From assembly GCF_001194135.2 (NCBI RefSeq), contig NC_068990.1, positions 88,888,211-88,952,210 on the forward strand: 64,000 nt of DNA, given 5' to 3'. The position numbers and the translations under genes were made by a program. Positions within the stretch are counted from its first letter, which is position 1, and every line of letters begins with the position of its first letter. Below are positions 1 through 64,000 of the stretch, piece by piece. The notes under the pieces were generated by a model. It was not told where the DNA came from. It ran no database searches and saw nothing but the letters and a program-made list of their open reading frames with translations. This DNA is from Octopus bimaculoides. Taxonomy: Eukaryota.

Positions 1-48
1 CCAACCCATGCTAGCATGGAAAGCGGACGTTAAACGATGATGATGATG
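1..48 (+). mobile_element. 3' tail of RTE-clade LINE, cut by window edge
   Basis: ccaacccatgctagcatggaaagcggacgttaaac(gat)n is identical to the 3' ends at 2123-2174 and, inverted, at 29535-29595. Confidence 0.8.
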
Positions 49-1894
49 AATAAAAAATATATATATAAAACACAAAAGTGGGGAGCAGAGTACTGAAAAA
101 CTTACTTTTTGTCTCCATCCTTCAATAGCCTCAAAAGATTCTCTGTCCACAGTGGAAAATACCAGAATACATATTTGCGCACCTACAGAAGAAATTCGAA
201 AAACAAATAGAATGTTTTTTGCTCCTCATGTGTGTGTGTGTGTGTGTACAAGTGCATATGTGTGCATGTTGTCCATGGGCATAAAGTTGAGAACAGAATT
301 TGTAAACTGGAACTACAACAACATATGTATTTATTATTTACTCTACAAAAGGTATAGTATATATTTTTACTTTGTGTGTTTTTGTGTGTATGCATGAGTG
401 TCTGCTTGTATATTTTAATAGTAGTATGTTTGCAAGTAATCATGAGTAATATAATGAAGACATACACATATCATGTACATGTAGATATGAATTGTGGATA
501 AGCAATTTGGATTTTAAGAGGTTCAGATGACAAGAAACTGAAGAGCCAGGTATTCCTGTCATTCAATTGTTTAGCCTTAAGTCAGCCCAAATTGAGCCGA
601 TAGATGCTCAAAAACGTTTCAACTACAAACATGCTTCTTCGATACTACATTGTCCAAATAGTCTTTCCTTTTTCTATATGTAGATAAGGGATTAAACTTT
701 TGGTTTAAATATCAGGAATTCAAATCCATAGTAATCATTTTGTTCAATCTGTAGACAGAGTTAATATGAAGGGTTACAAGATCATCTGAGAGTGTTATTT
801 CCAATAGATTGGTGATTATCAAGGACTGGCTTAAACAGCTACATTCTCCACGGACACTAAACATCCTAATCATGAGAAGAAAAAAATTTCAGTTGTATTT
901 GGGAAGTAAATAGGTGTTTGAGAGAAAATTACATGTAAGAAATTTAATGAAATATATTATACCTCGATAATATGCCTTAGTGATGGCATCAAATTCTTCT
1001 TGGCCAGCTGTGTCCCACAACATTAAATGTATATTCTGGGTACCTACTCTAAATATAATAAAACAACTTAATAATCAATGTCTTCTTTTTTTAAGAAAAC
1101 TATTTGAGAAAAAAAGATGTTAATATGATGTTTGACTATTTCTGGACAATTTTCTTCATCTTAAATGTTCATCATTGTAAATGGTTCAAGTTTTCAGTCA
1201 ATTTTCTCCAATTGCCTTCAGATGATATGTTCCTAAACAAGGCTTGGCTAGAATTTAAATCAGGAAACTATATTTATTACTGCTGACTACTCGCTCTGCT
1301 GTTTTAACCAGTATTATTTGTCCAGGTGAACTATTAACATGACTACTACACCATGCTCTGACCCAGCTCAGAAATTAACATATATGATATTCAAAGAAAC
1401 AGAAAAAATTTTTTTAATTATACCAACATGAGTGATAATGAACATCAAAGATGAGGAGAATAGTCTTATTAAAAATATAATTTGAAATATTTATGAAGTG
1501 AAGCAAAGATAACATAATTTCAATGACTAATATTTTAATTATTTCATTAGTTCGATAAATATGGGAGAAACTCTGGTCATAATTTGACCTTATAAGACCT
1601 CAGCAGAACACAGAACTCATTGTGTGAACCAAAGTATTCATGAGAGAATCATAAAGTGGATATGTATTTTACATGAGCAGACATTAAAAATCAATAACAA
1701 TAGTAGTAATAATGATGATGATGATTGCTTCTGATTTAGGCACAAGGCCAACAATTTTGAAAACTGGTAGTAGGCGGGATAAGCCAATTCCATTCACACA
1801 AGTAATCTGTGGCTGATTTAATTCTCAATGTTCCCAATCAAATACAACCTTATATATCCTGTTCTCCCAAATGATGATTTGGTGATTTGATACA

Positions 1895-2174
1895 TTTTCG
1901 AGCGAGATCGTTGCCAGTGCCCCTGGACTGGCTTGTGCGGGTGGCACATAAAAGACACCATTTCGAGCGTGGCCGTTTTCGTGCGGGTGACACGTAAAAG
2001 CACCCACTACACTCTCTGAGTGGTTGGCGTTAGGAAGGGCATCCAGCTGTAAAAACTCTGCCAAATCAGACTGGAGCCTGGTGTTGCCATCCGGTTTCAC
2101 CAGTCCTCAGTCAAATCGTCCAACCCATGCTAGCATGGAAAGCGGACGTTAAACGATGATGATGATGATGATGA
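1895..2174 (+). mobile_element. 5'-truncated RTE LINE (3' UTR only) with (GAT)n tail
   Basis: Near-identical to the reverse complement of 29535-29820, which is contiguous across a gap with an RTE RT C-terminus. Confidence 0.8.
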
Positions 2175-5100
2175 CATACATCCAACAATAACAAATGACA
2201 AATTTTACGTTGTAACTATTTCATCTGTATCTCAATCAATCCTTCATCTTAGAGTCAAGTCACTGCACTAATTAAATGACTATACAAACAAGCAATAAAT
2301 CCAAGGATAAACTCACATTATTTGTTTCTCCAAAAAATCAACACCAATTGTCTTCTTATATTCTTGTGTAAATATGCCTTTGCAGTAACGCTGGATCATG
2401 CTAGACTTACCAACACCACCATTTCCAACAACTACAATCTTTATAGAAGTCTCAAAGTCTTCTCCATACATTTTCTAAAATTTCAATCTGGTAATATAAA
2501 AAAAAAATTTAAATAGCTGAAATGAGCTGTATTTAATAATTGTATTAGTATTTCTCAGAACATTTTCATCAGCCTTAGAAAAAAAACATCTTATTTTTTT
2601 CAATTTATCAAATTATTATTAAATTTATTTAAAAAATAATTGTCTGATAAATTTTAATAATTTTTGTAAGATATTCCTTGATTTGAAGAGCTGACAGTTT
2701 ACACTCATCAGTTCCTAACATTGGCACAAAGTTTGAGAAATGTAAGAGAGAAACATTGATTCCAGTATGTGTCTGGGCCAAATCAGTTCAAATGAGGATT
2801 GAACTTGCAACAAAAAGGGAATTATTCTGCAACATGATAAAACAAGGCAATAACAAAGAGGATAAATCTGTCTGAATATACCAAGAACAGCACTTAATAG
2901 TGCTACACGTCAACAAGAAATGCAGGCAACTCAAGTACAATTAAAAATTATCTTAAAATATATGATGTACATCTATGCTATTATCGACCAACAGAGAAAC
3001 CATTTTGTCTGATAATGAGTGCATGTAATATCTCGGCTAATGCACCAGTACACTTTTCAGTGAAATGACCCAATTGCTTTTCAGTTTGCCATTTAATGAA
3101 ATGACTCTCCAAACAATCAAACCAAGATACAAATTCAGCTGTCTGAGAAAATTGGCACTCCCCTCTATACAATAATTACAAATGTCTACATGGAGCCTAT
3201 ATTGAAGAAACTGAATACTTTTCTATGCAGCTATAGAGGGTTGAACAACAAATTTACACTTTATTACCAAGAAAAACTTCAAAAATATCATTCATTCATG
3301 TCAGTAATTCTATAAAATATTACCGTAATTTTTTAAAAAAGTGATTTAATAATTCGTGTAAACATTCTTACACATATAAAGACATTTTTTGGTTTCTGTG
3401 ATTATCTGCTGGGGTAGTTTATAATTAATTCTGTGATAAGTGTATGTGATATTATTGAGTATAACAATCACCATTAATGTAGAATATCAGTTTTAGGTGG
3501 GGGAAAAAATATCAAAACCTGATAATTTTTTTAAAAATCATTTATTTATTGTACATGTATTAAGAAACAGGTACTAGTTGATTTCCACCCAGGTCAGTGC
3601 ACTATTTCTTGCAGAATAGTTAAGAACCCAAACAACTGAAGAAAGCTTCCAGGGAGATAGCCATGGCAGCAAAGATCAGCTCAAGGTAGTTGATAGATCA
3701 CAGAACCTTTCTACAGGCAAATGCTATTTTGGTCCTTGCTGTCGAAAGAGTAAAATGTTGACCTTTAGATATTTGCTGAAGCTACAGAAAAGTCCCTGAC
3801 AAAGCAAATGCCTTAATGAAAAGAAACAGGTTGCAACATCTTTAAATAGCTCCTGCAGTTTCTATTTGAGGAGAAGCATTTCTGATGTTTATTCCATCCA
3901 TTTACCATGTTGTATAACTGGATTTATGTTTGTTTATATGACTACGTAAGTACAACCAACTCAGCTTTTTGGGTATCCCACACTTTACATATGAAATAGA
4001 AAAATCTTCAAAAATACTTGACAGACCACTTCATTTTGGTTTCTGTGCACACTAAGAATGTAGTGATTGGTATATGCAAATAAATTTCAACATAATACCA
4101 TTACAACTGTGACCAACCCATCTTTTTTTAGAATAAAAACTGTTTTTCAAATTCGTACCAACAAAAGTGATGGGCATACCATCTTTTTAAGGCAGCTTCA
4201 ATCATGCTTAGTGTCTTTTGGGTATGGGGAGAATCCACTAGTAAAGATACAACATCAATCTTTCTAATGACAACTCGACCCCCACAAAGATGGTGACTCA
4301 ACGACGAAAAGTCTACAACGGCCAATCACGCGACAATGGTCTCCAGTAAACAATAATACAAAGCTCGTGACTGTGGTGACTCTAACGCCAACAGCGAAAT
4401 TGTCAGTTCACAGTCCGGGTTCACATCCTGAGATCGATGTTACCAGATGAACTTCGCTTTTACTGAAGTCGTAGATCAAAAGGACTGCATCAACCCTGAC
4501 ACCTTAATCCAATCTTATCCTTCTAATTAATAATCCATATAAATTGAATTAAATTTCTTTGAATATTACTTCAATTTTAGCGCCTGTGCAAGAACCAAAA
4601 TTAATCAGAGCGTCAAATATTTATGAGAAATTCGGTGATCCAAACTGTTCTCAAAATGAAAGATCGCTAGAAATTCTTGTTTAGAACTGTAAAGCCTGGG
4701 ATTCGTAACCTTTTTTTTTTTAAGCTCAGGGAAAGTATTCAGCATTTTAAGCTATGTATATACGCGTGTCTATAACCACAGTGTCCTGAACATAGTTTTT
4801 TTTATAATAGTTTCCATGTTTTGTGTGATGTCACTTTAGTTTACAGGTTCCCAACAGTGTCACGGCACACTTGTATATCACGAGGTAATGCTAGGGGCAT
4901 TGCAGAAATTAAATATTTTATAAAACGAGATAACTATAAGCTTAAAGTCTAACTATAAAGTTATGGTAACTGTGCTTCCTTTACTGAATAAAAAACTAAA
5001 TAGTTACGGAAATATATAACTTTATTTTAAATACATTTTTAACTTTATGATGAACGAATTAAGTCAAAATGTTTTTAGCTTGCTTAAGGTGCGTCACAGG

Positions 5101-6913
5101 TAAAACAAGTTTGGAAATCATGGGCTTGCTGTTGCTAAAGAAACATTACGGTTGTTTATAACTTGATACAATTATATAGATATGTTTTTCTTTTCTTTGT
5201 TATTGTATTTCGTTGTTGACTACAGTTGTTATTCTTGTTTTTTTATCGTTTGTTATCTCTTATCGTCTACTTTTGTTTGTCTCTTATTGTCTGTTGACGC
5301 GTGTACTATTGTGTATTATTATTATAGCCTGGCCAACTGTCAGTTAACAACAGGCTCTAGCACATGGTTACTACCATTGAAAACAAATATCTTGAAAGTC
5401 ATTCTAATGATTGTCTATAATTTGATATAATTATTATCACTTTGTTTTTCTGATTTTTTTTCCACAAAGAAATCCCCCTCACCACAACCACTATTATTAT
5501 TATTAGCACTGTCGTCATTAAAATTAAATTAAAAAGAACAATTTACCTTGAATCATATTTGCAATACAGACTCCAGTATTTTCAGTCACTCCCCAGGAAT
5601 AAATGTTTTCATACACAACAGATTACGATGTTTCAGGAGTTAATAGTGTAGACGATAACGTCGCAATGCTATGTATTTAAGAGAGTACCTCAAAAAAAGG
5701 TTAACCACACTGACAAACCATTGTTATACAGCTCGACATGTCAACACAAGTCTTGTCTAACACAACATCTTTTACTCTCAGCATGGTTTCTTGTTTTATA
5801 CTGGTCTTCTTTCATTGCCTTACTTAGCGAGTCTTGTCTTTTCTTTCGTAAAATATTTCTTTTCTTACTTATGTCTTCTTGTTACTTTCTTCTGATTTCC
5901 ATATCGCCCTTTTTAGATTTATTTGTTATCTGTTTTCTTCCTACTTCTTATCGGTTACTATAGAAAAAAATCGTGTTTTATTCATGTATGTATTCATGTA
6001 TTCTCCAGGTGGACTTGGTTTCCTCGTATCAAGATTATTTTTGGCTTCAAGTAATTACAACATTTATAAAATGTGTATATGCCTGTATCCATTAATACAT
6101 GTAAGGTTGTTTTTTAGTCTTGAAATGTGTCCAACCAAGAAGCAGCTGGTCTACAGTAAAAAAGAAAATAAAAGGAGATCCTAATTTGAATTTAAGCAAT
6201 TAATTATCTGTAAGCAGGTACTACAGTATGATATAGTTCAACAGACTGCAGCCATGGCTAAGAAACTTATCTTTCATCAGCACAGTCTATCAAGTTGCGA
6301 GCAAGTACCACAGGGAAGTATTCATGCTTCATGCTTCTGTATCCATTACTGGATAGCCAGTTACGTCATAGTGGGCAATGCTAAACCTGAGCCTAGAAAG
6401 TAACTTGCATAATCAACACAGTGTCTCTTCTACAGTGACACAAGAAATGCTCAGTTTGCGACCCGTTTTGTGGATCCTGCAGTTGACCAACATAGTCGAA
6501 GTTAAATCTGGTAAATAATCGTACTCAAACTTGAGATTTTACCGGTGACGATACAACAATAACCAATGTCATTGTTGTGTATTTCGTTAACTGATAAGTT
6601 TAACTCCCTTTTTCTTTCTTTCGTTCCCAAGTCAGCATTGAATAAGTAGATCTATGATGAAAACATTCAAATTGTGATCATCCAGTCATGTTGCGGACTA
6701 TATACTACCAAGACCATATAATGCAGTATGTCCTTCCCTTTTCAGGCAATAGGGTGTTACCCGAAGGAAATATCAGTTATTTTTAGCATGTTAAAAATAG
6801 TCTATTCCTAGAGAGAAGTAGTTAGAGCAGAGAGAGTTATGTGTTCTGCCCAACTGATTGGCCATCATTACATCATAGCAGAAACTTCAGTTGCGTTTCA
6901 ACAACCCAGTGAG

Positions 6914-7635
6914 TTATAGGGCTTTCCTATAAAGTGTTATCCACCCCTGATTGGAACTCTCCCATATGACATGTACGCATGCTCAGTGACTTGCTTTAAC
7001 AGTTGCAATCAGCTGAATACACATTGCCAGTGACATTTGACATAATTACCCACACTCTGTGGTCAGGATTCTTTTTTTGGTTTGATGTCGGTATCGAAGG
7101 GATTACCAGACGCCGGACAATACAGTGAGAGCAGCTTTCACTCACATCGTGGTATTCGATGCTGTGTACGTGTCTGTCGTGGTAAAATATGCCACTCCTT
7201 AACTGTTGCTTTGCTTTCATCCGTAGCACGAGGTAATTATGTCACTATCTGTGAAATTCGGCAACTTACAAAGATCTTTAGATCAGGCAATACTTCACCG
7301 AGAGGAGATATAAGCTTCTGCTTATTCCTGTCTGAAGTATCGTCCGATACTTCAGACTTATCGTCCGATGAATTTACTTTGTTGACATATCGACAGAATT
7401 TTTATACCTTTCAATCAAGTCCGCCATTCTTCCAGTAATATACTGTCCATATAATCTTAAATATTTCTTTAACTCAGGCACAGTAAGTACTTCGATAGCT
7501 GAATCATCAAGCTGCTTTATATCCATAAGACGTAAAACATTAACAATGGCGTGGGTTAGCCTCCGGAAGTTTAATTATCTACATGGAGCGCCGCCTAGCC
7601 AAGGGAGATAACCTACTTATAGGAAAGCCCTATAA
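6914..7635 (-). mobile_element. Internally deleted TIR DNA transposon carrying a SWIM-finger protein fragment (ISL2EU/PIF-Harbinger-like or Kolobok-like accessory ORF)
   Basis: Perfect 19-bp inverted repeat TTATAGGGCTTTCCTATAA (6914-6932) / TTATAGGAAAGCCCTATAA (7617-7635); GGGC...GCCC core flanked by TATA on both sides. Minus ORF 6996-7229 reads RHVHSIEYH..CIVRRLVIPS..HRVWVIMSNVTGNVYSADCNC, matching the region leading into the SWIM CxC. Confidence 0.7.
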
Positions 7636-10119
7636 GCGATTCACTTATACCTCGTAATAAATTGAGGTTAAAGTGAAATGTAGTGGACTTGAAGGAATAA
7701 CATAAGTACAGAATTTCAGTGGTACCTATCTACAGCTATGTAGACTGGGCTGTTGAGAGTGTAGTATCTTGGCTACGGATAAAGAATACGGATCACCAGC
7801 TCTTCAACTGTAAGCACTAGCGCTATCAACTATGCTAGACGTACAGCACTTTGCTGCAAGCAATGGGAACGTTGTGCAATTAACGAGTGGTCATAGCTCT
7901 CATTTAGTCAATCTCTTATATTCTCTATCTCTCCTTTTCCAATGTCTCTAATTATTGCAGATCGAGCGACTGCGTAGAGGCTCCCCCATAGTGATAGTCA
8001 GCACCCTATTCAAATATGGGCTTTAAGGGCCATTGTAAATGGAAATATCACTGCCGACCCGACAGTAGTTACATTCCAGAGGCCTACAAAGTCTTATTTT
8101 GGCTCTAGTGATAGTAATGATGGTTCGGTAAGTAATTTTGGAAAAGAAGTCAATGATGTAATTGTCTGCCTTATTATTAGATTGGTTAAGCAAACATGAG
8201 CCAACAAGGGGACCTCAACCTGTTAGAAATAGCAACCAACATTTCCACCAAACCACTCTAAACAGACCTATTGTATAATATATTCCAAATGAAACAATAT
8301 CGGAAAAATAAGTCGAGTGAGTCATGGCTTTAACATCTTTAATCAGGAGTCTATGACTGACCGGGAGCTAAGCAACAACAATAACTTGTCTACGACTCTA
8401 TTATAGGCAAGAATACCGTCTCTTTTGTATTAAGAGCAATGCCACAAATAATAGAGTTCTGATAATATGAAGAGAAAAAGGGGTACCATTGTTAGAGTAT
8501 AAACATGGAAGTAGAACATAATATAGAATCAAACGAAATATTCTCTAGTTACAGTTAATATTTATATAAGTTGACGAAAAGAGAAATTATAATTAGTATC
8601 CAACGTTAATAATAACAGTGGAGGGATTTGTTCTTGACATATTTGCAAACTGTTGCTTTTGAAGGTATGAAAGAATGAATGTAGAGCGGTGGGAATGGGA
8701 TTATAAATAGTTTGCAGGGCGGCTTAACTTTGAGATATGTCAGTAGAGTTCTTATACAACAGGAGGTAATTCAGTTCAGCAGAGATATTTTTTCCTCTTC
8801 TTTTCTTTTTTATGATATTCATTTAATGAATGGCAGGTGTAATATGAATAGGCGGTACATAGAAATATGGGAATATATTTCATTTATTGGAATTTTTATA
8901 TCAAATCATAACATGTGTTCATTTTCTGACTGTAGTAATCACAACAATAACCTTAACAACAATAATTTCTAAAATAAGCATAAGGACAAATTTTATGGGT
9001 GAGGTTAGTTGATTAAATCGACTTCCATTATTTGACTGGAACTTTATTTTCGACTTCGAAAGGATGGAAGGTAAAGCTGACCTCGATGAAAATTTCCCTG
9101 GTTAACGATTGTAATAGTTGTTATTCAGGCACTAAACCAACAATTTTAGGAGGAGGGTGTTAGTCGATACCATCAACCCTAGTTTGCTTAAACATATACA
9201 ACTACACACAATCACATACACACTCGTACAGAATCAGAAGTTTCATTGAAGGAAGTAATGCTTCATTGATTTGTTTTGTTTGTGTAACAAATCATTGTAT
9301 CATGTAAACATGTCTTAGTCGGAAGAGAAAGATGGTGATCAAGAATCTTTTGAGGCTTCTGTGACTGGTTGAAAGAAGGGAGGAAGTTAGTCTCCAATTA
9401 GTGACCTGACCTAAATGCTCCAATGATGACGGACTAAATGTTGGTGGTAGATTGGGTGACGGTTTACGTATACTGGTTTTCTACTACGCAAAATAAATAA
9501 ATAAAAATCTTTCTGCAATGGAGCCCATTAATAAAATTAATATATTCTCAAGTATTACACTCGACCATCCACTCAACTAAATGTATTTATGCTTAAGGAA
9601 GAAATTGTTAATTAAATGGATGAAATTTCAGATGGTCTTAATTAATTCTTGAGAAAATGATTGTTATTTGAATACTGTAAGTAAATGGATATACGTCGGT
9701 TTCGACGATGAATATTCAGTTGCTTGATCAGTTGAAATCTCTTCTCATTTAATTAGTGGATATTCCACAAGGTGTGAGATAAAGTGTATGACAAAGCAGG
9801 ATCTTTGAATAACAGGCTTCCAAATAATTTCCACCTACTCGTACACGTATGTATGTGTGTATCTAGTATGGTACAGAAAAAAAAATACAAATGAGTTCTG
9901 AATATTCGTGTTGGGTAAGAGTAGATATATTTGCTATCAAAAAGCTTGATGGAGAACTCATTTCATTTCAGCGGGTTTACTCGCCTGCGCGCACACACGC
10001 ACACGGTGTGTTCGGGTTGAATTTGACAGTTTGCATAAAAAAGAAAAGAAAACACATCCCATCCAAAAGTAAAAGTATTAAAAAATTAAAATAATATCAA
10101 CTAGATTATGGCTGGGAGA

Positions 10120-10835
10120 TAACAGTTTACTCAAAGTAGCCACCTTCAGATTCCACCACGGTCTCAAGACAGCTCTGGTGCATGCGTTCCTCACTGTGCC
10201 CTTGGGACAATCTTCGAACACGTTGATCTTGGCCACCAGCTTCGCCTTGGTGTTGCAAATAGAGCGGTTGGTGTCTTTCTCAACACATTGTAATCCATAG
10301 GATTACAATCGGGAAAATTAGAATGCCAAACAACCACTGTTGACGCTTACCGGAGGCTTCGCAAGGAGCTGAATTCTGCTGCTACACATTGCCTTCTAGC
10401 ATCAACCTTCATCCATGGTTTGATTATAGACTCCTGTAGCTTCACATAGCGGTCTGAATTGAGCCTAAAGCCCTGTTCAAAGATACGGAGCGGTATGACA
10501 TTACCATTACAAGAGATACATCCAAAGACCATCACAGTTTGGGGGAGCTTGGTTTTCATGATACATGGGACATCACATGGATTGCAGGCAAGCTACCCGT
10601 CGTTCTGAGTGTTGTGCAACTGGCCCTGGCAGAAGTTTTTTTTTTTTTTTTTCATTTTAGAAGAACCAGATATATCCCTGGCTCATCTGGATGCTTTAGA
10701 TTGTTCAGGAGCTTCTTTGTCTTCGTCAACTAGTTCTCCTTGTCCTTGGCTCTCAGATTGTGTCCCTTGTGTTTCTTGTACGAGCGGTAGCGAAGGTTCT
10801 TATTCGGCGTCTGCAGTTCTTTTGTCTCATGAAAA
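10120..10835 (-). mobile_element. Degenerate Tc1/mariner-superfamily transposase, DD37D (maT)-like
   Basis: Minus-strand translation with stops and frameshifts: LRYRSYKKHKG..AKDKEN*LTKTKKLLNNLKHPDEPG..KNFCQGQLHNTQN..MKTKLPQTVMVFGCIS..RLNSDRYVKL..IKPW..DCNPMDYNVLRKTPT. Confidence 0.75.
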
Positions 10836-11528
10836 CTATTTTTTCTTTAATGGAGTGCTAATTCATTATTTTACCTTTATTCGTCTTTGATGTTGAAATA
10901 TATGCCACCGGTCACTGAGTTATTTCCGTTAGCTAATTCTTGTTACACACACACGTGCACGCACGCACGCACGTAAACAGTCATTGCTGTAAACTTGATT
11001 GTTCTCTCATAGGTGCGCGAAGAAAATGATTCTTCGATTACATTAAAACTTTGATCAAAACATTTTCAATATTTGGGCATCGTAGAAACCTCTCGTGTAT
11101 ACATAACTAATCAGTATAAATAAGCCAATAAATAAATATTTATGAAAATAGCCTTTTCTTCTCTTCTATGTGAACAGGGAGGGTCAGTGCGTCAATAATA
11201 TACGCGTTTCCCACGGATAATTGACGATAAAAAACAAAAAAAAAAACAAAACATAACTTTTACTCTACTCTGAGCGGTCCTATTAATGAAGCCGAATGAC
11301 ATTTGACCGATTTTTTAATATTTATATTCTGATGTGTGTTTTTTTTTCTTGCGTTTTACTTTACTTAATTCACTGTTTGATCAATCGGGACGCTATAAAA
11401 TAGACGTGAAGTCTATTTTATAGCGCGCCTTGCCATTAATGTACGTATACGATGGTAATTCAAAAATCAAACGCACTCTTATTTCTGTATTTTAGTAAAA
11501 CAAAAGCAGGGGCATTTTTCGAAACTAA

Positions 11529-11932
11529 GAGAGATGGAGATAAGGTTAATAAAGATTTATTAATACATTGACAAGACCTACAATTGTTTCAATTCATCGC
11601 TTATAGTATAAAATAAATCAAATTTAATTTAATTTAATTTAATCAATTTGGTTAATTATTACAAACCAAAATATCACCAGGGAAGAACGTACAAAGAATT
11701 TATATATATCATATTTAAAACATAATGAAAACATTAAATGATCAAACAGGAAAAATACAGTGTACCATTAAAATTAATACATAATATTAAAATATATAAA
11801 GTTATAAAAATAGCTATTGTAATAAATTGATATAAATAACAATTAGATTTGGTTGATTTTATACTATAAGCGATGAAATGAAACAATTGTAGGTCTTATC
11901 AATGTATTAATAATCTCATCTCCATCTTCTCT
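11529..11932. repeat. Inverted repeat (about 100-bp arms) around an AT-rich spacer containing (TTTAA)n
   Basis: ttaatacattgacaagacctacaattgtttcaattcatcgcttatagtataaaa (about 11560-11615) versus ttttatactataagcgatgaaatgaaacaattgtaggtcttatcaatgtattaa (about 11857-11912). Confidence 0.8.
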
Positions 11933-11962
11933 CTTGGTTTATATACATACATACATACATAC

Positions 11963-11994
<32 letters not shown>

Positions 11995-12940
11995 CGGAAT
12001 TTTTTCCGGAATTTTCCCCCTCTATCTGACGAAGAACCATGCACGAAACGTCGCACCCGTTCTATTTTTACATCTTAAACTTTCTCTGAGCGTCAGTCTA
12101 ACGCATTCACTGTGTACCTCTTTTTGACTTTTGTTGCTTTTCCAATTCTTTAAAAATTTGCGCGCGCGTGCGCGTCTGTGTGTGTGTGTGTGTGTGTGTC
12201 CTTAATAGTTTTTCCAGTCATTCGAATAATGTCTTTTACCACTTAAAGGTTACCAAAATTACTACTTAAACCAGCAAAAAAACCTGCCCCTAAGAAGCAA
12301 AAACAATAGTAAAAAAGAATAGCTGCCAAATCTCCCTCTAATTATGCACAGCTGTATGTAGTTTGCAAGTGTTAATTGAACATCTTTTTCGCTATCTTTT
12401 AAAATTCATAAGTGGTAATTAAGCAATAGCCTACAATTTTATAATTTTAAACAAACGAAAAGTATGAAAAATTCTTGATTTTGTAATTTGATTATTTGAC
12501 TATTAGTGCATAAAGTAAACAAGCAACCACTCAAAAACTTTCTGTGACAATGTAATTCGAAATGGCCAGGCCTATCCTGGATACATTATGTCTATATGAA
12601 AGACAGGATGGGCACGGCCGGAACACGTTAATTGATAGATTTGTTTGATTAAGAGTGACTACGGGCTGGCTGTGAAAAGCAAGGACAAATTAAATGATAT
12701 AGTCTTAAATATATTGTGTGAATAAAAGACGAGATGGTTATCTTTTGGTACATCTGTCATTATAGAGATGAATGATTATGGCTAACCTAGGGCTAAACAA
12801 CATCAATAACTAGAACCGGTGAAAATAGATGATTCTGCACACTGGGGGAAAAACTACAAAAAAAAAAAACACTCAGAAATCACCTCTCCTCGCAAAGCAC
12901 GAACTTTTCTAGATATTATGAATGTTATTAGTTATAAACT

Positions 12941-13111
12941 GGTACTACTAAAGCAGCACGGTCCCGAACGCGCAGTCGCGCTAGCTAGTCGTGAGTGGTC
13001 GACCCTAACCCTATCCCTAACCCGCGTGTGCAAATGAATACGTGTTTAGGGTTAGGATCGACCACTCACGACTAGCTAGCGCGTTCGGGACCGTGCTGCT
13101 TTAGTAGTACC
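12941..13111. mobile_element. 171-bp MITE, Merlin-like (or Mutator-like), with internal CCCTAA/TTAGGG repeats
   Basis: TIRs of about 60-70 bp beginning GGTACTACTAAAGCAGCACGGTCCCGAACGCG (left arm has an 8-nt insertion). Exact 9-bp TSD TTATAAACT at 12932-12940 and 13112-13120. Confidence 0.85.
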
Positions 13112-13490
13112 TTATAAACTATTGGTATGTACATGTATATTCATGGTGATTGACAATCTGCGGCCGCAATGCTTCACTTCAGTCGCAGTACTGGACGATG
13201 TCACTGGCGGCAAAACACGAAAAATATTGGAAACACAACGGTAAACACAGCATTCACATTTTAATTGCGTACCAAATAACAACACAAACCCAAAGGCCAA
13301 ATAAAGGCAGCATGTAACCTTGCAACCAAACACTGACTAAAGGTAATATTACAGTTAGAGACCAGCAGACCTTCGAAACACGACTGTCTGGGAGTTAAAA
13401 CTTAGTTGACAGTAAAAATATACACGCATATGATGCAAATGGAACTATAATTGATGAAACAACAAAGCCAAAAGCGAGAACTTAGTAGAT

Positions 13491-13584
13491 ATGTCTGGAC
13501 TTAAACTGCAGGTTGTTACATATCTACTATTACTACTACAACTACTACTTCTTAATGATGCGTCACAGTTGCATTCCAACTCTG
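13491..13584 (+). CDS. Candidate first coding exon encoding a signal-peptide-like sequence (MSGLKLQVVTYLLLLLQLLLLNDASQLHSNS)
   Basis: ATG, basic residue and hydrophobic core, followed by G|GTAAAC donor and a pyrimidine/microsatellite-rich intron-like tract. The Leu run derives from a (CTA/TTA)n repeat, so it may be coincidental. Confidence 0.3.
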
Positions 13585-16500
13585 GTAAACTTCTCAGGGC
13601 TATTGTCTCACTCTCGTCACTCCTACACTCGCCCACTCACTATAACCTCACTTCTATCCTCTCACGCGCTCTTTCCCTCTGAATACGCCCGCGCACACGC
13701 TCATACACACGCACACACATGTATGTATGTATGTACACACAATACCTTTCGTCCTCTCTTCGTCTTTACCCACCTTCTCACTTCTCATCACTGATAATTC
13801 TTTTTGACAAACCATCTTCATCCTTGTTTTTCTTTTAATCGTCTCTCTTTTCCCTCTCTCCATACTTTTCTTCCTATATCTGTTTTTAGTTGCTTGCCCG
13901 TCATTATTTTTAATTGTCTATCTCTACCTCATACCCCAACTTTCTCTTTTCTCAAAGCTTTTTTGATTTGCTTCCTCTATTACAATTTTCTTTCTCTCTC
14001 ACTATTTTCTCTCCCCACTCTTTCTGTCTCCCTCTCTCTCAATTTTTTTACCTCTCTTTCTTTCCCTCTCTGCTTCTGTCTCAACTTCTTTCTCTTGTTT
14101 ATCCCCCCCCCCACTAACTATTACACTGTCAATATAGACAATTGTTAGATTTAGTCATCTCCCTTTACGTAATTTCTATATTTTACTCTGTATCTCTTCC
14201 TTGTCCTCTTTCATTCAAACATTCACTGTTGTTTCTTTCTTTCTCTCTCTCTCTCCCGCTATATATACATAAACCAATCACTCTATTAAACGTTTCTTCG
14301 TCATACGCTTTTTCTTTCATTCTCTCATTACTTCATCAACTGCTACTTCCGTGCGGGATACACCACAACTTCTAGGCATGAATAAGTGAAACAGTTTATA
14401 CAAAAAAAGAAAAAGAAAGAAGAAAAAAAAGATAATTTACATTATATATTGTCGACCTCCCGCTGCGGAAGCACGGGTGACCAAAATTTATGACAACAGA
14501 GATTAGTCATTTATCAAAAATTTCACTGCTGAACTATAGAACTCGGTACCACCTTGCCGAGAGAATTTTGTTTCTCGCAATTATTACAAACAAAGAAGCT
14601 AAACTAGATTGTTTAATCAGTGGTAGTACACGGGATGTGAAAACATTACGAAGAAATATTTAAGTACTATGAAAGTATACTTGCACACGTAAGTTGTTTT
14701 CCTCTTAATCTTATCAATTAAATCGGTAGACATTAAGTTTTTTTTATACTAAAAAAAAAAAACAACTGCAGGTTATTTTTGAGAAGCGTTGTGTACTTTT
14801 TCTGTTTATTCTTAATCTTCGTGTTTTTGCACGATTGAAAAAAAAGTTTCGGAAAGCTAACATTTTAAAATTCTTCGGGAAGCGACACTGTGATAGTTTC
14901 TATATTTAACCGTGCGTGTATATTCCTATTTTTGCTCCTGTTCTCTTCTACTTATCTACTAGAAACGTTTACTTTGGAATTTACTTCTATTGAGAAAAAT
15001 AAAATCGTGTGCATCAAGGTATATTTGTAGAAAATTTCACGAAAAAATATTAATTTTCCTGGAAGTTAAGAATTTAAGTGGACTCTGTTGGAATTTCCGA
15101 AAATTGTCCCCCACCCCCATTCCAAAACACTTTCACCAGAAATTTTTGTATATTCGGATTCTACATAGTAAATACTATATGCATAGCAAATTTCATTAAA
15201 AAATATTCATTTTTCTGAAAGTTATGACCTCCCAAAGTCTGGGGGGTAAAACCCTGTAGTTATGCCCAAATATATTTTACACACCTGTCGTATACGTCGG
15301 TTTTGTTTTTTTAACTTTACTTCATTTAGAGAATTAATATATATATATATATAAGTATAATATTTTGCTCAACTTCCGAACCTCTGAATTATCAATATTT
15401 TCATTAATTTTCTAATTTACAAGGCGAAGTATTTTCCCTTACTTTAATCTCGGCTCTTGTTCAAGTTTGGTGTCCCAAACTAAAATATTTACCTCAAAAT
15501 CATCATCTGGTGGTTTGCATCTCGTAATTTTATCTCCACCTATCTTATCCTTTATTCTTTCGCTTGATCTCTTATTCCTAATATAGCCACCTCAGGCGCG
15601 CGTGTGTATATGTTTTCTTTGAATCGCCATTTGAAGGGGGTATAAACGAGATTATGTGACATTCGTGCCTTTCTCGCTGTTTCTTCGTAGAGTAGTGGTT
15701 GAGACAGTTGCCTAGTCGACAAGCAAAAGATCAGCGGTTCGATTTTCGTGAGAGCACAAGTTTTGATTTTCCTAAAATTTAATATTCATGATTTCTAGCT
15801 ATAGCACAAGTGTCACACATTTTGGAAGAATAGTGTGGATTCTGTATGTGACATAAGTACGTAGTTGCTTTGGAGTCGTACACTACTGTCTACCATTCTC
15901 CGTACTTTTACTACTACTGCTGCTGCTGCTGCTACTACTACTACTACTGATAATAACAATTCTTTCTTTAATTGCCTTATGTGAAAAGACGGAAAACGTT
16001 ACAACAATTTGTTTACAATGCTATACGAATGAAAGGGATTTAGTTTTGGCCCTTAATACGTTTTGAATTCAAATTCCTCCTAACTCAATTTTGCCTTTCA
16101 TCTTTCCGGAGGTCGATAAAAATAAGGTATCAGTCAAGTACTATGGTGAATTTATTATTCTTGTAAAGAATCCTAAAGGTGAATGGAATTATAAAAGCAG
16201 ACGCTTGGTGCAGTATTTATATCGAGTACCGAAGAAGTTTTCTTTCTACAAGCCGAGTTTTCGTTTCGGTTTCGATCCCCAACAAAAGTATTTCACTTAC
16301 GTCTGTAATTCAATCGAGGAATTCAACACAAATTCCTTTTCCAAAATCAATAAGACTGGTATTTTCTCGTCTCAAAACATTAATTAACGAAATTAACAAC
16401 AGTGGGAATTGAACAGAGTAAGACCAACAAAATACTCTAATTGCTTTTACTCTAGTATCCTCCGTTTCTAATTAGCTCTCAACGACGGATAAACTGATCT

Positions 16501-18769
16501 GCGGTATTTAGTTACACAGATTCTGATTTTGAATCCTGCCAAAGTCGACTTCACTTTTCGTCCCTATTGGCTAAGTGAAATAATTACTGGGTTCCATATA
16601 AAATCGACTGTTCCTTTCCTCAGTTTGTGGCCGTGTGCCAATCTTGGAAACTATTACTATTATTATTCGAGCGTTATCAAATTAGGCATTCGTTACACCA
16701 GAAACTTTTTTTATTCGTGTTAGGTTTTCTTTAATTTCTCAAATGGACTTTCTGCAAAAAGTTTATCAAAATACCATTATTAATTGGTACTATACTTTGG
16801 GTTCACTTATGTCATAGACATGGAAATTTTGTATCTTAATTCCGTATGTGGCATTGTTTAGCATTAGTTAAGTAGACAACGCAGGTTAAAATTTTTTTCC
16901 TCTTCAGGAAAATGAAGTGTCGCCTATCGCAAATTGTCGAATTGAGACGGATAAATGAAAAGGCTAAATTAGATTCAAAATAAAACATCTAAACGTAAAT
17001 ATCGGTACAAGACCACAAATTTTGAAGTTAACGATTATTTATTCCATTCAGATTGGAAGAAGGAAGGAAATGTAAAGTCGATCTCGGTGTACTTTAAACT
17101 CAGAACGTGGATAGATGAGAATGAATGTTATTAATCTTTGGCATTTATTCTATCGTCCACCCACCCCACCGACAGTGATTTTTAACTGTGGGACTGGGTC
17201 ATTTCCAAGGGGAGGGAAGAGTACAACCAGCTGAATTCTCCATATAAAAGTAGAATACTAGATGCGAGGAAGAAATGGTGGGCTGTTTTGGTAAAATAAT
17301 TTTAAAAAATAAATATGTGCTACGCGAAAGGAATTCCAAAATTCAAAAGGTAGAAATGTGAAAGACAGACTGATGACCGAAAATGTTTCAGCCTTGACCA
17401 TCCAGCCTTATTTTTAGGCATAATATATCGAGGAATATATTATTCTGTGTTTTTGGTTGCTATTTATTGCTAGTGGTTCACTTAACGTAGAAGTTTTTTT
17501 TCTTTTGCTCTACTTCTTTACATTATTTATACTTATTGAGTCCAGAGGTGTGGTGTATTTAGAGAGAAGTAAATAGTCTTTCTCATTCTACAGTTTCAGC
17601 TATTGCATTGCTTTTTCTTTCTTTTTTCTTAAACGCAAATTTGCAATTATGTGAAGAATTCAATGATAAGACTCGACAGACGGTAGCATGAATTATTTTC
17701 CGTCTACTGACGTGGCATTTTGAGAATTTCTTTGATAGAAGCAGGCAAAGCAATAGACATTCTTTAATCTTTACCCTGCCTATCATAAACAGATGCTACA
17801 CGAATCAATGAAGGAGTTAATATAGTCGGGCGTAGAAGTAGTAGTCAAATCTATAGATGGAAAAAAAATATCCTGAAAACGGGAAGGACACATGGTAGTT
17901 CGCGATACCATTAAAAATCAAGATCAATCTTGATTGAAACGTCTTTGAGCATAGCCTGCTCAATCTGAGATGATCTGGGACTAAACAATAAATGCTTTTA
18001 TTTCATTATGATTGCTTTTTTTTCTTGTATATATTGGCGTCTATTTATAGATAACTATGTATGAAAGTAAATTATTTATCCATTTCCTAATAGCACTTTG
18101 TTGTTGTTTATTCTCCAGATCAGGCCGAAAGATCGCCATCAGGCCTTAGTTGAGCAGATTTATGATCAAAGGCACTTCAGCTGTGGCCATCCCGTCTATT
18201 TCTACTAGAACTACGTTGATCAATATATTCTTTCATTTTAAGACGCTAAGTTGTGGTTTGAGAGAGTTTGGCTATTATTTCTAGCATATTGAGTGACCGT
18301 GTAGACGCTCGATTTCTTACATTTATGCTTGCATCTATTTCTATTTTGGTAACTCTCTCATAGATTTTATAGATTCCATATTTTAATTGATTTCTGACTT
18401 GTTTCTGCCTCCTCACTAGATACGTGTATATGTACGCGCGCGCGCGCGTGTATACAAACTGATAAAAGAAAACACGTGCGCGACACGCACGCCAGACACG
18501 AAAACTCACGTCATCATAATAGTCATTGGATAATATTCTTTTATTCGTTTCAGTCATTTCACTGCGGCCATGCTGGAGCATCGCAACAAAAACTCAGATG
18601 GATCCCCAAGGGTATATGGGCCCCGGGTTGAGAAACACTAGTTTAAACTGACACAAATTTCACACACCACATCTAAGTTGAAAGGATCACAGAGTATGAA
18701 ATTCAACTCAAACAGTGGCCAAATATTTAGTTTAAATAAATGCATGTGTGTATGCATATTCTTTTGCTC

Positions 18770-18964
18770 TTTTACTTGTTTCAGTTATTTGACTATGGCC
18801 ATGCTGGAGTACCACCTTTAGTCGAAGAAATCAACCCCAGGAATTATTCTTTGTAAATCTAGTACTTATTCTAATGGTCTCCTTTTGCCGAACCACTAAG
18901 TTACGGGTACGTAAACACACCAACACCAGTTGTCAAGTGATGGTGGTGGGACAAACACAGACAG

Positions 18965-19005
<41 letters not shown>

Positions 19006-19140
19006 GATATATGACGGGCTTCTTTCAGTTTCCGTCTACCAAATCCACTCACAAGGTTTTGGTCAGCTCGAGGCTATAGTAGAAGACACTTGCCCAAGGT
19101 GCCACGCTGTGGGACTGAACCGGAACCATGTGGTTGGTAA
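18770..19140 (-). mobile_element. tRNA-derived SINE, family 1
   Basis: Reverse complement of the family seen on + at 33757-34137 (ggttccggttcagtcccacagcgtggcaccttgggcaagtg...ccagcatggcc...gaaacaagtaaaag). Confidence 0.8.
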
Positions 19141-19539
19141 GCGAGGAGAATTGGAAATTCTTTCGTTTTGTGATCACAAAATAAAGTGTTAAAATATCGT
19201 ATGGAAAAAGGATTTTTGAGAATCATAATCTCTGTATTTTAAAATGTGAATTTGAAAGATTATGTGCATATAGTATGCAGATGTTCACTGAAAGTATTAT
19301 TCCTTGGCCATGTTGCTGATACAAAAATAACTGCTGTCAGACCTTTAAAAACAAGAAAACAAAATAAAACTCACATCACCCTCCAAAAATACTGTTCTTA
19401 TCAGGAAAAGCAGAAACAACACAGCTTTCAATTTTTTTTTTTTTTTTTTTTTTTGTAAAAATTCCCATCTCTGTGCTTTTGTAAGAAGATTAAATAAGCT
19501 GTTATTAAAAGATAATTGTTTTCAAACATTTGACTAATT

Positions 19540-20950
19540 TGTTACAGTGAATAGAGCTGTCAGTTTTGTCTGTGCACTTTAAATCATCTAACTTCATTTA
19601 CATCAGAAATGAATGAACTGGAAATATTGGGTGAAGATTAGCATGAACTGACCAGTTCTGAGAAAGTAGAGGCTTCTAGTTGTGGTAGGAAAGGCAGAGA
19701 GAAGAAACAGTATATTTCCGGGTCAGAAGTTAGTGTTTGAGTGATCTCATGTTAATTTAGTAGGGTTTTTTTGTTTTTTTTTTTAGTGTAGTCTAGAATG
19801 CCTGTATGTGCAATAGTATACTATCCCAGAGGAGGGAGCACTATTCCATTATGAAGTACTTCTGAGTTTTATATGTTGTTTAGTAGTTGTTGGGAATGTT
19901 ATACTATTTTCTAGCTCTGAAGAGAAAGGCCTGTCTTTGTATGCAGTCTTTGCTATGTTAAGAACATGCATTTGCCAAGTGAGGTTCTCAGTGATAGTAA
20001 AGCATAGATTTGAAACTATTGTGAGGGTTCTAGTTACATGATATTCATATTTAGGGAAGGTGAAGTGTTATGTTTCCTTTATAAGTATAGCAATTGTATC
20101 ACTTTGTGGTTGAGAGAGACAAGATTGGTATTCCTACTGGAAAATGCTTCTATGGGCTCTGTTCACAGTCAGTCTAGGTTTGGCACAAGGTGTCTAGGTT
20201 GCAAGTGGATGACACTTGGATGTGGAAAATTACAGAGGAATGTAGAGTTGGAAATTTGATGCAGTAGTGAGCATTGTTGAAGGAGATAGCAAATAGGTTA
20301 TTAGTGTATAAGAAGAGTATAGAGAACAAATGCTGAACTGTGGGGATACTAGAGTTGATAATGTGGCTCAGATAGAACTCTAAAAGCATAAGTTGTGATA
20401 ATTTGATCTGAAAGGATTTGCATTGACAGTATTTTACAGTACAGAATACTTCATATCTCTGATCTTCTTCTTGCAGAACCTTAGAAAATCTCTTACTTTG
20501 TATGTTGAATATTGAGCTTACTTGTAATGTATACCTGATATCAATTTCAATTTCTACCTGTCTGATAGTGCTTTTGCTTACTTTGTCACCAATCTTTCCA
20601 GTCTTGTCTCTTTACTTTTCTGGCTCTATTTAAGGTTCCACTCATTCTATCACCATATTACTTTCTGTTTTACCTTGCTTTTCCTACAGCACCCATTTAC
20701 TCATCTCTGCAATCTGGCCAGATCTACCTTTTATTATGCTAGCACTGATGGTGACAGCCTTGAAGATTTGTATCTGACCAGAAGAAAGGGGTTTCCAGTG
20801 GTGGGTGAGTTGTTTTCCTATCATTTGATGATAGTTGATTCTCACAGTTGGTCAACCCACGATTGTGTGTCATACAAATATAAGTGTTAGTGCTATGTAC
20901 ACATTTAGGGCTTTTCATTGTATTTGTAACTATCATGATTTTAGCATAGT
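19540..20950 (-). mobile_element. Degraded CR1/Jockey-group LINE reverse transcriptase relic
   Basis: Minus translation IPTVQHLFSILFLYTNNLFAISFNNAHYCIKFPTLHSS resembles PQGSVLSPTLFLxxINDL..HCFADDSTLHSS; downstream ITENLTWQMHVLNIAKTA. Many stops and frameshifts. Confidence 0.55.
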
Positions 20951-22329
20951 TTTATTAGCCTTTTGCTCTTCCTGTTGTGAACCACTTTACAATATAGATT
21001 AGATACATCTTATTGTGCTTCAAGCCCTGGAGACGTTGTCAAGTCAACCTAAAGTATTTTCTCTACACTATTAGTTTTATTTGTTTTCATTCAGAGTTAC
21101 TATTCTCTTATTGTACAGTCTTCATTTACTCCATCTAGAATTTCATTCAGTCATTGTTCTCCTGGTTAGATAGGGAGAATGCTATAAAAGAGAGGCTGAA
21201 CATGTTTGTAGGCAAAAATAGATACTAATAAATATGATGATGATGAGGAGGAGGAGGATAATTGTTTTTAATTTAGGAACAAGGCCAGTAGTTTTGAGGA
21301 GATGGGATAGTTGATACCATTATACTCTAGTACTTGACTGATACTTTGTTTTATCAATCCTAAAAGGATGAAAAGCAAATTTTTATCTTGGCAGGATTTG
21401 AGTTCAGCATATGACCTTGCAAGTTGGGCCCAGTTAGAATTTTGTTTAAGTCAAGTAGCCCACCCCATTCAAAAGGTCCCTGAATAAGGGTTGTTTAAGG
21501 ATGTTGAATGAAACACTTATGTTTCCAGAGATGAATTATTCAAACCCCATAGAATTCCTCTCAACACATGGCTATGATGCTCCCCCACTACTTCTGCTCG
21601 TGATCAGAGATGTCAGCCACCAAGGGACATGCTCAACTGGTTAAAGTCAAATAACAGACAAGCAAATCTGTGGTATTGAACAGAATATGTACTGTAGCTC
21701 GTAATCCCTACTAGAAGGATTATAAAGATATGACAAAACAAAATCTGTCAAGAGTGAGTCACTCACAGCTGATTTAAAGTTATATTTGTTTTATTAGTCA
21801 GCTGGTGGTGGTGTTTACATCCGAATGTGTTCTCAGTCACCGGTCAACCACGTCCATAACCCAGTTTCAAAGATTTCATTTCATTCATTTAGGCAGGACA
21901 AATGTTTCTTCACTTAACTAGATCTGTTTTCTAGACAACTGTCAGTGGACTTGTTGCTTTTTTCTTTCTCAGATTGGTACTTATAATCTCTCTCTCTCTC
22001 TTTTTCTGTATATATGTACATACATAGACACACACACACAAATAAACAAACACGCATATACACACACACACATGCATAACACGTATACTAAAGCTTTCTT
22101 ACTATTTTCTATTACTATTGCATTCCTCGTGTTCTCTTAGCACAACAAAGTACATGTATGAGTGTTTGTCATCATTGTTTTATATGCATATTTTAGCAAT
22201 ATATTCTGAAAATTATTAGAATAAACAAGCTACTCTGGATTTTTGTGAACAAACATGGAAGATGATGCCCTAACTTTATGTGCCATATTTTGACTTCCAT
22301 TTCTCTTTTTGCTATACTGACACCAACAA

Positions 22330-22840
22330 CACTTTAAATTTAACAGGAAAGGAAAAGGTTCACTGTACTTGTAACTCTAGCCTCTAACTACGACGATTCA
22401 ACTTTTTGAATGAGGTTGGGAAGAACATATCTGTGGCCAAGAGAAAGAAATATTTTCAGTGATTAGATGTCAAGATGGCCAAGTTCATCCTGTGAGTCTA
22501 GAACAGCATCAATGACAAACTATGATGGGTTGATGTGGTCCATTGGCAAAACAACTCAAGATGGCTGAATCCAAACATGTGATACATGAGAATATCACAT
22601 CCAAGGGCTACATGATGAGGGGAGGGTATTTCATGTTAGGCAAGACATAGGAGAGCTGTGTGATTATGGGACCCACTATATGATGTGGCCTCTAATTTTC
22701 AAAGCCAAGGCCTCATTGGGGGCTGTTGTCATGGATGTGGTTGGTATTATGGATGGAAGCCACCAGATCCTGGTATGAAGTTTCTTCCATGACAACATCA
22801 GGACCATCACTGGGGCTGACAATGGCTTTGTTGAATGATC
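22330..22840 (-). mobile_element. Possible LTR-retrotransposon integrase relic
   Basis: Minus strand shows SDGPDV.. and DILMYHMFGFSHL-like segments weakly resembling Gypsy integrase SDGGPEF..SPAQILFGR. Highly decayed. Confidence 0.3.
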
Positions 22841-23185
22841 TGTTTCTTTGATGTATCTAGTTGAAAACGTGAAGAATTTTTCTGGGAATATGTTTTTTTT
22901 TCAGTTTATTATTTCAGTTTTTCCTTGTTTTGTTCTCAGTTGCCTTGTATATCTTGTATATGTGTATTGTAATAGCAGCCATATGTACTCTAGTTTTAAA
23001 ATACTGTATCTGTGCTTGTTCTGTGAGTTAACTAAAAAGTTGTGTACCAGGAAGGACATTTGGCTGTAATACACTGCCTCAAAAAGGAACCTTGCTAAGT
23101 ACAATTAAAAATAGGGTCTACGAAGCTAACCCCAGCATTAGCAGGGAAAATGGTCTTAAAGTCTTTGTAACAGTAATTCAGTGTA

Positions 23186-23300
23186 GGTATGGCTGTGTGG
23201 TTAGGAAGTTCTGTTCCCAACCACTGCATGGCACCTTTGGCAAGTGTCTTCTATAGCCCTGGGCAAACCAAAGTGAGTGGATTTAGTAGAAACTAGCTCA
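23186..23300 (+). mobile_element. Degenerate SINE family 1 head
   Basis: ggctgtgtggttaggaagt...tggcacctttggcaagtgtcttctatagccctgggcaaaccaaagtgagtggatttagtaga. Confidence 0.65.
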
Positions 23301-24880
23301 TTACGTATATGTGAGTACTTTCATATTTCCCATGTATATTTGCTTGCTGTTTGTAAACAATGGCTTCACTAATGGTGTCATTTACTTTTAATCCACTGCA
23401 AAAGCATGTCTGGGTTTCTTGACATTTTGCACAATCTTTGTAAAGAAAAAGACTTGTTCATACAGAGTCAATTATTTTCAGTTCTCCTTGTAAACATGTC
23501 CATGTTTATTGTTTTACAAACTGGATAAATATTACCACACTTGGAAATAAGTTGAGGCTGATGACAGGAAGAGTATTTAACCAGAGACAGTTCTGCCTGA
23601 ACATACTCTTGTCGACCCATGCAAGCATCCTATTAAAACTAAAATGATGATATGTGTGCGTGCATCTTCGCACGTTCACATGCACATTGGGTTAAACATT
23701 CTGAAACACAGTAATCAGAATATTATAGGGTAAACATCAATATTTATGTAATTATACAGGTATAATCGTACAAGATTTTATTCTTTTGGTAAATATTTTG
23801 TACCTCAGTATGGAATAATTTTTTTCCACTTTTTTGTGGGTGCATTCAACATGTCTGACCGCCAAACCCACTGCAAGCCACTTTTTTTTCTGGAAAAGAA
23901 AGCTAGGAGGGGTGGTGGGGACCTTGAAGTTTCCCAAGTAAGTTTTGTTTTGCAGGTCTTTTTTTCTTTTCTAGGTTATTTTGCATGCTTTCAACGAATG
24001 TGATATCAAAATTACGTGTGAATGACTCCTTTTTCTAGAAAAAGAAAGATTTGGCTGCTATTTCTAGAATGCCCTGCTACCATGTAACAGCTATTTGCAT
24101 TCACACTGAAATATTTACCAACTTTTTTCCTTAACTGATACTTTATCAATCCCAGAAACCCAGAATGATGAGTTTTAGATGACCTTATTAGAGTTTGAAC
24201 CCAAAGTGTAAAAGCCAGAAAAATAACACAAAGCATTATGTTTGACACTACAATGTTGCTGCCAATTCAAATAATACTGATTTCCAATATAGGTACAAGA
24301 CCAGAAATTAAGTGGAAGGGAAATGCTTGATTATATTACGCTAGGTACTTTATTTTATTGACCCAGTGAGAATGAAAGCAAAGTTGATGGCAACAAGATT
24401 TGAACTCAAAATTTAATGAGTTGTAACTAAAAATTGCTTTGAATTTTGTATGAGACTTAAAATTCTGTCCATTTGTATAATATGCAATTGTGTATGTAAT
24501 TGTATTTACCAAAAAAAAAAAAAAATTAACCAAACATTTTATGTACATGCATGTAACTTGTGTTTTTTTTTTTTATTTCTTCTAGCTTGAAGATGCCCCC
24601 TTTTCATTGAGGACACAAATTGACATGCAGAATACCATAGCAGAGCATTGTTATAATCAACTTTGGAGATTGCCTTATCTACCAGAACTGGGAACTAAAA
24701 GTTCTTTCCAGAGACGAAAACATTCCTACATAATTCTTTAAACTAACATGACCAGAATGGTTATTATTCTGTTTAAATTATAATTAAACTATTTAAGTTC
24801 TAATTATGACAATGCAAATATTTAAAGAAGCTTAAGCAATTCCTACTACTTTCAAGGGAAAATACTATAAGAGAATAAAA

Positions 24881-26332
24881 ATGGAGAAAAGTGACTTAAA
24901 TGAGAATTTTACATACCAAGATGATATCATTCGTCGCACACGGAAAGCAATCCGTGATTTGCACACACTTCGTAATGAACACCTCAGCATCATCAATAAT
25001 ATCAAAATGAATTTCAAAAGCAATGTAGTTGATACAAATGATATAACAGTAGAAAAACTTGATGTTTTGAAACATTCCCAAGAAGCAATAGACTTGGCTT
25101 TGGAAGAAGCAGAAATAACAATGCTTTTGACAAAACATTTGCAGTATCTAGAAGGAGAGAACTTGAAACTGCGTACTGAGGTGTCACTTCTGAGGAAAGA
25201 GAATGATTGGTTAAGAAGTGAATTGTTAGATGCTCAAACCAAATTGCAAAACTGTCAAGAATCTCTTGTAGTTGCTGAGGAGAAATTAAAGCACTTTGAG
25301 TTCATGAAAGAGTTAAATTATGATGAGAATGAGGAAAAAACTGATAATGGTAGTGAGGGCAAATGCCGCCCTTCATCTTTTGATATGAGTTTCTTGGATG
25401 ACATTATAGAAGACACAGAAAGTCCTGGCTATGAAATTCCTGCTCGATTCCGATCGTTGTATGACTTAATAACACAGTATGTTATGCAAGGTCGACATCA
25501 GGTAGCATTAACTTTATGTAAGCAAACAATACAGAATTTAGAAAAAACTAGTCGGTTTAACCCTGAAGAAGCTATAGTCCTACATATGCAGGCTCGCATC
25601 TATAAAGATATGGGCAACATGCAAGAGGCTGTCAGAGTGTTAAAGGCTGCTCTTTTAATAAGAGAAAACACTTTAGGTCATGAACATCCTAGTGTGGCAG
25701 CAGTTCTAAATAACCTTGCTGTGATGTATGGAAAAAGTGGTAATTTCAAAGATGCTGAAAAAATGTGTAAGAGAGCTCTGGAAATAAAAGAGAAAATCAA
25801 TGGTACTTATCATCCTTCAGTTGCAAAGTTATTCAATAATCTGGCACTTCTCTGTCAAAATCAAAACAAATATGAACAAGCAGAGTACTATTACAATCAG
25901 TCTTTGGAAATATATAAATCTATGTTTGGAAATGATCATATGTCGGTAATGAAAAGTAAAAATAACCATGCTTCTTTATATCTTCGGCAAGGAAAGTATC
26001 GGCAAGCTCAGGATATCTACAGAGAGGTTCTTATACAGTTTTGTGAAAAGAAATACGGTAGCATCGATGATGACAGTGGGCATACTTTAACTCCTCAGGA
26101 ACAAGAAAATGGTGGCTTGTTAATCTATTATATAAAAAAAATATGCGAACGGAGTAAAATGGGTTTGAACGTTTTTAAGAATCCTGCATTAATCACAACT
26201 TTGGTGAACATGGGTATACTTCATAGACTTATTGGTAAAAACAAAGAAGCTTCTCTCTTTGAAGAGAGTGTCTTTAGAATGAAAAAGACTAACAGTCGCT
26301 ATAAATTAGTAACAGTTCCTGAAGAAAATTGA
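24881..26332 (+). CDS. KLC: Kinesin light chain-like protein, intronless diverged paralog (probable retrogene), 483 aa
   Basis: Uninterrupted ORF. Heptad region EKLDVLKHSQEAIDLALEEAE..KLRTEVSLLRKENDWLRSEL..KHFEFM corresponds to KLC KLRAQVRRLCQENxWLRDEL..KHLEFM. GYEIPARFRSLYDL corresponds to GYEIPARLRTLHNL. TPRs HPSVAAVLNNLAVMYGK, CKRALEIKEK, NNLALLCQNQNKY, KSKNNHASLYLRQGKY and TPR6 TTLVNMGILHRLIGK are present. Confidence 0.95.
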   Translation: MEKSDLNENFTYQDDIIRRTRKAIRDLHTLRNEHLSIINNIKMNFKSNVVDTNDITVEKLDVLKHSQEAIDLALEEAEITMLLTKHLQYLEGENLKLRTEVSLLRKENDWLRSELLDAQTKLQNCQESLVVAEEKLKHFEFMKELNYDENEEKTDNGSEGKCRPSSFDMSFLDDIIEDTESPGYEIPARFRSLYDLITQYVMQGRHQVALTLCKQTIQNLEKTSRFNPEEAIVLHMQARIYKDMGNMQEAVRVLKAALLIRENTLGHEHPSVAAVLNNLAVMYGKSGNFKDAEKMCKRALEIKEKINGTYHPSVAKLFNNLALLCQNQNKYEQAEYYYNQSLEIYKSMFGNDHMSVMKSKNNHASLYLRQGKYRQAQDIYREVLIQFCEKKYGSIDDDSGHTLTPQEQENGGLLIYYIKKICERSKMGLNVFKNPALITTLVNMGILHRLIGKNKEASLFEESVFRMKKTNSRYKLVTVPEEN

Positions 26333-26398
26333 TTTACACTGTATACATACATACATGCATACTGTTCTACACTGCTACAACTCAGTTTATCACATCAC

Positions 26399-26404
26399 AA
26401 TAAA
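26399..26404 (+). terminator. Putative polyadenylation signal for the KLC-like gene
   Basis: AATAAA 67 nt after the stop codon. Confidence 0.4.
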
Positions 26405-27240
26405 TTATTGTGCAATTAAGGTGCTGCACTCATAATGAATGCCTATACACACTGTTCAAGTCATACAACATAAATTCTACTGCATCATTTATGGATCACA
26501 TGCACTTTAATCTTTGTACTTCAAACTCAAAAAGAAAGTACAAGACTCTTCATGTTTGATATATAATAGTAGTCAAGCAGGCACGTTACTCTGCACACTC
26601 TACTGGGAATAAATTTCACTTTGCGTGTAAGCTGCATTGATGTTTACTCAGAGTGGAATTAAGGTACTGCTTACATTTTTTTTTTCACCTGACACTCTAC
26701 TTTGCTTGGTGTCTACCACTTCCACTGTTTAAGATAAAGGGCATTGAAATTTAAGACTCCAACTCCACCAATTTATAAACTTCCATACCCGTCCAAACCT
26801 GAAAGTCAAAAATAAAATACAGAACTCGAAAGTAACACTAAAATCTAAAATATCAAACCTGATTTGTTATAAATTATCACAATGGTAAACATAATGAATA
26901 CTTCTGAATGAATTAGGAATTCTAAAATTTTAAAACATTTCCTGTGATCTTTTTACACATTGTTTGTTTACTACTGTTATGATTGCTTTCATGCACTTAA
27001 TTTATTTCAGGCTAACTTCAGAAATATTTAACATTTTCAACTCCATTACTGACAGCAGCTTAATATATATGCATTTTGGTATTTTGGTATACAGACAGGG
27101 GAAAGTGCTCAGAACATGTACACTATTTGTTTGAAACTGGTAATTTAATTCTTGTTTTTGCCAGGTGCAATTCTTCAGTTGACAAAAAGAGGAAACATTG
27201 ACTGTGGCAAGTGATGGAATAAATCATTGGATTTGAAAAA

Positions 27241-27282
<42 letters not shown>

Positions 27283-27554
27283 NNNNNNNNNNNNNNNNNN
27301 NNNNNNNNNNNNNNNNNNNNNNNNNNNNNNNNNNNNNNNNNNNNNNNNNNNNNNNNNNNNNNNNNNNNNNNNNNNNNNNNNNNNNNNNNNNNNNNNNNNN
27401 NNNNNNNNNNNNNNNNNNNNNNNNNNNNNNNNNNNNNNNNNNNNNNNNNNNNNNNNNNNNNNNNNNNNNNNNNNNNNNNNNNNNNNNNNNNNNNNNNNNN
27501 NNNNNNNNNNNNNNNNNNNNNNNNNNNNNNNNNNNNNNTATATATATGTATATA

Positions 27555-27690
27555 TGGTATGAAATTAATGATATATATATATGGTATGAAATTAATGATA
27601 TATATATATGGTATGAAATTAATGATATATATATATGGTATGAAATTAATGATATATATATATGGTATGAAATTAATGTGATATATATAT
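27555..27690. repeat. 27-bp minisatellite, about 5 copies (GGTATGAAATTAATGATATATATATAT)
   Basis: Direct tandem copies visible immediately after the 27283-27538 gap. Confidence 0.9.
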
Positions 27691-29228
27691 ATAAGTAAAG
27701 AATGGCTAAGTTTGCTTCGCAATTATGAGTTTTCGGGTTCAGTTGCATTGTGTGGAATCCTTGGCAAGTGCCTTTACCATAGTCCTGCGTCACCTCAAGT
27801 TTTGTTAGTGAAATTGTGTAGACAGATGAACTGTACCAATAACTTCAAGTGCAACCTTCTCAAACTGTCATGCTGGTAGTACTTCAGAATTATGTTAAAG
27901 ATACAAGTGTTTGTGAAATATTCAACCACTTTGCATGCTAATTCAGTAAGTTGGTTATTGAGTTGATTGAATTGCTGGATGTGCAATCAGTCATAATCAA
28001 TAGGTTAGCTAAATTAGTTAACTATAACCATTGCATCATGTCTTTTTATTGGTAGAATAATGCTTCCAAAACATACCTGTTTCAACTCCAATTTTCACAT
28101 CAAGACTTGTGTGTGTGTGTGTACACACATGCTTGTGTATTTATTGAATTTGTGGCATATTGAAGGTTCCCTCTGCTTGGTTTGGTGATGACCCCTTGTC
28201 TCCTTTTGTTACAACTCTGATATATATGAATAAATGTGTTTATATTATCAAAAGGATAAAACAGCAGGACTTAGAACCAAGAAAGGAAAAGAAAATGAGA
28301 AATGCTGCTTGAATAATGTGTGTAGTAAGAAGAAAAATATTTACAAACACATTTCTTTTATCTTTCATTGCAAATTTCCTATTAAATTCATATTTTATGG
28401 TATGGAGTACCTAGTCAAAACTCCAAAGTAATACCTTAATGAAGAAAAGATGTATGGAAATATATGCTGACTGAATAAAGATCTGATGGAACTAGGTATA
28501 AATAGTGAGGGAATTTTGCATGTCAGACATGAAATTTGAGTAGCTGTTGTGTTTGGACTTGAAAATGTTAACATTGTTATTCATTTTTCTTACTATTAAA
28601 CAACGTTGGTGTAACAAATACAATTTATTTATTGAACAATGCATTGTTGTTATATCATATGAACTGAGGAAGGAAAAAACAAACTAATATGATCAAATAT
28701 AAATCTCAATTATTTTTTACAAATAAAATTGTTGAATTATAGCTTTTATTGTATTAGTTTTTGTTTCTTGTAACATCTGCCAAATAGCAACTATTTACCT
28801 GATTTATATTACACTCTGTTTGTCTTTCTGAATGCCTGTCTTAACTTTTGCTAGTTGTTCACTTTCACTCTTATCAATATTAGTTCTTTTCTTTTGCTAC
28901 TTCCATTCTCTCTCCCTCTGTTTCTTTTCTCTCTATACTGTCACTCTTTATTCCCTTTCTTTTTTCCTATTCTTTCCTTTGTCCCTGTTTAACTCTGTTC
29001 TCCCTCACTTAATCAGTCTTTATACTTTACCTCTTTCCTCTTTCACATTTTCAGCAGCTGCTACCTTCTAGTGTTTTAGACCTACTTGCAAAAATTTACA
29101 AAAACAAGAAATGGCCCTCACATGATTGGTTTTCTAATGAACAACTACAATATTTTGTTAAATCCTAGATGATGATGATGAATGTTGATGATGATTTTTA
29201 AAAGCTTGCCATTATTTTAAATCTCTCT

Positions 29229-29412
29229 AAGGCAGTGAGCTGGCAGAATCATTGGCATGCTGGACAAAATGATCAAATTCTGCTGAGGTCAACTTTGCCT
29301 TTCATCCTTTCGGGGTTGATAAATTAAGTACCAGTTCAGTACTGGGGTTGATGTAATCGACTGTCCCCCTCCCCCAAATTTCAGGCCTTGTGCCTATAGT
29401 AGAAAGGATTAT
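29229..29412 (+). mobile_element. SINE family 2
   Basis: ggcagtgagctggcagaatc...gaggtcaactttgcctttcatcctttcggggttgataaattaagtaccag...ggccttgtgcctatagtagaaaggatt; same family at 54527-54740. Confidence 0.8.
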
Positions 29413-29534
29413 TTTAAATCTTTCTCTGAACAAACTTTACAAATTGACCAAGATAGTGAAACAAATGACTTATAGTTGTCCTAATTAAGACATAACCTAG
29501 TAAATGTCTGTGTGTGTGTGTGTATTTATATGTA

Positions 29535-30486
29535 CATCATCATCATCATCATCATCATCGTTTAACGTCCGCTTTCCATGCTAGCATGGGTTGGACGATT
29601 TGACTGAGGACTGGTGAAACCGGATGGCAACACCAGGCTCCAGTCTGATTTGGCAGAGTTTCTACAGCTGGATGCCCTTCCTAACGCCAACTACTCAGAG
29701 TGTAGTGGGTGCTTTTACGTGTCACCCGCACGAAAACGGCCACGCTCGAAATGGTGTCTTTTATGTGCCACCCGCACAAGCCAGTCCAGGGGCACTGGCA
29801 ACGATCTCGCTCGAAAATCCTACAGGNNNNNNNNNNNNNNNNNNNNNNNNNNNNNNNNNNNNNNNNNNNNNNNNNNNNNNNNNNNNNNNNNNNNNNNNNN
29901 NNNNNNNNNNNNNNNNNNNNNNNNNNNNNNNNNNNNNNNNNNNNNNNNNNNNNNNNNNNNNNNNNNNNNNNNNNNNNNNNNNNNNNNNNNNNNNNNNNNN
30001 NNNNNNNNNNNNNNNNNNNNNNNNNNNNNNNNNNNNNNNNNNNNNNNNNNNNNNNNNNNNNNNNNNNNNNNNNNNNNNNNNNNNNNNNNNNNNNNNNNNN
30101 NNNNNNNNNNNNNNNNNNTCCTGGGCCTACCTCTTCCACGGGTTCCCTCAACTGTTAGGGTGTGGCACTTTTTCACGCAGCTATCCTCCTCCATTCTCAC
30201 CACATGTCCATACCAGCGCAATCGTCTCTCTTGCACGCCACAACTGATGCTTCTAATGTTCAGCTTTTCTCTCAAGATACATACACTCTGACGGGTATTC
30301 ACATTGACATTACACATCCAACGGAGCATACTGGCTTCATTCCTTGCGAGCTTACGTATGTCCTCAGCAGTTACAGCCCATGTTTCACTGCCATGCAGCA
30401 TGGTTGTTCGTACGCATGCGTCATACAGTCTGCCTTTTACTCTGAGTGAGAGTCCCTTTGTCGCCAGCAGGGGTAACATACGTAAG
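29535..30486 (-). mobile_element. 5'-truncated RTE-clade LINE (RT C-terminus, 3' UTR and (GAT)n tail), spans a gap
   Basis: LSLRVKGRLYDACVRTTMLHGSETWA..RNEASMLRWMCNV..LREKLNIRSISCGVQERRLRWYGHVVRM..VEGTRGRGRPR is an open-frame RTE RT C-terminal signature. Confidence 0.9.
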
Positions 30487-30708
30487 AAATAAATATATAT
30501 ACATAGAGCTATATAAAGACTAATGAATATCTTGCTGAATTCTACAAAAGATGTGGAAACTGGGAAAGATACACACACACACGCATTTATATACATGTAT
30601 ATGTGCATGCAGTCACACACTGGTCAGTTTGTTTGAAAAAAAAGATAAGGTAATGATAAATCATGCTAAGCTTGAGACCTTTAGTTTTTGAAATAACATG
30701 TGCGTGTG

Positions 30709-30742
<34 letters not shown>

Positions 30743-31369
30743 ATCACCCTAAAATTCCTAACTTATCTTTTCCATTTTAAATGTTATTACTCTACTCACC
30801 TGTCTCTGTCTGTCTGTCTCTCTCTCCTTTGTTCTCTCTCTGAACAGCTGTACAGAAAAGAATGTGTTATCTAACTGAAAAGTACATATATTGTGGTTAT
30901 CTGTGGTGGTCGTTAGTATTGTATGACTGACCTCATTCAGTCTTTTTTCAGTGGATCTGTACGAACGATGATTAACTTTAAATGGATAAATCTACCCCTG
31001 GATATGTTGATAGAGGAAATTAACCTCACCCCTGCAAGATAACAAAATACTCAATGTCACTCTGCTACTGTTTTCAGTATTGAAATATACCAATGTCTAA
31101 TACTTACCTGAAGTAATGGATTGTGCCACTGAGAGGTGCCTACTGGATGTGGTTGGTTATATTATGCATCACCAGCATTCAACATTGAGTTGTGTCTGTG
31201 TAGAACCTACTTACTGCTGTGAGTTATATCACCATGTGGGACCTATTTACAGCATATGGTACATACAGCAATGAGATATACTGGGATATACTACTATGTT
31301 AAGTCAAAAGTTTGCAATATTTTAGTAACTTATTTGATTTGTTCACTAAGTCACAACAAAAGCAGCTTA

Positions 31370-31585
31370 GCATTCAAAGTAGAGGCCATCATGTTACACT
31401 ATCTGAAGCCACCTTTCTGTCAGTTCTTTGATCCTATGCTGACACCAATTCTTGTCTTTTGAGACAACTTCTTCACAGAAGCTTCCACTTCCTCTTGGTT
31501 GATAAAGTGTTGCAAAGGCAGGAAATGAGCCATGGATCAGAACAAGTAATAATGCAAGGAAGATATCTTTCCATAATCCTAATGT
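31370..31585 (-). mobile_element. Mariner transposase C-terminal fragment
   Basis: Frameshifted YYLF*SMAHFL..FINQEEVEASVK..SKDKNWCQHRIKELTERWLQIV matches the mariner DYHLFRS..KELAERWLQT terminus. Confidence 0.65.
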
Positions 31586-31884
31586 GCATGAGCAGCAGTT
31601 AAGCAAGGACCAGTTTTCGGAACCTGTTGCCAAACGTATTTCAAAAATAACTGTGCCTTGTCCATCGTATGCATACATAAGCCTGCATACATGCACCTGC
31701 ATACACACATTCACATACATATGCACATGAAGGAAAGCCAACGAGGGAACCTCTGCCTAGTTACTCAACCAACTAGAAATAGCAGTCAAATTTTCTATTG
31801 AATTGCACCTGATCATCTTTAAGAAGAGAAAATTCATATAATGCAATTTGAGATTGACTGAAAAGAAAAGAAAATAGTTATAAC

Positions 31885-32340
31885 AGGCATGGCTGTGTGG
31901 TTGTGAAGCTTGCTTCCCAATCATGTGGTTTCAAGTTCAGTACCTTTGTATGGCATTTTGGGCAAGTGCCTTCTATGATAGTTCCAGGGCAACCAAAACC
32001 TTATGAGGGGATTTTGTAGATGGAAACTGAAAGGTACCTGTTTTGTTTGTGTGAACAAGTTCATATTTTTCATGTCTTCATGTGTGTTTGCCAGTTGTAA
32101 AAAATGGCATAGCATTGCAAATGGTGTTGTTTGCAGTAACTGCAAAAGTATGGTTAGGTTTCTTGGTATGTGTTGCTCAATCTTTGTCAATAAAAGACTC
32201 ATTTGTGCAATGTCATTCATTTCCAGTTCTCCACTTAACCATGCCTGGGTTGTTTGTTGCTCAAGAAACTAGGGTATCATTATCTTGTTTGGAAACAGGT
32301 GAGGGTTGGCATTAGATAAAGTATTTTGCCTTAGAAACCA
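31885..32340 (+). mobile_element. SINE family 1, long degenerate copy
   Basis: caggcatggctgtgtggttgtgaagcttgcttcccaatcatgtggtttcaagttcagtacc...ggcaagtgccttcta. Confidence 0.7.
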
Positions 32341-32619
32341 GACCACTTTTCCATTCAAGGAATTGATAAGTGGAAGTTAAAATGATATCGGTGCTGATGG
32401 GTGGAATTAATGCTGACCTCAGGTTAATTGGTACCACAACCACCACACTGCTACAGTATCAACCTATGAAGGAACAGATGGGTAGACTGACTGATATAAC
32501 AAAGTATCAACAATTAAGGAAGTAGGCACCAGAGACATAATCAGAGTAATTAACATTAGTGATTTATTTAAAATTAAATTTAGTCCTACTTGATATCTTT
32601 ATCACATATTGGTGATAAT

Positions 32620-32930
32620 ATTCATTATCATCATCATCGTCATTGCAATCACTACAACCAGCTACATCGACATTACTATTCCCATCACTGTCACCACTTC
32701 TAATACCACTGTTAATACTACCATTACTGCCACTAGTACCATTACCATTGGTACCACAGCCATTGCTGTTAAAATTGCCATCACTACTGTCACACTAACA
32801 CCACTGCCAACACTATCACTACAGCCACTAACTTTAACGCTACCTTCATTACTATCACTGCTACCATGGTTACCACTACCACTGACACCACCACCACCAC
32901 CACCATTGCTATCACCACTACCATCATAAT
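32620..32930. repeat. Degenerate (ACC/CAY)n trinucleotide tract
   Basis: Low-complexity sequence that accounts for the Thr-rich and Val-rich pseudo-ORFs. Confidence 0.8.
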
Positions 32931-33756
32931 TATATAACTTCCTCCTAGACTGAAAACAATGATGTTTAAATTTAACATAGTTTCTCATTAGAGGAAAACT
33001 TGTAGTTATTGTTGTAATGCTATGATTCAGTAAGAAATTATGCTGCTGCCAGCTTGTCAAATCAAGTTTTCATATCAGTTCATATCATTAAAATGTGATT
33101 CATTTTGATTAAACATCAGCTGGCCCAGTCAGTTGTCAGTCAAGGTTTGAAGGAAAAACTGGCACACCTCTTTCCTCAATTTCACATGGCTTTGTGTGTG
33201 GGTGGGGCACTGTCCTCTTTCATTCATTAGTCATAATACACACACACATAGTTACATATATCCACATATACATATGATTACATATACCCATACACACACA
33301 TACACACATAAAACCATGCATTCTCTCTCTCTCTCTCTCTCTTTCACACGCACACACTACACTCATGCACAAACAGACACACACCACTCTCTCTGATAAA
33401 TTGTGAACGATTTCATATATCCCTTTTGATATCAACCTGCCTCAAGCTACCCCTGGTTCTTTGATACAGACTTCCTGTAATCTAAAAATTTCCATCAAAA
33501 TTTCATGTTAATTTATGTTCTAAACACCAGCTTGATAATGTGAAGTTACTTATTTTGCTAACTTCTTTATTACTTTCAAAATTAGTTGCAACAGATGTAG
33601 GATATTTCAACAAAAATATAGCACCAGAAAATTTCTTTTGCTAAATTTCTTTTTCTAAAGAACAATATATGTAACTTGATGTCAAACAAATATTGCTAGG
33701 GTTTTCATCTGAAAAGCACCAGTATTTCTGTTTTCTTACTTATATTTATATTCTCA

Positions 33757-34137
33757 GGAGTGACTGTGTGGTAAGTAGTTTGCTTACCAACCATGTGGTT
33801 GCGGGTTCAATCCCACTGTGTGGCACCTTGGGCAAGTCTCTTCTATAGACTCAAGCCAACCAAAGCCTTGTGAGTGTATTTGGTAGATGGAAACTGGAAG
33901 AAGCCCGTCGTATATATATATGTGTGTGTTTGTGTGTCTGTGTTTGTCCCCCCCCCCCAACATCACTTGACATCCAATGCTGGTGTGTTTACGTTTCCAT
34001 AACCTAGCAGTTTGGCAAAAAGAGATCGATAGAATAAGTACTAAGCTTACAAAGAATAAATCCTGGAGTCAATTTACTCAACTAAAAGGTGGTGCTCCAG
34101 CATGGCTGCAGTCAAATGACTGAAACAAATAAAAGAA
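33757..34137 (+). mobile_element. Full-length tRNA-derived SINE, family 1
   Basis: tRNA-like A/B boxes (tgtggtaagtag; gggttcaatccc), gtggcaccttgggcaagt body and ...gaaacaaataaaagaat tail. Confidence 0.85.
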
Positions 34138-34231
34138 TTGAGGAAAGTTTTACGCATACACACACATGCACATNNNNNNNNNNNNNNNNNNNNNNNNNNN
34201 NNNNNNNNNNNNNNNNNNNNNNNNNNNNNNN

Positions 34232-34266
<35 letters not shown>

Positions 34267-37200
34267 CCATCTTCCATATAGCTTTCATTTATTAAATTCC
34301 ACTCACAAAGTATTGGTCAACCAAAAGCTGCAGTCGAAGATGTTTGTCCGAAGGTGTTGTGCAGTGAGATCAAACTTAGAACCACATTGATGTGAAGTGA
34401 ACATTTTAACCATACAACCACGGTTTTATTTTATCTACCCTGGAAAAAAATTAAAGGAAAAGCTGACTTTCATTAAATTTGAACTCGGAGCATAAAGAGA
34501 TGTCACTAAATAGCACAAAGTATTATTATAATCAATGCTGCTATAATAATTTCAAACTTAGACATGGTTTCAAAATGGTAGTTATATTGGCTCCATTACT
34601 TAAATGATACTTTATTGCACTGACCCTTGAAAGATAAAGTTGATATCATTGGGGGTTTAAACTCAGACTATAAAGGTATACAATCAGTTTACCTTTATGT
34701 AAACACTTAGTATTTTGTCTGCTGTTCTATCAATTCTGTCAGTCCACTACTGCACTCCACTGTTCTAATAATAACCTTTTCTTCTTTAGGCACAAGACCT
34801 GAAATTTTGAGGGGAATTTTTATTGATCCCGAAAGGATGAAAGGCAAAGCCAACCTTAGCAGAATTTGAACCAGATTGTGAAGATGGACAAATTTCTGCT
34901 AAGCATTTTGTCCAGCATACTAATGATTCTGCAAGCTTACAGTCATTAATAATGATAGTAATTATTTTACAATGATTTCTGACAAAGCCGCTAATTAAAA
35001 TTTCTCACATAATAAAATGTAAAGTAACAGAAAAACAAAAAGAAAAAAAACTACCCTTAAAACACCATTACTTTATCTTGTTACCACCATTTCTTTGTAA
35101 AAGGTTGGCATCGTTGTCCAAAATGGTATGAATAACCAAAAGCTATAATTATAAACTTCCTCTAACTAGGAAGTTATGACATAAACAAGACCTAAGTTTG
35201 ACAACATATTATTAAAGAAAGAGAAATTACGTTGTTATTTTTTAATCATAACTGCAATCTCAAACTATGGTCAGTTTTGATGGTAGATACTTCTCACTTG
35301 CAATGATTTTCTTTATGTTCTGGCATAAAACAAAAATAATAAAAAAAAGAGCAAACATTTATAGTTATTTTTGCAATGAATATAAAACAAATTTCTTCAG
35401 TAATTATTTCTAAATGTTCACAGAAAGATTTTCATCTAAATTTTACTATGAAGTATTTCTTTGATATGTATTTTCCTGTGTATCAAGCTAGCTGTTGGTT
35501 CCCTTTTTCCAAATTATCCCGGTGCTAGGTTTTGAACTCAGCACTACAACCTAATAAAATGATCATTATTTACACAGAGCCTCAACTACTTACAGTTCTA
35601 AACAACATTATCTTCTGGTTCTTAATTACAGTTAACTAAACAGAACCATTTTACTCTTTTAAGACCAATTTTCTAATGGTATATACCACTTATGTCTTTC
35701 AATTAATCTTGAAACTAATCAAAAATTTGGGGAGTTTTAATAAAATAACTAGTGTTGCTATTAAACTAGTGTTTAGAATATAACTTTACAAAAGGTTCAT
35801 ACATAAGATTATCATAGTAAGTTTCTTGAGCAATGTGAAGTTTCATTGGCAGTTTTCCAAGAATTTTATCAGAAATTTTATGCAAAGCAAATTATTCAAA
35901 GAATTTGAATTAAATTCTTGTCTAATCATACATATTTTTCATCACCACCACCGCTGCCGCCACCGCCACAACCGTCGCCACCACCACCACCACCGCCTTC
36001 AAAGATTACACAAGAACCAACACTTTGCCTACTCCAAATTCTCAAAACACAAAAATTGAAAGAGAACAATTGATAAAGGTTGTCTAAAATTTGCTGTAGT
36101 CGAAAAAAAAAAAAAGCTGTGTGAAGCTGTGAAGCACATGCCTTTCCCAAAGAGTTTTCAGGGAGATAAGTGAAGTAGTTACTTTTGCTTTTCCAATTTA
36201 TGCTGTCAGCTCAGTTGTTTTATTATTTAGCTAGAGGAATTGAAGCCAGACACATTTAGCTTTTGTAGGATTTCTTAAAGAAGTGATGCTGGTTATTGTT
36301 GCTTAGTCCAAGGTAGCCATCATGATCAAAGATGTTCCAGTCATGGCTATACCATTTTTTTTTTTTTGCAAATCTTGTCAATGTATCCTTTCTTTTTTAA
36401 GAGAATAGGGTGTATTTTTATATCACATTTGGCTGCTATTTCTAGCAGATTGCGTGACCATATAGAGACTTTCTTGGTGGTTCAGGCAGGTGAGGTTGGT
36501 TCAAGAAATGCAATGTAATATATAGTGAACTGACTGACTAAGGGACTTATGAAGATGATAGTTGCACAGATGTATTTGTAAGTGGAAGCACCAATGGTAT
36601 GCTGGGAGGGTTCACCAGACTAAGTCAATAGTTTCCACCAGATGAGTGATCCAAGTTGTACTGCAGGCTGTTATATTGAAAGCATAATATCTAGTATAAG
36701 GAACGAATGGCATCTCTGGCAATACTGAGAGCCCCTATTTAAATGACTGCATTACAAGGAAAACAACCACATATCTCTCCAATCAGAACAAATTATAAGT
36801 CTTAAAAAAAAAATTTTTTTAAATCTCATGATGTGATCCAAGATACACCATATCCTGATCATAAGACTGTTTATTCAGGGTTAATCTGGGGGCTAGACAA
36901 CAACAGCAAAGAGTTTCTTTCTCAATGAAAAAGGAAAACTGTTAAGGAGTATGTTTAAAAAGCATCATCTTATTGTATGGTAGGAGACATGAACGTTGAA
37001 TAGGAAGATTTCCAGGAGTAGAAGAGAAATATAATGGATACATTCACATTACATAAATACACTAAGAGAGTGGCTGGGCAGGGCAGGGTAGATATTAGTT
37101 GAAATGAGCATTGTAAGCAATACCATTGGTAACGTGATATAAATCAAAGATGTGATGACCAGCATCCTGAGAGCTAACTTCACTATACAGGCTCTGTTTT

Positions 37201-37307
37201 TGGCTCATGAGGAAGTTTGTTAAAGAAGATATGAGGAAGAAATGGTGATGTTAGCTTTCAGGATGCTGGTCATTACAAAACAGATGAAAAAAGATAAGAG
37301 GGGAATG

Positions 37308-39400
37308 GTAATAGGGAGTACGTTCAATTTAAATCAGACCGAAACGGGTTCTCATCTAAGGGGAATAAACCCTACGCACGGGAGGTAACTCGGGTCAATC
37401 TTAACATTTTCCACGGCAAAGGAATATCAAGAAAAGCAATTGTTTAGCCTGAAGTCAGCCCTGATCGAGCGATGAGATCCAATATCGAAGGCAATCCATC
37501 CATGACAATCACCTTTGTTTTCAGGCATAGTGTACTTTGGAGAAAATCCTAAAATAAATGATGTAATGTTAAGGGAGATTTGATTGCTATTTCTAGCATT
37601 TCGTACAACATTTTACAAGCTCTATTTTTGGTTCATAAGGAGATTTGTTACGGAAGATATGAGGAAGAAATGATGATAGGGAGTACGTTCAATCTAAATC
37701 AGAACGAAACGGGTTCTCATCTAAGGGGAAAAAATCCTACGCACGGGAGGTAACTCGGGTCAATCTTAACATTTTCCGATGTTTTACAGCATATTTCAAG
37801 TGAAGTGCATTGAGGTTACGAGGCAGAGAAAATCTTCTTAAAGAGGTTAACGAGGCATATGAAATGAATGCTTCAGACAGAGTTTATCTATACATGATAC
37901 TCAGTGTTGTTAACATACATATAATGTATGAACTGACAAAACAGTTTTGTTTCCTAAAAATGCTTTTTCGAAGTAAAAACCAGGTAAGCAATTTTAGTTT
38001 ATTATACGTTAAAAACTCTTAATATTTTTTCAGTGTATTTGTATTTGTCTGACAATTCACTTGAAATGAGATCGTGGTGTGTTGAAACTAAAAATATTAA
38101 AAAACAAAAATGTTTTCTGGAAATATTTTATTTTGCACTTTCCTATTTTATTAAATAGTAGGAATAGAGTGGAATTTCCACGGATATTTTGAAAATTGTA
38201 AGATGAAATTCTATATATTTTTTTAACCATTTGAGATTTGAGATTGCATAAAAAACAACATAGATAAAACTGATGTTGGAATCCGAAGAAATAAGGTCTC
38301 TATTTGCTATATTCTGACGTGTTTTACTTTGTAAATTTTATCTATCATTTTTCGCGTTATGTAATGAAGTAAACTATCTTTAAACGAGAACGACATTGAA
38401 AATATCATTTATAATATTCTCTAACTGTATGTAGCTAAAGTTTTTACAGAACTTTGTACATTTATTTGATGAAAAAACTCCCCTAAAGACCCCGTACTTA
38501 AAACCTTGCCACTCTTTCTCCTTTACGTCAATTGTTGGCCATATTTGTCTGTTTGAGCAGACGACAATCGATTGTGCTAATGCGCATGCGTTAAGTGAAA
38601 GCCGATAGAAACATAAAATAAACGACTCTTCACTGTCCCACTGCCACGTCCATAACCGAATAATTCCTGGTAATACTGTCACCCCGTTCATTATCCAAAC
38701 TAGAATGAGATGGTTCTGATGTAAGGGAAATTATTTCGGAGGCACGGGAGGTAATTCTGTTTAATCGTAATAATTTCCGAAGCATCTTTCAAGCTTAGTG
38801 CATTGAGACTAGACATTGAAAATCGTGAAGAAATTAACGAGGTATACAAAATTTATGTATCTGACGGAATTTAGCAGTAAATGAAATTCAGTCATATAAT
38901 TTATGAAATGACATAAACCAGTTTTGTTCCTTAATAGCAATTTCATAATAAAAACCATGCAAGCTATTTTAGCTATTTAGATATGGACCAAAGTCGAATA
39001 TTCCAGACAAATTACTGCGTTGCAAATTTTAAATATCTCTTTAGTATATTTGTCTGACAAAGCACTTAATATGAAATCATATTGAATTGAAACTAAAAAA
39101 AAAATTTTTTAATGAAGAAGTAAATGTATCATGGTGGAAGTCTGTTTGCTATTTTAATACAGAGTTGCAGTATCGAGGAAATTCCATGGTTATTTTGAAA
39201 ATGGTTAGATGAAATTGTATATTTTGCTGAAGCATTTCCGTTTTATGATAATGTCAAAGACAACATAGATAGAATTGAAGGTGAAATATCAAGAAAGAAT
39301 ATCTCCGAGAGCTATATAATTATATTTTTTACTTGAGTCTTTATCTGTCAATTTTCGCTTCACGTAAAGAAGTAATCAATCTTAAAAATAGTAACAAATT
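37308..39400. repeat. Local tandem duplications: two near-identical 105-bp cores (37308-37412, 37676-37777) and an older duplication of about 1 kb (about 37690-38400 versus 38700-39400)
   Basis: Shared GCACGGGAGGTAA at 37376, 37741 and 38742; colinear blocks tatttgtctgacaa...gaaactaaaaa and ttattttgaaaat.gt.agatgaaatt at an offset of about 1000 bp. Confidence 0.75.
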
Positions 39401-39593
39401 GAAGACATCATTTATAATAATATTCTGCAACTGTACGTTGATAAAGTTCTTACAAAACTTAGTATGTTTATCCGACAAAACTATAAAAACACTGCACTCT
39501 AAACCTTCTCATTCTTTTCCTTGACATCTATTGTTGTCTATATTTTATAAACAAATGCGTTACTATTGAGCTGATGACAGTTAATTGCATTTA

Positions 39594-39633
<40 letters not shown>

Positions 39634-39639
<6 letters not shown>

Positions 39640-40002
39640 GCACTCCGTTGGTTACGACGACGAGGGTTCCAGCTGATACGATCAACGGAACAGCTTGCTC
39701 GTGAAATTAACGTGTACTCCACTGACGCGTGTACCCTTAACGTAGTTCTCAGGGAAATTCAGCGTAGTACAGAGTGTGACAAGGCTGGCCCTTTGAAATA
39801 CAGGTACTACTCATTTTTGCCAGCTGAGTGGACTGGAGCAACGTGAAATAAAGTGTCTTGCTCAAGGNNNNNNNNNNGCCAGCTGAGTGGACTGGAGCAA
39901 CGTGAAATAAAGTGTCTTGCTCAAGGACACAACGCGTCACCGGAATTGAACTTACGACCTTACAATCGAGAGCCGAATGCCCTACCACTAAGCCACGCGC
40001 CT
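39634..40002 (-). mobile_element. tRNA-derived SINE, family 3
   Basis: Minus strand begins gcgcgtggcttagtggtagggcattcggc..gtaagttcaattccgg..tgtgtccttgagcaagacac. Confidence 0.8.
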
Positions 40003-40232
40003 TCATACATATATAATGTCTTCTCATTAGAATTCTTTTCTTATTGACCATTTCAAACATCAAAAAAATTTACTAGTACAGCCAATGTATGGTTTTGCTC
40101 TTAGGCAAGGCACATAACTCTACATGTATCAATTTATCTGGTTAACAAAACAACAACGACGGAAAATAGATGTAAAATGGTTTAATCATTCAAAATCGAT
40201 AAAAAAAAATTAGAAACAAAGAGTGTGATGAT

Positions 40233-49437
<9,205 letters not shown>

Positions 49438-49496
49438 ATTGAATAGTGATATGGAAACATACAAAGTATACAAATATAGTGAAATATTCTTTCTGA

Positions 49497-49529
<33 letters not shown>

Positions 49530-50179
49530 ACGTATATTAATACAATCGGAAGAAGTTTGAAAAATCGCAACTGCTTTTCGTCGCGGAACACCAATGTATG
49601 AATAAGCTGTAATTGTTTTTAAAGAAATGATTATGAGAAAATAATGTATGGAAAGAGGTATAAAATTATAGAGAGTAGTAAAAAGAAGGACAGACTAACA
49701 GAACGAGAGAGCCCATCCCATTCTTAAATGAGGAAATCTATTACTTTACAAGTGGAAAACAAACACCGCCAAAAGAGCAGTTAATTCATAAAGCCATGCA
49801 AGAGATTTAGAAAACAATAAGCGAGTTAAGAGTGTTTCAGTTATCAGGAAATGGAGATTATTACAAAATGGGCTGAGAGAAGAATGATAAAAAAGCGAAT
49901 GAATTACAGCTGATAACGCTGGGGACCAATAAATAAATCTATAGATAAATGAATAAATCGATAAATAAATTTAGGTCTCAAGAATAAAATATCTGATTCT
50001 TGTAGTATTTTGAAGGAATTTCTTTTGCCCTGAATTCACACAATTTTGCATTTCTCATTCAGGTTAGATTTTTGTGTGGTAAGCAATTACCTTCTTAAAG
50101 ACCGACATAGTAATATATTTATTAAAATATAATAGAAAAGACATAACTATGATTAAAAAAGTAGTTTAGTTTAGTTTCT

Positions 50180-50960
50180 GCCGTGCGTAATATAAGGCTT
50201 GTCTTTCTTGAGAATTCTGTCAGCAAGCATACTGGGACTCTAGGTGCCTAGGTAACACTTTTCTATAGTAGGAATATTCTGATGAATACGATCAACATGT
50301 TCATCGTTTATCATCCCCAGATTTTCCGGAAAAAAGTTCTAGTGAGAGTTCAAGAATTGAATCTTTAATAATATATATCGCATCGTTAGGTAAGATTTAC
50401 GAAGATGCTCATCTACTGTTACAGGATAGTTTTCATTTTGTCATTTACCCCCAAAGTTAACATAGATGTTTTTGAAACTTGTCGTGCAGTATCCTCAACA
50501 TAATTCATGTAGCTTTCAAATCCCAAGAATCTTAATTTTCTTATATGAGGGCCAACAAAAACTCCTTTTTCATCATGGCATCACTCACCCAGGGAAACTT
50601 ATTTTGCAATTATTTGAACCTAGTTTGCGCTTTATTCATCACCTTTACAAAATTTTTCTTAAATTCAAGCTTGATATGCAACTGAATCTTCCAAAATATT
50701 CTTCTTTTTGCCTGAAACAGGTGAGATAAGTTTTGGCCAATTATTCTGAACGTAGAGTTTTTTTTTGTTTTATTTACATAAAATGAAAAACAATTGTACT
50801 TGGGGTAACCAAGATGCAACCCAAACAAAATTACAATGGACTTTAGATCTCAACAGATATTCTATTTATATTTCTGATATTGACTCTTTTCCACAAGTAG
50901 CATCATTTTGTCACGAGCTCTTTGTGAGATCTGCAGTATACGATATAGATACAGAAGAGA
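50180..50960 (-). mobile_element. Degenerate Chapaev3-like (CMC superfamily) transposase fragment
   Basis: Minus strand NIC*DLKSIVILFGLHLGYPKYNCF..QLHIKLEFKKNFVK..KFPWVSDAMMKK..FFPENLG..DEHVDRIHQNIPTIEKCY..SMLAD matches the GDLK..LHIKLGLMKNFVKA..FFPENLG..DEHGERFHQ family. Confidence 0.75.
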
Positions 50961-52745
50961 ATCTATTTTCATTATGAAGGACCTCTTTGAAACTAACTCT
51001 AAGGAATTAAAGAACAGTAACCACTTATCAACGTTATGTTAATGACCAAGAGGCCCACATCTGAATTATTAGTACACACAATATATATTCATCTTCAGAA
51101 GAGAATCATTCATTGAATTCTTCATTATGGTATCTGTAGAAAGAACAAACTTTAGTGTCGTAGTTTGACTCTTCTATTTTGAACTTAAAAGATCAGTCTA
51201 TCGTTTTAGATAAATTCAAATTAAGAACTTGGTCATTCAGATTTTCTTGTGACAGGAAATGTGGCTGATTCGAGAAACAAGTAGCCTGGGAAGCTGGATT
51301 AGAAATGTCATGTTTGTATTTGTGATTCCTCAGCAGTAAATTAATGTGATCAGAGGGATTTGGTACTAGAAGTTGAGCAGCTTGTTGAACTGGGTCTCAC
51401 TGCAGAAGGCAGATTAGAATATCTAATTAAGATCTTTGTTTTTGAAGTGATCCCATTTGTATTCAAAAGACAGAAATAACCTCTCTTAATGCATGAAATA
51501 TCAAGTGGCAGGTGACATGAATGACGTAGTCATCCCATTAGTAGACTTACATATGTCACACAGCAAATGAGGAGTTCAACTCTTCTCCTGATCAACCCTT
51601 TTATAACATGTTTTTTTGCTAATGGTATAAAATTGTTAGATTATCTTCTGTATAGCCAGAATAAAATAGATAATTCAGATAGTTACGCAACCCTACAGAG
51701 CAGTTACATGAACACAACGCTGAGGTAAAATCAAGAAGAAGCAACGGACACCATCTGACAATATCGTGGGATTTGCATGCAAACTGACTTCGAGCTGTGT
51801 CATTCATACGAATCAAGGCTCGTAGACTCAAGGCTTATATCTGAACAAATCTAAACTGTTAACTGCCTCCTGGATATAAGAACGAATAGAGCATGTATAT
51901 TAATATTAAAATCTTTAATTATACTTAAATTGACTAATATTAATATATTAGTCATTATGTTCTTATTTGAAGATTATGTTAGGTGAGAGAAAGATAAATA
52001 CAGCATTATAAGAAAAGTAAGCTTGGTAGGAGAAAATCAAATTTCATATTTAGATTTAGCATAAAAATTATATACTTAAAACATCAATAAAAACGTGTTT
52101 CTATGTATCAAATGTTCATCAGGGTCGGCTAAACATACAAAAGGCAACTTCATCTTTGTGTGTTACAACCAAAGAATAAATGATATGTTGGTAGATAGAA
52201 AGGGTGATAAATCTACTCTCGCGCATTAATCAGCATAGTGAAAGAATTGCTCTTTGACCAAAATAAAAAAAAAGCAAAAACAAAAAACGGGGTCGACACA
52301 AGGAAGAAGAAAGCTAATCGGACCCTCGTATTTATATTCTTCATAACTAAATTAAGTCAAGCCGAAAACAAAGGACTTTTCTTTTCTAGTCAGTCTTGAC
52401 CGATGTATAACTGGAAAAGGTCCAAGATGTCTGCTTAGCACAAAAAGCGGGAACAGTTGGCTGAAGACTTGTTTGAAACTGTGGATTCGATTTCGAATCC
52501 TAACTTAAAAAGTTGGAAGCTGTCGGCTACATATATTATTTCACAATATATGCATATTGTAAGTTAACATGACGCTGCTACCAAGTTGCGATAAAAGATT
52601 ACTTTATCAAGGCTGTATGTTTAAGAAGTTCACTTCATAACCAAGAGGTTTCGCTTCAGTGTCTAACTGACAGGCACCTTCTGTTGCAACACTGGGTTGT
52701 CCAAATCCTTATGAATATGATTGGAGAAAAATGGGAAGAAGCCTG

Positions 52746-52785
<40 letters not shown>

Positions 52786-53247
52786 TATATATATATATAT
52801 GTATGTATACACACACGCGCGCGGGTGCGTTTTGTTTGCAATGTCCTGTACCCAGATATGCACCTATATATACAGGTAGACGTAGGTATGCACATACCTG
52901 TACGTATATATGCATATACTCATTTATTATTTGTTATATATATATATAATATAATATAGGATAAATTCTTTATAAGAATTTATCAAGTAGTCAGCGTGAA
53001 AAAACCTCATAATGAAAAAAATAATGAAAAAAATTCATCATTTTTTTCATAAATATATATAAATCATTTATATAAAGGGCATTAACTGTGTAGTAATGCC
53101 TCACGCTTCGAGGGACTAAATAAGTCAAAAACTACCAAAAAATAAGCAAATATATATATACATAAATCGCAGTGTACAGTATTATATACTTACTCTACTG
53201 ACAGGTATACGAGTGCATTTTTATTTGACTTATATACTCTTAAACGG

Positions 53248-53312
<65 letters not shown>

Positions 53313-54309
53313 CATTCTTATAGGAGGAAGTTTGAAATTATCTTGTCACCCAAAACCGTAATTCCTTCAAACGAGCATGGATTTCGGCTCCACTTTTTCC
53401 GTTGCACTTTTGATTTTCCTTTGAAATTTTTTAAAACATTTCCTTTTTCAAAACTGAAAAGATGGGGTACTATTATTTTTATTTTAAGCCGTAACCTACG
53501 ATGCTTGAAACATTCACATCCGATGAAATTACCGTTTTTGACGTACTAGATCATTTCAGCCCCATTGCATAAGCGCGTTCGACCCATACAGGTATAGAAA
53601 AGTAGATTTTAAAACGACGACGACGACGACGTTGATAATGATGATGGTAATGCTGAGGATTCTTATTATCATCTTATTCATAGTGTGCGATTTGTATATG
53701 AAGTGTTTTACTCGAAACATGCATAAAAGTGTTCAAGACAAAGAAAATGTGTTAAATGTCCTCGATATTACATTTTTTTTCTGGAACTTCTTTATATCTA
53801 TTAGGAATTTTGGGGTATTCTGATTCGACTAAGATGTAGCTATCTCACTCTTCTGTTGGTGGGTTGCTTAGATTAATTTTGCGTACTAAATTTTGAACTA
53901 CGGAGTGTCGGCGTCCATCTAGGTGTATGTAGGTTCTACAAGGTGGAACAATCTATCCAACTGTAAGTAGGTCCTGCAAGGTGGTGCAGTCTATCGAGCT
54001 GTAAGTAGTGGTATAGAGTGTTACAGTACAGAGTGATACAAAGTGGTTCCTTCCTCGGATGTGATGTCATTGTTTAACTCAAGGTCAGCGCTTATTGAGA
54101 ATTAGTCTTTCAAGGATGTTTTTCCTGCTGCTGAAAACTTGCGTTTATTCAGAAGGAACACCAGCAGCTTTGATTTCGCCTGTCTATATCTCACAGTGGA
54201 CAAACAACAATAACAGTAGTAGCAGCAGCAAGTGTAAATAAAAGAGTGAAAGAAAGGAGCATATCTGCCATTTAAAAGTATCACGGTGCCACTCTGAGAC
54301 GACTCATGA

Positions 54310-54436
<127 letters not shown>

Positions 54437-54526
54437 CATGTACACATATATACACACCAGCTGAAAGATATCACTCATATCATCAGCAGCTACTAAAAAA
54501 TGTTTACATAATACTACTTTCCCATA

Positions 54527-54740
54527 AGCCGGCGAGCTGGCAGAAATGTTAGCATGCCGGACGAAATGCTTAGCGGTATTTCGTCTGCCATTACGTTCTG
54601 AGTTCAAATTCCACCAAGGTCGACTTTGCTTTTCATCCTTTCCAGGTCGATAAATTAAGTACCAGTTGGACACTGGAGTCGATCTAATCGATTGCCCTAC
54701 CCTCTCTCAAAATTTCAGGCCTTGTGCCTAGAGTAGAAAA
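54527..54740 (+). mobile_element. SINE family 2, full length
   Basis: gccggcgagctggcagaaatgttagcatgccggacgaaatgcttagcggtatttcg..gagttcaaattcc..ggccttgtgcctagagtagaaaag. Confidence 0.85.
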
Positions 54741-55580
54741 GAATACTAGAATAGTACTGGTGGAACATACTAACAAAAACAGTATCTTGATTTATACACA
54801 ACAGGCCGGATAAGGTTATATGGGACAGGGAGTAAAAGTCATGCATCGGTGTAGAAATTAACTGGCCAGTGGATGTGGATGTCTCTTCAAAACTTAAGAA
54901 AAGGAGAGCATAAACGGAGAACCGATGAGAAACCTTCAACTTTTATATATTCAGGTTACAGAATTTAATATGTTCCTATTATCATAGCTGCACTGGGCTA
55001 CGTAAAAACTAATTTGCACAGAAACCTATAAATGGTTTGGTTTTCAAAAAAAGAACATAGCAAACTGTTTCTCATTCTCCAGATACAGGCGATCAGATGA
55101 AAGCAAAAATTTGTAAAATATTTCATGAGTTTTTAGTTCCTGATTCATGGGTCAATATTTGCACGCAGCCACATATAGACATGCAATACATATACACGCA
55201 CTCGCATAAACAGTAATAAAACATACATACATGTATTGCATTGTGGCACGTATATCCCCGAGTGTAAGTTTATCCACATGGCCCACACATGCATTCAACA
55301 TGCATATATATATAAATGGCAACGTCAACCATTTTAGGTAATAACAGGAAAATGCTTTTTAGTTTATTGGAGTTACGCCTCTTAGTTTGGCTGCAAAAAG
55401 GGTCACGACATGACAGAATATAGGGTGGTGTTGAGCCCGAGGTGAGGACGGAGTTGGATAAAGAGCTGGAGTTGGAGAGTGGGAAGTGAGGATGATGGGG
55501 GAGTTAATTTTAAATTCATGTGTGATCACGTACATATATATGTGCGTATGCGTACATATGTATGTATGTGTATATTATAT

Positions 55581-55615
<35 letters not shown>

Positions 55616-55887
55616 TTCATACATCGACTATAATTTGTACAAATGTGTAAACTAAAAAGAATTAAACAATTAAGACAGTTGTGTAATCTTTATTCAGCCT
55701 AAATTTATATATATATATAGAGATGTACAAAAAAATTATGACCAGTTGCATATGTATAGTGGAAACACGTGTAGGTTGTTGTAACAATAAAAATATGCTG
55801 TATGACGTAAAATAAAAGGAAATAATTATAGAGATACGCTACTCTCCATATTCTCTATCGTTATAATTATTGCTTATATACATACAT

Positions 55888-55957
<70 letters not shown>

Positions 55958-55963
<6 letters not shown>

Positions 55964-56790
55964 ATTTGGAGATGGTCATATTACCAGTTTAGCCAATAAA
56001 AACACACGCGCTGTATATTTAGTGTTAATTTGCTTCAGCTTTATATTACATTACATTACATTAATCCTATTTCGGCCAGAGTTCTTTCGTCACACTTCTG
56101 TGACCTCATCAGTGGTCCTTTGCTTTCTTCTTTCTTATGTGTGTCCCTCCTTGCTAACGATCAGCCATTTTGTATTTTGTATTCCTATTGTATGTGTCTA
56201 CGCATGCGTATCCCTCTTTGTGTGTCTATGTTTTGTAAGTGCATGTGTGTGTATGAGGAGTGCCTGTATTATCTATATCCTCTGTTAATACATGTTCGTT
56301 TATTTTTGTTTTTATTTATTTGTTCATATGTTTATACCTACTTTTGTTTGTTTTTTGTTTTGTTTTTGTTTTTTTTTGTATTTAATTTAATTTAATTTTT
56401 AATTTAATTTTAATTTAATTTTTTAAATCTAATTTTAATTTAATTTAATAAACGAACATGTATTAACAGAGGATATAGATAATACAGGCACTCCCCATAC
56501 ACACACATGCACTTACAAAGCATAGACACACAAAGAGGGATACGCATGCGTAGACACATACAATAGGAATACAAAATACAAAATGGCTGATCGTTAGCAA
56601 GGAGGGACACACATAAGAAAGAAGAAAGTAAAGGACCACTGATGAGGTCACAGAAGTGTGACGAAAGAACTCTGACCGAAATAGGATGAATGTAATGTAA
56701 TATAAAGCTGAAGCAAATTAACATCAAATATACAGTGTGTGTGTGTTTTTATTGGCTAAACTGGCAATATGACCGTCCCCAAGTACAACA
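55958..56790. repeat. Large near-perfect inverted repeat (arms 55958-56304 and 56447-56790) with AT-rich spacer; Penelope-like-element-type, carrying a hammerhead-like core
   Basis: The arms are reverse complements with few mismatches. Each contains CTGATGA-G-GTCAC-AGAAGT-GTGAC-GAAA (56639-56666 on +). Confidence 0.85.
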
Positions 56791-57148
56791 ACATCTGTTT
56801 CAACACACGATTTCACATAAAAAATCTAGCAAAACAAATATATAATCGGAATATATATANNNNNNNNNNNNNNNNNNNNNNNNNNNNNNNNNNNNNNNNN
56901 NNNNNNNNNNNNNNNNNNNNNNNNNNNNNNNNNNNNNNNNNNNNNNNNNNNNNNNNNNNNNNNNNNNNNNNNNNNNNNNNNNNNNNNNNNNNNNNNNNNN
57001 NNNNNNNNNNNNNNNNNNNNNNNNNNNNNNNNNNNNNNNNNNNNNNNNNNNNNNNNNNNNNNNNNNNNNNNNNNNNNNNNNNNNNNNNNNNNNNNNNNNN
57101 NNNNNNNNNNNNNNNNNNNNNNNNNNNNNNNNATATATATATATATAT

Positions 57149-57185
<37 letters not shown>

Positions 57186-57571
57186 GATATATAGATATAG
57201 TCGTCTAATCGTTCATAAATCAGAAAGAACAGGAACTCGTACACTTATTACTAGAGTATGTATATTAACCTTTATACTACGTAGTATTATAGATCCATCT
57301 CAGCCGTTTTTAGAAATCGTTTCGCACATGAATTAGTGATAACATTGAACGGCGCTCGTCAGTGGGGCTAGTATGAAAATTATAGTGATAGCTCTCCGCT
57401 AGTGAAAAACCGAACGAAGCAATAGAAGTTCAGTATAAGGTTTCTGAAAGAGTTATATTCCTTGTACAAGATGATTAAGTGATAGGTAACTACCTAACAA
57501 AACAGCAATGATCAAAAATAGATGTAATTTGGTTTAAAAAGAAAATTCATAAAAAGTTTCAAACGATGAGT

Positions 57572-59749
<2,178 letters not shown>

Positions 59750-60704
59750 CTATATAATAAAATAACGATATAGAAGTTAGATTAAATTGGTAAAACCAGA
59801 GAACATGTTCAGTGTCTCTCTGTATAATAATAAGCATAAACAAATATTTTTATTGGTTTCCATTCAACCCCTTCGGCAGAAATAATATTTTTACTACCCT
59901 ACTAAAATTACATATAACTAACAGTGCTTGTAGCTGTTCTCGTAAATAGCTAAAAACTTTTCCCTAGCCTGAAGCATTCTTGGTTTATTAATCTTGTCGA
60001 GATGATCAATCTTCTCTCATACACTTTTATTGTAATTCACCTCATCCCGCTGTCTAAAAGTGAAAATTAACGGCTGTTTTGTCCGTTTGCGCATGCATAG
60101 ATGTAAAATGAAATAGCAAAAGGATCACGGCATGTGAAACCCTCGCCACGAAACTGGATTTGCTAAAAATAACAGCGACAACATGGATTTCTTCCATCTT
60201 CTTGCTCTGTTAAAGTATTTGAGTAAAATTATATTAATGTGTCCGACTGATTAAAATTCTATTTATTTGTGCAGCTGATGATAGCTCTGCATTTAAATTG
60301 ATGTAATGATTGCATTGTTCAATTAAATGGAGTCGCTTGAAACGGTCGTACTGCATATATATATATATATATATATATAGCGGTGCTGCAGCATGGCCAC
60401 AGTCTAATGATTGAAGCAAGTAAAAAATAAAAGATATATATACACACACTCCTACCTACCTACCTACCTACCTACCTACCTACCTACCTACCTACATACA
60501 TACATACATACATACATACATACACACAAACAAACAAAAATACCCTGTTGTTGATGTTGAAATTCTAATGAAGGAGCCTTGGATCTAGGTTAGAAACCGG
60601 CCTTCCCTCCGTTGACAAGAAATCTTGAAATAAAACTGAACAATGACATACATACGGTAGGCCATGGGTTATAGTCGAAGATACTTGTTAAAGATGCCTA
60701 TCAT

Positions 60705-60975
60705 GTGATCTCTTACTTGCTTCAGTCGTTAGACTGCAACCATGTAATTAATACAGGGGTTTTAGTTGAACGAATTGACCTCAGTACTTATTTTTTGAGC
60801 CTGGTACTTATTCTGTTGGTCTCATTTACCGAACTACTACGTTACAGGGACGTATCCAAACTAAGCAGTGTTGAAGGATAAACACAGGCACAAAAACACA
60901 CACAGATATATATACGAGAAGCTCCTTACAGTTTCCGTCTACTAAATCCACTCATGAAGCTTTGCTCGACCTGGT
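60705..60975 (-). mobile_element. SINE family 1, partial
   Basis: ttacttgcttcagtcgttagactgcaaccatg..ctcagtacttattttttgagcctggtacttattc..cagtttccgtctactaaatccactc. Confidence 0.75.
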
Positions 60976-62040
60976 ACTTACCTTAAAATCACAATCTCCT
61001 TTCTTTGATTCCTTTTCTACATATTTTTTGTAGTTCCGAGAGTTACCGATATTCCATTTTGACTATTTCCAAGTAACCATTCGACAATTTTCATCTACAA
61101 TTTTAGTCACTTACAAACCTGACCTCTGTCAGTACAATTTGTCTTTTGCACTGTATGTAATTCGTTCAACTTGTTCTGTCAATTTCTTGTGGCTAAACAA
61201 TCATGTCCTGAGCAATTGCTATAACTTTTAGTTTCAGTGTTATTAAATTCTTTTTGCTTTATCCGGAGCGGGGTCATGGAGTTTTTGTTCCAAAACGACG
61301 AATTTAAAAATCTCTACTTCTGTATACCGAAAGTGTTATAGAATGACTAGTATTAATTGTCCTCCTAAGTGAAATAGCAAAATACTCCTTTTATACAGCT
61401 TCCTCGATCATTGCAGCTAATAAAGAACAATAGTACTGGTAATCGTATTATCATTGTTATTGCGATGAGAGGTACTGCCTTTCGTCGCTTATCTGACAAT
61501 TCTGGTTACGCTACGTCACTGCTACGTTTACATCTACGAGCTGTAAGCAGATGTGGCGTTGTGTAATAGTAAGTGCTAGCCATTCACAAAACGTCAATTA
61601 TAGTGCGAAGCATTTTGTGTTAAACTAGCTATAACAAAGAACTCCTTCAATAATGAACCTGAGAAATTCCTAACCTAATGCTTTCGTAAATAGTACAACA
61701 AAACGAAAAATAACGAGCAGAGAAGGGATTTAATTCTTTACTGTAACATTATAAACAGAACAATCCCTCAACCAACAAATGTTGATTTGTAATAAACAAA
61801 AGTCGGCTTTTACAGGAGATTGTTTATACGGTAAGGTAAGCTTGAAGAATATGTTATAAAATACAACTTATATGGCTAAACTACGGTATATTTTCCAAAA
61901 CGTTGAATTGTATACCTATAAATAATATATTATAGCTACATATAGTTTAAATATGGATTCGACTTAGCTACAGTATATTATAAACAATATCGGGGGATTT
62001 GGGTGTGTATACATATTTACATACATACATACATACATAC

Positions 62041-62093
<53 letters not shown>

Positions 62094-62488
62094 NNNNNNN
62101 NNNNNNNNNNNNNNNNNNNNNNNNNNNNNNNNNNNNNNNNNNNNNNNNNNNNNNNNNNNNNNNNNNNNNNNNNNNNNNNNNNNNNNNNNNNNNNNNNNNN
62201 NNNNNNNNNNNNNNNNNNNNNNNNNNNNNNNNNNNNNNNNNNNNNNNNNNNNNNNNNNNNNNNNNNNNNNNNNNNNNNNNNNNNNNNNNNNNNNNNNNNN
62301 NNNNNNNNNNNNNNNNNNNNNNNNNNNNNNNNNNNNNNNNNNNNNNNNNNNNNNNNNNNNNNNNNNNNNNNNNNNNNNNNNNNNNNNNNNNNNNNNNNNN
62401 NNNNNNNNNNNNNNNNNNNNNNNNNNNNNNNNNNNNNNNNNNNNNNNNNNNNNNNNNNNNNNNNNNNNNNNNNNNNNNNNNNNNNNNN
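62094..62488. other. Assembly gap (others at 27283-27538, 29827-30118, 34174-34231, 39868-39877, 56860-57132, 63297-63779)
   Basis: Runs of N, mostly flanked by TA/CA microsatellites. Confidence 1.
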
Positions 62489-62509
62489 ACACACACACAC
62501 ACACACATA

Positions 62510-62835
62510 CAGGGGTTGGACAAAACAATGGAAACTCCTTAAAATTTTAAACAAATTTATTTTAATATGGGGAGGACCACCTTTGGCAGTAATTACAGCT
62601 TGAATTTTACGAGGTATGGGCTCGTACAAAGTTTGAATTGCTTCCAAAGAAATTTTTGTCCATTCTTCAGCTAAAACAGTCTTGTAGTGAGGATGATGGA
62701 AGACTTCGACTCCTTACTTGTTTTTATAAAATGCACCATAAATGTTCAATAATATTGAGATCTGGGGTCTGTGGTGGCCAGATAAGATGTTCAACTTCAC
62801 TAGAATGTTCCTCATGCCATTCAGTAACAACTTAA
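62510..62835 (-). mobile_element. Tc1-like (DD34E) transposon, TIR end and transposase C-terminus
   Basis: TA|CAGGGGTTGGACAAAA terminus. Minus strand KVVTEWHEEHSSEVEHLIWPPQTPDLNIIEHLW and LYEPIPRKIQAVITAKGGP. Confidence 0.8.
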
Positions 62836-63944
62836 CATTCTACACAATTACGGTCGATGCTTTCTATTTTCTTTACTTATAACAGAGGTAGGGAGACGAA
62901 GAAGGGAGATTGAGTTATAGAAAGAGGGAAAATATCTTATGTGTTTAGGATATCATTCTGGGAGTCTTTGAAAGATCTTGTTTTATTTTTCCTATTTATC
63001 ATTATTTTTTGCTCCAGTATTAATTCGCCTTGTTTTATAGTTCTCCACGTAGACTCGTGTCTTGATAAGTGTTTTGAAATAATATAGTCGTTTGATCTCT
63101 TTGTTTTTTGCATGCCTGTTAAAGCCACTCCTTCTAATTTTATCATAATGATAAAAAAAAAAAAGATTATAAGCCCTGAGCGGTTCTCTGTCCTTAAGAA
63201 AAAAATTTCTCTCCCTTCTATTTCTTAGCAAACTCTCTTTCTCTCCGCCTCTTACTCCGAAAAAAACAGCGAATATATATATATATATATATATATNNNN
63301 NNNNNNNNNNNNNNNNNNNNNNNNNNNNNNNNNNNNNNNNNNNNNNNNNNNNNNNNNNNNNNNNNNNNNNNNNNNNNNNNNNNNNNNNNNNNNNNNNNNN
63401 NNNNNNNNNNNNNNNNNNNNNNNNNNNNNNNNNNNNNNNNNNNNNNNNNNNNNNNNNNNNNNNNNNNNNNNNNNNNNNNNNNNNNNNNNNNNNNNNNNNN
63501 NNNNNNNNNNNNNNNNNNNNNNNNNNNNNNNNNNNNNNNNNNNNNNNNNNNNNNNNNNNNNNNNNNNNNNNNNNNNNNNNNNNNNNNNNNNNNNNNNNNN
63601 NNNNNNNNNNNNNNNNNNNNNNNNNNNNNNNNNNNNNNNNNNNNNNNNNNNNNNNNNNNNNNNNNNNNNNNNNNNNNNNNNNNNNNNNNNNNNNNNNNNN
63701 NNNNNNNNNNNNNNNNNNNNNNNNNNNNNNNNNNNNNNNNNNNNNNNNNNNNNNNNNNNNNNNNNNNNNNNNNNNNNNNGCATATGTGGGCACAGGACGT
63801 CACGAAAATATGGAATACGAAATACGAATACATGGAATATGAACTCTTTTACGAACAACGGAGGAAACAAATGGAAAACAAGACACGCAATATAAAGAAT
63901 GACCCTTTATCAGTTATCAGTTGTTTTTCTTGTCCGTATTTCGA

Positions 63945-63992
<48 letters not shown>

Positions 63993-64000
63993 TGTATGTA

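What the first reader, a model, noticed from the sequence alone, without database searches (positions are those of the whole stretch)
24881..26332. Intact, intronless, highly diverged kinesin light chain paralog (probable functional retrogene)
Seen: a 1452-nt open frame in AT-rich DNA with the complete heptad region and six TPR-like repeats, many substitutions at otherwise near-invariant KLC positions, and no stops or frameshifts. Known: canonical metazoan KLC genes are multi-exon and highly conserved. Inferred: an old retrocopy kept by selection and evolving quickly, potentially a lineage-specific (e.g. testis or neural) kinesin-1 adaptor. This is the strongest candidate for undescribed biology in the window.
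Basis: partly seen in the sequence, partly recalled or inferred. Interest (0 to 1): 0.7.

Follow-up and report, generated by a model that had tools for sequence, protein, structure and literature searches.

The report
Cephalopod kinesin light chain retrogene
This octopus DNA holds a working extra copy of the kinesin light chain gene, made long ago from a spliced mRNA and shared with argonauts and cuttlefish; it changed heavily early on but kept its cargo-binding pocket, so it is a real but unstudied lineage-specific motor-adaptor gene rather than a dead copy.

Summary
Window 24881-26332 (+) is an intact 483-codon ORF for a full-length kinesin light chain (KLC) homolog (heptad coiled coil plus six TPRs), about 45% identical to every canonical bilaterian KLC.

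It is a functional retrogene:
- The CDS is one exon. The canonical O. bimaculoides KLC spans about 119 kb on another chromosome-scale contig, and Lottia KLC has about 12 introns inside the homologous region.
- Orthologs are intact in O. vulgaris, a third Octopus species, Argonauta hians and three Sepia species, so it predates the octopod-cuttlefish split.
- dN/dS is 0.05-0.07 for Octopus vs Argonauta (dS about 1).
- In Sepia esculenta it is a spliced mRNA, with a 6.3-kb GT-AG intron in the 5' UTR, seen in 85 runs including whole hatchlings.

Of 286 positions invariant in canonical KLCs, 118 changed. Yet 12 of 16 cargo-groove residues and 6 of 8 JIP3-site residues are identical. The LFP autoinhibitory motif is altered (SFL) and its linker is about 20 residues shorter.

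Gene models already exist under automatic names; I found no paper describing the gene. KHC binding, cargo and octopus tissue expression are untested. Moderate interest; a new member of a known kind.

The parts
24881..26332 (+). Complete single-exon CDS (483 codons plus stop) of the KLC paralog
   Evidence: ORF listing; full-length match to human KLC1, E = 2.9e-106; orthologs 96-98% (Octopus spp.), 89-90% (Argonauta), 71-72% (Sepia)
24917..25315 (+). Heptad-repeat / coiled-coil region (aa 13-145), homologous to the KHC-binding region of KLC
   Evidence: Aligned to KLC1 heptad region; 42% identical to canonical octopus KLC and 68% Octopus vs Sepia; AF2 helical hairpin 12-47 / 55-144 with pLDDT about 90
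25379..25402 (+). Altered LFP-acidic-like motif FDMSFLDD (aa 167-174), followed by a linker to TPR1 about 20 residues shorter than in canonical KLC
   Evidence: Canonical LDLGFPDDDDD aligns with FDMSFLDD; identical in all seven paralogs; F171 and D174 invariant across all 36 KLCs
25424..26284 (+). TPR domain (aa 182-468), six TPRs, with conserved cargo-peptide groove (aa 235, 242, 277, 278, 281, 285, 289, 303, 316, 319, 320, 323, 324, 327, 362, 443) and TPR1 JIP3-type site (aa 192, 193, 196, 200, 208, 212, 215, 219)
   Evidence: Pfam TPR_12 E = 1.2e-57; Foldseek best matches KLC1/2 TPR, TM up to 0.86-0.93; residue maps against PMC6214655 and PMC6224480
26054..26176 (+). Paralog-specific segment between TPR5 and TPR6 (aa 392-432), hydrophobic core GGLLIYYIKKICERSKMGLNVF
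   Evidence: Only 22% identical to the canonical loop but 56% (Sepia) to 90% (Argonauta) among paralogs; AF2 predicts a helix at 412-425 at low confidence, pLDDT about 50-63
24563..24586 (+). Polypyrimidine tract plus TTCTAG: probable 3' splice acceptor of a 5'-UTR intron
   Evidence: Sequence; acceptor conserved in three Octopus species, and conservation steps up just downstream of it; the Sepia ortholog has a proven GT-AG 5'-UTR intron in the same relative position. Inferred for octopus, not shown
24587..24880 (+). Probable 5' UTR portion of the coding exon
   Evidence: 95-97% identical to O. sinensis and 88-92% to a third Octopus species, versus 71-87% / 77-81% just upstream
26333..27200 (+). 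Probable 3' UTR (conserved among Octopus species; AATAAA at 26399, 26608, 26811)
   Evidence: 92-99% identical to O. sinensis through about 27200; AATAAA hexamers listed. The true poly-A site is unknown; a (TA)n repeat and an assembly gap start at 27244/27283

Best explanation
Shown: this is a functional gene that arose when a spliced mRNA of the multi-exon kinesin light chain gene was reverse-transcribed and inserted at an unlinked site. That happened before the octopod-cuttlefish split. The copy then went through a burst of amino-acid change and has been held under strong purifying selection since. In cuttlefish it is transcribed from a recruited upstream non-coding exon and spliced across a 6.3-kb 5'-UTR intron. 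The octopus locus in this window has the matching conserved acceptor at 24586/24587. Inferred: the protein still works as a kinesin-1 light chain. Its heptad coiled coil would pair with kinesin heavy chain. Its TPR groove would bind short acidic (W-acidic / Y-acidic type) motifs of cargo adaptors, and its TPR1 face would still take JIP3/4-type zippers or mediate TPR dimerisation. What changed are the regulatory and peripheral parts: the LFP autoinhibitory motif is now SFL on a linker about 20 residues shorter, the TPR5-6 loop is replaced by a conserved hydrophobic segment, the outer faces of TPR1, TPR2 and TPR6 are remodelled, and the long alternatively spliced C-terminal domain is absent. The likely result is a fixed, single-isoform light chain with a different autoinhibition set-point and/or different partner preference from the canonical, heavily spliced KLC.
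For: Retroposition:
- The CDS is one exon in Octopus, Argonauta and Sepia genomes.
- The canonical O. bimaculoides KLC spans 118,684 bp on a 57.5-Mb contig, while the paralog lies on a 94.6-Mb contig.
- Lottia canonical KLC has about 14 coding blocks, with about 12 introns inside the region homologous to paralog aa 79-470.

Age:
- The paralog clade has 100% bootstrap support and its internal topology matches the species tree ((Octopus, Argonauta), Sepia).
- Octopus species are syntenic at this locus.

Selection:
- dN/dS is 0.052-0.066 for Octopus vs Argonauta at dS about 1, and 0.13-0.21 within Octopus; Fisher p ranges from 3.5e-84 to 3e-5.
- Nucleotide similarity to Argonauta stops at the ORF edges.

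Burst then freeze:
- The stem branch is 0.62 substitutions per site, versus 0.15-0.22 since the split.
- 64 of the 118 changed invariant positions are identical in all seven paralogs.

Expression:
- The Sepia esculenta protein is found in 85 run assemblies, all on 2-5 kb contigs.
- Those contigs skip 6.27 kb of the S. pharaonis genome between a GTAACT donor and a Y-tract-TAG acceptor.
- One run is whole-hatchling RNA-seq.

Retained function surfaces:
- 12 of 16 KLC1 groove residues are identical, plus R266K and R327K, and the KLC1-type N343 and N469 are present.
- 6 of 8 JIP3-site residues are identical, plus T-to-S and D-to-N.
- TPR3 is the least-changed domain (69% identical to the parent).
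- The KLC TPR fold is confirmed.
Against: - No direct evidence of transcription in Octopus. The only Octopus run-assembly contigs (L003/L004) are collinear with the genome and look genomic, and no full-length transcript contig carries the O. bimaculoides or O. vulgaris protein.
- Binding to kinesin heavy chain and to acidic motifs is inferred from conservation only. The heptad region is only 42% identical to the parent.
- N259H is fixed in all paralogs and Y313F in octopods. R266 and R327, although charge-conserved, are Lys, which could change motif preference.
- Classical retrocopy marks (poly-A remnant, target-site duplications) were not found, as expected at this age.
- The NJ tree attaches the paralog stem to vertebrates (86% bootstrap), a long-branch artefact, so the donor lineage and date of the retroposition are not resolved.
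- No ortholog was found in squids or Nautilus, so 'coleoid-wide' is not shown.
Confidence: 0.75

Rival explanations
1. The protein has left kinesin-1. It is a neofunctionalised TPR scaffold that uses the old coiled coil for self-association or for a new partner, and binds new ligands rather than classical kinesin-1 cargo adaptors.
For: 41% of positions invariant in all canonical KLCs are changed, with fixed changes concentrated in the heptad region (14), TPR1 (12), TPR2 (12) and TPR6 (9). The LFP motif is altered and the linker shortened. There is a new conserved hydrophobic segment between TPR5 and TPR6. The C-terminal domain is absent.
Against: The surfaces known to matter for kinesin-1 cargo recognition are the ones spared: 12 of 16 groove residues and 6 of 8 TPR1-site residues are identical. 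The heptad region is still conserved among paralogs (68% Octopus vs Sepia, 91% vs Argonauta) and aligns end to end with the KLC1 KHC-binding region.
Confidence: 0.18
2. The paralog is much older than cephalopods: an ancient molluscan or bilaterian KLC duplicate or retrogene that survives only in coleoids. In that case the long stem reflects time rather than a burst.
For: At the post-split rate (0.15-0.22 substitutions per site), a stem of 0.62 would need several times the crown age. The paralog is about equally distant (43-48%) from cephalopod, other molluscan and vertebrate KLCs, and the NJ tree does not place it with cephalopod KLC.
Against: No ortholog appears outside octopods and Sepia in three searches of 5.8 billion proteins, nor in a profile search of 1.84 billion cluster representatives; scores fall straight from the paralog cluster to canonical KLCs. 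This would need many independent losses. Accelerated change just after retroposition is common (general knowledge).
Confidence: 0.1
3. It is a DNA-level (segmental) duplicate that later lost every coding intron.
For: No poly-A remnant or target-site duplications are visible. The gene has an intron, though in the 5' UTR.
Against: About 12 ancestral introns would all need to be removed precisely. The parent spans 119 kb while the paralog locus is about 3 kb of conserved sequence. The UTR intron lies outside parent-derived sequence, as expected for a recruited exon.
Confidence: 0.03
4. It is a dead processed pseudogene whose open frame survives by chance.
For: The O. sinensis assembly has a 1-bp deletion at CDS nt 1146, giving a 402-aa annotation.
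Against: The chance of an open frame this long is about 1e-16. The ORF is intact in at least seven species, dN/dS is 0.05-0.07, and Sepia makes a spliced mRNA. The O. sinensis sequence downstream of the deletion is identical in the shifted frame to the intact O. vulgaris protein and ends at the same stop, which fits an assembly indel or a very recent event.
Confidence: 0.01

Closest known systems
Canonical bilaterian kinesin light chain (octopus KLC isoforms X1-X17; human KLC1/KLC2)
   Same: Same domain order: heptad coiled coil, acidic linker, six TPRs. Same TPR fold. 12 of 16 cargo-groove residues and 6 of 8 TPR1 JIP3-site residues are identical, and the KLC1-type N343/N469 are present.
   Different: Only 43-48% identical, whereas canonical KLCs are 77-91% identical across bilaterians. 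The CDS is a single exon rather than a ~119-kb multi-exon gene. There is no alternatively spliced C-terminal domain. LFP has become SFL on a linker about 20 residues shorter. The TPR5-6 loop is replaced. R266K, R327K and N259H are fixed.
Vertebrate lineage-specific KLC paralogs (KLC3, KLC4); named from my own knowledge, not examined here
   Same: Extra light-chain genes alongside a conserved 'housekeeping' KLC, with diverged sequence and presumed specialised roles.
   Different: Vertebrate paralogs are multi-exon genes from gene or genome duplication. This one is retroposition-derived, restricted to cephalopods, and more diverged from its parent.
Functional retrogenes that recruited an upstream exon or promoter (general class; compare the amphioxus SYCP1 retrogene paper listed, PMC5803294)
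   Same: Single-exon CDS derived from a multi-exon parent at an unlinked site, long-term purifying selection, and a non-coding 5' exon spliced onto the retrocopy.
   Different: The parent is retained and remains highly conserved, so this is addition rather than replacement. The copy diverged far more than most retained retrogenes.

Membership tests
Kinesin light chain family | N-terminal heptad-repeat coiled coil homologous to the heavy-chain-binding region | tested here: met
   Residues 13-145 align with the KLC1 heptad region in 9pmb_C. 38 of 61 positions invariant in canonical KLCs are kept there. AF2 gives a helical hairpin with pLDDT about 90.
Kinesin light chain family | Six-TPR domain with the KLC-type fold | tested here: met
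   Pfam TPR_12 E = 1.2e-57. PDB KLC1/KLC2 TPR E = 1e-64 to 3e-82. Foldseek best matches are KLC TPR structures, TM up to 0.86-0.93.
Kinesin light chain family | Cargo-peptide groove residues (asparagine pairs, R266, K340, R327 and the Tyr/Trp cavity; list from PMC6214655) | tested here: met
   12 of 16 are identical in all paralogs. R266K and R327K conserve charge. N259H is fixed. Y313F occurs in octopods only.
Kinesin light chain family | TPR1 JIP3-binding / dimerisation surface (list from PMC6224480) | tested here: met
   6 of 8 identical; T-to-S and D-to-N in all paralogs.
Kinesin light chain family | Leu-Phe-Pro (LFP)-acidic autoinhibitory motif in the linker | tested here: not met
   The motif reads S-F-L (FDMSFLDD). 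Phe and the following Asp-Asp are kept, while Leu and Pro are replaced in all seven paralogs, and the linker to TPR1 is about 20 residues shorter.
Kinesin light chain family | Physical association with kinesin-1 heavy chain | not testable with these tools
   Needs co-purification, or at least a complex prediction with cephalopod KHC; no multimer tool was available.
Functional retrogene | CDS lacks the introns present in the parent gene | tested here: met
   Single ORF in Octopus, Argonauta and Sepia genomes. Parent gene is 118.7 kb for 698 aa. Lottia KLC has about 12 introns in the homologous region.
Functional retrogene | Parent gene retained at an unlinked locus | tested here: met
   Canonical KLC lies on a 57.5-Mb contig and the paralog on a 94.6-Mb contig. 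That the two contigs belong to the same O. bimaculoides assembly is inferred.
Functional retrogene | Poly-A tail remnant and target-site duplications | tested here: not met
   No A-tract at a plausible 3' end and no flanking direct repeats noticed. Erosion is expected after more than about 250 Myr; that date is from literature knowledge, not tested here.
Functional retrogene | Purifying selection on the ORF | tested here: met
   NG86 dN/dS 0.052-0.066 (Octopus vs Argonauta) and 0.13-0.21 within Octopus. Fisher p = 3.5e-84 to 3e-5.
Functional retrogene | Transcription | tested here: met
   Met for the Sepia esculenta ortholog: spliced contigs in 85 runs, one traced to hatchling RNA-seq. Not tested for the octopus copy in this window.
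Processed pseudogene | Disabling mutations and neutral evolution | tested here: not met
   No stops or frameshifts in 7 of 8 sequences. The single 1-bp deletion in the O. sinensis assembly leaves the downstream frame intact. dN/dS is far below 1.

The most novel reading that the evidence does not exclude
Octopods and cuttlefish carry a second, dedicated kinesin-1 light chain born by retroposition. Its cargo groove is intact but its autoinhibitory latch is rewired (SFL instead of LFP on a shortened linker, plus a new helix between TPR5 and TPR6). This would give these animals a constitutively differently regulated kinesin-1 population for a lineage-specific transport task. It may have been lost in squids, the classical kinesin model.
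Probability: 0.3. Interest if true: 0.55.

Novelty: new member of a known kind. Interest (0 to 1): 0.4.

Why it matters
Kinesin-1 was discovered in cephalopod axoplasm, and KLC is one of the most conserved adaptor proteins in animals (77-91% identity across bilaterians). Here is a natural variant that has been under selection since before the octopod-cuttlefish split. It changed 41% of the otherwise invariant positions but spared the two mapped cargo surfaces. That makes it a ready-made evolutionary mutagenesis experiment: it shows which KLC residues are dispensable for some retained function, and it singles out the LFP latch, the linker length and the TPR5-6 loop as the parts evolution rewired. 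It is also a clean, datable example of a retrogene that recruited an upstream non-coding exon. It does not reveal a new kind of system, and automatic gene models already exist, so the value lies in a specific, testable lead for motor-protein and cephalopod biologists.

Tried and rejected
1. C-terminal tail idea. I thought the tail (…KKTNSRYKLVTVPEEN) came from the short canonical splice isoform (…KKSYEKSKLLVSTPHKQ), which would identify the retrocopied mRNA. A shuffle test gave p = 0.28-0.9, so I dropped it.
2. Dating the origin by phylogeny. Neighbour-joining with 300 bootstraps attaches the long paralog stem to vertebrates (86%), a long-branch artefact, so the tree does not date or place the origin.
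3. Retrocopy marks. I found no convincing poly-A remnant or target-site duplications.
4. Transcript evidence in Octopus. Contigs L003/L004 are collinear with the genome, have identical ends in several runs and stop near a microsatellite, so they are probably genomic reads. No full-length transcript contig carries the O. bimaculoides or O. vulgaris protein.
5. Cuttlefish exon 1 and UTRs have no detectable counterpart in the octopus window.
6. Flank synteny beyond Octopus. The ±10 kb around the Sepia and Argonauta genes share only dispersed repeats with the window.
7. Fetching the canonical octopus KLC DNA to map its introns failed: isoforms were not on record or the gene range was too long. I used Lottia instead.
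8. Looking for squid, Nautilus or more distant members. Nothing was found in two further protein searches and a profile search of cluster representatives. This is absence of evidence, not proof of loss.
9. The reverse-transcriptase-like ORF at 29820-30620 gave no Pfam hit.
10. Literature searches for a described cephalopod KLC retrogene or for tissue data found nothing relevant.
Full report
OBSERVATION. It is the only ORF longer than 300 aa in the 64-kb window. The window is AT-rich (GC about 0.33). With p(stop codon) = 0.071 from the base composition, a 498-codon open frame has a chance of about 1e-16 per start position. Pfam sees strong TPR_12/TPR_10 repeats. Against solved structures the best hit is human KLC1 (9pmb_C, E = 2.9e-106), aligned over query residues 13-470, so it covers the heptad region, the linker and the full TPR domain. 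An AlphaFold2 model built on a 36-sequence alignment (mean pLDDT 75.6) shows a long helical hairpin (12-47, 55-144), a disordered linker (146-185) and twelve TPR helices. Foldseek's best PDB matches are KLC1/KLC2 TPR crystal structures, with TM-scores up to 0.86-0.93.

WHAT SPECIES, AND IS IT KNOWN. The exact protein is already in NCBI/UniRef/EukProt, on a 94.6-Mb contig. The canonical 'kinesin light chain isoform X1...X17 [Octopus bimaculoides]' lies on a 57.5-Mb contig of GCA_001194135.2. The window is therefore most likely O. bimaculoides; this is an inference. Orthologs carry automatic names: 'kinesin light chain [Octopus vulgaris]', 'kinesin light chain [Octopus sinensis]', 'kinesin light chain-like [Argonauta hians]' and 'KLC [Acanthosepion (Sepia) pharaonis]'. 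Full-text searches found no paper that describes a cephalopod KLC retrogene or paralog.

RETROGENE ORIGIN. The coding sequence is one uninterrupted exon in the window, in the Argonauta genome (L001) and in the Sepia pharaonis genome (L014). The canonical O. bimaculoides gene spans 118,684 bp for a 698-aa product and has many splice isoforms. Its DNA could not be fetched, so I mapped the canonical KLC of Lottia gigantea onto its own locus. That coding sequence falls into about 14 blocks over 9.8 kb, and about 12 of the introns lie at positions homologous to paralog residues 79-470. None of them is present in the paralog. Precise loss of all of them from a DNA-level duplicate is very unlikely, so retroposition of a spliced mRNA is the parsimonious origin. 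Poly-A or target-site-duplication remnants were not found, which is expected for an insertion this old.

AGE AND DISTRIBUTION. Close relatives are:
- O. vulgaris, 98% identical, intact 483 aa;
- a third Octopus species from read assemblies, 96%;
- O. sinensis, 96%;
- Argonauta hians, 89-90%;
- a cluster at 71-72% containing S. pharaonis, S. esculenta and at least one more Sepia variant, all about 484 aa.

The paralog clade has 100% bootstrap support and its internal branching follows the species tree. The gene therefore predates the split between octopods and cuttlefish. From literature knowledge that split is on the order of 250-300 million years old; I did not test the date. The window is collinear with the O. 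sinensis locus over more than 10 kb. No ortholog from squids, Nautilus or any non-cephalopod appeared in three searches of 5.8 billion proteins, or in a profile search of 1.84 billion cluster representatives. In those searches the score falls from the single paralog cluster (1069 bits) straight to canonical KLCs (about 394 bits for full-length single-stretch hits). This is absence of evidence, not proof of loss.

SELECTION. Nei-Gojobori estimates give dN/dS = 0.052-0.066 between Octopus and Argonauta at dS about 1.0, and 0.13-0.21 among Octopus species. dN is significantly below dS in every pair tested (Fisher p = 3.5e-84 for window vs Argonauta, 1.3e-13 and 3.3e-5 within Octopus). Octopus vs Sepia is saturated at synonymous sites, and GC3 also differs (0.30 vs 0.60). 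Nucleotide similarity to Argonauta begins 19 nt before the ATG and ends 12 nt after the stop, which independently points to constraint on the protein.

The only blemish is in the O. sinensis assembly. A 1-bp deletion (AGAGAGG to AGAGA-G) at CDS nt 1146 yields the 402-aa annotation. Downstream, the shifted frame is identical to the intact protein of its close relative O. vulgaris and ends at the same stop. That fits an assembly indel or a very recent event, not an old pseudogene.

TEMPO OF DIVERGENCE. The paralog is 43-48% identical to every canonical KLC, cephalopod or vertebrate, while canonical KLCs are 77-91% identical to each other. Since the octopod-cuttlefish split the paralog has changed about 3.5-5 times faster than the canonical gene (71% vs 91% identity). 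The stem leading to the paralog clade is much longer (0.62 substitutions per site, against 0.15-0.22 afterwards). Of 286 columns invariant in 15 canonical KLCs, the window protein differs at 118. At 64 of these, all seven paralogs share the same replacement. So most of the divergence happened before the split and was then frozen: a burst followed by strong constraint. 'Evolving quickly' is therefore true historically and relative to the parent, but not as a description of present-day evolution. Neighbour-joining attaches the long stem to vertebrates (86% bootstrap), a long-branch artefact, so the tree cannot say which lineage donated the mRNA or when.

EXPRESSION AND GENE STRUCTURE. The S. esculenta-type protein (P0122) occurs in 85 independent run assemblies, always on 2-5 kb contigs with variable ends. 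Eight such contigs were fetched (L006-L013). The five I aligned to the S. pharaonis genome each match in two pieces: contig 1-850 to genome 2063-2892, and contig 845-end to genome 9163-12367. The skipped 6.27 kb is bounded by ...CCAG|GTAACT and a polypyrimidine tract ending TTCTAG|G. These contigs are therefore spliced mRNAs of a two-exon gene: a non-coding exon 1 and a second exon holding the whole CDS. One of the runs (SRR31864759) belongs to an RNA-seq study of whole S. esculenta hatchlings, so expression is not confined to adult testis.

In the octopus window a T-rich tract plus TTCTAG ends at 24586, 294 nt before the ATG. It is conserved in three Octopus species. Identity to the third species rises from 77-81% upstream of it to 88-92% downstream. 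This suggests the same architecture, but I have no octopus transcript to prove it. Contigs L003/L004 are collinear with the genome and look genomic.

WHAT WAS KEPT AND WHAT WAS CHANGED. I mapped the KLC1 groove residues listed in the Y-acidic/W-acidic structural paper (PMC6214655). Of the sixteen, twelve are identical in all paralogs: N301, N302, V305, K340, N343, N344, L347, L348, N351, N386 and N469, plus K309, which is K or R. R266 and R327 are Lys. N259 is His. Y313 is Phe in octopods and Tyr in Sepia. The KLC1-type N343 and N469, which that paper shows are responsible for Y-acidic specificity, are present. The eight TPR1 residues that bind the JIP3 leucine zipper, and that also form the TPR1 dimer interface (PMC6224480), are six identical plus T-to-S and D-to-N. 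By domain, TPR3 is the best preserved against the parent (69%), and the fixed replacements concentrate in TPR1, TPR2, TPR6 and the heptad region.

Four things are clearly different:
- The Leu-Phe-Pro autoinhibitory motif reads FDMSFLDD. Phe and Asp-Asp are kept, Leu and Pro are replaced, and this is identical in all paralogs.
- The linker from that motif to TPR1 is about 20 residues shorter.
- The TPR5-TPR6 loop is replaced by a conserved hydrophobic segment (GGLLIYYIKKICERSKMGLNVF), predicted at low confidence to form a helix at 412-425.
- The protein ends 15 residues after TPR6 and so lacks the long, alternatively spliced C-terminal domain of canonical KLC.

MECHANISM. The following steps are shown: the retroposed origin, retention under purifying selection, transcription and splicing in cuttlefish, and preservation of the mapped cargo-binding residues. 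The following is inferred: the protein still pairs with kinesin heavy chain through its heptad region and recruits adaptors carrying acidic short linear motifs, but with a rewired autoinhibitory latch and changed peripheral surfaces. On this reading it is a single-isoform light chain with a different activation threshold or partner set. The main rival is that it has left kinesin-1 and acts as a free TPR scaffold (about 0.18). The sparing of precisely the kinesin-1 cargo surfaces argues against that, but only binding experiments can decide. An origin older than cephalopods (about 0.1), a DNA-level duplicate that lost all its introns (about 0.03) and a dead pseudogene (about 0.01) are less likely, for the reasons given under each rival.

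COMPARISON AND NOVELTY. It passes the structural membership tests for the KLC family, except for the strict LFP motif. It passes the tests for a functional retrogene, except for the eroded insertion marks. It resembles the situation in vertebrates, where extra KLC paralogs exist beside KLC1/2 (my knowledge, not tested here), but it arose by a different route and in a different lineage. I rate it a new member of a known kind. The gene models exist but the gene appears to be undescribed, and its pattern of conservation offers concrete, testable hypotheses about KLC regulation. Interest is moderate (0.4).

LIMITS. There are no octopus expression data, no heavy-chain binding test and no maximum-likelihood phylogeny or codon-model analysis. 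Absence from squids and Nautilus rests on protein databases rather than genome searches.

Noticed in passing
L002 (O. sinensis) 10001-11209; equivalent to window about 26026: The O. sinensis reference assembly has a 1-bp deletion (GG to G) at CDS nt 1146 of this gene. This truncates the public annotation to 402 aa. The downstream frame is otherwise identical to O. vulgaris, so it is probably an assembly or polishing error that propagated into NCBI/UniProt.
   Followed up: partly
L014 (S. pharaonis) 9761-11215: The public S. pharaonis model (404 aa, 'KLC') starts at an internal Met. The open frame and the transcripts support a start 240 nt upstream, giving a 484-aa protein. Another Sepia model (P0130, 503 aa) has an extended C-terminus that looks like a mis-called 3' end.
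   Followed up: partly
window 29820-30620 (-): An ORF interrupted by an assembly gap encodes ...RLRWYGHVVRMEEDS..., which from memory resembles the C-terminal region of non-LTR (RTE/CR1-like) retrotransposon ORF2 proteins. It had no Pfam hit. It would be a relic of the kind of element that supplies reverse transcriptase for retroposition.
   Followed up: partly
window 2014-2174 and 29535-29693; also 19013-19168, 33802-33942, 47485-47614: Short dispersed repeats (about 150 bp) are present in several copies in the window, and also in the Argonauta and O. sinensis loci at 73-84% identity. They are probably SINE-like elements shared across octopods.
   Followed up: no
window 27244-27282, 27283-27538, 27544-27692: A (TA)n microsatellite, then an assembly gap (run of N), then a 27-bp tandem repeat (5.4 copies, 97% matches) lie about 0.9-1.3 kb downstream of the stop codon. 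The Sepia transcript contigs also end at a (TA)n run, so the true 3' ends are not defined by these assemblies.
   Followed up: no
window 29830-30130, 56860-57130, 62150-62480, 63080-63780 (approximate): Several further runs of N (assembly gaps) flanked by TA or CA microsatellites. The very low GC in the last 2 kb of the composition profile is an artefact of these Ns.
   Followed up: no
window 32662-33060 (-); L002 19844-20997 (-): A low-complexity Gly/Ser/Val-rich ORF of 132 aa lies in the window region that aligns to L002 18780-20842, where O. sinensis carries a called 118-aa gene with no Pfam domain. This is likely a spurious or repeat-derived gene call.
   Followed up: no
Sepia vs octopod orthologs (L005, L014 vs window): Codon composition of the same gene differs sharply between lineages: GC3 is 0.60 in Sepia and about 0.30 in octopods. 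This saturates and biases synonymous distances between the two groups.
   Followed up: no
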